A stretch of DNA of 64,000 nt from an uncultured Methanomicrobiales archaeon (GTDB lineage Archaea > Halobacteriota > Methanomicrobia > Methanomicrobiales > Methanospirillaceae). The stretch spans positions 256,001 through 320,000 of the forward strand of contig CAVWXH010000016.1 in NCBI GenBank assembly GCA_963758915.1. The letters run 5' to 3'. Positions 1 through 64,000 of this stretch are shown here, in pieces. How positions within the stretch are numbered: the stretch's first letter is position 1; every line of letters begins with the position of its first letter. A program made the translations under genes and the position numbers. Below the pieces are notes generated by a model. The model searched no databases, was not told the DNA's origin, and worked only from the letters and a program-made list of their open reading frames with translations.

Positions 1-348
1 GATTGGTTCTGCAGAGATCAGGTGCCCGTTACGCATCACGTAGAGGCGGCGGAATGGCCAGTCCTCCTCAGGTTTAATCTCCCGGTCATAGTAGATCTGC
101 TTTGCAAAGGCGAGGGAACAGTAATTTCCTCCAGGGAATTCGAACAGGACGTCCTGCATGTAGCGGCGTATATACCAGCGCAGTTCTCCTGCAAGGGACA
201 GGCCGCTTACCAGGGATTCAATAGGGATGATAACCCCTCCAGGCCACTCTTTCGGGTGATAAAACCGCAATGTGTTCCGGGATGTCTCAGAGGCAGAGAG
301 TGTGTGGTACAGGTTGATACCTTCACGCTGGAGGAAGAATATGTTCAT
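1..348 (-). CDS. Conserved archaeal hypothetical protein (DUF5804-like), runs off the window edge
   Basis: Manual translation of the minus strand from ATG at 348 gives MNIFFLQREGINLYHTLSASETSRNTLRFY...ELRWYIRRYMQDVLFE, open to base 1. It resembles the euryarchaeal DUF5804 family (from memory). Not in the ORF track because it has no stop in the window. Confidence 0.65.
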   Translation of the reverse strand, partial: MNIFFLQREGINLYHTLSASETSRNTLRFYHPKEWPGGVIIPIESLVSGLSLAGELRWYIRRYMQDVLFEFPGGNYCSLAFAKQIYYDREIKPEEDWPFRRLYVMRNGHLISAEPI

Positions 349-521
349 TCGAGCTATTCCAAGAGAATAATCAGTTTCCAATAATAAAATACTGCCCTGT
401 ACCGGCAGCCTGAATCCTTTGCACACGGGTAACGAGGTGGTAAACAACCAATAATTCCAGAAAATTCCAGGAATACCATGTAGGTATTAAAAAGGGAGTG
501 TTAATCTCTCAGTGGAGGTAC

Positions 522-1682
522 TCAGGTATACATCCGGTCATCGAAGGCAATTTTGTTCCTGACCTTCCTGACCGCTGCCAGAAAGTCTTCGGCATTTACA
601 TTATCTGCTTCTTTCCGGACTGCAATCATCCCAGCCTCCCGGCAAATTGCCTGGACTTCTGCACCCGTCGTATTTTCAGTGAGATCAGCGATTTCTTCAA
701 GTGAAACACCTTCCAGACGGAGTTTTGCAGAGTGGATTTTAAGGATTTCCAGCCTGGAATCCCGGTCTGGCAGTGGTATCTCAATGACACGGTCAAACCT
801 TCCGGGCCTGAGAAGTGCCGGGTCGAGCATATCAACCCTGTTTGTTGCAGCCATTATCCGGACATCCCCACGGTTATTGAATCCATCCATCTCGGCAAGG
901 AGCTGCATCAGTGTTCTCTGTACTTCGGCACTTCCTGAAGTCCCGTCATTTGTCCTCGTACTGCCGACTGCATCAATTTCGTCAATAAATACTATAGAGG
1001 GTGCCCGTTCCCGGGCGAGCATGAATAACTCGCGCACCAGCTGGGCCCCTTCGCCAATGTATTTATGGACAAGTTCGCTCCCGGACATCCTGATAAACGT
1101 GGCCTTGGCCTGGTGGGCCACAGCCTTCGCAATCAATGTCTTACCGGTTCCCGGAGGTCCGTATAAAAGAATACCCTTTGGAGGTTCTACACCAAGCCGC
1201 TCAAAGATTTCCGGCCTGGTAAGGGGGTACTCTACAGATTCCCGGACCTCTTCTATTTCTTTTAAAAGCCCGCCAATTTGTTTGAACGTAACATTCGGGG
1301 ACTCTTCGAGTTCCATTACACGGACACGTGAGTCAAAAACACTGCCTACAATTTTTACGATGGAGAGGGCGTTGTTAACTGCTACTTTCGTTCCAGGTTT
1401 TAATTCCTTCCCGATTTCTGTACTTACATGTGTCAGGTATTCCTGGTTGTTACCCTGCTGTCGTAAATAGATCTCCCCGTTCTCAAGGATGTCCACCACT
1501 ACGGCGATGAACAACGGCATGCGCTTGAGCTGGGCATTTTCACGTTTCAGCTGGGTGTTATCCCGTAAGAGTTCGTCATTTTTTATTTTGACTTCCAGAA
1601 GTTGTGCCTCAATATCCTGGAGCCTGAGTTTTAATTTCAGCTCCCCTTCGTTTAAGGGATTATTAATGACGGTCTCTTCCAT
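522..1682 (-). CDS. pan: Proteasome-activating nucleotidase (AAA+ ATPase)
   Basis: N-terminal coiled coil and OB domain, Walker A GPPGTGKT, Walker B IVFIDEID, SRH motif ALLRPGRFDR, C-terminal HbYX (MYT). Start placed at MEETV. Confidence 0.97.
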   Translation of the reverse strand: MEETVINNPLNEGELKLKLRLQDIEAQLLEVKIKNDELLRDNTQLKRENAQLKRMPLFIAVVVDILENGEIYLRQQGNNQEYLTHVSTEIGKELKPGTKVAVNNALSIVKIVGSVFDSRVRVMELEESPNVTFKQIGGLLKEIEEVRESVEYPLTRPEIFERLGVEPPKGILLYGPPGTGKTLIAKAVAHQAKATFIRMSGSELVHKYIGEGAQLVRELFMLARERAPSIVFIDEIDAVGSTRTNDGTSGSAEVQRTLMQLLAEMDGFNNRGDVRIMAATNRVDMLDPALLRPGRFDRVIEIPLPDRDSRLEILKIHSAKLRLEGVSLEEIADLTENTTGAEVQAICREAGMIAVRKEADNVNAEDFLAAVRKVRNKIAFDDRMYT

Positions 1683-1726
1683 GTTACTATTATATCTCAA
1701 TTTTCATACATATATCAGGTGCGATT

Positions 1727-2128
1727 GTGATATTTCGAGGCAGGGGGATTGCGAAAGGGTGTGCATCCGGTGAACTTCTGGTTAGTCCGGAGCCGATCTC
1801 GTTCCTGTCAGGTGTAAATCCTGATACCGGAGTGGTAGTAGAAAAAGGGCATCCATTAGAGGGTCAGAATCTTTCAGGCAGGGTGATTGCTTTTGATCAT
1901 GGAAAAGGATCCACGGTCGGATCATATGTACTCTATGCCCTGTCTAAAAACGGGCATGCTCCTGCGGCGATAGTGAATACCGAAGCTGAACCGATTATTG
2001 TGGTAGGGGCAATAATGGGGGGCATCCCGATGATCGACAGGATTGGAGTCCCCGTTACGGAGCTGAAATCCGGTAGACTGGTAACGGTAAACGGGGATAC
2101 CGGAGAGCTCATGTACGAGGAACATTAA
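1727..2128 (+). CDS. DUF126 / aconitase X swivel-domain protein (phosphomevalonate dehydratase small-subunit family)
   Basis: Motifs PISFLSGVNPDTG, HPLEG, GKGSTVGSY, APAAI, EPIIVVGAI. Confidence 0.85.
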   Translation: MIFRGRGIAKGCASGELLVSPEPISFLSGVNPDTGVVVEKGHPLEGQNLSGRVIAFDHGKGSTVGSYVLYALSKNGHAPAAIVNTEAEPIIVVGAIMGGIPMIDRIGVPVTELKSGRLVTVNGDTGELMYEEH

Positions 2129-2177
2129 CCCGGATAACTTCAAAAGAATGAAGTAGTACCTGGCAGAATCCATTTTT

Positions 2178-2606
2178 ATGAAACAATGGGTTTTCATTAG
2201 TATTCTGGCTCTTATGGCGATCATTTTTGCGGGTTGCACGAACCTGCCAGCACCGCCCCCCGCACAGGGGCAGAACCCGACCGGAACTCTGGTAACCGGT
2301 CCTGTTGTCACGCTTCCTGTAACTACTTCTGTTGATATCCAGGTCATGCAGAAAGATTCAGTCTATTCAACTGTCGACGTGGTATTTGGAGGTGGTAATG
2401 GACAGTTACAGGTCAGTTCCTGTGATGTGGTATTTACACGGAGCGATGGGACTTCAGAATCAAGGAAGTTACAACCAGAAAAAGGGGCTACAATTACCTT
2501 GCAGGGGACAAAGGGAACAGATCGTGTTGAAGTTTCCGTTACCATGAAGGACGGAAAGACCTACAGGGTTATTGACCAGCTTGTTCCGTACAGGACGCGT
2601 GGATAG
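2178..2606 (+). CDS. Predicted lipoprotein, unknown function
   Basis: Signal peptide with lipobox FAGC, Pro/Thr linker, beta-rich C-terminal domain. Confidence 0.75.
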   Translation: MKQWVFISILALMAIIFAGCTNLPAPPPAQGQNPTGTLVTGPVVTLPVTTSVDIQVMQKDSVYSTVDVVFGGGNGQLQVSSCDVVFTRSDGTSESRKLQPEKGATITLQGTKGTDRVEVSVTMKDGKTYRVIDQLVPYRTRG

Positions 2607-2877
2607 GACGTATTTCTATGTATCCCTGTCGGGTACTGGAAAAATATGTAAGACCTATAATTTTTTATGAATGCAATAAACCATTCATCAGTACATGAAC
2701 GTGATGAGATGCAGGATTAGCAGGAGAAAGGTACCGCGTAGCAGGTAATAATAGTACAGCGTTGGCCTGATGCCACGTTTAAATTCCGGCGTTGTTATTC
2801 ATGGCTGTCAGATGCATTTCATTTTTTTACTGTGCCGGGATGAACAGGTTACTATCAAGGAGAGAATGGAGAGGCTT

Positions 2878-3999
2878 ATGAAGACCTGCTGGAGGGACAT
2901 AGCTGCTGCCGGAAATTCCTATGCAGCACTCAGGGCAGCATGTAGCGTCCATGGAATCTCCCTTCACCCTGTCCGTGCTCCTTCGGCGGATATTACTTGT
3001 TACAGTCTCAATTCTGTGACCGCCAGAAGATATGAAAACGAGATCAGGGAAGCGGAGTGCATAACCATCGCGGGTGGCCCCTATTCGTCCGCATGTTACC
3101 GCGAGGTGTCGCTCTATGCAGATTATGTCGTCGTTGGTGAAGGTGAACATACCCTGCCGGCATTACTTCACCATATTATGGGTCCTGAAATAACGCCTCT
3201 TCCCCCAGGGGTTGCGACATCGGAGGCGTTCAATCCTCCGGATTCAAACGTTTTCCTTGATGCATATCCTCCCTTTCGTGAGGTGAAAGGATATATTGAA
3301 TGCTCACGGGGATGTCCGTTTCATTGTGGATATTGCCAGACTCCTTCGCTATTTGGCGGATCAATGAGGCACCGTAGTATTGATTCAATTGTCAAATACG
3401 CTAACAGGGTCAGGGATGCACGCTTCGTTACACCCAATGCATTTGCATATGGTTCTGACGGCAGGTCACCGAGATTTGAAAAAATCCGGAAATTGCTCGG
3501 TAACATAGAATCAAATATCTATTTTGGAACATTTCCAAGTGAAGTCCGCCCCGAATTTATCTGCCGCGAGGCACTCGAGATTGTCAGAGACTATTGCATG
3601 AACACGAAACTGCATTTTGGCGCGCAGTCTGGTAGCGACCGGGTCCTCAAACAGCTTCACCGCGGGCATTCGGTATCCGATGTGGTCTCGGCTGTTGAAT
3701 TATGCCACGAATACGGCATTACCCCTGTTGTAGATTTTATCCTTGGTCTTCCTGATGAAGTCGATGAAGACCAGCTGAAAAGCCTTGATCTTATCAGGTG
3801 GATTTCGAAATACGGGCATATCCATGTCCACCAGTTCCTCCCGTTACCTGGGACTGCGCTATCAGGTGCATTACCACGTCCTATTATAAGCGAGGTCCAG
3901 CAGGTCCTCGGGAAGCTGGCACTCCGGCGAAAAGTAACGGGTTCCTGGTGTGATCATGAGATAAGGTTTTTTACAACCCCTTCGAATGATATTACATGA
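2878..3999 (+). CDS. B12-binding/radical SAM protein (TIGR04013-like)
   Basis: IECSRGCPFHCGYC (CxxxCxxC), VVVGEGE, FGTFPSEVRPE, GAQSGSDRVL. Start placed at MKTCW. Confidence 0.85.
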   Translation: MKTCWRDIAAAGNSYAALRAACSVHGISLHPVRAPSADITCYSLNSVTARRYENEIREAECITIAGGPYSSACYREVSLYADYVVVGEGEHTLPALLHHIMGPEITPLPPGVATSEAFNPPDSNVFLDAYPPFREVKGYIECSRGCPFHCGYCQTPSLFGGSMRHRSIDSIVKYANRVRDARFVTPNAFAYGSDGRSPRFEKIRKLLGNIESNIYFGTFPSEVRPEFICREALEIVRDYCMNTKLHFGAQSGSDRVLKQLHRGHSVSDVVSAVELCHEYGITPVVDFILGLPDEVDEDQLKSLDLIRWISKYGHIHVHQFLPLPGTALSGALPRPIISEVQQVLGKLALRRKVTGSWCDHEIRFFTTPSNDIT

Positions 4000-4637
4000 T
4001 GGATGTGCTATTGTTAGCAGATCTGCATGGTCAATTTGGTAAAATTGATTCATTTTTGGATCTCGGGGCCGATGCAGTTTTTATTGCCGGCGACCTCACC
4101 GATATGGGACCCGCAGATTCCGTTGAACCCCTAATGTCCCGGATAGATGTACCCTGTTTTGTGGTACCGGGCAACTGTGACCCAAAAGAGATATTAGATG
4201 TCCTTGAACACTCTGACAGTGTCTGCCTTCATGCGTCTCAGATCAACCTCGGGAAGATCTCAATCGCAGGAATTGGTGGCTCTAATCCGACACCGTTCAA
4301 TACTCCGTTCGAAATGACGGACAAACAGATTGAAAATATCTTGAACGAAATCATGCCGAAGATGGAACGGACTGTTCATAATGTCCTGTTAACCCATGCA
4401 CCACCCTATGGTAGTCTTGATGTAATTAACGGGGAGCATGTTGGCAGTGCCAGTATCCAGCGCCACATGAAATCTTTCGACCTTGTATGTTGTGCCCATA
4501 TCCATGAGCAGCGGGGCATAATTGAAGTAGAAGGTACAAAAGTGGTAAACCCAGGCATGGCATCAACAGGTAACTGTGCCATGATCCATTTCGGCAATGA
4601 AGCAAAAGACATAAAGATCGAGCTCCTCACTGTTTAG
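3996..4637 (+). CDS. Metallophosphoesterase (calcineurin-like)
   Basis: DLHG, GDLTD, PGNCD, THAPP and AHIHE motifs. Confidence 0.9.
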   Translation: MMDVLLLADLHGQFGKIDSFLDLGADAVFIAGDLTDMGPADSVEPLMSRIDVPCFVVPGNCDPKEILDVLEHSDSVCLHASQINLGKISIAGIGGSNPTPFNTPFEMTDKQIENILNEIMPKMERTVHNVLLTHAPPYGSLDVINGEHVGSASIQRHMKSFDLVCCAHIHEQRGIIEVEGTKVVNPGMASTGNCAMIHFGNEAKDIKIELLTV

Positions 4638-5154
4638 CGAGGATAAGCTCAAGGTACGAGGCGAGAATCTGTTCTCCCCTGACACCGATCTTTTCTGCAA
4701 TATTCTCAATTATGCTGGTATCCGATACATCAGACTCCGACCGTATTACCTCAATCTCCACGAAGGATCCCAGATCCCGAACTTCATCAAGGGCGATTGA
4801 AGCATGTCCGAATGAATAATACTCCCGGACTTTGTCGACAACAGCTGTTTTGCGAAAACCGATACGTTCGAGCATCTGCTCAAAATCAGGGCCCCCTTCG
4901 ACGGTAACATTCAGTTCTTCGCGGGCTTTAAATGCGAGGTCCCTTCGCTTGGCACCTTTATAGGTGATCGTGGTCCTGCCGCTGCTGTACCGGACCCTCA
5001 GTGCCTCGTCGGTAACGGCAAAATCCCGGTGGGGGGCGTTGTAGTAAATATCATGTTCCCCCGTTTTTTCTGTCATATGGGCGCCAATTGCCAACAGGCG
5101 TTCCCGGACTGGTACGAGGTCAGATACCTGGACTTTTAGTTCTATTTCAAGCAT
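4627..5154 (-). CDS. cyaB: CYTH-domain protein (class IV adenylate cyclase-like)
   Basis: N-terminal EIELK, DEALRVR, TYKG, GSFVEIE. Confidence 0.88.
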   Translation of the reverse strand: MLEIELKVQVSDLVPVRERLLAIGAHMTEKTGEHDIYYNAPHRDFAVTDEALRVRYSSGRTTITYKGAKRRDLAFKAREELNVTVEGGPDFEQMLERIGFRKTAVVDKVREYYSFGHASIALDEVRDLGSFVEIEVIRSESDVSDTSIIENIAEKIGVRGEQILASYLELILAKQ

Positions 5155-5210
5155 ACAAGTGACACAGGTTTATCTATCATCGCCTCGACGTTATATACCA
5201 AGTGATAACG

Positions 5211-5903
5211 ATGGCAATACAGGAAGGAGATTTTGTTAAACTGAGCTATACCGGTGGCGTGAACGGACGGATTTTTGACACCACTGACGAAGAGGAGGCT
5301 AAAACAGTCGGAATTCATAACCCCCAGGCGTTGTACGGTCCGATCGTGATTCGTGCAGGAAGTCACCATGTAATTCTCGGACTGGATGAAGCACTTATTG
5401 GGAAAGATGAAGGCTTCGAGGGAGATCTCGAGATATCTCCAGAGAAGGGGTTTGGCCTTCATGACCCGAAACGTGTTGAATCATTCCCGAAAAATAAGTT
5501 CAAGGAGAAACCTGTCAAGGGGATGAGTGTTAAAGTCGAGGAACTTGGTGAAGGGGTTGTTATCGATGTTATCGGCGGGCGTGTGATTGTTGATTTTAAC
5601 CACCCGCTTTCAGGAAAAACCCTCAATTATCATTTCAGGATTGATTCCAAAGTTGATGACCTCGTGGAAAAAGTAAAAGGATTGCTCCACCTTTATGCAG
5701 GCCGCGACATGGATCTCTCTTTCCTGGACGGTAACCTCACAATCAGCCTGCCCCCGGGTATTAACTATGACCGACGCTGGGTGATGTGGAGGAGCCGTGT
5801 TATTCATGAATCTTTTGAATACATTCCTGACATCCAGGAGATTATCCTTGTTGAATCCTTTAAAAGACCAGCGGAATCCGGAAAGGAAACCGTTGAAGAA
5901 TAG
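5211..5903 (+). CDS. slyD: FKBP-type peptidyl-prolyl isomerase (long archaeal SlyD type)
   Basis: GDFVKLSYTG, IFDTT, VILGLDEAL, VDFNHPLSGKTL. Confidence 0.92.
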   Translation: MAIQEGDFVKLSYTGGVNGRIFDTTDEEEAKTVGIHNPQALYGPIVIRAGSHHVILGLDEALIGKDEGFEGDLEISPEKGFGLHDPKRVESFPKNKFKEKPVKGMSVKVEELGEGVVIDVIGGRVIVDFNHPLSGKTLNYHFRIDSKVDDLVEKVKGLLHLYAGRDMDLSFLDGNLTISLPPGINYDRRWVMWRSRVIHESFEYIPDIQEIILVESFKRPAESGKETVEE

Positions 5904-5981
5904 ATATTCCAATAATTTTTTCCCTTTTTTGATATCGCCAAAAAAAAATGTAATTCTGGTGATCGGAATGATTTGTTCGTT

Positions 5982-7322
5982 TCACAGGGTTACTGGCCTG
6001 AGCTTTTGGATTACCTGTTCAACCTGCCGGACAGCGGTGCCGATATAGTTGTCAGGGTTTAACAGCTCCCCAATCTCCGCGGGAGTTAACAATTCGAGTA
6101 CCCTGGCATGTGTACCCAGTACTTCTGAGAGTGCGCGTTTTTCTGCCAACGCCTCCATGCTGGCAACCCTGACAATTTCATGAGCTTCCTGGCGGTCCAT
6201 ACCTTTTTTTGTCAGTTCGATCATAATTGACTCCGCCATATTGACCCCATGGAGAAAATTTAAATTATCGCGGATCCGGTCTTCCCTGATGCATAACCCT
6301 TCGAGTACACGGATCATCACATGCAGGACATGATCGGTTAATATGGTGGCTTCGGGGAATATTACCCGTTCACAGGATGAATTAGTAAGGTCACGTTCGT
6401 CCCAGAGTGTGTTATTGAGGAGTGCAGGTTCAACTGCAGCCCGTATTACTCGTGCCAGCCCGCATACCTGCTCACTTTTTATAGGATTTCTTTTATGCGG
6501 CATTGTGCTTGAACCGACCTGCTTTTTTCCAAACGCCTCCTCCAGTTCACCGATCTCTGTCCGTTGGAGTGACCTGATTTCGACCCCGATTTTATCAAGT
6601 GTGGTAGCAACGTTCGCAAGGAACATAAAATACTCTGCATAACGGTCACGGGAAATAACCTGGTTGGAGACATCGACATGTGAGAGACCAAGAATTGACA
6701 TCATGGTCTCCTGTACTTCGATACCCCTGTTGCCAAGTGATGCCTGGGTTCCGACTGCCCCGGTCATCTGGCCAACTGCCACGCGAGGCCTGATCTCATT
6801 CAGTCTCTCAATATGTCTTCCGGTCTCACTTGCCCAGATTGCAAATCTCAACCCGTACGTGGTTGGTACGCCAATCTGGCCGTGTGTCCGTCCGGCACAA
6901 ACAAGGTTTATTGTCTCGCCGCTACGGGTAAGAAGTACGGAGAGAAGATTTTTTAATTTTTTATCTATCAGTTCAAGTGATTGTTTTAACTGAAGCCCGG
7001 TTGCGGTGTCAAGCATATCGTTCGAGGTTGCGCCGTAATGGACCCACCTGGCAGAAGTCCCGCATTCTTCTGATATTGATTTTACAATTGCCATCATATC
7101 ATGGCTGATCTCTTCCTCAATTTCTTTTGCACGTGCGAGTTTTGCATTTTTTGCATATTTTTCAATCTCATCTGCTGCCGATGACGGGATCATGTGATGA
7201 ACTGCCTCTGCGCGGGCAAGAGCAATTTCAGCAGCGATGATACAGTTGAACCGGTTTTCTTCGCCCCAGATGTGGCGCATTTCTTTTGTTCCATAACGGT
7301 ATTCGATCGGGTGGACTGCCAT
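5982..7322 (-). CDS. purB: Adenylosuccinate lyase
   Basis: Fumarate-lyase signature GSSTMPHKRNP, plus HYGATSND and GRTHGQ. Confidence 0.97.
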   Translation of the reverse strand: MAVHPIEYRYGTKEMRHIWGEENRFNCIIAAEIALARAEAVHHMIPSSAADEIEKYAKNAKLARAKEIEEEISHDMMAIVKSISEECGTSARWVHYGATSNDMLDTATGLQLKQSLELIDKKLKNLLSVLLTRSGETINLVCAGRTHGQIGVPTTYGLRFAIWASETGRHIERLNEIRPRVAVGQMTGAVGTQASLGNRGIEVQETMMSILGLSHVDVSNQVISRDRYAEYFMFLANVATTLDKIGVEIRSLQRTEIGELEEAFGKKQVGSSTMPHKRNPIKSEQVCGLARVIRAAVEPALLNNTLWDERDLTNSSCERVIFPEATILTDHVLHVMIRVLEGLCIREDRIRDNLNFLHGVNMAESIMIELTKKGMDRQEAHEIVRVASMEALAEKRALSEVLGTHARVLELLTPAEIGELLNPDNYIGTAVRQVEQVIQKLRPVTL

Positions 7323-7376
7323 CTGAAAAGATCCTCTCCTGCTATTCTAAAGCATTGTGAAACCTATTATATGTTA

Positions 7377-9383
7377 ATGGATCACCTCGACGAATGGTTC
7401 CCCTACAACAACTACCGGCCGAATCAACGGCAGATGCTTGAAGTGGTAGCGGCAAGCGCAAAACAGGGGGGTATTGTCATGATTGATGCCCCGACCGGAA
7501 GCGGTAAGTCGAGCGCTGTTGCGGCATTACTATCTGAGCGGGGGAGCCGCAAGGTCATCATCGCCGTGAGGACAATCAGCCAGCTGACTACCTTTATTCG
7601 TGAATTATCACTTATAAAAAAAAAGAAACCTGCACTGAAATTTTCATTTCTTGTCGGTAAATCCAATTTATGCCCCCTTGGCGGGGAAGGGGACGTCTAC
7701 CGGAGATGCGAAGGGGTAAAAGGTCTCACCACATCGCTGATGCGCGAACGCGCTGAACAGGGGTCGCTGGTCCCGGCATTAGATCCGGTCATAAAAAAGC
7801 AGGTTGCTCGGATTGACCGCGATCACCCTATGATCTGCCCTTATTTTATTAATAGCAGGATTTACATGAAGGCAGAAGGGGGCGCACTGAAGATGGCCCC
7901 GTCCCCCCCGCTGCGGTTGAAAGCAGACAGGGTGCTGTTACCGGGTGTCCAGCCCCAGCAATTAACGGAGTTGTGTGGTGAAATATGCCCATACGAGACG
8001 ATGCTCTATGCAGCCCAGAAAGCTGACGTTATTATCCTTAATTATTACCACCTGTTTGATGATATGGTCAGGGAGCAACTCTACCAGTCAATCGGAGTTG
8101 AACCTTCAGATGTACTCCTGCTAATCGATGAGGCGCATAACTGTGGTGAGGTATTACAGGATGTCCAGTCTGTCCGTTTAGAAGAACCCTCGCTAGAGCA
8201 GGCTGCCCACGAGCTCCTCCACCTGAAAAGGACAATGAAAGGTGTCGATGCGGTTCATCACCTGATACCAAGGATCAAGGACTATATGCAGGGCCTGAAG
8301 AGTTCCCTCGAAACTGAGGACTGGTTCGACCCCGGGATATTCGAACGGATTATCCTTAAAGGTTCATTATACGGGTCACTTTCTGAAATTGTAGAGGAAC
8401 TTATGACCATCAGCGAACGGATCAGGGAGAGCAATATCCGTGCGGGTGAGTTTAAGGAAACTGCCATTGAGCGCCTTACCGCTTTCATGTTCCGTCTGGA
8501 ACAGTCAGCTTCTGATACGTCGTATCTTACCGTTTATAAAAAAGATGAAGATTCAATCTTTCTTGAAGTGCGAAATATTGACCCCGGGCCAAAAATGCGC
8601 GAACTGGGTGGATCGCATTACAGTTGCACGATGATATCGGGGACCCTTTCCCCGGTCACCAGTTACCGGAAGTACTATTTTGGAGATACGGATGTTACAC
8701 TGTGTTCTCTCCCGAATTCGTTCCCGAAACAGAACAGGAGGATCTTATGTGCACGTGATATTACCACCTCATTCTCACAGCGGCAGGATAAAGGAAATAC
8801 CCAGAATATCGTGGATTATATAGGGGTATTTACAAAGATCCCCGGCAACCTGGCTGTTTACTTCCCGTCCTACCAGATCCTTGACCAGTACGCAGCCAGG
8901 GTAGTGTCAGGGATATCGAAAAAAAAGGTCTATATTGAGCCAAAAGATGCAAAAGATGCAAATATTGCATTAAATGAATTCATGGAGCTTCCGGCCATGA
9001 ATAAATCAGGAGTAATTTTTGCAGTCTGTGGGGGGAAATGGAGTGAGGGCCTTGATTACCGGGGGGATATGCTCTCGGGAGCACTTGTGATTGGATTACC
9101 CCTTGCGCCTTTCAACCGGCCCAGAAGGATGGTTATTGATTACTTTCGCCACAAATTCGGGGAGGAAGGTGAATTCATCTGTTACACCCTGCCGGCAATT
9201 AACCGCGCACAACAGGCCCTTGGCCGGGTAATACGGACTCCGGAAGACCGTGGTGTGCTGGTATTCGGTGAGAAACGGTTCCTTGAGTCAAAGGTCATCC
9301 GTGGACTCCCTGCGTGGATCAGGGAAGAGATAATAGAATGCGACCTCCATGAATTCAGGGAGATGATGTCAGGTTGGAGGTAA
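7377..9383 (+). CDS. XPD/Rad3-family Fe-S DNA helicase
   Basis: Q motif FPY..YRPNQ, Walker A APTGSGKS, four Cys including two CPY, DEAH box, SGTL, SEGLDY, QALGRVIR. Confidence 0.92.
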   Translation: MDHLDEWFPYNNYRPNQRQMLEVVAASAKQGGIVMIDAPTGSGKSSAVAALLSERGSRKVIIAVRTISQLTTFIRELSLIKKKKPALKFSFLVGKSNLCPLGGEGDVYRRCEGVKGLTTSLMRERAEQGSLVPALDPVIKKQVARIDRDHPMICPYFINSRIYMKAEGGALKMAPSPPLRLKADRVLLPGVQPQQLTELCGEICPYETMLYAAQKADVIILNYYHLFDDMVREQLYQSIGVEPSDVLLLIDEAHNCGEVLQDVQSVRLEEPSLEQAAHELLHLKRTMKGVDAVHHLIPRIKDYMQGLKSSLETEDWFDPGIFERIILKGSLYGSLSEIVEELMTISERIRESNIRAGEFKETAIERLTAFMFRLEQSASDTSYLTVYKKDEDSIFLEVRNIDPGPKMRELGGSHYSCTMISGTLSPVTSYRKYYFGDTDVTLCSLPNSFPKQNRRILCARDITTSFSQRQDKGNTQNIVDYIGVFTKIPGNLAVYFPSYQILDQYAARVVSGISKKKVYIEPKDAKDANIALNEFMELPAMNKSGVIFAVCGGKWSEGLDYRGDMLSGALVIGLPLAPFNRPRRMVIDYFRHKFGEEGEFICYTLPAINRAQQALGRVIRTPEDRGVLVFGEKRFLESKVIRGLPAWIREEIIECDLHEFREMMSGWR

Positions 9384-9820
9384 TGAGTGGCTCCTGCCGT
9401 TTCGGACTCTGGTTTGTGCATGTCTGGTGGTCGGGAGACCAGATTTTCCAGGTGGTATTTTCGAAATCCCCTTTGACCGGGACGGTTCCCCCACCCTTTA
9501 TACGCTATTGTGCAGGGAAAGAAGAGAATTTCCAGTCCCATGAGAGCGTTGCAACCACCTATCCGACAATATTTGGACGTATTTACCAGGAGGTAAGGAA
9601 GGTGCCGTATGGAGAGACTACAACCTATGGGGACATTGCGGTAAAGGTTTCCACCTCTCCGAGAGTAGTCGGGCAGGCGATGCGACACAACCCCACACCC
9701 CTGGTCATTCCATGCCATCGTATTGTTGGAAAGCATGGTGTCGGCGGGTTTACCCCATCACCCGAAATAAAAGAAATGTTGATACTGATGGAAAAAAAGA
9801 CCAAGGACAGAAGAAAGTGA
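9383..9820 (+). CDS. ogt: Methylated-DNA--protein-cysteine methyltransferase
   Basis: VPYGETTTYGDIA, RVVGQAM, active-site PCHRIV. Start overlaps the helicase stop codon. Confidence 0.9.
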   Translation: MSGSCRFGLWFVHVWWSGDQIFQVVFSKSPLTGTVPPPFIRYCAGKEENFQSHESVATTYPTIFGRIYQEVRKVPYGETTTYGDIAVKVSTSPRVVGQAMRHNPTPLVIPCHRIVGKHGVGGFTPSPEIKEMLILMEKKTKDRRK

Positions 9821-10054
9821 GGGAGCACAAGGTGACGCGGTGAAGTTGGATAAATTTTTTTATGGATTTTTTGTTGATCCGGAGAAAAAAAACTATTAAA
9901 CCCGCTTAACCAAGCTAGTACAATAATCCTGATGGATTAAATTGCAGTCCTTTCTGCATCACGTCACTGAAATGGTTTACATTGTAATAAAAAATTAACC
10001 ATGAATCTAAAACAGCGTAATGATAATCTGATCTTGTAAGACAGGAAAATTTAG

Positions 10055-10642
10055 ATGAGGACTGCAATAATTCTCGTGGGAGGCGAAGCAAAAAGAGCCG
10101 AGGGGCGCGAGAAATATTTTTTTCTCCATGAAGGGAAGACATTTCTGTCGAGATTACTTGATTCTCTTGTACCGGTAGTTGACGAGGTGATACTTGTTGC
10201 AAGAAATCCTGATCAATGTATCCGTTTTAAAGACTATGAGAATATTTTTTGCGTTACCGATATCAGGACAGGTATTGGTCCAATCGGGGGTATCCATGCC
10301 GGTGTTCTTGCTGCAAAAGGGGAGAATGTTTTCATATCCGGGTGCGATATGCCATTTGTCTGCACGGAAATTGTAAATCAGCTCTTTTCACGGATTAATG
10401 GATACGATGCAATCATACCTGCCTGGAATAATGAAAAATTTGAGCCCCTTCATGCCGTTTATAAAAGAGATGCCTTATTACAATACCTGATATCCCACGA
10501 ATCTTTGTCTCTTCGTACAATGATCCGCAGCCTTTACACGTATTATATTAATGTTGATGAATTCAGAAAGGTTGACCCTAATCTCCGCACGTTTGTGAAT
10601 ATAAATATGGTTGAGGACCTCTCGACACTCAATAAATTATAA
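10055..10642 (+). CDS. mobA: Molybdenum cofactor guanylyltransferase
   Basis: IILVGGEAKR, GPIGGI, GCDMPF, EPLHAVY, FVNIN. Confidence 0.9.
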   Translation: MRTAIILVGGEAKRAEGREKYFFLHEGKTFLSRLLDSLVPVVDEVILVARNPDQCIRFKDYENIFCVTDIRTGIGPIGGIHAGVLAAKGENVFISGCDMPFVCTEIVNQLFSRINGYDAIIPAWNNEKFEPLHAVYKRDALLQYLISHESLSLRTMIRSLYTYYINVDEFRKVDPNLRTFVNINMVEDLSTLNKL

Positions 10643-10818
10643 AAAAAACCTCCTGAAATTTCCTAAAATATGGTAGACTAAAAAAATGAACAAAGTTTGA
10701 GCATTAAATTCCATTTGATATAATTCACTAATCCGGAATACTGCTGATATTTTATCACTGACTCTTCTTTGGAACAGGGAAATGATAGGAAATGAAAAAG
10801 AAAACTATTGATTGATAT

Positions 10819-11595
10819 TCAGGCGGTACCGTTGATAATATACATCCTGACAGATACATTCACTTTATTTCCCGACATTTCAATCTGGTAGTTCCCGAAA
10901 CTACGTACGCTGACTGTCTTTTTCGTATCGCCACCGAAGGTTTTTCCAAATCCGTCATCAAGGACAACATTTCCCGTAGTTTTATCCAGGACTTTAATTT
11001 CAAACCATGCATCAGGACTTAACTGGGTTACATGTGTATATACATCCGCCCGTTTCGGGTCCACAACACCCCCACCCGTCCCGGTTGTTGCACCCGATAA
11101 GCTTCCACTCCTGCTTTCAGACCATATTGTCAGATCATCCATCTTGGGCTTGACGTCAAAATCTATCATTAATGGTGGTTTTTTAAGATCGTAGGCATAA
11201 GCGACGGTGTAATCTTTTAATGAAAGTTCATTATTGTAGATATCCTGGTAATTACGGATGATCTGGGTCGGATCTGCATATATCGACAGGTTCCTATAGG
11301 CAGGGCTGTTGTCAGAAGTTACCGGATATGTCGGGACCTGAGTAAGGTAGCGTGTATCGTCCGGCATAGGAGTTGGTGTGGGACTACCCTGGCTGGCTGC
11401 TATCCCTGAATTTTGTGTGTTTTCCTGGGCTTGTTGTTGAGGATTTCCTCCTGTTCCTGGTACCAGGTAATTGGTACCCTGAGACTGGCTGTTTGCTGGT
11501 GCTGGGTTATCCTTTGTCGGGACGATACATCCGGCTGAACATACAACTGCAACAATGAAGAGTATCAGGATATAATATTGGATCTTCTGGCTCAT
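10819..11595 (-). CDS. Predicted lipoprotein, unknown function
   Basis: Hydrophobic signal with lipobox SAGC, Q/T/P-rich linker, beta-rich C-terminal domain. Confidence 0.7.
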   Translation of the reverse strand: MSQKIQYYILILFIVAVVCSAGCIVPTKDNPAPANSQSQGTNYLVPGTGGNPQQQAQENTQNSGIAASQGSPTPTPMPDDTRYLTQVPTYPVTSDNSPAYRNLSIYADPTQIIRNYQDIYNNELSLKDYTVAYAYDLKKPPLMIDFDVKPKMDDLTIWSESRSGSLSGATTGTGGGVVDPKRADVYTHVTQLSPDAWFEIKVLDKTTGNVVLDDGFGKTFGGDTKKTVSVRSFGNYQIEMSGNKVNVSVRMYIINGTA

Positions 11596-11751
11596 TGATC
11601 CCAACTTATTCTGATTCCTATATATTCCTTTAGAATCAACCTGACAGACTTCATATTTTTTACCTGGTTTTATTTCACTATCCATTCTTGAGGTTAATTA
11701 TGAAACAAACGATAACAAAAAAATGATAATTGTTTTTCAAATTAAAAAATA

Positions 11752-11943
11752 TCAACTATCCAGTCGTTTGAATACACCCTTTTTAACTTTTAATATTTTG
11801 CACTCAGGACATCGCCAGGTATCAGGAACTTTTTCGAACGGTGTTCCGGGCGGGATATTTCCCTTCGGATCACCTTTTGCAGGGTCATAGATATACGCGC
11901 ACTCAAGGCAGATATAGCGGCAAACTGATCCGGTCTCACTCAT
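11752..11943 (-). CDS. Rubredoxin
   Basis: [15 protein letters not shown]...[18 protein letters not shown]. Confidence 0.92.
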
Positions 11944-12271
11944 AGGTAGTAATTTTCCCGGAAAGGTTAAAAAATTCTCCCAAAATAACCAGATGATCTC
12001 TTCTAATCTGAAAGATTGGATCGGTCGCCCTTTTCTGCCTTATAAATGCGATGTATGCTGCAGGTCAAAATAATCATGACCGTTATCCGCATTGATAACC
12101 TGCCCGGGTTCCTGGTACCGGGTTATTGTTACTAACCAGCCAGAAATTTCCATATCCCTAACATTCATATACTCTGGTTGCAGAAACGATTAACAGGAGC
12201 TGAATAGTATTTCCGAAGGAGTAAAAAAATCCTGGAATAAAAAAGAGGATCTCCTGAATCTGTCAGATGAA

Positions 12272-12616
12272 ATGGCACTTAAAGCCGATCTCCTTGCATT
12301 TGAGAGCAGATACGAGGAGGCTGACCAGTACTATGAAAAAGCACTGCAGTTAAACCCATCGAATGCGAACCTGTGGGCATTTAAAGGGATCAACCTGAGT
12401 GGGGGGCTCAACAGGGATGAGGAAGCAAGGAAGGCCTGGGAAAATGCAAAAAGACTGGACCCGGTCCTTGCAGATGCCATTGATATGAAGAAAACAGAAA
12501 AAGACGAGGGTGAGGAATTCGCCAGCCCTGTGTTATGTGGGATGCCGGATAATATCCGGGATAAAATCAAGCAGCTGATGCAAAAACAGAAAGAACAGCT
12601 TGATAGCTGTAAATAA
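12272..12616 (+). CDS. Small TPR-repeat protein
   Basis: YEEADQYYEKALQLNPSNANLWAFKG...EEARKAWENAKRLDP. The frame is open upstream to a CTG at 12200, so the start is uncertain. Confidence 0.75.
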   Translation: MALKADLLAFESRYEEADQYYEKALQLNPSNANLWAFKGINLSGGLNRDEEARKAWENAKRLDPVLADAIDMKKTEKDEGEEFASPVLCGMPDNIRDKIKQLMQKQKEQLDSCK

Positions 12617-12642
12617 CATTTTTCACCTGTATACAGGGCCCG

Positions 12643-12867
12643 TTATTTCTTCATTGGTTCATCAATATCTACATCTTTTACAGAGCCCATCTGGTGAACT
12701 TTTTCAAGCTCCACGAGGACCGGTGCGATTGTACCGGAATCTATGCAACGTCGCGCAATCCTTGTAATCTTGCGCACATGATAAATATGGGCCATCTGGA
12801 AACTGATCAAAAGTCCAAAACACAATGTGACGATGCAGATCACCAGCTCTCCCAGAAGATCAACCAT
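12643..12867 (-). CDS. Small single-TM protein (paralog 1)
   Basis: GAGGTG RBS upstream of the ATG, one TM helix, motif ARRC....TIAPVLVELE shared with the neighbouring gene. Confidence 0.65.
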   Translation of the reverse strand: MVDLLGELVICIVTLCFGLLISFQMAHIYHVRKITRIARRCIDSGTIAPVLVELEKVHQMGSVKDVDIDEPMKK

Positions 12868-12901
12868 GGTGAGCACCTCTTAATGCATGTTTTTTGTTCA
12901 T

Positions 12902-13078
12902 TTAGGATTCCCTCTCAAGTTCGGCGATGAGTGGTGCAATAGTCTGCACTTTTTCACACTGTTTGGCTACCACCAGGAAACGTTTTGTATAATACCGCAC
13001 GGTCACCTTGTAACCGACAATAATTCCGATGATAACCATAATCACGCCACTCATCAGGTAAATTATAATATCGTCCAT
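12902..13078 (-). CDS. Small single-TM protein (paralog 2)
   Basis: One TM helix, motif AKQC....TIAPLIAELE. Confidence 0.65.
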   Translation of the reverse strand: MDDIIIYLMSGVIMVIIGIIVGYKVTVRYYTKRFLVVAKQCEKVQTIAPLIAELERES

Positions 13079-13342
13079 CTGATCTTCCTGATATAGTGTC
13101 ATGCACGAACGATCAGATAAAATTATCCCAAAAAGGCAAAAAAATCCGGATTTTTGTATCAAAATTAAATTCCTAACACAGTCTGTAATATTTCAGGCCG
13201 GAGGATTATCGTGCCGGATTTATGATTTAATGAAGGAACCTATTGTATTCTTCTATTACCAGGGTAATCTTCCAGACTGGTCACTTCTGTCAATAGTGAG
13301 TGGCTGTAAGTTCAAATCTGATATATTCAAATCAGATGACAG

Positions 13343-14207
13343 ATGAATATTCACGATGAGGTGGAACGGATTACGATCATCACATTTGCCCATCATAAGG
13401 GGGGTACAGGTAAGACGACATCCTGCCTGAATATTGCAGGATTTCTCGTAAAATCCGGTAAAAATGTGCTGGTTGTTGATGTTGATCCACAGGCCAATGC
13501 AACTTCAGGTCTTGGCATAAGCCCTGATTCATTGAAGGCTCAGCATGTATGATCTCTTTATGGGGAAATGCCAGGGGTATGAGCCCATAACAATTATTGA
13601 TTGTATCCAGAAGACCAAATCGGGAATTGACATCGTTCCTTCAAATCTTGAACTGGTTGGTGCCGAGCCATTTCTCTATACTATGGAAGACCGGGCGAAA
13701 ATGCTGTCCGAAATACTGGCTCCCGTAAAAAAAAGGTATGACTATATCCTGATAGACACACCCCCCAGCATGGGACAATTTGTGATAAACGGACTGGTAG
13801 CATCAGATCATACCGTAGTCACCTTTGACCGGGGTGTATTTGCACTACAGGGCCTGCATACGCTCATGACAATTTTTGCCGATATCAGAGAAATTGTTGG
13901 GAACCGGATAACGCCGGATCTCGCAATCCTGACCCGTTGGGATTGCAATGTCGCAGGAAAACGAGGAATAAAGGCATTTTTTTCCCGTTTTTCATTGAAG
14001 GATTCATCTGACCGCGTAAAAGAAGAAGTGCTGGTCCGGGAATTTGAGGAGGAAGTCCGGAAGTATTTCAACCTGGTATATACAGTGCCCTACAGCAGGG
14101 AGATATATGAGGCCCAGAGGGCCGGGTTACCGATTTCACATTTTGCCCCGGATAGTCCTGCTGGTAAGGCATATTCCGGCATAGCAGAGGTAATACAAAA
14201 ATGGTAA
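13343..14207 (+). CDS. ParA/MinD-family ATPase, split by a +1 frameshift near 13537
   Basis: Deviant Walker A KGGTGKTT and DVDPQANAT in ORF 13343-13552. IVPS, IDTPP and the C-terminal GLPI...APDS in ORF 13545-14207. Removing one G at 13537-13538 fuses them (SLKLSMYDL). Confidence 0.88.
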
Positions 14208-14231
14208 TTATTATTTGAGGAGGGGATTCTG

Positions 14232-15608
14232 ATGGTCGCAGATAATGCAGTAGAAGGTACTGGATCTGAACTGAATGCAAAGGCGGGAAGGAGAGCACTT
14301 CTCCTCGGAGTACCCTGCAGGACAGCCTCCGGGCCTGTTCACCCGGCACCGGGAGAAAATGTGATACTATCCAACATAGAAGAACAACTCTGGAAAGGAC
14401 TAAAAGGGGATTATTCAGGCCAGATTAATGAAGCAAACGTTGATGCATCATGGCAACCTCTCGTTAAAGCAGTAAATGAGGTTAACCGGAAGATGGAGGG
14501 GGAAAATACAGAAATTCTTCGTCTCCGCAGGATTGAGGACGCCAGCAGCAATCAGGAATCCCAACTAACTGAATTATCTCTCCTCAAGGAAAGTGTTTTT
14601 ATTAAAAATCCGATGCCCCTGCTCCTCCTTGATACGGTACAGCAAATACATGATGTCAATGAGGCGTTCTGCCGTGTAAGCGGTTTATGTCCAGAAGAAT
14701 TAAAGGCCATGAATTACCAGGATTTCAACATTGTTACAACCCGGGGAAACGGGGTACAAGACGTCCTGAAATTTAAACGTCACAATGTCAGCGACCTGAT
14801 TATTGAATTTCCCTCGGGTGTACATGCCTTTGAGCAGTATAGTATTCCCATGATTACTGATTCCGGTTCATTATCCGGTATAATGGTAGTCTTTTATGAT
14901 AAGACTGCCAGTCTGCAGGAAGAGGAACAGATGAAGAGCGAAATCCAGGAACTGAAACTGCTTCTCGAAGAGGAATCGAAAAAGAAGGACCTCTCCCCCA
15001 AGCTGACAGGAATTCCCGCTATTCCGAATAAAGTTGTCCCAGCGGCTGAGCCCGGATTTACTGTCGCGTCACCTTTAACTGAAGATAAACAACAAAATGG
15101 GAAGAAAGATGCAAAAAAAAGCCTCACGTTTGATGTTGTGGAATTTGATCTGTGCGGGGAGAAATATGCCCTAGATATCAATCTCGCCCGCGAGATTGTT
15201 GAGATGATGCCGATCACCCCGATACCCTGTTCTCCCGATTACCTTCGTGGAATTATGAACCTCCGTGGTGAAATAACCAATATTATTAATATTACCGCAA
15301 TTCTCGGCCTGCCAGCCCGCGATGAAAATTCAGGCAGTAAAATTATTGTATTATCCGCAGAAGCAACAGGAGGAGAGAATATCGGGGTGATTGTGGACGA
15401 TGTCCAGAGTGTCATCCAGATTAATGAACGTGATGTTGAGCACCTTGGTGAAGGGTTGTCGTCCCAGTCCTCTCTGCACATCAAAGGAATTATTAAAATC
15501 GGAAGCAGGGGGCTTGACAAAAAATCAGAGACTGATGAAAAAGACCTCGTTATCTGGCTTGATATGCTGAAGGTTATCGAGGATCTGTCCATCCAGAAAT
15601 CAAAATAA
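14232..15608 (+). CDS. HAMP-like/PAS plus CheW fusion protein
   Basis: PAS (NPMPLLLLD...VNEAFCRVSG), Pro/Lys linker, C-terminal CheW (VVEFDL..EKYALDI..REIV..GIMNLRGEI..IGVIVDDV). Confidence 0.85.
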   Translation: MVADNAVEGTGSELNAKAGRRALLLGVPCRTASGPVHPAPGENVILSNIEEQLWKGLKGDYSGQINEANVDASWQPLVKAVNEVNRKMEGENTEILRLRRIEDASSNQESQLTELSLLKESVFIKNPMPLLLLDTVQQIHDVNEAFCRVSGLCPEELKAMNYQDFNIVTTRGNGVQDVLKFKRHNVSDLIIEFPSGVHAFEQYSIPMITDSGSLSGIMVVFYDKTASLQEEEQMKSEIQELKLLLEEESKKKDLSPKLTGIPAIPNKVVPAAEPGFTVASPLTEDKQQNGKKDAKKSLTFDVVEFDLCGEKYALDINLAREIVEMMPITPIPCSPDYLRGIMNLRGEITNIINITAILGLPARDENSGSKIIVLSAEATGGENIGVIVDDVQSVIQINERDVEHLGEGLSSQSSLHIKGIIKIGSRGLDKKSETDEKDLVIWLDMLKVIEDLSIQKSK

Positions 15609-15631
15609 TACCCTTAAACGGAGCAACGTTT

Positions 15632-15697
15632 GGCTTTGTAAAATTACGTTTCAATCGATCCTGAGATTAGGGTATTCCAAAACTGGATCACGTTCCG
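15632..15697 (-). mobile_element. MITE family right-end fragment (copy G)
   Basis: ggctttgtaaaatt...agattagggtattccaaaactggatcacgttcc aligns with the first ~65 nt of copy C (ggctctgtagaaat...agattggtgattccaaaatttcgtcacgctcc). Confidence 0.55.
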
Positions 15698-15854
15698 CTT
15701 TAACTCAACCTGTTTTTACCAGCTGAATATTCACAAAATCCTTTATTTACCGCAATAAGAGGAATTTCCTTATTGTGCGATTGAACCCCGATAATGACTA
15801 ACCTGCAATATCCGTGTTAATAATACAGTTACCAATTGGAATATGCCTTTTTAG

Positions 15855-16068
15855 GGCTCTGTAGAAATCCTCTTAAATCTATTTTGCAGATTGGTGATTC
15901 CAAAATTTCGTCACGCTCCCGGGGCTCATGGCCGCCGCTTTGGCGACCCAGATTGGGATAGAGACTATTCTCCAATACTCTGATTTTTAATGAGACTTCG
16001 GGAAACCCTCTCCCGTCTTCGAATTTCACTCCTATTTGTTATGACACCGAAGGGTTTTCAACAAAGTT
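15855..16068 (-). mobile_element. MITE family copy C (internally deleted)
   Basis: Reverse complement of copies A/B. Ends ggctctgtagaaat and ttttcaacaaag. About 45 bp missing between the two internal GGGTTTC repeats. No clear target duplication. Confidence 0.85.
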
Positions 16069-16246
16069 TAAAAAATCAATAAGTCTATAACAGATGAATC
16101 CTGATGTAAAGTTGTACAAGATCCCTGAAAAATTAATTCCAGTGTTGATTGAGAACGTGTTTCTTATATTATGGTATAGAATAATCAGTTGCTTATAAAA
16201 AACGGGTTTGTAATTCATGTGTTATGCTTCCCGGGAATGATTCACC

Positions 16247-16744
16247 ATGGCAGAGACAAAAGATATTGTAGAGTTTGAAATCGGAAGCGGGCTCTACGGG
16301 ATGGATATCAGTCTGGTACGTGAGATCGTTGAGATGTTACCAATCACCCGCCTCCCGGGAAGCCAGAACTGTATTGTAGGTGTGATCAATCTCCGTGGGG
16401 AGGTGACCATGATCATATCAATCAACGAACTGCTGAGCATTAACGAGGAATCAGAGAAAAAAAACGGTAAGATAATTGTAATGGTACCGGATTTTACCGG
16501 AGGTTCCAATATAGGGATTATCGTTGGAGAAGTACACAGCGTCCTTTCAATACCCGTTGATGATATTGAACCTGTAACTGGCATACTTGCCACCGATTCC
16601 GGAGGGTTTGTGAAAGGAATTATAAAAACTTCTTCAGGTGATAAGGAAAGACTGGAAGAGGCAGGGAAAAAGTCATGCTTAATGCTGTACCTGGATATCG
16701 AGAAGATTCTTACCGATCTTCGTCTGCCCTGCAATATCAGGTGA
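16247..16744 (+). CDS. cheW: Chemotaxis coupling protein CheW
   Basis: IVEFEIG..LYGMDI..VREIV, GVINLRGEV, IGIIVGEV. Confidence 0.93.
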   Translation: MAETKDIVEFEIGSGLYGMDISLVREIVEMLPITRLPGSQNCIVGVINLRGEVTMIISINELLSINEESEKKNGKIIVMVPDFTGGSNIGIIVGEVHSVLSIPVDDIEPVTGILATDSGGFVKGIIKTSSGDKERLEEAGKKSCLMLYLDIEKILTDLRLPCNIR

Positions 16745-16753
16745 GACCGGAAA

Positions 16754-17545
16754 ATGGATGATTTTCATACCCTCACGGCTACAATAGAACGGCTCCTTCA
16801 CATACGGTGTGGAAATTATAAGGAAGATTATATCAAACGTCGTCTTTCCTCCCGCATGAACGCCGCGAACATCAAAGAATATCTTGCCTACAATAAGTAC
16901 CTCCTGTCAAACCCTGAAGAACAGGAAAAACTTCGAAATGCCCTGACAATTAACGTTACAAAATTTTTCCGTGACAAGGAAGTATTTGAAACGGTGAAAC
17001 GGGAATTAATCCCCGAAATCCTGAAAAAAAAGCAACGGGTCCGTATCTGGAGTGCAGGGTGTTCATCCGGCGAGGAACCGTACAGCTATGCTATTGTTCT
17101 TTATGAGATCGGCCTTACCAATCCCACTATGGACGCATTGATTATTGCTAGTGATATTGACTACGAAATCCTAAAACGGGCAAAAGCGGGTGTCTATGAA
17201 AGACAGGCACTTGATAATATGACAGAGCTGCAGATCAAGAAACATTTCACCCTTCTGCCAGACGGGAAATATGAAATTAAACCCCATATCCGGGAAAAGG
17301 TACGGTTTCAATATCATGACCTTATGCGGGGAGAACCTGTAGCAAAATATCTTGACCTTATCTCCTGCAGGAATGTAACTATTTATTTTAATGAACAGCA
17401 AAAAAACGATCTTTGCAAGGAATTTCATAATGGCCTCGTTGCCGGAGGATATTATGTAATGGGTCTTTCAGAATATCTGGGAAAGGAAATGGAACCTCTC
17501 TTCAAGTCGTACCGCCCTCTCCTGAAAATATTTGTCAGGCAGTAA
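16754..17545 (+). CDS. cheR: Chemotaxis methyltransferase CheR
   Basis: TINVTKFFRD, RIWSAGCSSGEEPYS, ASDID, CRNVTIYF. Confidence 0.96.
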   Translation: MDDFHTLTATIERLLHIRCGNYKEDYIKRRLSSRMNAANIKEYLAYNKYLLSNPEEQEKLRNALTINVTKFFRDKEVFETVKRELIPEILKKKQRVRIWSAGCSSGEEPYSYAIVLYEIGLTNPTMDALIIASDIDYEILKRAKAGVYERQALDNMTELQIKKHFTLLPDGKYEIKPHIREKVRFQYHDLMRGEPVAKYLDLISCRNVTIYFNEQQKNDLCKEFHNGLVAGGYYVMGLSEYLGKEMEPLFKSYRPLLKIFVRQ

Positions 17546-17568
17546 TCTGCCTCTGTAATTCTTAATAA

Positions 17569-18159
17569 TTAGAGGGATACCCGGTATTCAATAAGTGATT
17601 GTGCGGGTAATTTTAATCTGACATGGGCACACCGTCTTGGATAGAGTTCATCCATTATCTGCAGGGAACACCTGTCCATTATACCCCCTAAAAGTATGTC
17701 ATAACGTGCCTCTTCCTCCCGAAAAAATAAAAGGACTGCATCAAGTTTTTTTGGCCCCTTGGACTCAAGGATCAGGCTGGTGAACCTGGCCCCAATCTCG
17801 ACAGGCAGGTCCTGGATTTCGTCGTCAACAATGAGCCTGATACTATTCATTTCAATTCTGCCACCTTCGATGATGGTAAATTCCATCTCGATATCAGCAC
17901 GGTGGAGGACCTGCATACTGACACTGATAAAATTCAGAAGATAATCAAAAAATATCTTTTTATTTTCCTGTAATTCTGTGGACAATGCTTTGACTGCAAG
18001 GTCCCTGGCATGTTCAGGGATTACGATCTCCTCACGGATCGCCCGGATTAGTTCAGCACGCTGCCTCATGCGGGCAAGCATAGTCTGGACACCTGAAAAC
18101 CGTTTCCAGAATTCATCGTCAGGTGTTGTTCCCCTGAGTTCGACCTGATTTTCCCTCAT
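17569..18159 (-). CDS. Hypothetical protein
   Basis: 196-aa ORF with normal composition and no recognised motif. It abuts the upstream gene. Confidence 0.7.
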   Translation of the reverse strand: MRENQVELRGTTPDDEFWKRFSGVQTMLARMRQRAELIRAIREEIVIPEHARDLAVKALSTELQENKKIFFDYLLNFISVSMQVLHRADIEMEFTIIEGGRIEMNSIRLIVDDEIQDLPVEIGARFTSLILESKGPKKLDAVLLFFREEEARYDILLGGIMDRCSLQIMDELYPRRCAHVRLKLPAQSLIEYRVSL

Positions 18160-18160
18160 G

Positions 18161-18415
18161 TTATTTCCCGTTATTCTTATCCCCTTGTATACTTTCAGGT
18201 TTCATTGAAGTAATATTCTTCATCATTTGTTCCTGTTTTTTATGACCTCGCATTTCTGCAGCGACGAGGATGAAGTTAAATCCGACAACAATAAGGACGA
18301 GTGAAAGACCCACCCAGAGCATCATCCCCTGTGTAAGAAGGAATACCGCCCAGAGTAATGCAACAAAACAAATCAGATAAAAAAAAACCCATGTCCTCAC
18401 GTTAAGAATGTTCAT
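18161..18415 (-). CDS. Small two-TM membrane protein
   Basis: Two hydrophobic helices followed by a charged tail. Confidence 0.65.
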   Translation of the reverse strand: MNILNVRTWVFFYLICFVALLWAVFLLTQGMMLWVGLSLVLIVVGFNFILVAAEMRGHKKQEQMMKNITSMKPESIQGDKNNGK

Positions 18416-18769
18416 AAAACTATGGTGTCTATCAGCAAGTGGCAATATAAATGTATCATACCCGGCGTATCCCGGACCTGGTCATGTTACAATAATCAGC
18501 CAATTTTTCGGCCTTATTCATCTATCCACAGATAAATATTGACATTTAAGCAATCAGGTGGCCGGGTAAAAATGGGAACTATCTCCCCTTTGTTGTCTCC
18601 GTCATAATCTAAAATGGATAAGGTATAATGGATGAGAAATTGTATTAACAGATACTCTCACACAATCAACAGGACTGGACTCCTGATAAAAATACCCGGA
18701 TTAGTGGTTATGATACGAGACCTGAGTGCAGGCTGGATGATAGTTGGATGAAAAAATGGTGAAAATGGA

Positions 18770-19747
18770 ATGACTGCATCACATAATAGTTCACCTGCCC
18801 TGGATAAACTGGTAACCCACATCGAGGATATCCTGGAGACCGAGATTATAGTCCACAGGGAAAAAGAAGCCCCTGCACATGGGATCCTCCTCGATACCTA
18901 TTCATATACTACCAATAAAAATGTCATCGTTTTTTCAAGTGCACAACTCGGATTATTAAAGGACTTTGTTATAGCCCAGAACAGTCTCCGTTTGCTTATG
19001 AGGGGAATAGCTCACCGGAGAGGAAATTACCGTGTCCTCTCCTATGATGCAGAAACTGCCGGGGTTGGCATGACCCAGATCTATCTTGATACACTAAAGG
19101 ATGAAAAAACAAGAAATCTCGGGGTCTGGCAAAAAAAGAAACTGATGTATTACCTGTACATGCTCTTCCATGAATCGATAACGGATGTTCCATGGGAGAT
19201 CTTGTCAAACGTGTATATTGCGAAACGGTGCAGGGTATTGCAGAATGCACAGACCTACTTCCTGGTAAAAGAGAGCATGAAGGATATGCACGAACTGGTT
19301 TCGTTTAAAGATATGCTCCCACGCCGGTACTTTGTCCTGCACAATGCGATGTACTATGCAAGGGATATGTACCTGGCAGATATAACGGCCGAGTTGAAAT
19401 TAAACCCGCTGATAAATATCCCGGAACTCCAGAAATTCAAGAACCTTGATGTGAAAGAGATGATGTCGCACCGGTGGAGCCAGTCATACTGGTACCATAC
19501 AAAACTCGTAGGCGACGCGATGACAAATATTATTAAAATGGTACTGACGTTTGATTTTTCCGGGAAACTTGATGAAAACTATTATTACCGGATGTATGAG
19601 TTCGGCCAGGAGATTACAAACCGGTGGCTGATGATGATGAGGATGCAGGAATGGTACCGCTGGGAACCTCCCGGACACCTCCGCGATGCTGAAACACGGG
19701 GGGATGAAATTGAAAATATTGCGACACAGTTTGTCTTTGGTATATGA
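18770..19747 (+). CDS. Hypothetical helical protein
   Basis: 325-aa ORF rich in Met/Tyr/Trp, no recognised family. Confidence 0.75.
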   Translation: MTASHNSSPALDKLVTHIEDILETEIIVHREKEAPAHGILLDTYSYTTNKNVIVFSSAQLGLLKDFVIAQNSLRLLMRGIAHRRGNYRVLSYDAETAGVGMTQIYLDTLKDEKTRNLGVWQKKKLMYYLYMLFHESITDVPWEILSNVYIAKRCRVLQNAQTYFLVKESMKDMHELVSFKDMLPRRYFVLHNAMYYARDMYLADITAELKLNPLINIPELQKFKNLDVKEMMSHRWSQSYWYHTKLVGDAMTNIIKMVLTFDFSGKLDENYYYRMYEFGQEITNRWLMMMRMQEWYRWEPPGHLRDAETRGDEIENIATQFVFGI

Positions 19748-19950
19748 CCGGTAAGACGTTTCGGGTCCATTTTAAGACTTCGGCATGCAGCCAGTCGTCA
19801 GGAATGGTAGTATTCGAACTATCCTGGTTGCAATAACATTTTGAGGATGTATAGTGCCAATTATGGGTGACTCAGGAATTGCACCAATCGGTTTAATTTG
19901 TTACAAGGAACCATAAGGATCTGGTAAGTCCCCCGGATGGATATTGAAAA

Positions 19951-21111
19951 ATGAAACGGCTCGATCAACATATCCAGGAGATCCAAAATGGCGAATCCTT
20001 AAAAATAATGGTGATTAGCGCATTTGCAATATTTGCCCTTATTGTGACCCTGTTCACCATCCAGGTACGGGACCAGTTATTCTCCTCGCAGATCTACACA
20101 CTGTTACCACACCTGTACATTATTCCCGTAATTCTTGTGGCACTCTGGTACCCGAAACGAGGCCTCCAGATTACGGTCCTTATTATTACGGCAATCATTA
20201 TTCTTACCGCAATCCTGTACAACACCGGGATCACCATAAATCCTGTGCTCTCCCTCCTGAATGCCGGCCTCGATATCATGATATTCGTCGCGGTTGCCCT
20301 GTATGCCAAGGACCGGAATATGGTTGATGCGGCACTGAAGGATTTCTTCGAACGGTCCGGCATGATGGATACCGGTACCGGGAGTAACAGTGAAGGAAAA
20401 GGGAAAGCAAAAGTAAAATTTTCAGGTGATTTTGACGAGGTCACCGTTGCCCTCCGGAGTAATGATGATGATACCAGGGAGGAGGCCGCACGGGCTCTCG
20501 GGGAACTTAACGACCCGAGGGCAGTGACTCCGCTTATTTCTGCACTGGAGGACAAAAACCATTATGTCCGTCGTGAAGCTGCCAAGTCCCTCGGTCGCCT
20601 GGGCGATGAACGGGCAATTCCTGCGTTACTACATGCCCTCAAGGATGAGGACCGTTCCGGACGGGAAGGTGCTGCAGAAGGTCTTGCCGAACTGAAAGAT
20701 ATGGCATTGGACCCATTAATCAAGGCATTAAAAGACCCTGACTGGCATGTCCGGATGGGTGTCCTTGTCTCACTGCGGATAATCGGGGATAAAAGAGTAA
20801 TTCCCGATATTATTGATGCATTAAAGGACGAGAACCGGTTTGTCAGAAGGGAGGCTGTAAAATCCCTGGGGCGTATCGGTGATGAGCGGATGGTTGTCCC
20901 CCTGACAGGTGCGTTGCGGGATGAAGACCGGAGCGTCAGGATGAGAGCGGTAGGCGCACTTGCAAAATATGGTGGTGATTCTACCATCGAGCCCCTTATA
21001 GAAGCATTAAAGGACAGTGACAGCGGTGTCAGGCTCCGTGCGGTCCAGGCGCTGGAAGAAACAAAAGACCCGCGGGCAATCAGGGCACTCCATAGCTACC
21101 GTTGTTATTGA
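19951..21111 (+). CDS. Membrane-anchored HEAT (PBS-lyase-like) repeat protein
   Basis: About 4 N-terminal TM helices, then ~7 repeats of the type VRREAAKSLGRLGDERAIPALLHALKDED. Confidence 0.88.
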   Translation: MKRLDQHIQEIQNGESLKIMVISAFAIFALIVTLFTIQVRDQLFSSQIYTLLPHLYIIPVILVALWYPKRGLQITVLIITAIIILTAILYNTGITINPVLSLLNAGLDIMIFVAVALYAKDRNMVDAALKDFFERSGMMDTGTGSNSEGKGKAKVKFSGDFDEVTVALRSNDDDTREEAARALGELNDPRAVTPLISALEDKNHYVRREAAKSLGRLGDERAIPALLHALKDEDRSGREGAAEGLAELKDMALDPLIKALKDPDWHVRMGVLVSLRIIGDKRVIPDIIDALKDENRFVRREAVKSLGRIGDERMVVPLTGALRDEDRSVRMRAVGALAKYGGDSTIEPLIEALKDSDSGVRLRAVQALEETKDPRAIRALHSYRCY

Positions 21112-21273
21112 AAGTACCTGACCGGTGAATTGGGAGTATAATCCTTCTTCAATGAATCTGATACCAGATACCGGTGGTAAATATCGGGACAATCGATATT
21201 ATTATATAGGACTGAAACAATCTAACATTTGCAGTATGTTCTGGAGGGATCCAGCGTCTGCGAGGTGTAGTAA

Positions 21274-21866
21274 ATGTCAATGAAAAACAGAAATGAAAAC
21301 GCGTTCACCGGTCTCGAGGCGGCAATCGTTCTGATTGCGTTCGTCGTCGTCGCCGCAGTGTTCAGTTACGTCGTGCTCGGTGCAGGTTTCTTCACCACAC
21401 AGAAAAGCCAGCAGGTTGTCCATGCAGGTGTTACCCAGGCTGCATCAAACATTGTAGTCAAGGGGAACGTGTATGGGATTGTCGAGCAATGGGTACTAAT
21501 ACGTACTGTTGGATAGATTCAGTTTGATCTTGGTCTTGCAGCAGGTGGATTACCTGTTGATGTGACTAAGATACAGATGGTTTATTCTACAGCAAATGCA
21601 ACGCCGTATACAATTCCAGGTATTACAACAGGACTGCAATCGGCTACTACTGGTGGATAAGTGGAATGTCACAGGTAGATCACCTGGAGCAAATGACCTG
21701 ATCCAGGAAGGGCAGTATTTCACTGTCATGTTATGCCCCACAGACTAATCTAACCGCAAGGGAAGCATTCAGTCTTGAAATCAAACCTGAAAATGGTGCG
21801 GCACTTGGTATTGAGAGAACGGTACCTGCCGGGATAACGAACACAACAGTTACTATTCTAATCTAA
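21274..21866 (+). pseudogene. flaB: Archaellin gene with multiple frameshifts/stops (pseudogene or sequence error)
   Basis: Class III signal NENA/FTGLEAAIVLIAFVVVAAVFSY. Downstream archaellin segments IQFDLGLAAGGLPVD, DLIQEGQYF and FSLEIKPENGAALGIERTVP are separated by stops or frame changes. Confidence 0.85.
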
Positions 21867-22012
21867 TCTTAACCCCTTTTTCGGGAATTTTAAATTATTA
21901 TTCTATTCTTCGTAAGTTGTTTTCAGAAATTATTTTTCCTTATTGTCATTCGTCACTGTCATCCAAATGGCAAAGCTATATTAACGAATAACAGTGAAAC
22001 ATTGTACTTAAT

Positions 22013-22885
22013 ATGGCAGTAAACCAGGCACAGGTTGACCACATCATTTCGACGGCATCTGCCGATGACCCTGAAGTGAAACTGCTGAAATTACAGGACG
22101 AGGTCGAACTGTTAAAGACCTCAATAAAACGTCTTCTGATTGATATCCGCGAACGGATGAACGATATGGAGAACCCGTTCAACGTGGGGATCCAGGCTGG
22201 CAGTGTTCCGGATGCTCCTACAAAATCAATAAAAATTAACAGGCAGGACCCTGTGGAAACCATAGAGATCGAGGAAGTTCATTCTCAGAAACCTGAACAC
22301 GTTCCAGCAGCAGCTCAAATCCCGCCGATCACCCCGCCCATTACTCAACCCCACCAGGATACCGGGACCATTACAAGGATCCCTCTGAATTCCGGTAATT
22401 CTGATGAAATGATGCTGGCAGCGATCCGGGCCCAGTTTGCAGGTATGCCGGGCCAGGCAGTGCCTGTTATTAAAGAATCCGAATCTGCCGGTAAAGTCCG
22501 CCTGCAGAAAGTATTTCGGCTCTTTGAATGGACAAGCAAGACAGTAAAGAAATACGGGCATGACCGGGTTGACCTGATGCTCGAGTCGTATCGTGCGATG
22601 GGCTATATTTCAGATGAATCTGCAAAACTCGTCAGGGATATCACCCGCCTGATGCCGACAACACTCGGCGAGATACATGAAATCCGTGCAGACGAATTTG
22701 TTTCTGAATTATACGAGCTGAACCATATCCTGAACCCGTCAGATGCCACACTGGACCGTGACATGATAGAGGTCCTCATGGAGAAACGTGGTAGTCCTGT
22801 TACGAGCCATGGGAGTTGCCCGGGAAGACCACTCACGGGAAGAACAGCCTGAAGCTGATTTTCTACATTCCAAAGACAGGATCTG
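22013..22885 (+). CDS. Archaellum switch-complex protein (ArlCDE/FlaD-E-like), 3' end probably frameshifted
   Basis: Coiled coil ending MENPF. C-terminal LFEW...LESYRAMGYIS resembles the FlaD/E domain. Lies between flaB and flaG. An alternative frame runs to TGA ~22885, next to the flaG start. Confidence 0.7.
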
Positions 22886-22889
22886 ATGA

Positions 22890-23351
22890 ATGTCGAGTGA
22901 GACAATCGTCACCGCCCTCTTTCTGATCGCTGCCGTGGTGGCTGCTGGTGTGCTGATTAATGCGGTTTTTCCTATCATCTCGAGGACGACGGAGACATTT
23001 GGTTCTGTGGCACATTCGACGGATAACCAGATCCGGACCGATATCAAGATTGTAAATTACTTTGCAAAAAATCCCGATGCCCAGATATGGCTGAAAAATA
23101 TCGGGACTTCACGGATATCTGCAACCGAACTGGATGAATCGGATGTTTTCATCGGTGGAGTGGGTAATTTTTCACGCTCCTCCCTCGCCAACCATTGGGA
23201 TAAGGATTTGACAGGTCAATGGTGGGACCCCGGGGAGACCCTTCACGTTACCCTTACCAGTGACAAAATTCCAGCTACCGGTGGAATGGCATATTTTGCT
23301 ATTGTTTTACCGAATGGAGTAAAACGGTCAGTTGAATTTGTTACTGACTAA
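22890..23351 (+). CDS. flaG: Archaellum accessory protein ArlG/FlaG
   Basis: MSSETIVTALFLIAAVVAAG N-terminal TM, WLKNIG, WDPGETL. Position in the cluster. Confidence 0.8.
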   Translation: MSSETIVTALFLIAAVVAAGVLINAVFPIISRTTETFGSVAHSTDNQIRTDIKIVNYFAKNPDAQIWLKNIGTSRISATELDESDVFIGGVGNFSRSSLANHWDKDLTGQWWDPGETLHVTLTSDKIPATGGMAYFAIVLPNGVKRSVEFVTD

Positions 23352-23374
23352 ATTTAAGAAGGACTGGTTACCGG

Positions 23375-23818
23375 ATGGCATTTGCATCGATTATCGGCTC
23401 AGCTATCGGAATTATCCTCCTGATAGTTACGGCCTATGTGCTCGTCGGGGGTGTCCTGACTACCACGCAGATTGCGATGAATGCACAGTCTGACATGACG
23501 GCGGTTCACATGCAAATGATTGGGACTGCCATCACCATTGATTCAGCTTCAGTGGCAAACAGCTCCCCGATAATACTCCAGATGCGGAATACCGGCAGTG
23601 AGCCGGTTGACCTCTCTAATATAAATGTTTTTATCCAGGTACCGGGGACTGCCCCTGTATTGATCCCAAAAGGATCAATCTCAATCTCACCTGATAGTAA
23701 ACAATGGCGCCCCACAGCCGAGCTGACTATGAATGTTACCTATGCTGGCACGTACCCGGTCATTATACAGCTGACAACAGAAAATGGCTTTTCAGCCATT
23801 ACCAAAGTTACACCATAA
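23375..23818 (+). CDS. flaF: Archaellum accessory protein ArlF/FlaF
   Basis: N-terminal TM, NTGSEPV, W.P, TTENG. Position in the cluster. Confidence 0.75.
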   Translation: MAFASIIGSAIGIILLIVTAYVLVGGVLTTTQIAMNAQSDMTAVHMQMIGTAITIDSASVANSSPIILQMRNTGSEPVDLSNINVFIQVPGTAPVLIPKGSISISPDSKQWRPTAELTMNVTYAGTYPVIIQLTTENGFSAITKVTP

Positions 23819-24073
23819 AGGAATTGTGCATTGAAACGATGTGAAATCCGGCTGTATTATTCTTGTGTGGAATGGTTATGACATTGACTAATTACTGTTG
23901 CAAATATTCTTATTAAATCAGATACATGCCCGTCCTGTTCTGTGGCCGGGGTGATCTGAAAATATTACGAATGCATCACCCTATCTGAAATCCGGGATGT
24001 ATTTGTACAAGGCAGAGAATTAAATAGTGTTGAATCGATTATTCAATATATATAATTATATGAAGGGTGGCAA

Positions 24074-24811
24074 ATGGGATTTGAGGGCATCGCAGGTATT
24101 CTTGGTGGTGAAGACAAGAAAATTCTCTCAACCGGGAATAATGAAATAGATAAGAAAATAGCTGATGGTCTTCCATTGGGTTCCCTCACGCTTATTGAAG
24201 GAGAGAATGATACCGGTAAAAGTGTCCTGACAGAGCAGATAATCTGGGGTGCAATGAAACAGGGCCTCTGCGTTGACCTTTACTCTACCGAAATGACTGC
24301 AAAAAGTTTCCTTTCCCAGATGGAGTCAATGAGCCTTGATGTATCAGATTATTTTGCATGGGGTTATGTAAAGCTCTTCCCGCTGCACATGGTCGGGTTC
24401 AAATGGTCTAAAGAAGAGATGGACGGGATCCTGGAAAACATCATTGAACATATCAGGGGGAGCAAAGCCCAGGTCATAATTATCGATTCTCTTACCATGT
24501 TTACCGAGTATACCACCCAGGGGACGATCCTCACGTTCCTGACGAACTGTAAGAACCTGGTCGACCATGGAAAGACAATTCTCATCACACTTCACACGTA
24601 TGCATTCCAGGAGGATACCCTGATCCGTATCCGTTCCATCTGCGATGCACATCTCTACATGAAAAAATCCCTGATTGGTGACAAATATGTCATGGTCATG
24701 GAAGTGGTAAAAGTCCGGGGTGCACGGAAAACAACCGGTAACCTGGTAAGTTTCGAAGTTCACCCCGGTTACGGCATGAAAATAATTCCGATTTCAATGG
24801 CAAAGGTCTGA
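24074..24811 (+). CDS. flaH: Archaellum ATP-binding protein ArlH/FlaH
   Basis: RecA/KaiC-like: GENDTGKS, IIIDSLT, RIRSICD, FEVHPGYG. Confidence 0.95.
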   Translation: MGFEGIAGILGGEDKKILSTGNNEIDKKIADGLPLGSLTLIEGENDTGKSVLTEQIIWGAMKQGLCVDLYSTEMTAKSFLSQMESMSLDVSDYFAWGYVKLFPLHMVGFKWSKEEMDGILENIIEHIRGSKAQVIIIDSLTMFTEYTTQGTILTFLTNCKNLVDHGKTILITLHTYAFQEDTLIRIRSICDAHLYMKKSLIGDKYVMVMEVVKVRGARKTTGNLVSFEVHPGYGMKIIPISMAKV

Positions 24812-24812
24812 T

Positions 24813-26693
24813 ATGAGTTCCGGAGAAATTTCAGTCGCAACAAGCCTCTCCCTGCCCTTTAAACGCGCGGTAAACACAGAAGACAACGACTGCGCGAATA
24901 ATATCGAGTCCTGTGCACTCTACAGGATGTTACCTACCAATGCAAAAGAGTACGTGCAGCACAGTCCGCACCTCCTCGAATACCTGCATATCTTCCCGGT
25001 CGATGAATATGGAATCCCCCTCTTTTTTTCGGAATTAAAACGTGATTTAAAGTCGATGACGGAACCTAACCTCATCTACCCTGCCGATAAAGATACATTT
25101 GTCCACATTTTTTTCGATCCCAACGATGTCAGGAACTATTACATCCCGATTGAGCCCTCCTTCCTGCACAGTGTCAAAGACCTTGTTCCCGCGGTTGAAT
25201 ACAAGTTGATCGATCTCCTTGACGCACTGGAAGATGACCCGGTTACCGATGAGGAACGGAGCACGGTATTACGAAAGCTCCTCAAACAGGTCGTCCAGAT
25301 TAAAATGCCCGGGGAAAATATTCCCACAATGGGGAGTGAAGAAACAGAAAATCCGGGATTCATGGGAAAAATGAAGGGTTTCCTGAATAAGGACCTCACG
25401 AAGAAGGACAGTTCCGGGAGGGCACATGCGTTCGCACATGTTGCACGTACCCCTGATGGCAGGGTCATTATGACGCCCCAGGAGTATTCAGCCCTTGAAT
25501 ACATGATGGTCCGCGACAAGGTTGATATCGGCCTTTTAAAGCCGTTCCTCAGTGACAGGTATATTGAAGATATCACCTGTGACGGTATCGGCCCGATATT
25601 TGTTGAACACAAAATATTCAAAGGCCTTAAATCGGTGGTTGGCTGGGACAAGGAAAAAGAGCTGGATAATTACGTGATAAAACTTGCAGAACGGACAAAG
25701 CGGCCTATCACGTACCGGAACCCGATCGTTGATGCAACACTGCCTGACGGTTCCCGTATCAACATTGTATATAGCACGGATATCAGCCGTAAAGGCTCAA
25801 ATTTCACCATCCGTAAAGCGATGGACGACCCGATCAGTATCCTGAAACTGATTGAATTCAAGACCTGCGATTATATGTGTGCTGCGTATCTCTGGATCTG
25901 TATCGAGAACGGCATGTCACTTTTCATGAGTGGTGAAACGGCAAGTGGTAAGACGACATCACTCAATGCAATGACGACGTTCATTCCACCGGAGAACAAG
26001 ATTGTAACCATCGAGGACACCCCCGAACTCCAGATCCCTCACCTGAACTGGACACGTGAAGTCTCAAAAGGCAAAGGGAAGGGGGAAGGGGAAGGAGGTG
26101 ATGTGACGATGTTTGACCTCTTACGGGCCGCACTCCGTCAGCGTCCGAACCAGATCCTTGTTGGTGAGATCCGTGGTGTTGAAGGTGCCGTCGCATTCGG
26201 TGCGATGCAGACCGGCCACCCGGTACTTTCAACATTCCACGCGGCCTCTGTTGAAAAACTTATCCAGCGTCTTTGTGGTGACCCGATCCTTATCCCGAAG
26301 ACCTATGTCGATAACCTGAACCTTGTTGTTATCCAGAGTTCGGTTCGTCGCCCGACTGGTGAAATGGTCCGTAGGATCCTCTCTATAAATGAACTGGTGG
26401 GTTTTAACCCGGAAACCGGTGGTTTCTCGTTTGTCGAGATGTTCAGCTGGAACCCTATCACAGACGCCCATGATTTCCATGGAAGGGGAAGCAGTTTCCT
26501 CCTTGAAAACAGGATTGCCACAATGCTCGGTATTCCTGATCATAAAAAAGCGGGTATGTACCTTGAAGTGGAAAAAAGGGCACGTATTCTTGAAAGACTG
26601 CATAAGGCCGGTTATACCGGGTTCTATGACCTGTACCACATGATGACCAAAATCAAGAAGCAGGGGCTCCTTACTATTGATATCCCCGACTAG
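24813..26693 (+). CDS. flaI: Archaellum motor ATPase ArlI/FlaI
   Basis: GETASGKTT, TIEDTPE, ALRQRP, VGEIRG, TGHPVLSTFHA. Confidence 0.96.
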   Translation: MSSGEISVATSLSLPFKRAVNTEDNDCANNIESCALYRMLPTNAKEYVQHSPHLLEYLHIFPVDEYGIPLFFSELKRDLKSMTEPNLIYPADKDTFVHIFFDPNDVRNYYIPIEPSFLHSVKDLVPAVEYKLIDLLDALEDDPVTDEERSTVLRKLLKQVVQIKMPGENIPTMGSEETENPGFMGKMKGFLNKDLTKKDSSGRAHAFAHVARTPDGRVIMTPQEYSALEYMMVRDKVDIGLLKPFLSDRYIEDITCDGIGPIFVEHKIFKGLKSVVGWDKEKELDNYVIKLAERTKRPITYRNPIVDATLPDGSRINIVYSTDISRKGSNFTIRKAMDDPISILKLIEFKTCDYMCAAYLWICIENGMSLFMSGETASGKTTSLNAMTTFIPPENKIVTIEDTPELQIPHLNWTREVSKGKGKGEGEGGDVTMFDLLRAALRQRPNQILVGEIRGVEGAVAFGAMQTGHPVLSTFHAASVEKLIQRLCGDPILIPKTYVDNLNLVVIQSSVRRPTGEMVRRILSINELVGFNPETGGFSFVEMFSWNPITDAHDFHGRGSSFLLENRIATMLGIPDHKKAGMYLEVEKRARILERLHKAGYTGFYDLYHMMTKIKKQGLLTIDIPD

Positions 26694-26710
26694 AGAGTCT
26701 GCAGCCTGTT

Positions 26711-28334
26711 ATGGATGTTAAAAACCTTCCCGCCGGGCCAACCGCCCTTCCGGTTAAAGAAGGCCGCCAGGTACCCTTCAAGGGTATGATAAAGTCGATC
26801 CGCGAGAAGACTGGACTCAATTCTTGAGGCCAAGCGGATGGCTGCAGATATGCTGTTTATGGCCACCTACATGTGTGCGATTACAACCGCACGTGCAACC
26901 CGGCCCGAGATCTTTGCATATACTGCCCTCAGAAAAGAGTATGCGACAGCCAAGTATATTGCAAAAGTTGAATTTTTTGTCAAGCGCTGGAATTACAGTT
27001 ACGTCGAAGCCCTTACAGCGGTTGCGGAACGGACAAAAAACAAACTGCTGGCGAGTATGCTGAACCGCTATTCAAACTCAATAGAGTCCGGTGTACCGGA
27101 TGAGGACTTCCTTAACCGCGAACTTGCAACCGTCAGGAGTGTTTACCGGAACAACTACGAGCAGGGCCTTGAAATGCTCAAAAAATGGGGCGATGCGTAC
27201 ATTGCGATGCTGTTCTCCGGCGCCCTTGTCGGGATTATCATCATGGTCTCAGTTGCCCTTTTTACACCTGATAATATCCAGGGGACCCTGATGTTGTCCT
27301 ACATGATTGTAATTACAACTTCGCTGTTTGGAATTATAACAATGTACACTTCTGTCCCTTCAGACGAGAAGATCCATGACCTTCCTGTAGGTTCAAAGGA
27401 GCAGATGATAATCAAGCGTCTTGAACGGAGGATTATTCCTGTTATTATCATTGTCACGGTAGTTTTTATTGGTATCAGTGCATCCGGGCTTATCAAGGAC
27501 GTATACGGCCTTGTTATGCTATTAATCGGGCTTATGCTCCTTCCCCTTGGTATTATCGGGTACCTTGACGACAGCAATATTATCCAGCGGGACGCTGACT
27601 TTACTTCGTTCATACGAAGTATTGGTGCAGTTATGGGTGGAAAAGGGACAACAATGGGCCATGCGCTGGCAGAAATTGACCGGAAATCCCTTGTTGTTCT
27701 GGAACCGTTGATCAATGGCGTATATTCAAAACTGAACCTCGGCCTTGACGAGAACGCCAGTTGGGAGAAATTTATCGGGGAGAGCGGGAGTAACCTGATC
27801 TATAAGTATCTGAATATTTTCAGGGACTCATGTGAGCTCGGAGGGTCCCCGGACACGATTGGCGAGATAGCCGGCTCATCAATGCTTGAACAGGTCCTGC
27901 TCAGGGAGAAGAGAAATTCGGTTTCCATGGGTTTTGTCGTCCTCATTATCCCTATGCATACGATGATGATTGCCATTTTCCTGTTCCTTTTCCATATTCT
28001 CCTGACTATGTCCAAGGCAATTGCAGGTGTTATGGACAATCTCAATGCGATGGGTGAAGGTACCCAGGCCGCCCAAAGCGTCGGGGGGTCAATGGTCAGC
28101 GGTATCAATATGTTTGTTTCATTTCCTGAAGCAGAAATGACGCTCTATATCATAATCATGATTACGATTATTACGGTTGCAAATATTTTTGCAGGAAAAA
28201 TTGTGATGGGCGGCGGGAGATATATTTTTTACTTCTTTGCTAGCATTTTATCGATTATGACGGGGCTTGTATATATTGTGGCGCCGCATATTGTAGCGAT
28301 GTTCTTTAACATCCCGGTCTTTCAGGGGGTATAG
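26711..28334 (+). CDS. flaJ: Archaellum platform protein ArlJ/FlaJ, with a +1 frameshift near 26810
   Basis: Polytopic T2SSF-like protein following flaI. Removing one A at 26810 joins ATG 26711 (MDVKNL...EKLDSILEAKR) to ORF 26838-28334. Confidence 0.92.
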
Positions 28335-28337
28335 CGC

Positions 28338-29603
28338 ATGAAGGATACAGTCAGGCGGATCCTGTTATTTGTCGTCATCCTTATAGCCGGGCTGGTACTA
28401 ATCCTGTTTGATTTACCCGCAGTTCTTTTGGTACTGGTGGTCATTGTACTGGCATTTGTGGCACTTTTAATCAATGGGTCAATCAAACTACCAAAACTAC
28501 GGGTACCGAATATTGCATTTTCATTAAAAAAAGGTCCTAAAAAACAGGATAAAGAACAAAAATCTCCGGTAGTGCAAAAAGCAGCACCGGAAAAAAGCGG
28601 GAAAAAACAGGAACCTCCGCCTAAAAAAACAACGAAAAAAACATCTTCAAAAACTACCGGCAGTCTCTCCACAATCAGGGGCGCATTTTCATCAATGGGA
28701 CAGGCTCTCTCGGTCATAGCAGGCGATATTGGTAAGGCAAGGAAGCCTTCATCTGCCAAACAGCGGGACAAACAGAAACTTGACCAGATGCTCGACCAGT
28801 CAGTCCAGGGCCGTGCGCCTGATATCAGGTCTCTTAAGGAGGCAAATCCCGAAATTGTCCCTTCGGGAAAACAGACTGTCAGCGATCCCTTCTCAACCCT
28901 TGTGAAAGAGCAGATGAACACGGAGTTGCTTGAATCCGAGGGAGCGGGTGAAGATCTGGGGGACCTTGCTTCACTGAACGACTTTGATCTCGGTGCTGAC
29001 ATGTCGGGAGCATTTAGTGATGATATATCAAATCTTGATATCTCTCTTGATGCTGAAGAAGGCATTGCAATTGATGACGATTCTGATACCGACGAAGTTG
29101 CATCAATACTTGCTGCGAATATGGGGGACCTGGACCCGGCAGAAGAAGAAAAGGACCTGCTATCGAGTGATATGAATCTCGGTGGTCTCGAGGACCTTGA
29201 TATAAACAGTATTGATCTGGACCAGGAACTCGGGGACCCTGATAACCCGGAGACTAAAGAATCCAGAATGGTATCCCAGCCAGAAAAAAGCTCCCCTGGT
29301 TCATCCCAAAAACCCGCATCATCATCTCCTGCACCGATGGGGGGGTCCCCGCCTGCATCCGCTCCTTCCGCGAAGCCTGCAGTAATGGAAACGCCAAAGG
29401 ATATGAGTGCCTCGATGATGGCATTTTCCTCCGGAAAAGGCATGGATGATGACCTGATGTCTTCACTTAAATCTGATGCTTCAGGTGTGAAGAGAAATGA
29501 TAATGCACCCCTGCTCCGGGACTTGAAGGATGTGAAAGTCCCGGCTGCAGATCTCGAGAAAGATCTGGAAGGGATATTAAGTATGACGAAAGCAAAGAAA
29601 TAA
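28338..29603 (+). CDS. Membrane-anchored protein with basic then highly acidic low-complexity regions
   Basis: Two N-terminal TM helices, Lys-rich segment, D/E/L-rich region, S/P-rich linker, helical C-terminus. Starts 3 bp after flaJ and ends 32 bp before cheF. Confidence 0.85.
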   Translation: MKDTVRRILLFVVILIAGLVLILFDLPAVLLVLVVIVLAFVALLINGSIKLPKLRVPNIAFSLKKGPKKQDKEQKSPVVQKAAPEKSGKKQEPPPKKTTKKTSSKTTGSLSTIRGAFSSMGQALSVIAGDIGKARKPSSAKQRDKQKLDQMLDQSVQGRAPDIRSLKEANPEIVPSGKQTVSDPFSTLVKEQMNTELLESEGAGEDLGDLASLNDFDLGADMSGAFSDDISNLDISLDAEEGIAIDDDSDTDEVASILAANMGDLDPAEEEKDLLSSDMNLGGLEDLDINSIDLDQELGDPDNPETKESRMVSQPEKSSPGSSQKPASSSPAPMGGSPPASAPSAKPAVMETPKDMSASMMAFSSGKGMDDDLMSSLKSDASGVKRNDNAPLLRDLKDVKVPAADLEKDLEGILSMTKAKK

Positions 29604-29635
29604 GTGACGAGAGAGTATCCGGATCGAGGGCTGAT

Positions 29636-30445
29636 ATGACTGAAATACCTGTAAAAATTGAAAAAGATGGGAAATGGGTTGTCTCAAAGATTGATATCAC
29701 CCAGGACCAGCTTTCCATCAGGGAGCCTGTCAACACGGATATACCATTTAAATCGATCATCAACCTTGAAGAGAAGAAAAGTATCCTTCTCATCATGGTA
29801 AAAGGGAACCCTGAAGTAATATATCGGATTGCCACCGTCCCGAAGGCTTTGCAGGTCTTAAAGCGTATGATCATTATGTCATGCAGTGCGTACCGCCTGA
29901 GTGCGTATTTCATGTCACCGGCTGTCCGGGGTGGCGTAATGGTCACTGATGCACAATGGGAGAAAGGGGCGATCGCGGTACTGAAAACCGGGATCTGGTT
30001 TGTAAGCCAGAACAAGCAGGTATGTGTCCCGATTTCCGAAGTCGCAGGCATTGAAATGACGCAGCGCGACCTCCAGAATAAACAGGTGGATGTCATCAAA
30101 ATCGACCATCTTGAAAATGGTGAAGTAGTAACAAGTTTCGTCCTTTGCCCGCTCTCGACATTGCAGGTCCTTCTTAACTTTTTGAAAGATGCGACCAAGG
30201 AAATGGACATGAAGGGTGATGAGTTAGACCCGCTTGCTGCGCAGGTAGGAATGCTCGTCTATAGTGGCATGGACTCACATGCAATTGAAAATATGCTGAA
30301 TATTCCCCATAATGAACTCGACCAGATATTCGATAAACTATTAAAACTGGGAGTTGTCGAAGTGATGTTTACCAGGAGAGAAGTCCAGCTTACTCCAAAA
30401 GGTGTCCGTTTCATCTCGGATGCGGTTAAACCTCCAACACCGTGA
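29636..30445 (+). CDS. cheF: Archaeal chemotaxis adaptor CheF
   Basis: SPAVRGGV...WEKG motif of DUF439/CheF, C-terminal winged helix (LTPKG). Directly upstream of cheY. Confidence 0.88.
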   Translation: MTEIPVKIEKDGKWVVSKIDITQDQLSIREPVNTDIPFKSIINLEEKKSILLIMVKGNPEVIYRIATVPKALQVLKRMIIMSCSAYRLSAYFMSPAVRGGVMVTDAQWEKGAIAVLKTGIWFVSQNKQVCVPISEVAGIEMTQRDLQNKQVDVIKIDHLENGEVVTSFVLCPLSTLQVLLNFLKDATKEMDMKGDELDPLAAQVGMLVYSGMDSHAIENMLNIPHNELDQIFDKLLKLGVVEVMFTRREVQLTPKGVRFISDAVKPPTP

Positions 30446-30514
30446 CCAATCTGCAAACGCATAAGCGGCATTAAGTACATATAAGTGCCGGACAAAGAGC
30501 TGGTGTGATTACAT

Positions 30515-30877
30515 ATGGGGCGAATTCTGATCGTTGACGATACACTTTTTATGAGGACACTTCTTAAAAACATCCTGTTCTCCGGAGGACATTCGATTGT
30601 CGGTGAGGCCGGGGATGGTGATGAAGCCATTGAGAAGTACAAGGAGTTAAAACCAGACCTGGTTACCATGGATGTAGTGATGCCGAAAATGAACGGGATA
30701 GAGGCATTAAAGGGAATTAAGGCCCTGGATCCAAATGCACGGGTAATTATGTGCACGGCTGTCGGGCAGGAGCAGATGGTGAAGCTGGCGATAAAAAGTG
30801 GTGCGAGAGGATATGTTGTAAAACCATTCCAGGCACCAAAAGTGCTCGAAGAGATTAAAAACGTCCTCGGATCGTGA
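30515..30877 (+). CDS. cheY: Chemotaxis response regulator CheY
   Basis: IVDD, TMDVVMPKMNG, CTA, VKPF. Confidence 0.96.
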   Translation: MGRILIVDDTLFMRTLLKNILFSGGHSIVGEAGDGDEAIEKYKELKPDLVTMDVVMPKMNGIEALKGIKALDPNARVIMCTAVGQEQMVKLAIKSGARGYVVKPFQAPKVLEEIKNVLGS

Positions 30878-31908
30878 CGATGATCCGTGTTCTTGTGATT
30901 GATGATTCGCTATTTATGCGTACGATCATCACTGACATGCTTCAAAAAGACCCGGAAATAGAGGTTGTCGGAGTGGCCACAAACGGTGAGGACGGGCTGG
31001 AAAAGATCCATGAGTTAAAACCAGATGTCATAACGCTGGATATCGAGATGCCAAAGATGGATGGTATCGAAGTGCTCAGGCGTAAAGCTTCATTGGAGCA
31101 CCAGCCGAAAACACTGATGCTCAGTTCACTCACCTCACAGGGGGCCCTGATGACAAAAAAGGCGATGGCATACGGTGCTGACGATTTTATGCTGAAACCA
31201 AAGGACCTTGCGCGCATACGAGGTATATCACAGGAACTAGTGATCAAAGTAAAAAACCTGGTGAATATCGCCTACGTATCAAGAAAACCAGGTCCCGCTG
31301 GCGAAATTGCAAATAAAATCGTCCTGATTGGGTCCTCGGCCGGTGGTCCCCCTATGCTTGACGTCCTTCTCTCATCATTCACATCGAGTATACCCGCGGC
31401 CATTATGATCACCCAGCACATGCCTGAAGGTGGATTCACCGCAGCGCTTGCAGCACGGCTCAACCGGCTCTCCCCAATGCCGGTAAAAGAGACCGAAAAC
31501 GGTGATGTCCTGTCAAGTGGGCAGGTTTACGTATCGATGGCCGGGTACCATACGGTTATTTCCAGCATGGTCTCCCAGTCCGGAGTAAAAGGTGGGAGGG
31601 TCATCCATTCACGAGCCCCACCGGAGCACGGCGTACGACCTGCTGTAAACAAAACTTTTTCATCTTCAGCTGCTGCGTTTGGCCCCTTCACAGTGTCAAC
31701 GATTTTATCGGGAATGGGAAGTGACGGGGGAGATGGTACCCTCGCAGTGAAACAGCATGGAGGGACGACGATGGTCTGCCGCGAATCGGAATGCCTTGTA
31801 TATGGGATGGCTCGTGCAGCACTCAAACTTAACTGCGTGGACTCGGTATTGCCACTTCGTTCGATGGCCGGTGAGATAACACGGGTAGTGAAAACCATGG
31901 GTGGATAA
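30874..31908 (+). CDS. cheB: Chemotaxis methylesterase CheB
   Basis: REC domain plus esterase motifs GSSAGGP, QHMP, GMGSDG, VYGM. Confidence 0.96.
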   Translation: MTMIRVLVIDDSLFMRTIITDMLQKDPEIEVVGVATNGEDGLEKIHELKPDVITLDIEMPKMDGIEVLRRKASLEHQPKTLMLSSLTSQGALMTKKAMAYGADDFMLKPKDLARIRGISQELVIKVKNLVNIAYVSRKPGPAGEIANKIVLIGSSAGGPPMLDVLLSSFTSSIPAAIMITQHMPEGGFTAALAARLNRLSPMPVKETENGDVLSSGQVYVSMAGYHTVISSMVSQSGVKGGRVIHSRAPPEHGVRPAVNKTFSSSAAAFGPFTVSTILSGMGSDGGDGTLAVKQHGGTTMVCRESECLVYGMARAALKLNCVDSVLPLRSMAGEITRVVKTMGG

Positions 31909-31909
31909 C

Positions 31910-33922
31910 ATGTCCGAGATGGATGCCTACCGGGCACTCTATATCGCCGAATCGAGGGAAAACCACGAAAATATTGTAAAAAATCTTCTTGTGCTCGAGA
32001 ATGGGCCCGATGAAGCAGCTATCGCCGAAATTTTTCGTTCCGCCCATTCTCTTAAGGGCATGTCGGCAACGATGGGTTTTCAGCACATGGAGCGGGTCTG
32101 TCACGCAATGGAGGACGTGTTCCAGCTAATCAGGAGTGGCCAGCTGGAAGTCCACCAGGACCTCGTTGACCTTCTCCTTGCTGCATCCGATGATATTGAA
32201 CAGATGCTGGATGATATTGAGTCAGGGGGTCCTGGGACGATTGATAACCTCGAAGAACGGGTCCAGGTTCTCCTCGACTGGAAGGCGGATCAGCATCCAA
32301 AGGGAAACCTGAAAGCGGAATCCCTGCAACCAGAAAATACGGCAACGCTCACCGCGCAAACCAGGGATGATGCCCTGCTGGAGGAGAAGGAAGGGCAGTA
32401 CCAGATGCTGATAAGGCTCCGTGATGATTGTGACAGCATGAACCTGAGAGGAATGCTGCTGCTCCAGAACCTTGATCAATTTGGAACAATTATCCAGTGC
32501 ATACCTGACCGGGCAATTGTCGAAGATGGCGTATTTGATGGCACCCTCAGGGTGGTTATCAGGAGCGATGCCGGGATTGATGCATTAAAAACAGCTGCTT
32601 CGGTTTCTGATGTAAAGGAAGTCCTGTTCGGACCTGATATTGAACTGGACGAAGACGAGGCATTGCCAGGTCCCGCAGGTATTATCAAACCGGTCATCGT
32701 TCCAGATACCCCGGGAGTCGGAACTGAGCATTCACCCGGGGTCTCAAAACTGGTTAAGGAAGAGCGGGTCGATAAAAGCAGGGAAGTCAAGAACATCCGG
32801 GTAGATATAACGCGCCTTGACCAGATGATGAACCTGATAGAAGACCTTGTAATTAACCGGGGGAGACTGGCCCAGATTGCCCGGAAATTCCAGATAAAAG
32901 AACTGGATGAGACCCTGAACATGGTAGGCCGGTCGGTTTCTGACCTGCAGAACCTGATGATGAATATCAGGATGATCCCCCTGTCCCACATATTTAACCG
33001 TTTCCCACGAACAGTCCGCGACCTTGCGCATAAGGAGCAGAAAGAGGTAGAGTTTACTATTGAAGGGGGCGACACAGAACTTGACCGCAGTATCATGGAT
33101 GGTCTTAACGACCCCTTGCTTCACCTTATCAGGAACGGGGTCGACCATGGGATCGAAAAACCGGAAATCCGGATTAGATCAGGGAAACCCGGTAAAGGGA
33201 AGTTGAACCTGATAGCAAGTCGTGATCGTGACAATGTTGTCATTGTCATTGAAGATGACGGGGCCGGGATAAATCGTGAAAAAGTAGCCAGAAAGGCAAT
33301 TGAACGTGGATTGATCACTGAACTGCAGGCGGCGGAAATGACCGATGAAGCAGTATATGAACTCCTGTTCCTGCCTGGTTTCTCTACCGCCGAAAAGATC
33401 ACCGATGTAAGCGGCAGAGGAGTGGGTCTGGATGTTGTCAGGACCGCCATAGATAACCTGAAAGGGACGATTAAAGTAGAATCCTTTCCCGGGAAAGGGT
33501 CACGGTTCGAACTGGTCCTCCCACCAACGATGGCCATCGTAAATGTAATCATGGTCAGGATCAATGGTCGTCGCTGTGCGATCCCGGTGAATAATGTTGT
33601 TGAAGTGGCCGGTCTTTCCGTGAGCAGGATACATCATATCGGAACACAGGAAGCAATAATGATGAGGGACGAAGTATTACCACTTGACAGGCTGGAAGAC
33701 ATGTTTGGAAAATCTGACAGGACTGAGATCCTTGTGGTCCTCCAGCACCAGAACAAAAAGCGAACGATTGCAGTCGATATGATTGAAGGTCAACAGGAGG
33801 TCGTTATTAAGCCCCTGAGTTCGATGATCGGAGGGTGCCGTGGGATAAGTGGGATTACAATTCCCGGCGATGGGGAAGTGGTACCCGTGCTGGACGTAAA
33901 TGCAATTGTTAAGGAGAACTGA
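31910..33922 (+). CDS. cheA: Chemotaxis histidine kinase CheA
   Basis: HPt IFRSAHSLKGM, HLIRNGVDHGIE, DDGAGI, GFSTA..SGRGVGLDVV, C-terminal CheW-like domain. Confidence 0.97.
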   Translation: MSEMDAYRALYIAESRENHENIVKNLLVLENGPDEAAIAEIFRSAHSLKGMSATMGFQHMERVCHAMEDVFQLIRSGQLEVHQDLVDLLLAASDDIEQMLDDIESGGPGTIDNLEERVQVLLDWKADQHPKGNLKAESLQPENTATLTAQTRDDALLEEKEGQYQMLIRLRDDCDSMNLRGMLLLQNLDQFGTIIQCIPDRAIVEDGVFDGTLRVVIRSDAGIDALKTAASVSDVKEVLFGPDIELDEDEALPGPAGIIKPVIVPDTPGVGTEHSPGVSKLVKEERVDKSREVKNIRVDITRLDQMMNLIEDLVINRGRLAQIARKFQIKELDETLNMVGRSVSDLQNLMMNIRMIPLSHIFNRFPRTVRDLAHKEQKEVEFTIEGGDTELDRSIMDGLNDPLLHLIRNGVDHGIEKPEIRIRSGKPGKGKLNLIASRDRDNVVIVIEDDGAGINREKVARKAIERGLITELQAAEMTDEAVYELLFLPGFSTAEKITDVSGRGVGLDVVRTAIDNLKGTIKVESFPGKGSRFELVLPPTMAIVNVIMVRINGRRCAIPVNNVVEVAGLSVSRIHHIGTQEAIMMRDEVLPLDRLEDMFGKSDRTEILVVLQHQNKKRTIAVDMIEGQQEVVIKPLSSMIGGCRGISGITIPGDGEVVPVLDVNAIVKEN

Positions 33923-33923
33923 A

Positions 33924-34541
33924 ATGAAACTGACACATGTACAGACAGATGCACTTCAGGAACTCGGAAATATCGGGGCAGCCCACGCGGCAACAACACT
34001 TTCCACAATGCTTTCAGCAAATATTTCGATGAGTGTGCCGGAAATCAAAGTCATTGATATTTCAGAAATATACAAATATGTGGGTGACGAGATAGCAGCA
34101 CTGGTGTTGTTCCAGGTAAATGGAGAAGTAAAACCCGGGGGCTATCTCCTGTTATATATCCCTAAACCATCTGTAATCCGCCTTACGAATGCCATGCTCG
34201 GATTAACAGATATGGACCGGGAACTTGACGAGATGGACAGGAGTGCCCTCCTGGAGGTTGGGAATATTATGGTCTCGGCATTCCTGGACGGCACTGCGGA
34301 ACTTTTGAATATTATCATGCTGCCCTCCCCGCCTCAACTTGTCATCGATATGCCACATGCTGCAATTCAAAGTATCCTTGCATCACAGGAATCGGAAGAT
34401 ATCGATGAAGTTGTACTGTTCAAAACAGCGATGGTAAGTGATGCCCATAACATCCAGAGCAGTATCTTCCTGTTCCCAAACCACCCCATGCTTGAGGATA
34501 TTATCCGGAGGCTTGAGGAAATCCTTAATCCCCCGACCTGA
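33924..34541 (+). CDS. cheC: CheY-P phosphatase CheC
   Basis: Two active-site motifs, DALQELGNIG and SALLEVGNIM. Confidence 0.94.
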   Translation: MKLTHVQTDALQELGNIGAAHAATTLSTMLSANISMSVPEIKVIDISEIYKYVGDEIAALVLFQVNGEVKPGGYLLLYIPKPSVIRLTNAMLGLTDMDRELDEMDRSALLEVGNIMVSAFLDGTAELLNIIMLPSPPQLVIDMPHAAIQSILASQESEDIDEVVLFKTAMVSDAHNIQSSIFLFPNHPMLEDIIRRLEEILNPPT

Positions 34542-34557
34542 AAGGAAATAAGATGCC

Positions 34558-35046
34558 ATGAGTCTGATGCCCCCTGGAAACGATACGGTTATAATTGGTA
34601 TCGGTGAGTACCAGGTAGGTTCAATGCCCATGGCATCAATCGGGCTGGGTTCATGCGTCGGTCTCGTTATCCATGACCGGCAAACGGGTACCGGGGCTCT
34701 CGTTCATATCATGCTGCCATCATCACACGGGAAAACAGACCGGCCGGGAAAATATGCCGATAGTGCAATTGAAATACTGATTAAAGAATTAATTAAAAAA
34801 GGAAGCTCCCCTGCCAACCTGATTGCGAAAATAGCTGGCGGTTCGGCGATGTTCAAGACGTTTTCAGGAAATTTAAATATCGGTGAGCGAAACATCGAGG
34901 TGATCAGGAAACTCCTAAAGGAACAAAAAATTCCCGTTAAAGGGGAAGATGTCGGTGGATGCGTCGGTCGTACTATTTTCTATTATCCAAAGGAAAATGG
35001 CAAACTGGTCATTAAAAGAGGTGACGGGACATTCAATGAACTATAG
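34558..35046 (+). CDS. cheD: Receptor deamidase CheD
   Basis: GLGSCVG, HIMLP, KYAD, AKIAGG, IGERN, EDVGG..GR. Confidence 0.95.
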
Positions 35047-35085
35047 GGCTTTGTTGAAACGCATTCAAATCTATTTTGCAGATTC
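35047..35085 (-). mobile_element. MITE family end fragment (copy F)
   Basis: ggctttgttgaaac followed by aaatctattttgcagatt, which is identical to the stretch in copy C. Starts right after the cheD stop. Confidence 0.6.
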
Positions 35086-35160
35086 TTTTTAAAACAGGCA
35101 GGATTTCACTAAAATAATACAGGTGTATTTTCCCGGGGGTGTTTCCGTTATCAGAAATTA

Positions 35161-35706
35161 TTACATTATAAATACGGCAGCTGCAATAACCGTTGTCCAT
35201 AACCCGCTTTTCTCGCCTTGAGCAGACTGGCATATATGGGTTGTCCTGAATATTTTTCCGCTGGCCATGTAGATCTGTTCCCGTTCCTGCCATGCCTGAT
35301 TAATATCAAACTCAATACCGAATGTTGTTGCAAGCATGGTTGCCGCAAGGTCTTCTGCATATTCTCCGGTCTGTTCAGAAGTTTCACCATAAGCGTGGTG
35401 TTCAGAGAGGTACCCGTATTCCTGTGTATCTTTGGGGAGCGCAAGGCCTATCGCTGCGGATATTAAACGGTTTGGCTCGTTAGTCTCATTCTTTGCCATT
35501 ACTACATAGGTGATCTCACCGGCCTGGAGAAGTTGCAGCCCTTCTTCAACCGAGAGCTGCTTGCAGTTTGGTGGAAAAATTGAGGAAACGTAGACGAGGT
35601 TACACTTTTCTATGCCCGCCTTTCGAAGTGCCAGCTCAAATGAAGCAAGGCGGTCTTTATGCATACCGAACCCGCGTGTAAAAAATATTTTTTTCGGAAC
35701 AGCCAT
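35161..35706 (-). CDS. pdaD: Pyruvoyl-dependent arginine decarboxylase
   Basis: [21 protein letters not shown] (Ser-Ser cleavage site), [16 protein letters not shown]. Confidence 0.93.
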
Positions 35707-36032
35707 AGAGCTTTTTTTGATTTATGTGGTTTTTAATCTTTCTTTCCTGGAAAAATAGGATACATGCTTAACCAGGTATGCGACCGTGACAAAATATTAC
35801 GTGAATACCATAACAGGGGGATAAATGTTCTTTTTTATGTCAGGAAGCAGATGATAGTTGCTGGAGAGTGCCGGAAGAAGAAAAGATGCCGGAAAGAATT
35901 ATTGGCTATAACTTCCGGGATAATGGTTATGTCTTGCTTTGAAATTTACTGGCGGGTATAACAAATATTTAAGCAATGGCCTCAATAATAATAGTACTGA
36001 AATTGTATTCAGTACATCACAAGGAGGATTTA

Positions 36033-36854
36033 ATGAAAAACGGAAAAAGTTTACTCTGTATTCTATCTGTCTTTCTGGTGCTTGCAACACTCAGCATCAG
36101 TGTGACGGCAGATGGAGTGAACCAGACCACTGAAATTCAGGGTATTACAACCAGTACCTATATTGATGTTGTTGGAATGGCGAGTAACACTGTTGAACTC
36201 GCATGGACTTCCAGCAGTGGATCAATCCAGGACAATCCCCCGCTTTCGGATGGGAATAGTCCAGACTACGGTATACTCTGAAAACACCAATGCGATGAAC
36301 GGGCACACCGTATATGTTAAGGATTTCAGTGTCAATACCGGCAACCAGGTCATTGGACAGAGCAATGTCGAATCATCACCGTCAGATCACATTTGAGGGG
36401 TATGATGGTGGAAATATGGTCTCTGACGAGAGCCTGCTTAATCGATACTGCGGGTAATCCAACATCGGCTGCAGGACAGTTCCTCTGTCCGTTTGGTGCA
36501 TCCGGGACCAGCACTCTCCCTGCATTCTGTAACATCGTACAGGCCGGAAGCCATATTGACAGTACGATTATCTCGCTCTCGACACAGGCATCCAGCCGGA
36601 CCGTTATGGCAACAGCAGATGTCCCGGTTGCATTGACTTATAGTATCAATGCCCACGGGGTTAATACGGCAAATGGTGTTATTCCGGCCCAGGGATTAGT
36701 CTCCGCATACATGAAAGTACACCTGCAGGGAGGAAGTGGAAACACAACCACCAAGGCGTCAGATCTTACGTATGAAGATAAATCTTCGGTAAACGGAATT
36801 ATTAATTCCTTTACAAAGTCCTATGCCTACCAGTCAGGGGCAAAGATGTTATGA
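36033..36854 (+). pseudogene. Secreted beta-rich protein resembling the Methanospirillum sheath protein MspA family, with about 3 frameshifts
   Basis: AAGGAGG RBS and signal peptide. Segments QGITTST, YSENT..VNTGNQV.GQSNV, ITFEG.DGG, LCPF...PAFCNIVQAGS and YQSG lie in successive frames. Family assignment is from memory. Confidence 0.6.
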
Positions 36855-36906
36855 GAACAGAATCCTGAGAATTCGCAGTCGCGATTATTCGGGGAAAATA
36901 ATCCTC

Positions 36907-36919
36907 CTTTTTTTTTTTT
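36907..36919 (+). terminator. Oligo-T tract, probable archaeal intrinsic terminator
   Basis: Run of about 12 T some 50 bp after the stop at 36854. Confidence 0.4.
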
Positions 36920-37045
36920 ATCTATTAATACTCCTGATATCCTGCAGGGATCTGGTGCAGATAAAATTTGCATCCTCTTGTGTCCTGATTCTTTGTCTCC
37001 TGCAACATCGTTAATAAGTTGCCGGACACATTAAATATGGAAATC

Positions 37046-38101
37046 ATGAAGGCAGTTCTTGGTCTGGAAGATGGGACATACGTGACTGGTGAAGGGTTCG
37101 GGGTTGAAGGAGAGTGCAGGGGAGAACTCGTTTTCTCAACCCAGATGACCGGTTACATGGAAGCCCTCACCGACCCGAGCTATTTTGGACAAATGCTGCT
37201 TTTCACGTACCCTCTTATTGGGAATTATGGTGTTGACCTGCAAAATTTCCAGGCAAAAAAACCATGGGCGCTCGCTTGTCTTGCCCGTGAAATATGTGCT
37301 GCACCTTCCACTGGTATACCCATGCTCCGCTATTTTGAAGATAACGGCCTGCTTGGGATGAGTGGTATCGATACACGAATGCTTACTATCAAAACTCGGG
37401 TCATGGGGACGCTCAGGGCTGCCCTGGTTACCGGTGATGATAATGGCGAATATGCTGTTGAGCGTGCAGCAACAGCCCCGCAGATTTCAGATGAAGATCT
37501 TATCCCGGCCGTCTCCTGTAAAGAACCATATCGTGTTGAGGGCCGGGGAAAACGTATAGCGGTAATTGACCTCGGAATAAAGAAAAATATGGTAATAAGT
37601 CTGCGGAAACGTGACGCAGATGTGTATGTATACCCTTATAATGCAGGCACTTCCGACATTCTTGAATGCAAACCTGATGCACTATTTATCAGCAACGGGC
37701 CCGGGGACCCTGTCCATGCGACCCATGCAATACAATGTGTGGATGAACTTTCTGGTGACCTTCCAATTTTTGGGATCTGCATGGGTAACCAGGTCTGTGG
37801 ACTTGCTCTCGGCGCCAAAACCTATAAAATGAAATTCGGGCACAGAGGTACAAACCAGCCTGTCAGGAATAGTGACGGGAAGATCTATATCACGACCCAG
37901 AACCACGGCTATGCCGTTGCTGCAGATACCCTTCCTGAAGGGTGCCGGGTCTCGTTTGAAAATGTGAATGACGGGACTCTTGAAGGGTTTACGAACGATG
38001 ATCTTAACGTGACCACTGTCCAATTCCATCCCGAGGCGCATGGAGGTCCGCGGGACACTGAGGCTTATTTTTTTGATTCAATGTTCCGGAGGATCTCCTG
38101 A
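37046..38101 (+). CDS. carA: Carbamoyl-phosphate synthase small subunit
   Basis: GELVF.T.MTGY.EALTDPSY, SNGPGDP, GICMG, QNHGY, QFHPE. Confidence 0.97.
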   Translation: MKAVLGLEDGTYVTGEGFGVEGECRGELVFSTQMTGYMEALTDPSYFGQMLLFTYPLIGNYGVDLQNFQAKKPWALACLAREICAAPSTGIPMLRYFEDNGLLGMSGIDTRMLTIKTRVMGTLRAALVTGDDNGEYAVERAATAPQISDEDLIPAVSCKEPYRVEGRGKRIAVIDLGIKKNMVISLRKRDADVYVYPYNAGTSDILECKPDALFISNGPGDPVHATHAIQCVDELSGDLPIFGICMGNQVCGLALGAKTYKMKFGHRGTNQPVRNSDGKIYITTQNHGYAVAADTLPEGCRVSFENVNDGTLEGFTNDDLNVTTVQFHPEAHGGPRDTEAYFFDSMFRRIS

Positions 38102-41100
38102 TGCCCAGGCTCCCGCACATTAAAAAAGTGCTCCTGATAGGGTCCGGGCCAATCCAGATCGGACAGGCGGCCGAGTTTGACTTCTCCGGTTCCCAGGCCT
38201 GCCGGGCCCTGCGTGAAGAGGGGGTTAAGGTTGTCCTCGTAAATTCCAACCCGGCCACTATTCAGACCGACCCTGATATGGCAGACGAGGTATATATCGA
38301 GCCTCTCAGGGCAGATATTATTGCAAAAATTATAGAAAAAGAGCGCCCTGATGGAATTCTTTCCGGGATGGGAGGGCAGACCGGGCTGAATATGACCGCG
38401 GAACTTGCAGAACGGGGTGCATTACAAGGTGTTGAAATCCTCGGGACCCCGCTTGAAGCAATTTACCAGGGAGAAGACCGCGAAAAATTCCGCGAGCTGA
38501 TGAAAAAGATCGGTGAACCCGTCCCCATCAGTTATATCCTCAATGATATCAGGCAGATTGAAGAGGCGTTACAATGTGTCGGGCTTCCGGCGATTATCCG
38601 GCCCGCTTATACTCTTGGTGGTGCAGGGGGCGGTATTGCACAGACGAAGGAAGAACTCGTCCGGATCACAGAATCCGGGTTGAACCGATCGCGAATCCGC
38701 CAGGTCCTCATTGAACAGAGTGTCCAGGGCTGGAAAGAAATTGAATTTGAAGTGATGAGGGACGCATCTGACACCTGCGTCATCATCTGCGGGATGGAGA
38801 ATGTTGACCCGATGGGCATTCATACAGGTGAAAGTGTCGTCGTTGCCCCGATCCTGACGCTCAGGGACGATGAATTCCAGATGATGCGTTCTGCTGCCAT
38901 TAAGATCATCCGTGCCCTCGATGTCCAGGGCGGTTGCAATATCCAGTTTGCTTTTAAGGAAGGTGATTACCGGGTAATTGAAGTTAATCCGCGTGTTTCC
39001 CGATCTTCTGCGCTCGCCTCAAAGGCTACCGGGTACCCTATCGCCCGTGTTGCAGCGAAAATTGCAATTGGTCTCCGTCTCGATGAAATTACGAACAGTG
39101 TCACCGGCTGCACCATGGCATCATTTGAACCGTCAATTGATTATATCGTGGTCAAAGTGCCACGGTGGCCATTTGACAAATTCAAGAGTGCTGACAGGAC
39201 CCTCACAACTGCCATGAAAAGTACCGGGGAAATAATGGCCATAGGCCGCACACTGGAAGAGGCCTTCAAAAAAGCTCTCAGGTCGGTTGATACCGATGTA
39301 ACGGTCCATACAAACCCGAGCGAGATTAGGATGATCCTGTCCCGCCCGACTGATGAACGGTTTGCCTGCCTGTTCGATGCATTCCGCCAGGGTTTCACAG
39401 CGGAAGAAATTTTCAACCTGACGAAAATCACACCATTTTTCCTCGAAAAAATTAAAAATATTGTCGAAATGGAACAGTCCCTCGCGGTAAATGCCAGCAT
39501 CGGGGATATCAGGCGTGCCAAAATTTACGGGTTCTCAAACCTTGAACTCAAAGAATTAACCGGAAAGAGCTGGAAAGAGATAGAAAAAATTACTGGTTCT
39601 CCGACCTACAAAATGGTCGATACCTGTGCCGCAGAATTCCCTGCAACGACTCCCTATTTCTACTCGACGTGGGATACCGAGAGCGAGATAATTCCTGATA
39701 ATAAACAGAAAGTGCTTATCATTGGCTCCGGGCCCATCAGGATCGGGCAGGGAATTGAATTTGATTACTGCACGGTCCATGCGGTGATGGCGCTCCGTGA
39801 AGCGGGTGTTATTGTCCATATTGTCAATAACAACCCCGAGACCGTTTCTACTGATTCAGATACATCAGACCGGTTGTTCTTCGAGCCGATGCAACTTGAA
39901 GATATCATGAACATCATCAAATCTGACAATTATTACGGCGTTATGGTCCAGTTTGGCGGACAGAATTCTGTTAATCTTGCAGTCCCGATTGAAAAAGAAA
40001 TAAAAAGGCTTAAATTAACTACAAAAATACTCGGTACTTCACCGGATGCGATGGATATCGCAGAAGACCGTGACAGGTTCAGTCTTCTCCTCGATAAGCT
40101 GGACATCCCGGCACCCCCCAATTCTTCAGCATTCTCTGCCGAAGAGGCCCGCGCGAAAGCAAAAAAAATCGGCTATCCCGTGCTCGTGCGTCCTTCCTAT
40201 GTACTCGGCGGACGTGCGATGGAGATTGTCCACGATGAGACTGAACTTGATACGTACATGAAAGAAGCTGTCAGGGTCAGCCGGAACCATCCCGTGTTGA
40301 TCGATTCATTCCTCCAGAACGCAATTGAACTTGATGTAGATGCAGTCTGTGACGGGAGCGAGGTACTTATTGGGGGGATCATGGAGCATATCGAGGAAGC
40401 GGGTGTTCATAGTGGTGATTCGGCCTGCGTGATACCTACACAATCCCTTTCAAAATCTGTCCTCTCCAGGGTAAGGGACTATACCAGGAAAATTGCGCTT
40501 GGACTCGGTGTGGTGGGAATGGTAAATCTCCAGCTGGCCGTTAAAAATGATATCGTGTATGTCCTCGAGGCAAACCCGAGAGCCAGCAGGACTGTGCCGT
40601 TTGTGAGCAAGGCTACCGGCATTCCCCTGGCAAAAATTGCCGCCAAAACGATGATGGGAAAGAAACTGTCAGAACTCGGGTACAAGGAACGGGACATTAA
40701 GCATGTCGCGGTGAAAGAAGTCCTCCTCCCGTTCAACAAGTTACCGGGTGTTGATACGGTACTTGGTCCCGAAATGAAGAGTACCGGTGAGGTGATGGGG
40801 ATCGATTACGATTTCGGCCGTGCATATTACAAAGCAAGTATTTCGGCTGACAACGAACTCCCCATGGAGGGCAATGTATTCATTTCCGTATCAAATGAAC
40901 AAAAAGACGAAGCAATTGCTATATCACGGAAACTGAAAGGACTAGGGCTTACATTATACGGTACATCGGGGACTGTTGAATACCTTACACAGGCAGGTAT
41001 TGAAGCCAACCTTGTCCGGAAGGTGCAGGAAGGGTCGCCAAACGTGATTGACCTGCTCAGGAGGGGCGAGATCCGTCTCATTATCAATACCCCGAAAGGG

Positions 41101-41265
41101 AAGCAGTCAAGGCAGGACCATTACCAGATAATGCGTGCTGCGGTTGATTATGCCGTCCCGTACATCACCACGCTCCAGGCAGCAAAAGCCGCAGCGCTTG
41201 CGATCGATGCGATGAAAAGAGAGAAGATAACGCTCGAACCTATCAGTCATTATATCGGAGTGTAA
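38101..41265 (+). CDS. carB: Carbamoyl-phosphate synthase large subunit
   Basis: Two ATP-grasp halves ([14 protein letters not shown] and [14 protein letters not shown]) and an MGS domain. Confidence 0.98.
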
Positions 41266-41269
41266 TTCT

Positions 41270-42472
41270 ATGGGAAAAGGAACAGTTGTACTTGCATACA
41301 GTGGCGGGCTTGACACCTCGATCTGTATTCCACTCCTGCGGGAGGACTATCATTATGACCGGGTAGTTACCGTAGCCGTCAACGTCGGCCAGCGGGACGA
41401 AGAGATTGCGGTTGCGACAGAGAAAGGTAACCGGTTCGCCGATAAACATTATACCCTCGATGTCCGTGAAAAATTTGTTCATGATTACCTTTTCCCTGCT
41501 ATAAAGGCAAACGGTTCATACGAGGGTTACCCAATGGGGACTTCACTGGCCCGGCCACTGATTGCAGAGGAGGTTGTGGCTGTTGCCCGGAAAGAAGGTG
41601 CAACGGCGATAGGTCATGGCTGCACGGGAAAGGGGAACGACCAGCTCAGGTTCGATTTCATCATCAGGAGTGCTGGTCTTGAAGTTATTGCCCCAATCCG
41701 GGAGAAAAACCTCACGCGTGACTGGGAGATTGAATATGCGAAGAAACATAATATCCCCGTACCGGTCGCGAAAGATAAACCATGGAGCATGGACGAGAAC
41801 TGCTGGAGCAGGAGTATTGAAGGGGGGAGACTTGAAGACCCGTCGTACCATACCCCCGAAGAAATTTACCTCTGGACTGTTGCCCCGGAGAATGCACCCG
41901 ATTCAACTGAAAATGTAACGATACAGTTCGAATCTGGTGTTCCGGTCGCCCTTAATGGTACCAGGATGAACGGGTATGACCTTATACAGAAGCTGAACCT
42001 GATTGCGGGTAACAACGGGATAGGCCGGAATGATATGATCGAAGACCGGATTCTTGGCCTGAAAGCAAGAGAGGTCTATGAGCACCCTGCAGCAAGCACC
42101 CTGCTCTTCGCCCACCATGATCTCGAACGCCTCGTTCTTACCAGGGCAGAACTCCAGTTCAAACAGATGGTCGATGAAAAGTGGTCGGAACTTGCCTACA
42201 TGGGCCTCGTCCATGAGCCCCTGTTTCATGCACTGAATGCATTCATCGACACAACCCAGGAACGGATGAACGGGACAGTTGAACTTGCACTCTATAAAGG
42301 CAGTATTCGTGTATTAGGACGTTCCTCCCCGGATGGCATTTATTCTGATGACCTGGTCTCGTTCGACAGCAGTTCTATTGACCAGTGTCATGCCATCGGG
42401 GTATCCCATTATTATGGCATGCAGGCACGCCTGGTAATGCAGAAAAAACAGGCACGCCTCGCTAAAAAATAG
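41270..42472 (+). CDS. argG: Argininosuccinate synthase
   Basis: [30 protein letters not shown]. Confidence 0.97.
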
Positions 42473-42482
42473 GATATCTATC

Positions 42483-42733
42483 TGCTCTTTTTTTTACCAG
42501 GAATAAAAATTCTCAGACAGGAGGTGGTTTCACCCCCTCCCTGCCCCACCCCCGATAAGATATTCATTGGCAGGGTTCAATTGGGATATTCAAGGAAATT
42601 TCAGAGATTTGTAGGTCATTCCCTATCCCAACCGGGGCCGCCAAAGCGGCGGGGCGGAGCCCAGGCCGCGTAAGTAAACTTCAGGAACCAATTAAGACCA
42701 GTAAGGTGGATTTTAGAGGAAATTTACAGGGCC
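42483..42733 (+). mobile_element. MITE family copy D (diverged)
   Basis: Core gacaggaggtggtttcaccccctccctgccccacccc...ctatcccaaccggggccgccaaagcggc, right end aatttacagggcc. Left end degenerate. Lies between convergent genes. Confidence 0.8.
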
Positions 42734-42772
42734 GTAGTATCTGAAAATAAAGATATGGAAAAAATTATGGTT

Positions 42773-43177
42773 TTAAAGCACTTTGTTGCCTGCCCCTGGC
42801 CCGGGAAGACAACTGTATACTTCGGTGATCTTCATAATTACCAGAGATTTTGCAGGAGCATCTGGTTTCTTATCGACAACCATTTTTTTCATCTTTTCAT
42901 AATCCGGGCCATTGGTTTTTATTTCAGTTGATCCCTTGACCTGGAAACATTTTTTGTTATCCGCGTCCCAGATGTACAAGGCGACCTTAGGGTTTTCCCT
43001 GAGATTTGTAATGGTCTTGTTCATGTAATTGTCTGCTATCCATATCGTGTCATCATGAACGAGGACGACGAATGCGATGGGGGCCACATTCGGGATCCCT
43101 GTCTTTGACGATGTTGCAACCGGAAACAGCTTGATTTTTCCGAATGTCTCTTTAATTTCTGCGGTTAATGCTACCAT
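42773..43177 (-). CDS. Pyridoxamine 5'-phosphate oxidase-like FMN-binding protein
   Basis: VATSSK.G.PNVAP, ADNYMNKT..NLRENPKV, FQVKG. Confidence 0.88.
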   Translation of the reverse strand: MVALTAEIKETFGKIKLFPVATSSKTGIPNVAPIAFVVLVHDDTIWIADNYMNKTITNLRENPKVALYIWDADNKKCFQVKGSTEIKTNGPDYEKMKKMVVDKKPDAPAKSLVIMKITEVYSCLPGPGAGNKVL

Positions 43178-43430
43178 ATCCTATCCTTCCCGGACGACCA
43201 TAATTAAGGCCGTTGTATTCCATTTATACGTATTTCTTTTATGCTTTTTGATACGGATTCGAAGACACGGCCCTTGTCTTATGGAAACTGGTATTGATGA
43301 TGTCATGTTGAAAGCCAGGAGAGATCAGACGGTAGTATGCTCCTGGTTTTTCCAGGGTCAGCGATGGCTGATGATGCCTGCAGTCCTGTCCCGAAGGTGC
43401 TATCTTGCAGTATTTCAACTATATAGTACG

Positions 43431-44390
43431 ATGAATCCGGTTATTGCTGTTGACCTTGGTGCCACGAATATCCGCGTAGCATTGATTTCAGGGGACGGCG
43501 TAATCGGGAAAAAGATTTCAGCCCTGACTCCGGCTTTTCCGGAGACCCCTGAAGATATCACGGATGTTATTATTGGAATGATCCGTTCGGTTGTAAAGGG
43601 AATAACAATGTCAGAACTGGATGGTATTGGTATCTGCGCAGCCGGCCCGGTAAATTCATACAGGGGTACCGTTATCAACCCTCCACATATTGCACTGTCG
43701 GTAATCCCGCTGGCTGCACCTATCAGCAAAGAATTCGAGCTTCCGGTCCGTCTCATCAATGACTGTCCTGCCGGTGCGCTCGGCGAGCTGTATTTTGGCG
43801 ACGGGAAGGGGTGCGGTGACTTTGTCTATATTACTCTGTCAACAGGTATAGGCGGCGGCGTGGTTTCCAATGGGAACATATTGCTCGGACGGAATGGAAA
43901 TGCGGCAGAAATAGGCCATTTCCATGTTGATACCCGCTATAATGCCATATGCGGCTGCGGCTGCACCGGGCACTGGGAAGCATATGCATCAGGCAGGCAT
44001 ATACCGGTATTTTTCTCCCGCTGGTGCCTGGAAAACAATATCGCGATTACCGGGGACTGGTCAAGCTCGCCGTCCGGAATTTTTGAGGCTGTTAAAGCCG
44101 GGTACCCCGGTATTGATGATTTTATGAATGAACTCGCCCGTATCAATGCCCGGGGAATATCAGATGTAATTGTCGCATACGATCCCTCGCGTATCATCCT
44201 GGACGGGAGTGTAATCCGGAATAACAGCGAACTGTTACTCCCCCTGCTCGAAAGGTATATTGACCGTTTCCTGCCGTTGCCGGAGATAAGGTTGAGCGGG
44301 CTTAATGGTCTTGCACCCCTGCTTGGAGCATCTGTTATTGCCCGTGGCTATGATACGGCAGCCGGGTCTCTCCTGGCAGGGGGTAAATGA
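43431..44390 (+). CDS. ROK-family sugar kinase
   Basis: AVDLGATNIR, INDC.AGALGE, LSTGIGGG, AEIGH, CGCG..GHWEAYAS. Confidence 0.9.
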   Translation: MNPVIAVDLGATNIRVALISGDGVIGKKISALTPAFPETPEDITDVIIGMIRSVVKGITMSELDGIGICAAGPVNSYRGTVINPPHIALSVIPLAAPISKEFELPVRLINDCPAGALGELYFGDGKGCGDFVYITLSTGIGGGVVSNGNILLGRNGNAAEIGHFHVDTRYNAICGCGCTGHWEAYASGRHIPVFFSRWCLENNIAITGDWSSSPSGIFEAVKAGYPGIDDFMNELARINARGISDVIVAYDPSRIILDGSVIRNNSELLLPLLERYIDRFLPLPEIRLSGLNGLAPLLGASVIARGYDTAAGSLLAGGK

Positions 44391-44519
44391 ATGACTATGG
44401 GTAACCAGGAAACGGGAACCTGATTTTCTGGGTCTTTGATTAAATGTATACAATAGGCCGTATATGAAAAACAGGCTGGACGAAAATTATTTTAATGGGC
44501 CTTTCTCAAAGAGAATTGA

Positions 44520-44747
44520 ATGAAAACTCTTCACAGGTCAAACAAATCGAAAATATTGGGTGGTGTCTGCGGAGGACTTGGGGAATACCTCGATACCGAC
44601 CCCAACATCATCCGGATTGTTCTGGTCATTCTTCTCGCACTTGGTATTGTTACTTTGTTCTGGCCGTTATTTTGCCTGGTAGTGTACATTGCCGCATGGA
44701 TTTTATTACCTGAAGGACCACCATTAACTGAATCCTTATCTCCCTGA
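44520..44747 (+). CDS. PspC-domain membrane protein
   Basis: LHRS...KILGGVCGGLGEYL..DP.IIRI ... YIAAWILLP. Confidence 0.9.
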   Translation: MKTLHRSNKSKILGGVCGGLGEYLDTDPNIIRIVLVILLALGIVTLFWPLFCLVVYIAAWILLPEGPPLTESLSP

Positions 44748-44788
44748 CCTGTCGGACAGGTACCACACCAATTCAGCCCGGGGGTATC

Positions 44789-45220
44789 TCAATCTACATC
44801 TCCGTTTTGCCATGAGGTCCTTTGTTCCTGTTCAATGATGGTCCTGCACCTCCGCAAATAGGTCTCACCCCATAACCATGGCTTGTAATTGTCACACATT
44901 TCCGGTTTTGCCATGTGGATGGAGCAGAGGTATCGCTTTTTCGAGACCCTTAATAGAAACGGGCATGCGCTTACAAGGGCCCCCGTATCGGGGTTTCTCA
45001 TCTCAATAGTGATGATATCCCCCAACTCATCAACCTGTAATTCAGCGCATTTTTTCCATGTACCGTTCGTAAAACAGGCAGAAAAATGGCGGAGTATATC
45101 CTGCCGATCATTGGTCAGCCACTGGTAGAGGTTCTCGACTGTCGGTGATATGGAATCACCGAATACCTTGCAACAGATACCACACTGGTCACATTCAATC
45201 CCGTTACGAGTACCGGTCAT
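44789..45220 (-). CDS. YkgJ-family cysteine-cluster protein
   Basis: CDQCGICC ... CPFL ... CSIH..KP.MC. Confidence 0.85.
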   Translation of the reverse strand: MTGTRNGIECDQCGICCKVFGDSISPTVENLYQWLTNDRQDILRHFSACFTNGTWKKCAELQVDELGDIITIEMRNPDTGALVSACPFLLRVSKKRYLCSIHMAKPEMCDNYKPWLWGETYLRRCRTIIEQEQRTSWQNGDVD

Positions 45221-45515
45221 TTGTACCAGTCCTTTTAGACTGTATAGACGATAACTATTGGCTAATTATTGAACGATCCCCAGGTGAAGAACTATCCTGT
45301 CAGAGTGAATGATAACCGGAAATATGTGGGGAATTGTTATTAACCGGGTCTGAACGAGCATTTCATATTCCCACCGTCCACCATGACTGTGGACCACTTT
45401 TGAGAAATATTGTTTATCACGCGGCCTTTAGTTTTCGCTAAAACTTCATTCTAGTGGTGCTGCCAGTCCATCGGGGGATGTGACAAGTGCCCTGAAAAAA
45501 ATCCTGAAATGTTAT

Positions 45516-47984
45516 TTAACGATTGTTACTGGTCAGGCGTTCACAGATACGAGCGGCAGTAATCCACGCGTATTTTTTCCCGTATTCACCAACGCTCCCG
45601 TACCATAGGACAGGGATGGTATACCAGAGCAAAGCAAGGAGATACTGTTCAGAATTTTCATCAAGTATCGTGACCAGGTCCGCGTAGTGCCGGAGTTTCC
45701 GTAGTATCCGGAATGCCTTTTCCGTATCCGGGGGGAGGTCCATGCCAGGTAGATCAGGTATGTCTCCTAGATTATTGAACATGATAAAACGCTGGTCCCA
45801 CCCTGCCATCCTGCGTACCTCTTCATCCGATGAAAACGTTATCATTTCAGTCCTTATTACAGATTCCATCTTTGCTATATCGCGGAGGTTGTGGGTGATT
45901 CGCGTGTCTGAAAAATCTATCAGCCACATGTGTCCGTCCTGGTCAAGCAGTATATTTTTAAGGTTCAGGTCACCGTGCTGAGGGGCATTGTATGCAGGAC
46001 TTGTGGCGGTGATCCTCATGGGCATGACATGCTCAATGAAATAGAGCGGATTTACGGATTTTCCAAGGTTGCATGGGAGGATCACTCCAGGATCAGATGC
46101 AGAGACCCCGAAGTGGGACAGGGCATATTCCCTGGAATGTTCATACAAAGGAGGTTTCAGGTACTCCTGGTACAGTGCTATTTCACGCCGGACCGGTTGG
46201 CCATACCATGTGGTGAGCACAATTCGAAAGAGGTGATCAAAGGCAGCCTCAATTTTTTTTGGTGTTTGTGAACGGTAAAAGTCTTCCAGAGAGACCAGTG
46301 TACTGGAAGGACCGCCTATTCCAATAAAATTGTATAGTATGCCCCCGCATTCACCGACCTTCCGGTGCTGGATTAACCTCGTGGAACTGTTCAGGATATA
46401 TCTCTCCACGTGATCGTTGTACCCCCTGACCTCGTCAGAGATCATTGACCAGGACCCGAGTTTCATCACGAATGGCATCTGTTCCCGGCCTGCCCGGTCA
46501 ATAACACTGGCCCGGAACACAAGCGAACCACTAAAGCCCCCTGAAATCCGGGAAAGGTAAATTTTTTTATTTCCCTGGTGAAGTTGGCGCGTGATCTGAT
46601 CGTACTGCTCGTTCCACTCCGGGCAGGGCTTTTCAAATTCGATTACAGGGCCGTCATCACTAAGCAGGTTGTCAATATAAGAGACCCCGATAAGTGCTCT
46701 CCTGATAGATGTCGCAGTGGTCAGGCGAAACATCCCGGTAACTTCACCTTCTGTTTCGATTGTTTCTATAACCCTGTCAATATCGGCATCCTGATCCCAA
46801 TTCATGGGTTTAAACAGGACCCCAAGGGTGTGTGAGAAAATGGGTGATCCATCTGCCGGAAGTCTCCCGGGAAAAAGATTGGAGATAATCTCCCGATCAA
46901 GATCTGTATCAGTCGATCGATCGTAGATTACTCCGAAACCGGCAAGTGTTCCCCCATCGTTGAGGTCTGCCATGGACTTCCTGAACCATTCGTAATCATT
47001 ATCTTTTGACCAGACGGGTTCACGGTTTTTCGGCCGGTTGGCTTCAACAGGCGACTTCTCGATTACAATTGCTTCATAATGGTTGGTATCGGCAAGAATT
47101 TTTAGAGCCAGCACCCCGGAATAATGTCCATCCCGTTCTTTTGCACGGGCACAGATGGCTGTATAAATATCCCCCAGCGTGATCTCCTTACCTTGACCTC
47201 TCCCGGATTCGACCAGCAGGACTTCATGCGAATCTCCGTCTAATGCAAACGAACAGGCACTAAATACCCCCGGGATCTCCCTGATCGACTGTGTAGCCTG
47301 TATTTCTGATTGTACGCTATTACCCTGAAGGATGTAATCGGCAGTACCCCCGCCAGGTGGTACCCATGCAATCAGCCTGCCCGCCATAACCATATCCCCG
47401 AGGACCCCGGAACATTCACCCGATGAAGGGCCAAAAGCACCAATCCCGATGGCATAGGTATTCTGCCTGATTTTCAGTGGAAGAAGTTCTTCAGTTTTCA
47501 GGCCGGAGTGTTGTGCATCTTTCCATGGTCCGGAAGAAATGAGTCCCGCCGCTCCTTCTGAAACAGGGAGATACCTAATGGTCGTGGAACAGTCCGGTAT
47601 CGCAGGGAGGATTTTCCATTGAGTTGATCCCGGGCCTTTGAAAGACCTGTCACGTAAGGACCGGACTGCCTGTTCAACCGTAGTGAATTGGGGGAATATC
47701 CGATCGAATCCTGAAACTTCCAACACCTTTCTGGAAAACTCTCCCGTCCCGGCAAGCATAACCTCTCCCTTGTTACTCTTCCTGATTTTATATGCTCCAT
47801 GAAGAGCGCGGATGCCGCCGCTGGAGAGGTACGGGACGGAACTCATATCTATGATCAGGTGGTTTTCGTCATCCGCAGTGATTCGGTCAATATATGGATT
47901 GAGTAAGAGGGCTCCTTCGGCATCCAGCCTGCCTTTCAGTGTAAGGACTGTATATCCTTCCTGTTTATGTACCGTAATTTCCAT
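45516..47984 (-). CDS. STAS domain + unknown central domain + APH-like (TCAD9-type) kinase fusion
   Basis: N-terminal STAS (LKGRLD, IDMSSVPYLSSGGIRAL, VLEVSGF). C-terminal kinase fold (GGFSGSLVF, VMKLG, HGDLNLKNILL, LIDF). Confidence 0.8.
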   Translation of the reverse strand: MEITVHKQEGYTVLTLKGRLDAEGALLLNPYIDRITADDENHLIIDMSSVPYLSSGGIRALHGAYKIRKSNKGEVMLAGTGEFSRKVLEVSGFDRIFPQFTTVEQAVRSLRDRSFKGPGSTQWKILPAIPDCSTTIRYLPVSEGAAGLISSGPWKDAQHSGLKTEELLPLKIRQNTYAIGIGAFGPSSGECSGVLGDMVMAGRLIAWVPPGGGTADYILQGNSVQSEIQATQSIREIPGVFSACSFALDGDSHEVLLVESGRGQGKEITLGDIYTAICARAKERDGHYSGVLALKILADTNHYEAIVIEKSPVEANRPKNREPVWSKDNDYEWFRKSMADLNDGGTLAGFGVIYDRSTDTDLDREIISNLFPGRLPADGSPIFSHTLGVLFKPMNWDQDADIDRVIETIETEGEVTGMFRLTTATSIRRALIGVSYIDNLLSDDGPVIEFEKPCPEWNEQYDQITRQLHQGNKKIYLSRISGGFSGSLVFRASVIDRAGREQMPFVMKLGSWSMISDEVRGYNDHVERYILNSSTRLIQHRKVGECGGILYNFIGIGGPSSTLVSLEDFYRSQTPKKIEAAFDHLFRIVLTTWYGQPVRREIALYQEYLKPPLYEHSREYALSHFGVSASDPGVILPCNLGKSVNPLYFIEHVMPMRITATSPAYNAPQHGDLNLKNILLDQDGHMWLIDFSDTRITHNLRDIAKMESVIRTEMITFSSDEEVRRMAGWDQRFIMFNNLGDIPDLPGMDLPPDTEKAFRILRKLRHYADLVTILDENSEQYLLALLWYTIPVLWYGSVGEYGKKYAWITAARICERLTSNNR

Positions 47985-48250
47985 GATCCCGTACAACCCG
48001 GACAGTTTGATTCTCAAATTTCCCGCCATATCAAGCAGGAGTGAATACTATGGATCTGGAATTCCTACCGGAATAGATGTTTTGGATTAAATCCGGGTAA
48101 TGTGGGATCTTCTGAAAAAAAATATCATGGTCCAACGTGGCAGTTGTTTATTGATATAGAGTCAATTCTGTTATTACTACCCGTTGTTTTAAAGATCTGG
48201 CCCAACCGAAAGTATCAAGACGTACCGCTCTGAATTCATCTGATCCCCCA

Positions 48251-48736
48251 ATGAACATTCAATCACTGCGCTCACCTGTCCTTTTTATCACCTGTATTGC
48301 GATCCCGTTGCTTGCAGGGGTTGTTGGATCTTTTTCCACGATGTCATCAATTCCCTCCTGGTATGCGGGTTTAATTAAACCTCCATTAACTCCTCCGAAC
48401 TGGTTATTCGGGCCCGTATGGACCACATTGTATATACTGATGGGTATTGCACTGTATCTTGTCGTAAGGGAAGGTACTGAAAAGAAACCTGTTCAACTCG
48501 GAATTATTATATTTGCAGCCCAGTTAATCGTTAATGTGCTGTGGTCCCTGGTCTTTTTCGGACTTCGGTCGCCATTGTCAGGCCTGATCACAATCCTGGT
48601 CCTTATTGCCCTGGTACTTGCCACGATCTATTTCTTCTACCAGGTTTCCCGAACCGCAGCTGCACTCCTTGTCCCCTATATTGCGTGGATATGTATTGCC
48701 ACCTACCTGAATGCCATGATCCTTGTTCTGAACTAA
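48251..48736 (+). CDS. tspO: TspO/MBR tryptophan-rich sensory protein
   Basis: WY..L.KP..TPPNWLFGPVWTTLY, N.LWSLVFFG, LLVPYIAW..A..LN. Confidence 0.95.
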   Translation: MNIQSLRSPVLFITCIAIPLLAGVVGSFSTMSSIPSWYAGLIKPPLTPPNWLFGPVWTTLYILMGIALYLVVREGTEKKPVQLGIIIFAAQLIVNVLWSLVFFGLRSPLSGLITILVLIALVLATIYFFYQVSRTAAALLVPYIAWICIATYLNAMILVLN

Positions 48737-48753
48737 AATTTTCCAGATTTTTT

Positions 48754-49015
48754 GGCTTTGTTGAAACCCTTCGGGGTCAAAAAAAGGAGAGGGAAAGACG
48801 AAGACAGGAGGGGGTTTCACCCCCTCCCTGCCCCACCCCCATTAAGATATTCCTCGGGCAGGGTTTCCCAAAGGCTCATTAAATTCAGAGTATTGGGGGA
48901 TAGTTTCTATCCCAACCGGGGTCGCCAAAGCGGCGGGCCATGAGCCCCGGGAGCGTAGTTTAATTTCAGAACCACCCAAAATCGTTAAAAGTTATTAGAG
49001 AATTTCTACAGAGCC
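48754..49015 (+). mobile_element. MITE family copy A (intact core, 262 bp) with 8-bp target duplication
   Basis: TIRs GGCTTTGTTGAAAC / ATTTCTACAGAGCC (11/14 match). GATTTTTT at 48746-48753 and 49016-49023. Non-coding, between convergent genes. Confidence 0.9.
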
Positions 49016-49024
49016 GATTTTTTT

Positions 49025-49831
49025 TTATTTTCCGCCATATGACCTGACATGTACCCATGCCTTGTGATAGTCCGAATATTCCGGGTCTGATTCATCGTAT
49101 ATCCCCGGAAGTTCCCGGTTGAACAGCTTCCGGTCTTCCCCCACCGGGCAGACCTTGATGCAGAACCCGCAGGGGGAGATATAACGTTTGAACAGCTCTT
49201 CAGAACGTGCTGTGCAGGTCTTCTTATCGGTGATCCCGGCAGGATAATCTTCCTCCTGTAAGGCATTGACCGGGCAGATTGTTACGCACCGCATGCATCG
49301 TATGCAAAGAGGCATTTGCATTATTTCCCCTCCGCTTATTTTTGCATGCGTGAAAATCGAGGTAAACCGTACTCTCGGGCCATACCCTGGAGTGAGTATC
49401 ATATTATTTACCCCGAAATTACCAAGGCCCGCAAGAAAAGCCGCATGGCGGTGTGAAAAAAAAGCTACCGGGTTCTCTTTTAATACGCTGACCGATCCAT
49501 ATCCATCTCTTGGGAGAGCAATTGAAGGAAAACCAAGTCCGTTGAGCATGATTGAGATCCGTAAACTGCTCTGGTCAAGCATGGTGTTGACTGTTTTATA
49601 GAGTTCATGGTAGAATATCGAAGGTGATGTTTCCAGCACGGGAAGGCTGACCGGTATACCGATGACAATAATCGTTTCTGTTCCCGGGTATATTGCACGG
49701 GGACGGAATTGTTCCGGTACCCATGGTTCGAAGAGTGGAGAGTCCCAGCGATCAGCCGGTGCAAACCCGATAAGGGGTACATCAAGTTCTGCACATTTAT
49801 TTACAACGCGGAGCTGAAGCGGCAGGGCCAT
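49025..49831 (-). CDS. QueG-like 4Fe-4S protein (epoxyqueuosine reductase / reductive dehalogenase fold)
   Basis: SHRHAAFLAGLG.FG.N....PGYGPRVR, CIRCMRCVTICP, C...CGFCIKVCP. Confidence 0.85.
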   Translation of the reverse strand: MALPLQLRVVNKCAELDVPLIGFAPADRWDSPLFEPWVPEQFRPRAIYPGTETIIVIGIPVSLPVLETSPSIFYHELYKTVNTMLDQSSLRISIMLNGLGFPSIALPRDGYGSVSVLKENPVAFFSHRHAAFLAGLGNFGVNNMILTPGYGPRVRFTSIFTHAKISGGEIMQMPLCIRCMRCVTICPVNALQEEDYPAGITDKKTCTARSEELFKRYISPCGFCIKVCPVGEDRKLFNRELPGIYDESDPEYSDYHKAWVHVRSYGGK

Positions 49832-50092
49832 TATAGCAGTATATTTGATACAGGGGCTAGATGAATTTTCACATTTCTGCCGGATGGTCACCGATTTTTT
49901 CCCGTATCATGGTCAGCGGCTATTATTCTTCAAAAAACATCCGGATACCCGTTTTCCTTTCATGACTATGCCGGACTAATCTGAAATAACCGGTCATAAC
50001 ATAAAAAATATTTACCCGGATGGGGTATAAGGGAAGCTTTAATTCATCATACCGGGCATTTTGCAGTACCAGAACCATGGGGATGTTTTTTT

Positions 50093-51754
50093 ATGGACGG
50101 GCATGAAGTATCAGTCCTGATCGGGGGCAGGGCCGGGGACGGTGTAAGCAGCGCCGGTCAGGTTATTGCACAAATCCTTGGGCACATCGGGTATAAGGTG
50201 CATATGTACTTTGATTATCCCTCTCTCATCAAAGGCGGCCATAATTTTGCAATAATCAGGGGTGCGGACCGACCGGTGGGGGCTGTGCGTGACAGGGTCG
50301 ATTTCATCCTTGCACTCAACCAGGAAACGATTGATTTGCATCGGGAAAAACTGGGCCATGAGGGAGTAATAATCTGCAATGGCGATGTTGCCAGTCACCC
50401 TGGAGCCGTCAAGGTAGCCATCGGTTCGATTCTCAACAACGAGCATGCCCCTGTGGTCATGGGAAATTCGGCAATTATCGGAGCTTTTTTAAAAGCAGCA
50501 GGGATTGGTTGGAACATTGCAGAGGAGGTATTCCGGAATGCTCTACCGAAAGAGACTGATCAGAACCTGCATGTTGCCCGGCAGGCGTATGATGCGGCCG
50601 ATGTACGGACGGCAGTGAAGGAGATTACCGGACGGAGGCTCCCTGTTATGACGGGAAATGAAGCGATTGGCATCGGTCTCCTTGAAGGTGGTACCACCAT
50701 GTATTTTGCATACCCGATGTCTCCGACCTCAAACCTCATGCATTTCTTCGCAGGCAATGCGGATGAATTCCATATCCGTGTTGTCCAGCCTGAGAGCGAA
50801 ACCTCTGGTGTCCTTATGGCCCTTGGATGCTCATATGCAGGGACCCGCTCTGCAATCGGGACATCAGGTGGGGGTTTCTGCCTGATGACCGAGGCACTTG
50901 GACTTGCCGGTATCGCCGAACTCCCCCTTGTCATAGTCCTTGGCCAGAGGGCCGGGCCAAGTACCGGTCTTGCAACCTATACCGCACAATCAGACCTTCT
51001 TTTTGCACTGAATGCCGGGCACGGGGATTTCCCCCGGTTTATTGTCGCACCCGGGGATACGACCGAGGCCAGGACCTGGTCCAGGGTTGCCACTGCGTTT
51101 GCATGGAAATACCAGGTACCTTCTATTATTTTACCGGACAAGATCATCTGTGAAGGGTTATACAGTACAGACCCTGATTATTCAATAAATTGCCATGCAG
51201 AGCCTATAATGGCAGATCCCGGGGTCCACCCCTACCTGAGGTACCAGGTAAATGATTCCGGAATTTCACCCTTGCGGTTTCCCCCGTCAGCTGGTGACGT
51301 GATAAAAGTAAACAGCCATGTGCATGATACGGATGGGATTACAGCGGAAGAACCATGGGTCACGAAAATGATGGCCGATAAACGGAATAACAAGATCGCC
51401 GGCCTCAGGGAGGAGGTAGAGGGACTTCACCCCGTGGAAGTATCGGGTAATACTCATTCAGATGGGGCTCTCCTTACATGGGGTTCGAACAAGGGTGTCT
51501 GCGATGAAGTGGGAAACCTCCTTGACCTCCGGGTTATCCGGCCTGTTGTGTTATGCCCTTTCCCGGAGCGATCGTTTGCAAATGCCATGAAGGGTGTCAG
51601 GAGGTTCTATTCGGTCGAATCAAACGAGACTGGCCAACTTGCGAGACTTGTCAGCCAGTTCGGGTACTGTGCCAGCGGCCTGGTCCTGAAATATGATGGA
51701 AGGCCGTTTACCATCGAAGAACTCACCGCAAGGGTCAGGGAGGCTGTTTCATGA
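50093..51754 (+). CDS. korA: 2-oxoacid:ferredoxin oxidoreductase alpha subunit (gamma-alpha fusion)
   Basis: IGGRAGDGV, YPSLIKGGH, GNEAI, AYPMSP, TSGGGF.LM.E, R.GPSTGL.T. Confidence 0.92.
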   Translation: MDGHEVSVLIGGRAGDGVSSAGQVIAQILGHIGYKVHMYFDYPSLIKGGHNFAIIRGADRPVGAVRDRVDFILALNQETIDLHREKLGHEGVIICNGDVASHPGAVKVAIGSILNNEHAPVVMGNSAIIGAFLKAAGIGWNIAEEVFRNALPKETDQNLHVARQAYDAADVRTAVKEITGRRLPVMTGNEAIGIGLLEGGTTMYFAYPMSPTSNLMHFFAGNADEFHIRVVQPESETSGVLMALGCSYAGTRSAIGTSGGGFCLMTEALGLAGIAELPLVIVLGQRAGPSTGLATYTAQSDLLFALNAGHGDFPRFIVAPGDTTEARTWSRVATAFAWKYQVPSIILPDKIICEGLYSTDPDYSINCHAEPIMADPGVHPYLRYQVNDSGISPLRFPPSAGDVIKVNSHVHDTDGITAEEPWVTKMMADKRNNKIAGLREEVEGLHPVEVSGNTHSDGALLTWGSNKGVCDEVGNLLDLRVIRPVVLCPFPERSFANAMKGVRRFYSVESNETGQLARLVSQFGYCASGLVLKYDGRPFTIEELTARVREAVS

Positions 51755-52605
51755 AGGGTAGCGAACTCATCAGCCATGCAAAAAACACCTGGTGCCCGGG
51801 TTGCGGTAATTTTATCGTGCAGCATGCACTGAAAGAAGTCATTTCGGACCTCGGGTCGGAAGGCTACCCCGTTGAAAATGTTATCCTCGTGACAGGGATC
51901 GGACAGCACGCCAAAATTTTTGATTTCATGAACCTCAACGGGTTTTATTCCCTCCATGGCCGTACGATCCCGGTTGCTACCGGTATTAAGCTCGCAAATC
52001 CCGGCCTGAAAGTACTCTGCATTGCTGGTGACGGTGATTGTTATGCGGAGGGAATTGAGCACCTGATCTTTGCAGCAAAAAGAAACGTCGATATTACCGT
52101 GATGGTAAATAACAACCGGGTCTATGGGCTGACTACCGGACAGTTCACCCCGACATCACCCTACGGGTTCCACGGCAGGTCTACCCCGAAAGGGGAAAAA
52201 GAGAACCCTTTAAACCCGCTGGACCTGGTGCTGTCATCCGGTGCGACATTTATTGCCAGGGCATATACCGGAAGACGCGAACAGCTCAGATTCCTGTTAC
52301 ATGAGGCCTTATTACACAAGGGGTTCTCGTTCATTGATAACCTCCAGGTATGTGCAACCTACTGTAACCTGACCGATTATTATAACGAAAGAGTATACGA
52401 CTGGGACGCAGGCTCCATGAGTGATTACCCGGCAGCCCATAAACGAGCACGTGAATGGGACTACACTGCTGACACAAAGATAGGTCTTGGGATCATGTAC
52501 CGGCATGACGCACCTACCTATGAAGAGGGCTATCCGGTGCCGGTTGCCTTATCAGAAGAGGAAAGAGGTCATGCCATCCGGAAATTCCTGGACTCGAGAT
52601 TGTAA
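51751..52605 (+). CDS. korB: 2-oxoacid:ferredoxin oxidoreductase beta subunit
   Basis: WCPGCG, LHGR, TPP motif GDGD..NN..YGLT.GQ..PT. Confidence 0.93.
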   Translation: MKGSELISHAKNTWCPGCGNFIVQHALKEVISDLGSEGYPVENVILVTGIGQHAKIFDFMNLNGFYSLHGRTIPVATGIKLANPGLKVLCIAGDGDCYAEGIEHLIFAAKRNVDITVMVNNNRVYGLTTGQFTPTSPYGFHGRSTPKGEKENPLNPLDLVLSSGATFIARAYTGRREQLRFLLHEALLHKGFSFIDNLQVCATYCNLTDYYNERVYDWDAGSMSDYPAAHKRAREWDYTADTKIGLGIMYRHDAPTYEEGYPVPVALSEEERGHAIRKFLDSRL

Positions 52606-52698
52606 TGCAGGAGGGATCCAACAGGTCTGTTTTTTTAATGGGACTATATCGGATCCCCGGGAATATTTTTAAGTCACGCTGACAGATTTAGACGATTA

Positions 52699-53517
52699 AT
52701 GAGTTCCCCGGCATTACGGCTTAAATTTTATATCATTCTCCTTGCGCTGGTTCTTACTACAGGCATTGTTGGTTTTATTATTCTCGAGGGCCTTTCGCCC
52801 CTTGATTCAATTTACCTCACGATCGTTACCATTTCAACCGTCGGCTATGGAGATGTCGCTGCAAAGACTGATGCCGGCAAGGTACTCGCAATATTCGTTA
52901 TTCTTGCCGGGGTGGGGAGCTTCGTTTTTGTTGCTGTCAACTCGATTGAATTAACCCTCGGGCGGAAAGAGGCGATTGAAAGGACGAGGAAAGTAAATAT
53001 GATCGTCGGGGTGTTTTTTTCTGAGGCTGGAACACCTTTGATCAGGAAACTGAAAGGATCAATAACCGGAAGTGATGCATTGAATACTAGTCTGGAAGTG
53101 CAGCCCGAATGGACTGAAAGGGACTTCCTGGACGCAAAGACACGCATCGGGATCCTGAATTTTGAAATTGATATTCATAGGGTAGATCTTCCGGAAATTC
53201 ACCAGTTACTCAACGGAAAACGGACCATTTTTGTCCAACTCCTGCAGCACCCGGTCCTTTTTGAACATGAGGCGTTTACTGACCTGCTCAATGCGGTATT
53301 TCATCTTGAAGAGGAGTTATCAGCGAGGGAAGATTTCGGGGGGCTTCCTGAATCTGACCTTAACCACCTGGCAGGTGATACGAAAAGGGTTGTATCACTC
53401 ATTATCATTCAATGGCTCGATTACATGCTTCACCTTAAAACGAACTACCCGTACCTCTTCTCTCTTGCGGTGAGGACGAACCCGTTCAGCAATACCAGTT
53501 CGCCAGTGATCCGGTAA
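52699..53517 (+). CDS. Two-TM potassium channel with a non-RCK cytoplasmic domain
   Basis: Selectivity filter TVGYGD between two TM helices. The C-terminal domain lacks an RCK GxGxxG. Confidence 0.88.
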   Translation: MSSPALRLKFYIILLALVLTTGIVGFIILEGLSPLDSIYLTIVTISTVGYGDVAAKTDAGKVLAIFVILAGVGSFVFVAVNSIELTLGRKEAIERTRKVNMIVGVFFSEAGTPLIRKLKGSITGSDALNTSLEVQPEWTERDFLDAKTRIGILNFEIDIHRVDLPEIHQLLNGKRTIFVQLLQHPVLFEHEAFTDLLNAVFHLEEELSAREDFGGLPESDLNHLAGDTKRVVSLIIIQWLDYMLHLKTNYPYLFSLAVRTNPFSNTSSPVIR

Positions 53518-53758
53518 ATGCAAACAGGACGGAAAGGCACCAGAGCGCTTTTGTCCGCTATTTATACCTGATTCAGGGCACCTCAAGAATACGGAACCGT
53601 TATAGTTTTTTTCGCGTCCCGGCTTGTTGCCAACATGTGGTGTCGATTTGGAACTTGTGAACCATATGGTTTCGATAGTATCACAAAGGGAACTTAAATT
53701 CCATTCTCCGGACAAATTAAGTCATGTTGTATTGAACTATTATCTTTCAGACTGGTCC

Positions 53759-54118
53759 CTACAAACCACACCGCTTTGTCTCCCAGTCTTTTATTGCCCC
53801 ACAACGCCTGCATTTGGGTACTCCGTCAATTACTGCTATGCTATGGTTTGAATTGCACCTGTTTTTCCAAAATACCGGAAGAAGGCCCATCCTTCCGCAT
53901 TTCCTGCACATTAATTTTCCCATTACCAGGGAAATATCGTGATTTTCAATACAGGGTGAATTAAATTCTCCGTTGGTCCTCCCACATTTTTTACATAGTA
54001 CTTTACCACCCATTCCGGCAATATCATGGGTCCCAGTACATGGATTTCCAAAGTCGGATATACGGCCACATACCGTGCATATTGTCAGCCCCTGTATTGT
54101 AACGATGTTATGGTCCAA
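53759..54118 (-). CDS. Small protein of four His/Cys repeats (putative zinc fingers)
   Basis: Four copies of H-x-I-x4-G-x3-C-x2-C-G-x(8-12)-C. Confidence 0.75.
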   Translation of the reverse strand: MDHNIVTIQGLTICTVCGRISDFGNPCTGTHDIAGMGGKVLCKKCGRTNGEFNSPCIENHDISLVMGKLMCRKCGRMGLLPVFWKNRCNSNHSIAVIDGVPKCRRCGAIKDWETKRCGL

Positions 54119-54305
54119 AATGTTACACCCGGTTAGTAGTATAGTAGTTCAGGATAAGAAATGTCGCTGGCAGGTAGTACTGCCTACGGCTGATACACTC
54201 TCATTCTACCGGGGTACCTATTCCGTGCTTCCGGTTTTGACAGGGTAAAAATGCTGAAATGATAGAGGTATGGTGATAAAACCGGAAAATAATTTAAGGC
54301 GGAGA

Positions 54306-54677
54306 TTAATCCGGTATTGCAAGTTCGATTGCAACCCGGAGTCCTTCATCATCAAAAGGCTTCGTGATAAAGCCATCCGGACCGGTTTTTTTTACACGTT
54401 GAAGGATGTCATGCTCGGTACGCGATGTCAGGTAAATAAACGGGATCTTTGTCTTTGTCTCTAGAAATTGTCCAACTTCGATACCATCCATTTCTCCCTG
54501 TAATTCGATGTCCAGGAGGACAACGTCAGGTTGCAATTGCTGTATCTTTTCAATTGCTTGAGCACCATTTTTCGAAGAACCGCAGACGTTGTGCCCAAGT
54601 TTTGATAGTCGCCATTCAATGACCTTAGAAATAATATCATCAACTTCCAAATAAAATATATTGGCCTTTTTCTCCAT
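54306..54677 (-). CDS. Single-domain response regulator
   Basis: PDVVLLDIEL.GEMDG, YLTS, FITKPF. Confidence 0.9.
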   Translation of the reverse strand: MEKKANIFYLEVDDIISKVIEWRLSKLGHNVCGSSKNGAQAIEKIQQLQPDVVLLDIELQGEMDGIEVGQFLETKTKIPFIYLTSRTEHDILQRVKKTGPDGFITKPFDDEGLRVAIELAIPD

Positions 54678-55047
54678 TTCCCCCCCAGCAAATAGAATTA
54701 ATTATAATCTTTTTACGTTCTAAAACCTATTTAATTATTTGCTCCGGACTATAATAATTTCTCAATGGGACCTGTATGCCGTGTTATACCATGAAAAAAA
54801 ATTTGGAAAGCAAGGTTCCGGATTTCCGCTTCAAATGAATGGTACCGGTTATAACACTATATTTAGATGAAGAATCAGGAATTGATCATTATACCGGATT
54901 TCCCACCCTTTCGCATCAGGAGAGAGCCCTATCGCCCGATAACTGGTTTGATACTTCGTCTTTGTGTCCATTTGGTGAATTTCGAATTACCGGTAACATT
55001 CAAAATATATCCGGTTACATCCAATTACTTAATGGGAAAATAAAACG

Positions 55048-55290
55048 ATGACAGATATTTGCGATGATTGCTCGATTTGTGAAAGGCGGGAAACCTGTGC
55101 AGATGTGAACCTGTTACGCTGTCCCGCTTGTGGGGCCAAAGGAACAATTCAGAATATTTTCGATAACAAAGGGAATTTCGATACAATTGTTTTCTCAAAA
55201 GAACTCCGGATAGTAGAAGTTGAAGGCCATAGTGTGCCTGTATGCAATAAATGCGGGGCAATGATGGAACCAGAAGAGGGAGTTACATAA
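55048..55290 (+). CDS. Small Cys-rich (zinc-ribbon-like) protein
   Basis: CDDCSIC....TC, CPACG, CNKCG. Confidence 0.65.
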   Translation: MTDICDDCSICERRETCADVNLLRCPACGAKGTIQNIFDNKGNFDTIVFSKELRIVEVEGHSVPVCNKCGAMMEPEEGVT

Positions 55291-55369
55291 GTCCCATTTA
55301 CTGGATGAACATAACTGAGGCTTACCATGTCTCTGATAAAATAATGGGGCTGCAATCAAAAAACAGGGA

Positions 55370-55441
55370 CGCCCCGGCCGGGATTTGAACCCGGGTCAAA
55401 AGCTCCGGAGGCTTCTAGGATGTCCACTACCCTACCGGGGC
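55370..55441 (-). tRNA. tRNA-Arg(CCG)
   Basis: Reverse complement GCCCCGG TA GGGTAGTGGACATCCT A GAAGC CT-CCG-GA GCTTT TGAC CCGGG TTCAAAT CCCGG CCGGGGC G folds as a cloverleaf. No intron and no encoded CCA. Confidence 0.95.
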
Positions 55442-55931
55442 ACATTATTGTTTCAACCCTCACAACTGATGCGAATTCTCGTGGCACCGCCTTGAAAGGG
55501 TTGTAACATATTGCTCATAAACTTATAAATAAACTTGCAATACGAACGGTAATTTAACACGGATATACTATTTGTCGAATGAAATACGTGGATAAATGCG
55601 TTAAAACAGGGAACTGTTTTCACAGGGTTCCGAATTATAGTCCACCCTTAACAGATTGGATTTCTGACCGCAAAGAACTGCGATGCAGGTACAGAAATCA
55701 CTATGGACACACTACCATTGTGGCTCAATGTTTTTAAGTATATCGAACCTTCTTCAGGACCGAAAAGGGGAAATAAGAGCTTATAATTCGTCTGGTACTG
55801 GTATATCGGGATTCATCCGGGGAGTATCAGGTAATAAATTATTCCAGTTCCGGCTCATTGTTATTGCAAAAAGGGGACAGAAAAAAAACTGGCCTGCCTT
55901 GTAAGCAGTCTTAATCTGTGAAAAACTGGTA

Positions 55932-56960
55932 TTATGAATGCCTGACCTGGTAAATATGCCAGATCTTACAGGCACCTTCATGACTGACCATGCAGGGACC
56001 AACCGGTGTCCTTGGGTTGCATACTTTCCCGAATAATTTACAATCCGCTGGTTCTGCAATACCCCTGAGTACTCTGTCGCATATACAGGCCGTATGCTTG
56101 GAGATGTGTTTGAATTCGAGATTAAATTTTTTCTGGGCGTCAAATTGTGCATACCCGGGTCGTAACCGGAGACCTGATTGCGGTATTATCGGAAACCCAC
56201 GCCATTCAACATCTGACGGTTCAAATACACGGTACATCAGGTCTTGTGCTTTTTTGTTCCCTTCACAGGTTACCGCTCTCGGGTAGGCATTATCTACACG
56301 GTGTGTACCCTCTTTTACCTGTTCAACAAGCATCAGGAGACCGAGCAGAATATCCTCTGCCTCAAAACCGGCCACCACCTGGGGGACAGGGAACTGTTCG
56401 TATTCATGGTACCCCATTACCGTACATACGTGCCCGGGAAGAATAAAGCCGTGAAGTGCTGCCTCGCCCTGTTCAAGGAGCCACTTCATGGCCGGAGGTA
56501 CAAGGCGGTGGCAGGAGAGAATAGAGAAATTAGCAGGAGGGTTGGTGAGCAGCGCCGCGGCAACGGTAGGTGCCGTTGTCTCAAACCCGACTGATATGAA
56601 TACCACTTCTTTCTCTGTCTTTTCTGCAATTTCTACGGCTTTATGGACTCCCTGCACTATCCTTACATCCCCGCCGCATGATTCAAGAGACCCCTTTGAA
56701 CCCGGGACCCTGAGCAGGTCGCCATAGGTAGCGATTATACATCCTTTTTCCACAAGGTCGAGTGCAGCATCAATCTCACCCTGGGGTGTAATACAGACCG
56801 GACACCCGGGCCCCATCACGATTTTCAGCCTTTTCGGGAGTACACTTCGGAGCCCTGTCCGGGCAATGGCGGCCTCATGAGTCCCGCAGATATGCATAAA
56901 GGTGAGGTCGCGGTCTACCACCTGATGGAGTTTTTCAGTTATTTCCTTTCCAACCGCCAT
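55932..56960 (-). CDS. hypD: Hydrogenase maturation protein HypD
   Basis: MHICGTHE, GPGCPVC, GFETTAP, PGHV, GPCMVSHEGAC. Confidence 0.96.
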   Translation of the reverse strand: MAVGKEITEKLHQVVDRDLTFMHICGTHEAAIARTGLRSVLPKRLKIVMGPGCPVCITPQGEIDAALDLVEKGCIIATYGDLLRVPGSKGSLESCGGDVRIVQGVHKAVEIAEKTEKEVVFISVGFETTAPTVAAALLTNPPANFSILSCHRLVPPAMKWLLEQGEAALHGFILPGHVCTVMGYHEYEQFPVPQVVAGFEAEDILLGLLMLVEQVKEGTHRVDNAYPRAVTCEGNKKAQDLMYRVFEPSDVEWRGFPIIPQSGLRLRPGYAQFDAQKKFNLEFKHISKHTACICDRVLRGIAEPADCKLFGKVCNPRTPVGPCMVSHEGACKIWHIYQVRHS

Positions 56961-57364
56961 AATTCAACAATTATTTCAGCGCTAATCACATAAGAGTGCT
57001 GATTGTAATTCAACGCTAAATACGATGAACGGTATATTCAGTTAGCTGCTACCCGGTGGATCGCTACAATAATCACTCGCATTTCCAGCGGGCAAACCTC
57101 CTGAATCCCTCAATTTTAACAGCACTATCTGCCCGCCATATTTTAGTTATGTCAGGATCATATCGGAATTTCGTGTTCTGTTTGCAAATACCCCTTATAG
57201 TTATACCCCGGATCTGCAATGTCACAGGTTATCCGCCATTACTGTTTAGGAAATTCCCGTGTAATTTTATGTAAACGGCCCAGAAATTCCGTTCGATCTA
57301 TCTATTTCAAAGGCATACAGTAAATTTCCATACCTATTTATAGCCACCTGCTCCACCGCTCACT

Positions 57365-58078
57365 ATGCTGGGCGTCTCAACCTACTGTCTTCATGGAGAG
57401 CCGCTTGATAGTGCGCTTGAGAAGTTATCAGGAATCACCCGCATGGTTGAGGTGATGGATGAAGGGTATCATTTTCTGGGTGACACCTCGGTTCTGGAGA
57501 GTTACTCATTGCGCTATTCAATCCACGCCCCATATCACGGGATTAATATTGCCAGCATTTTTGAGACTATCCGGCGTGCCAGTATCGAAGTGACACTGGA
57601 CTGTTTCTCTGTTGCTGCCGAAAAAGGCGCTGATGTTGTCGTGCACCCAGGGTATTATGCCTGGGAACACGAACGTGGTGCTGCCCTGCGACAATTTAAT
57701 AAATCAAACCGGGAACTCTCCAATGCTGCGGATGACCTTTCATTGAATTTTTATTTTGAAAATATGGGGTGCATGGATTATTTCTTTTTAAGGACGCCCG
57801 ATGAACTTGACCTTCTCGGGGACACCGGGTTTGCGCTCGATGTAGGTCATGCGAACCTGAACAACTGCCTGCCGGCATTCCTCGAAACAACGATTGACCA
57901 TGTGCATATTCATGACAATTATGGGATGACCGACTCACATAGCCCCATCGGGGAAGGCGATATTGATTTTGAGGCAGTGATGGAGGCGATTCAACGGAGC
58001 CGTGCAACAGCTGTCCTCGAAGTGGCCACATTTGAAGGGGTAATCAGGAGTATTGAAGCCCTCCTCCAAATCTCCTGA
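57365..58078 (+). CDS. Sugar phosphate isomerase/endonuclease IV-like TIM barrel protein
   Basis: SIHAP, VVHPG, FENM, LDVGHA, HVHIHDN.G..DSH..IG.G.IDF. Confidence 0.88.
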   Translation: MLGVSTYCLHGEPLDSALEKLSGITRMVEVMDEGYHFLGDTSVLESYSLRYSIHAPYHGINIASIFETIRRASIEVTLDCFSVAAEKGADVVVHPGYYAWEHERGAALRQFNKSNRELSNAADDLSLNFYFENMGCMDYFFLRTPDELDLLGDTGFALDVGHANLNNCLPAFLETTIDHVHIHDNYGMTDSHSPIGEGDIDFEAVMEAIQRSRATAVLEVATFEGVIRSIEALLQIS

Positions 58079-58329
58079 ACTGCCTGGCGGTCATCGGTTT
58101 GCAAGTTATTATCTTCCGGCAGGAGTGTTATCAGAATATGCGGGATGAAATTTCAGCTTCGCATATTCCTCCAATCCGGGCAGCAATCGGCAGTCCTGAG
58201 ATTCGTGTTCCGCAATCTTTTAAACATAATACTACGTAGTTTATAGGACACAGCAGCATGCCGTCGTTGCCAAGCAGCATATAATTCCAAGCCTTATGCC
58301 TGCCTGCACATTATGGCGTTCTTCCCTGT

Positions 58330-58403
58330 GCCTGTGTGACACAGCCCGGTAGTGTGCCTCCTTGGTAAGGAGGAAGTCGCGAGTTCGAATCTCGCCACAG
58401 GCT
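58330..58403 (+). tRNA. tRNA-Thr(GGT)
   Basis: GCCTGTG TG ACAC AGCCCGGTA GTGT G CCTCC TT-GGT-AA GGAGG AAGTC GCGAG TTCGAAT CTCGC CACAGGC T, with all four stems paired. Confidence 0.93.
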
Positions 58404-58453
58404 TGCTTCAAAAGTGTATCTATAACTTTTTTCTATGAATTATTGGAAATAGG

Positions 58454-58792
58454 GGCTTTGTTGAAACCCTTCGGTGTCATAAAAAATAAGAGGGAAATAC
58501 GAAGACAGGATGGGGTTTCACCCCCTCCCTGCCCACCCCCATTAAGATATTCTTCGGGCAGGGTTTCCCGAAGGTTCATTAAATTCAGAGTATTTTTTGG
58601 TAGTCTCTATCCCAACCGGGATCGCCAAAGCGGCGGGCCATGAGCCCCGGGAGTGTGACAAAATTTTGGAATTCCCAATCTATAAGATAGATTTGAGAGG
58701 AATTCTACAGAGCGTGCTATGAGCCGTTGGCTCATAGATGAGTATGAAAAAGGTCTTCTTTCAGGTGGTTCGTGGAGTTTTTCATACCAGCC
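58454..58792 (+). mobile_element. Composite MITE copy B (core 58454-58714 + module 2 58715-58792) with 8-bp target duplication
   Basis: Core closely matches copy A. Outer ends GGCTTTGTTGAAA and TTTTTCATACCAGCC. GAAATAGG at 58446-58453 and 58793-58800. Confidence 0.88.
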
Positions 58793-58977
58793 GAAATAGG
58801 TTATTAGATCGTTCTGTTCTCTTGGTAATGAACTCATTCTATCATTGGCAAGGTTATCCGCTGGACTGTTTCTACATCTGATATGTAATGAACGGATGAA
58901 CCGTCGGGAATTCAATAGTCTGAAAAAAAGGGTATGTTTTCCATACCTACAACCAGAAAAAAATAAATTTATTCACG

Positions 58978-59841
58978 TCAGTCCTTGTCCCTTTTCCTGT
59001 GATAAATTAATATTACTGTTATCTCCAGGATGATGACAATGACCACAATTACTATGGCATAGAGAAATGACGCACCGATCTGATCATTGTGTGTTGCAGG
59101 AGTTACTACTAGCGTGGGCGGTTGGGAAATCAAGGGATATGTGGTGGGCGTTTGTACCGGTGCAGTTGTCCGGGTCATAACCGTGGTCGACAGTTCTGTC
59201 ACCGTAATATAATCCGTGAGTGTCCTGATATTGGAGCCCCCAGCCCCGGTTACCGTTAATGAGACAGTATAAGTACCGGGAACAGGGTACTTGTGTTCTG
59301 GAGGGTCCTCCAGTTTACTCTGACTGCCATCCCCAAAGTCCCAGTACCATGATGTTGGTGATCCGGTAGAAGATTCGGTAAACGTAACGGTAAGGGGTGC
59401 TGTGCCAGTTGTGGGAGATCCGTTAAACGCTGCTTTTATTGGCGGTGGCGTGGTGTCGGTTAATGCCGGCGTGGTTCCGGTTGGTGCTGGCGTTGGAACA
59501 TCAACTGAAATATACCCGATCTGAACGTTGCTATCACTGAACCCCCCGCCTGTTATGGTTAACCTGACCGAATAAGCTCCCGGAATCGTATAGGTGTGAG
59601 AAGGGTTTTGTATTGTTTCCGTTGCCCTATCTCCAAAGTCCCAGTACCATGATGTTGGAGCACCGGATGACAAATCGGTGAACTGAACTGTAAGGGGGGC
59701 AGGACCTGAAGTAGGTGTGCCGCTAAACCCGGCAACATAGGCTGCACTTACCGGCAGCACAACAACGGCTATAAGGATAAATGTTATCAATATGGTCAAT
59801 AATCTAGAAACCGACGTTTTCAGAACTGGAATACTCTTCAA
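58978..59841 (-). CDS. Cell-surface protein with two PKD domains and a C-terminal TM anchor
   Basis: Signal peptide, two PT.G.APLTV.FT..S.G.PTSWYWDFGD domains, Thr/Pro linker, TM helix and basic tail. Confidence 0.92.
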   Translation of the reverse strand: MKSIPVLKTSVSRLLTILITFILIAVVVLPVSAAYVAGFSGTPTSGPAPLTVQFTDLSSGAPTSWYWDFGDRATETIQNPSHTYTIPGAYSVRLTITGGGFSDSNVQIGYISVDVPTPAPTGTTPALTDTTPPPIKAAFNGSPTTGTAPLTVTFTESSTGSPTSWYWDFGDGSQSKLEDPPEHKYPVPGTYTVSLTVTGAGGSNIRTLTDYITVTELSTTVMTRTTAPVQTPTTYPLISQPPTLVVTPATHNDQIGASFLYAIVIVVIVIILEITVILIYHRKRDKD

Positions 59842-60185
59842 CCCCTTTGTACGGTATGATTCACTGCAAACACTTCCTGATAATGAGGATACCAGTTTCG
59901 TACCATGGTGGTATGTTCCATTTTACACCAGGTCCTTTCTATCCTATAGGATAATTCTCATATCGTTTGACTAGTATTTTATATATCTCTCTAATTTTTC
60001 GGGCAGTGCATGAAATTGTCCTGTGAGTCAGTCCTTCAGGCCTGAATATCCCTTTTGGAATTGATCCGGTTTATCCATTCAAATACTATAAGGTCCTGTT
60101 CCTAATATTCCTGCTACCGGACTGTTACGGGACAACAAATTTCCCGGTCTGACTGAAAAAAGAATGGGGTTACATTCGGATGATT

Positions 60186-60395
60186 TCATCCATAATCAAA
60201 ATCGAAGTCATTATCGTCGTAATCTTCACTCATGGTCCTCCAGATATCCACACAAATCTTCGGGTGTCCACTGCAATAACAATCAACTAAACACTTATAT
60301 CGCAATTCTCCATCAGTACCCACGTACCAATTCAGGTATTCACAAGCTCCATATCTCTCAACATATGCCGCTTCTTCACGTGTTCCATATTGCAT
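60186..60395 (-). CDS. Small Cys-rich acidic protein
   Basis: 69 aa with five Cys and an acidic/aromatic tail. Co-oriented and directly downstream of the CDF gene. Confidence 0.5.
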   Translation of the reverse strand: MQYGTREEAAYVERYGACEYLNWYVGTDGELRYKCLVDCYCSGHPKICVDIWRTMSEDYDDNDFDFDYG

Positions 60396-60441
60396 AGATT
60401 ACACCCGGGATAAGAAGACTAGTCTGATATCCAGGCAGGTA

Positions 60442-61403
60442 TTAATTTTTATCATCTGACGTATTTTTCTCATAATATGTACAGAATGAGCCGCATCTTA
60501 CACAACCCTCGTTACAGGGCTCTACATGAATGGTAACAGTGGATCTCGGGTATTCCAGTCTGAGATCAGCTTCAAGATGGTCCTCGAAATCGTGGGCCAG
60601 CTCCACTGAGAGATCTTTTGGCATCACCAGATGAAAGTCAATGAATATTTCCGGTCCCGCCCGCCGGGTTTTTAATTCATGGAACCCTGCATAATCCATT
60701 GCATGTTCGCAGATTATTTCCTTGATCCGCATTTCATCCGCTTTGGGGAGGCTCTGGTCCATCAGGTCTGAAAGTGACCGCTTTGTCAGGTCGTAGGCGG
60801 CTTTCATAATTACAACGGCAACACAGATAGCAACGATTGGATCAAAGATGGTAATCCCCGTCAGTCGTATCAGGATAAGCCCGAAAAAAACGCCAAGAGA
60901 GGTATATACATCAGTCCGGAGGTGCCAGGCATCGCTTTCAAGGGCGATTGAGTCTGTTTGTTTTGCCACCTTCATCAGCCGTGAAGACACGTACCAGTTC
61001 ACCAGTGCTGAAAAACCCATGACGGCAATACCTGCCATGAGCATTGTGGGGGTGAATTGTTCAGGCTCCTCCCCGAGCAGTTTGTTAACTGATTCGTAAA
61101 TAATCAGGACCGCAGCGATAAAAATAAGCAGCGCTTCGACGAGGCCTGAAATATCTTCGAATTTCCCATGACCAAACGTATGTTCTGGATCGGGGGCTCG
61201 GCGGATTTCCTGACCGCAAAAAATGCGATCACCGCGGCCACCAGGTCCATCATGGAATGTATTGCTTCAGAGATGATACTCACGGAGCCGATGGCCAGAC
61301 CCACAACAAATTTTAATATCACCAGCCCGGTATTAGAGATAATAGAGAGCCTTGCTGTCTTTTCTTTCAGCCTGTCAAGATTTTTTTTATCCGGGTCCGG
61401 CAT
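60442..61403 (-). CDS. Cation diffusion facilitator (FieF-like), split by a frameshift near 61194
   Basis: GSVSIISEAIHSMMD in the 5' ORF. SDAWHLRTD, DP, H.LKTRRAG and IHVEP in the 3' ORF. Adding one base to the G5 run at 61192-61196 restores PPDPEHTFGHGK. Confidence 0.9.
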
Positions 61404-61746
61404 TGTATATGAGTCCTGATATGATATGGGTTGTACAATATTTCAACATATTGAGGCATTGCGGTACAAAACAAGACTCCTAGTATCAATGACCGCCTAA
61501 TCTTGTTAATGCCATGAATATCCGGAATTTGGTGGCCCCGGCCACGATATGATGCTGGCAATCAAACATGTATTCCCATTCCGGTTAACGAAAAATGAGG
61601 TCTATGGAAAAGATATCTCCAGGATATGTTAATTGTGTGGGGTGAGCCAGGCCGATTCACTCCGGAATTCCCAGTGATTTCTTAGCAATTCTTCGTATGA
61701 ATTTTTATTAAACGAATCTTTATTGGATGGGAGATAAATTTTTATT

Positions 61747-62274
61747 ATGTCTTTAATTTTGGACCACATCAGTAAAATCGGTATTACTACCAAAATAAGG
61801 ATTATATCTCTTTTTATCCTGTTGGTCCCGGTTTACTTCTTTACTATCGGTGATTTTTATGGAAGTGGTTTCCAGGCACCTTTTTTCAGGTACCAGGAGG
61901 TATTTTTTGGCTCCTTTGTGGTTTTTATCAGCAATGATGTAAACAATGTCATGAATGGTTTTTTCAAGGGTGCGATGATCCCGGTTGTTATATTATGGTT
62001 TCTTGGTTTTTTATTCCTGGTAGTGAATAGTGTCTTACTATTTGTTGATAAGACAGAATTTAATCGGATTATCAGAAGGAGTGGGATTTTAATGATAATT
62101 TCAGGATTATTTTTCCTGTTTTCAATTATTGTGCATTATGGCCCGCTTTTCCATAATTCATCAGGGATAGCCATCCCTCTCGGTTTACCACTTATTTTTC
62201 TTATTGGGATCTGGATGTACCGGTGGGCGGATAATGATGAAAACAGAGTTAATACGGAACAGTCTGCACTTTAA
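61747..62274 (+). CDS. Four-TM membrane protein, unknown function
   Basis: Four hydrophobic segments, AT-rich coding sequence. Confidence 0.7.
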   Translation: MSLILDHISKIGITTKIRIISLFILLVPVYFFTIGDFYGSGFQAPFFRYQEVFFGSFVVFISNDVNNVMNGFFKGAMIPVVILWFLGFLFLVVNSVLLFVDKTEFNRIIRRSGILMIISGLFFLFSIIVHYGPLFHNSSGIAIPLGLPLIFLIGIWMYRWADNDENRVNTEQSAL

Positions 62275-62519
62275 GTTAGGCCGAAATATTCAAACCCGTC
62301 CTGATTGATGAAATGGAGGTCTATCCGGGAACGGAGAGACTGTTTTGGTATCTGAATGGTGCATAATCAGATATCAGATCTCTTCTCTGAAAAATCCCGT
62401 AAATATTTTACCTGCTCATTTTTCAGTAGGGCCTTTTTTCGTGACTCTCAGTATACGTATGCGAATCCTGTCCGAATGAGTGAACCTTAACCGGTTATCT
62501 GGCAAAAAAGGAATTTCCC

Positions 62520-62952
62520 CGCTGATATGAAAGACTCAGGCAAAACAGTCTGAACTGCCACCTTTTTCATGCTCATCGATGAGCAGACAGCTCATGGAAC
62601 GTTTTGGGTGAAACCATACATAATTAAAAAACTGGGAATACCAGGACAGGAGATGGTGTCTCTCCCTCCGTGTCCAACCCCAGATAAGATATCCTTGGGC
62701 AGCGATTAGATGCTGCATTCCTGAATATTTCTGAAATTCAAAGGACATTCCCTATTACGACCCGGGTCGCCAGAGCGGCCGGGGCGGTGCCGCAGGAGCG
62801 TGAATAAATTTTGGACAACCTTCATTTAAAATTGGCTTTAAGAAAAATTCCCATTTAAATGTCGAACCGGCCACCAATAGAAGAAGATTTCCAAGGATGT
62901 TGTCATAGCCAGGTTGTGTACAATTACGTTCAGGCATGTCTTCAACAAAGCA
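62520..62952 (+). mobile_element. Composite MITE copy E (module 2 62520-62599 + degenerate core + extra segment), near-perfect 8-bp duplication
   Basis: Module 2 is homologous to the reverse complement of 58715-58792. Core motifs ggacaggag..., gataagatat and cccgggtcgccagagcggc are present. Right end ttcaacaaagca. Flanks are AATTTCCC (62512-62519) and AATTTCCG (62953-62960). Confidence 0.7.
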
Positions 62953-63085
62953 AATTTCCGAACATCACACTCCCGGGTGCGTCGGTCCCGTAATATTTTG
63001 ATGAAGACACGATTATTTCAAGGAAGATATAAAATCAGACGAGGTCGATCTATTGTAATAGTTAGGTCATATACCCAGGTGAATA

Positions 63086-63700
63086 ATGGAATTTACCCCC
63101 GTCCAGTTAGATGCCCTGCAGGAACTCGCGAACATTGGAGCTGCACATTCGGCAACAACGCTTTCACAGATGCTTAATTGTCATGTCAGCATGAATGTGC
63201 CGGAGATAGATATTGTTGATATTGCACATATGGGACAGTTCCTCCCCGATGAAATAACCACGCTTGTTGTATTCGAACTTCAGGGTGAGATACCCCATGG
63301 GGGCTTCCTGGTCCTGCATTTCCCACAGGATTCAGCTATGCGGACTGCAAATATTCTGCTAGGATCAGGGGATCCCGCCATGTTACCCGGAGAAATGGAC
63401 CAGAGTGCCATTCTCGAGGTGGGCAACATCATGATCTCATCTTTTCTGAGTGCCACCTCAGACCTCCTTGGCATCATGATGCTCCCTTCCCCACCGGCCC
63501 TTGTCGTTGATATGACCCATGCAGTGATTGAATCCCTGATCGCAGGCATGACGATTGAGGTTAATGATGTGGTATTATTCAGGATCAACCTGGGTTCCGA
63601 GGAGCATAAGATCGCTGCAAATATCCTGATTTTTCTCGAGGTCTCCACCCTTCAGATGGTGGCGGATATGCTTGAAGAAATGATGAACCCGAAATCATGA
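63086..63700 (+). CDS. cheC: Second, orphan CheC-family phosphatase
   Basis: DALQELANIG and SAILEVGNIM motifs. Clearly paralogous to 33924-34541. Confidence 0.92.
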   Translation: MEFTPVQLDALQELANIGAAHSATTLSQMLNCHVSMNVPEIDIVDIAHMGQFLPDEITTLVVFELQGEIPHGGFLVLHFPQDSAMRTANILLGSGDPAMLPGEMDQSAILEVGNIMISSFLSATSDLLGIMMLPSPPALVVDMTHAVIESLIAGMTIEVNDVVLFRINLGSEEHKIAANILIFLEVSTLQMVADMLEEMMNPKS

Positions 63701-64000
63701 CCTGGGAATAACCTGAATTGTTAACAAGTCAGCATTTTTTAAGATCTTCCGGTTGCCCGGGAAATATTGTTAACCCCGTGAACTATAGCGGTAGAATTTT
63801 AATATTCCTGGGAATTATGAGAATTTCATCTTTTAACGCAGTTGAAGTGACTGCACCTGGTTGACGGGAAAAACCCGCTTCTGTTTATGACGGGCTTACA
63901 AGATTTATAAATCCCGATATGGTGGTATTCATTATATCACTGACATACTGCTCTGGCGCAACCGGGATTATCTCACGGTAACTGACCCAACCCAGTACCG

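Follow-up and report, generated by a model that had tools for sequence, protein, structure and literature searches.

A probable IS110-family miniature element at the tips of IS5-family terminal inverted repeats in a Methanomicrobiales genome

A short non-coding sequence, module 2, caps the terminal inverted repeats (TIRs) of IS5-family elements in the genome of an uncultured Methanomicrobiales archaeon. Orthologous loci revealed its gain in situ, its position follows a fixed register, its spread is independent of the partner element, and its ends are identical in large part to those of IS110-family elements. As these ends match the left end of one full-length IS110-family element (L231) and the right end of another (L240), module 2 is probably a miniature IS110-family derivative that inserts into IS5-type TIR tips, independent of its partner.

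Copies B and E and their partner elements

The window, i.e., the whole stretch of 64,000 nt that was analysed, presents module 2 joined to a MITE, the core, in copies B and E:

58446..58453, no strand: left 8-bp target duplication GAAATAGG of copy B (sequence; TIR/TSD scan, C16:314454-314792, 0 mismatches)
58454..58714, plus strand: core of copy B, a 261-bp IS5-family MITE (TIR/TSD scan; alignments)
58715..58792, plus strand: module 2 of copy B, subfamily S1, 78 bp (BLAST, nhmmer, comparison of ends with L231 and L240)
58717..58737, plus strand: hairpin 1 of module 2, immediately adjoining the TIR tip (folding; 9-bp stem, loop of 3-4 nt)
58739..58789, plus strand: hairpin 2 of module 2, with the arms TATGAAAAA and TTTTTCATA flanking a variable middle (folding)
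58793..58800, no strand: right 8-bp duplication GAAATAGG of copy B (sequence; TIR/TSD scan)
62512..62519, no strand: left duplication AATTTCCC of copy E (sequence; TIR/TSD scan, 1 mismatch)
62520..62599, minus strand: module 2 of copy E, on the left TIR of the core, 80 bp (BLAST; nhmmer, 64.9 bits)
62600..62952, plus strand: core of copy E, a diverged IS5-family MITE of the long ('B') type (alignment)
62851..62940, minus strand: diverged module 3 within the right TIR region of copy E (alignment with B-type elements)
62953..62960, no strand: right duplication AATTTCCG of copy E (sequence; TIR/TSD scan)

A preliminary description of this DNA had recognized the outlines of both units. Sequence and TIR/TSD scan confirmed that the 8-bp duplication of copy B brackets 58454-58792, the core plus a piece of 78 bp, and that the duplications of copy E bracket a 433-bp unit (62520-62952) with the module at its left; in the alignment the junctions of B and E are in register, as described. 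The copy E module is the reverse complement of the copy B module (BLAST: positions 5-40 of the latter against C16:318595-318560, minus strand). The cores of B (family D1) and E (family D3) have the same orientation, thus the module is located on the right end of B and on the left end of E. Read as a miniature IS110-family element, the copy B module runs from its left to its right end on the plus strand; its boundaries can be shifted by 3-4 nt, as both junctions contain AGC. Module 2 of copy E is an old, diverged copy that is also found at the orthologous site of the congener G006; module 3 is missing from the orthologous G006 element.

The core is a MITE of about 260 bp with the TIR GGCTYTGTWGAA (in copy B GGCTTTGTTGAA on the left and TTCTACAGAGCG on the right): it has the TIRs of an autonomous IS5-family IS, the duplication length of that IS, 8 bp, and no coding capacity. 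The autonomous IS, at C6:46019-47110, matches NF033579 (204.7 bits) and PF01609, and its gene is the sole transposase gene detected in the assembly. IS5-family ISs at 80 related loci have a right end that is identical over 17 nt to the right TIR of copy B. The ISL3 family, suggested at first by GGCTCT ends and a duplication of 8 bp, was rejected: PF01610 is absent and the transposase belongs to the IS5 family. Genome-wide, the TIR/TSD scan yielded 34 TIR pairs with an 8-bp duplication.

Copy number, position and gain of module 2

The 2.38-Mb genome contains 49 BLAST matches and 56 nhmmer matches to module 2, 46 of the latter full-length, and a strict junction-plus-hairpin pattern occurs 18 times, compared with 0 for the reversed-pattern control; the arrangement seen in B and E is therefore not due to chance. 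As DNA, module 2 folds into two hairpins with -14.4 kcal/mol (-6.3 ± 2.1 kcal/mol in 200 shuffles). The hairpin ATGAGC-N5-GCTCAT of the preliminary description is present, but its true form is longer, GCTATGAGCC-N4-GGCTCATAG with a stem of 9-10 bp; covariation in hairpin 1 is weak (6 double changes versus 1.3 in shuffles). The arms of hairpin 2 are conserved across genera, its middle is variable.

Thirty-nine of the 46 full-length copies adjoin the outer base of a TIR in one register and one direction, while four others lie at degenerate TIRs and three are not at a TIR (counted by eye from 13-mers; no more than 2 mismatches to 12 nt of a TIR were allowed). Among 18 distinct full-length copies from other genomes, 17 were located at a TIR tip with the same register and direction. 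At least six kinds of partner ends are capped, among them the one transposase-bearing IS copy and MITE ends other than the core. The fixed junction, the module as a distinct unit and the modular build of the elements, all proposed from the window, were thus borne out genome-wide. Module 2 is not specific to this core. Insertion adds 78-80 nt between G and GCT of the TIR, and the sole repeat is the 3-nt ambiguity AGC/GCT. Capped TIRs terminate in AGCG in 26 of 27 cases; among 104 free ends AGCC was found in 70 and AGCG in 27. Flanking sequence, which varies, makes up the right half of the target.

The orientation of the core relative to module 2 differs as described, since the module occurs on either end of a core. 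An inversion between the terminal repeats, one suggested cause, is not needed, because both TIRs of a MITE present the same target. The other suggestion, targeted insertion next to the hairpin, was right in that the insertion is targeted and not random, but had the direction reversed: the hairpin-bearing module enters the TIR.

Module and partner have separate histories. Four module copies are 100 % identical, and at least 92 % identity was observed for 46 module pairs; in 45 of these the partners are unrelated or far more diverged. Only the C12/C13 pair has a partner of at least 95 % identity, and there the flanks are common to both as well. The nearest paralogues (97 %) of capped ends carry no cap. 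At C3:349946-350023 of this genome (G000), exactly 80 nt are present within the GGCT of a TIR-like sequence, between G and GCT, that is uninterrupted in the genome G010. The G010 ortholog of C9:96399-96477 has the same MITE and the same duplication without the module; that of G006 retains only a TIR remnant. Locus B was followed in metagenome contigs: an empty allele in run X6, from a strain about 98-99 % identical, carries neither core nor module 2. In run X1, one short contig with a side of 23 nt skips exactly 58711-58788, weak evidence for a core-only allele.

These observations bear on the original reading of the units, according to which they moved as composites. Core plus module 2 would then be a composite non-autonomous transposon, the IS5-family transposase using the outer module end GGCTGGTATGAA as an alternative TIR. 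Indeed this end begins with GGCT like a TIR, and a module end takes part in 11 of the 34 pairs with an 8-bp duplication. The strain of run X6 is without any part of copy B, and orthologous sites in relatives lack three of the composites (C9:101329-101760; C6:46019-47110, the IS with its module; C5:33538-34108). However, a module that is added between TIR tip and flank leaves the 8-bp duplication of the core bracketing both, so insertion at this boundary explains the brackets equally well. None of the composites was duplicated as a unit, the C12/C13 pair with its common flanks being the one of the 46 near-identical module pairs with matching partners. At two orthologous sites one and the same resident element has the module in one genome and lacks it in another, which refutes composite movement as the sole origin. 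The 8-bp brackets do not imply composite movement and the composite inference is not needed; it may hold for some module copies, as the general explanation we consider it unlikely.

Relation to IS110-family elements

In the closest congener, a full-length IS110-family element (L231, in G006:C9) follows the right TIR of a MITE and thereby occupies the TIR-tip position of the modules. At its left end, CGCTATGAGCCCTTGGCTCATAGATGAGTATGAAAAA, 35 of 36 positions are identical to the copy B module; about 200 nt more of non-coding sequence lead to the DEDD recombinase gene, which a frameshift divides into two ORFs, 1477-2184 with DEDD_Tnp_IS110 (PF01548, 100.6 bits) and 2135-2716 with Transposase_20 (PF02371, 91.6 bits). 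The left end spans about 240 nt, the right end, degenerate and with two candidate ends, at most 80 nt. At 1362-1369 the left end contains TACAGAGC, the 8-mer of the TIR-tip target, for which 0.03 occurrences were expected in the whole locus. The second element, L240 of Methanoculleus, has a recombinase gene 68 % identical to that of L231. This gene is followed by the right end, ...GGGGTTTTTCATACTAGC, which shares 16 of 18 nt with the module, and the AGC core lies about 75 nt past the stop codon; the 40 nt ahead of this end are homologous to the Methanoculleus-type module. L240 begins at the target type of the Methanoculleus-type modules. The left module end is matched in L231 and the right one in its relative L240, rather than both in a single element, and in each genus the module agrees with the full-length element in its ends.

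A relative with PF01548 and PF02371, common ends, the lack of TIRs and of a duplication, and a specific insertion site place module 2 with the IS110 family. A core at the 3' end, AGC in module 2, is likewise found in four other such elements, including module 3 (GAAA) and IS110-family elements in G010 and G074 (AAA). Several observations speak against this assignment. The DEDD recombinase gene was not found in this assembly (94 % complete), despite its having the highest number of module copies, several of them identical. To our knowledge, bridge RNAs known to date recognise the sequence on either side of the core, whereas here one half of the target is variable. No other full-length element with the module left end was among the 44 pattern matches in the species-representative collection, and a bridge-RNA family match in Rfam was not obtained. 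The comparison of the module ends to a second IS110-family element, in G010, was not significant (297 and 1763 of 2000 shuffles reach the score). In the IS1111 group, according to passages of PMC11208160, the left end is short and the right end long, and inverted repeats of 7-17 bp lie subterminally. Assignment to this group was rejected: L231 has a long left and a short right end, and near the ends of module 2 the only inverted match is TATGA/TCATA, about 5 bp.

As an IS110-family miniature, the roughly 80 non-coding nucleotides of module 2 would comprise an IS110 left end of about 41 nt, a short linker and a right end of about 18-20 nt. The module inserts after ...ACARAGC on the strand reading toward the flank, into TIR tips of IS5-family ISs and MITEs, leaving no target duplication and with the 3-nt core AGC common to the target and its own 3' end. 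Either end of a MITE can be capped, because both TIRs have the same sequence. Mobilisation would be provided in trans by an IS110-family recombinase, directed by a putative guide (bridge) RNA that presumably originates from the left end of the master element, about 240 nt with TACAGAGC; a circular form and scarless excision of module 2 may be expected.

Three other origins have to be weighed. Module 2 may have had a different source and occupied TIR tips already when the IS110-family element of L231 inserted into it after ATGAAAA, in the manner of a different IS110-family element and its miniatures in module 3. The homology of L231 to the module stops directly after TATGAAAAA, and in G000 all 18 miniature derivatives of the G010-type IS110 element directly follow YATGAAAA. 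Yet the L231 sequence past that point, CGAGAGCAGG..., is unlike the left end CAGGCATGATGC of the ATGAAAA-targeting element, and L240 bears the module right end with the AGC core without the ATGAAAA-bearing half upstream. Together with the genus-specific match of modules and full-length ends, this renders a pre-existing module improbable.

Very improbable is a process driven by the IS5-family DDE transposase, the only one detected in the assembly: a nick at the TIR tip would release a 3' end that is extended on the capped TIR of another element, by template switching or short-patch conversion, and so acquires a copy of the module. This would account for the precise register and for the G instead of C at the capped tip. 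Mixed TIR variants, however, are not enriched at capped ends (6 of 27 versus 14 of 104, p = 0.37), run-off and ligation with 3-4 nt of homology would be needed in each of about 46 events, and the match of the module ends to IS110-family elements would be left unexplained. Extremely improbable, finally, is a palindrome-associated miniature of the IS200/IS605 type, inserted as single-stranded DNA 3' of AGC by a Y1 (HUH) transposase: a hairpin near each end, the lack of a duplication, the single orientation and the 3' end repeating the target agree with it, but Y1_Tnp (PF01797) was found in none of the 13 genomes of the genus, this one included, and the module ends match IS110-family elements instead.

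Meaning and comparison with known systems

For repeat annotation, the case is a warning that a duplication bracketing two modules does not prove their joint movement. The case also takes the targeting of one element's terminal repeat by another beyond bacterial resistance transposons, into archaea and non-coding miniatures, which have here reached about 50 copies in a genome of 2.4 Mb. Capping of the TIR tip may affect the movement of the IS5-family elements and MITEs, a competition between mobile elements within one genome. IS110-family recombinases currently attract attention as programmable, RNA-guided tools: a donor of 80 nt that occurs in nature and consists of element ends only suggests how little DNA is needed in cis, and a target conserved on one side suggests how tolerant target reading can be.

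A wider picture is doubtful at present. In it, mobile elements of Methanomicrobiales are stacked in three tiers, with IS110-family miniatures as hyperparasites of IS5-family transposons: the TIR tip is capped by module 2, the TIR is interrupted 13 nt deeper by module 3, and a third miniature resides in the ATGAAAA arm of both. If this were true, burying or splitting the cleavage site could throttle or re-route the transposition of ISs and MITEs, free AGCG ends would be escapees that used the inner TIR, and module 2 would represent a naturally minimised donor for a guide-RNA recombinase for which the left target half suffices.

In the system of Partridge and Hall from 2003, an element with a DEDD-type recombinase reportedly enters the TIR of another transposon family at one defined position and in one direction. 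Site and direction are likewise fixed here in the TIR of a foreign family, but the abundant form is a non-coding miniature of 80 nt, present in about 50 copies in a methanogenic archaeon, where it attacks IS5-family ISs and MITEs. The insertion is at the extreme tip, with only 1 nt of the repeat beyond, and the long left and short right end of L231 correspond to the layout of the IS110 group, not of the IS1111 group.

Prokaryotic genomes harbor MITEs and mosaic repeats, including BIMEs and BOX elements. With its IS5-family TIRs and 8-bp duplication the core is an ordinary MITE, and the composites resemble mosaic repeats; unlike in BIMEs and BOX elements, the mosaic arises from a second, unrelated transposition system inserting into the first. 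Passages of a 2024 review (PMC10969869) make no mention of chimeric, nested or modular MITEs or of a methanogen MITE of this kind.

According to parts of PMC11208160, IS110-family elements are sequence-specific and have no TIRs; they excise without a scar and recombine around a short core. Module 2 resembles the bridge-RNA recombination of IS621/IS110 presented there in the core common to donor and target, the lack of TIRs and the scarless presence or absence, and the long non-coding left end upstream of a gene with PF01548 and PF02371 is found in L231 as in IS621. As a difference, the bridge RNA here is putative, based on the copy of the target 8-mer in the left end, and the target varies in its right half. 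In Pseudomonas putida, ISPpu9 has a module, ssr9, that is also non-coding and is reported, in passages of PMC12288879, to be self-propagating via an IS110-family transposase. From these passages, ssr9 is a small-RNA gene in few copies that targets REP sequences, whereas module 2 consists of element ends only, is present about 50-fold and targets the tips of transposons.

Copies B and E and their core

The preliminary description of copies B and E, the two units of core and module 2 in the window, was borne out by the sequence and a scan for TIRs and duplications:

58454-58714: core of copy B, 261 bp
58715-58792: 78-bp module piece following this core; outer bracket GAAATAGG
62520-62599: module piece of copy E, reversed, followed by a 353-bp core; brackets AATTTCCC and AATTTCCG

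Both cores have the same orientation, with the piece on the right end of B and on the left end of E. The junctions are in register by alignment, and the 8-bp brackets around both units are real. Three more core MITEs without module 2 are present in the window (15856-16070, 42480-42700 and 48754-49015), the third flanked on both sides by GATTTTTT. The duplication of copy B is preceded, at a distance of 43 nt, by the end of a tRNA-Thr(GGT) gene (58330-58403). A long minus-strand coding region contains two 105-nt repeats (59329-59733) that share 74 % identity, with a spacing of 300 nt, and looks like that of a protein with repeated domains.

The window belongs to contig C16 of an assembly of 2.38 Mb and 18 contigs. 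A genome scan with the end motif GCT[CT]TGT[AT]GAA yielded 287 matches, versus 64 in a reversed-sequence control. Thirty-four pairs of left and right ends had an 8-bp duplication with at most one mismatch; their sizes clustered at ~260 bp, ~355 bp and both sizes plus ~80 bp. Between the ends of a 1092-bp pair (C6:46019-47110) lies a frame of 300 codons, which has a DDE_Tnp_1 domain and matches the IS5-family transposase model NCBIfam NF033579 (204.7 bits); the same ends were found on related ISs of other genomes, thus the core is an ordinary IS5-family MITE. No unbroken DDE_Tnp_1 frame occurs in the assembly outside this IS copy. Compared with eight related copies, it has a single additional base near codon 6, so that the usual start codon lies in another frame. 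It carries module 2 on its left end (loci L106, L150), and the orthologous sites in the congener genomes G006 and G010 are without the IS. A second IS5-family copy (C3:83226-84488) is a broken or rearranged IS, since its DDE domain lies in two pieces on opposite strands with extra TIR copies inside. An initial assignment of core and IS to the ISL3 family, suggested by their ends and 8-bp duplication, was rejected, as PF01610 was not found in the assembly.

Register, partners and gain of module 2

In this genome, module 2 gave 49 BLAST matches and 56 nhmmer matches, 46 of them full-length. A TIR adjoined the left side of 39 of the 46 full-length copies and ended exactly in ...AGCG|TGCTATGAGCC (at most two mismatches in 12, counted by eye from 13-mers); four of the others were located at degenerate TIRs and three at no TIR. 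Partner ends fall into six or more kinds: the right and the left end of the core, the left end of the IS, the end of the long B-type MITE and two further MITE ends. Capped TIRs, those joined to module 2, had a terminal AGCG in 26 of 27 cases, free TIR ends AGCC in 70 and AGCG in 27 of 104. The arrangement recurs in the same register in further genera and also in a second family of the order, at nine loci in one search and for 17 of 18 distinct full-length copies in another. Of 301 Methanomicrobiales genomes, 8 contained the strict pattern, this genome 18 times and each of the others once or twice; the control gave no match. A species-representative collection yielded 44 pattern loci, 40 with Methanomicrobiales titles. 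The insertion target is the TIR tip in Methanoregula and ...GCGAAGCG in Methanoculleus, and the right half of the target is variable. RNAalifold revealed no consensus structure for 62 distinct copies, a hand-set structure showed weak covariation in hairpin 1 and none in hairpin 2, and the Rfam matches were limited to a tRNA and, below threshold, one snoRNA.

Orthologous sites in G006 and G010 demonstrate that module 2 was gained in situ at two loci. At C3:349946-350023, where ...ATATAGGCTCTGTTAAAA... runs uninterrupted in G010, an insertion of exactly 80 nt splits G|GCT in this genome. The MITE at C9:96399-96477 recurs in G010 together with its duplication CATATCTT/CATATCCT and lacks the module there; in G006 only a 14-nt TIR remnant remains beside the flank. 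The orthologues of nested elements at C2:126720, C9:201930, C9:87598 and C7:63294 were too layered to polarise. At the copy E site, G006 has module and core within the same bracket, and copy E is old. At locus B, the empty-site check agreed with the preliminary description: the allele of G006 holds neither core nor module. A 3542-nt contig of metagenome run X6 jumps there from 58453 to 58846 and differs from the flanks at 9 of 852 and 17 of 755 positions. One short contig of run X1 joins 58710 to 58789, i.e., a core without module, a weak observation with a side of only 23 nt. The evidence from the metagenome contigs does not draw on their depth, their loose ends or the parts left uncovered. 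With the module gained in situ, the brackets are the MITE's own duplication and do not prove the claim that the units moved as composites. Module and core may have moved jointly in three composites that relatives lack at the orthologous sites.

Module 2 spreads on its own. Among 46 module pairs with at least 92 % identity, the partners were alignable up to the junction in only six, and only the C12/C13 pair, which also has a common flank, reached at least 95 % identity in the partner. Four 100 % identical copies sit on four different partners, the closest paralogues (97 %) of capped ends are uncapped, and two 97 % identical B-type MITEs carry different module subfamilies at opposite ends. A twin of at least 97 % identity was found for 17 of 46 modules and 15 of 92 cores; the argument rests on the pairs and not on overall age, because modules and cores have similar age spreads. 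A crossing-over inside the TIR was rejected as the origin of the composites, the mixed TIR variant not being enriched at capped ends (p = 0.37). Module 2 as ancestral part of the IS left end was dismissed with no module match in 80 related IS loci, a reciprocal exchange in the TIR is excluded by the intact brackets, and a second IS using the outer end of the module as TIR was looked for and not found.

At C7:67831-67911 (L158), the outer end of module 2 is the exact point at which synteny with both G006 and G010 is lost, and the partner TIR is truncated; this capped end may be a rearrangement breakpoint. The G006 orthologue (C9:52505-52772) of C16:183823-183899 has ~240 extra bp in the middle of module 2; in three loci that the pattern scan returned, right ends likewise lay at +313 to +335.

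IS110-family elements and nested layers

Genes of the ISL3, Y1 and IS110 types were not found in this assembly. A Y1 transposase was rejected as mover, with Y1 in none of 13 genomes of the genus. Of 61 genomes of the family, 14 had IS110-family genes, as had four of five further module-bearing genomes; these counts permit no statistical claim because the genomes are related. Locus L231, on contig C9 of G006, connects module 2 with this family. There, the right TIR of a MITE, ...TTTCTACAGAGCG, is followed directly by CGCTATGAGCCCTTGGCTCATAGATGAGTATGAAAAA, and the sequence from GCTATGAGCC onward is identical to copy B at 35 of 36 positions. Past the module match, ~200 nt more of non-coding sequence precede a gene with DEDD_Tnp_IS110 and Transposase_20 domains in two frames. 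The non-coding left end contains TACAGAGC, the 8-mer of the TIR tip. The only master found with the module left end is L231, a broken copy with an uncertain right end; this boundary could not be fixed from the orthologue in this genome because the intergenic region there has diverged. In the pattern scan for a full-length master it was the one locus with a 236-aa ORF and no right end nearby.

The collection scan revealed a single relative of the L231 gene, L240 in a Methanoculleus chikugoensis record, with 68 % identity. Its coding region is followed by ~75 nt and then ...GGGGTTTTTCATACTAGC, which matches the module right end at 16 of 18 positions, AGC core included; the 40 nt before this match are homologous to Methanoculleus-type modules. 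The reading frame as delimited contains stops. From the left-end match at L231 and the right-end match at L240, module 2 is read as a miniature IS110-family element, and the miniature of each genus thus matches the ends of its own full-length element. Less probably, L231 would represent an IS inserted into an older module 2.

A second inserted unit, module 3, and miniatures of another IS110-family element add to the nesting:

62851-62940 in the window, elsewhere e.g. C9:120414-120512: module 3, inside the right TIR between ...TTTC and TACAGAGC
C13:4001-4105 and C9:104659-104764: examples of miniature left-end derivatives, host module 3 or module 2

The long B-type MITE is the short A-type MITE plus the ~92-nt module 3 between TIR ...GTAGAAA and TCC.... 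Near-full copies of module 3 number 43 and are carried by several types of partner; orthologous elements differ in whether they contain it. The module 3 ends are similar to those of a 1574-bp IS110-family element of G010 (observed scores reached by 6 and 2 of 2000 shuffles), and this element is in turn located within a module 3, after CCAATGAAAA. On a simple global score, module 2 was not significantly similar to this element, nor to module 3. Eighteen miniature left-end derivatives (60-105 nt) of the G010-type element were obtained in this genome, all directly after YATGAAAA. They are a third layer of nesting, since they are inserted within module 3 or module 2; a matching recombinase gene was not found in this assembly. 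For all these elements, the left flank and the element itself terminate in the same 3-4 nt. The genome's only match to the TnpB zinc-ribbon family is a 338-codon frame at C10:123975-124142 (L149), with 26.4 bits at a cut-off of 26.3.

Comparison with known systems

In PMC11208160, IS110-family elements are described as lacking TIRs and inserting sequence-specifically, often into repeats. They are said to recombine around a short core and to excise as a circle without leaving a scar; IS110-group elements have a bridge RNA in a long left end. Module 2 and the data from L231 and L240 fit this description. Among the papers searched, mostly from outside the subscription journals, none described elements of this kind in a methanogen. 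The closest known cases to module 2 in this literature are IS4321/IS5075 and the ssr9 module of ISPpu9 (PMC12288879).
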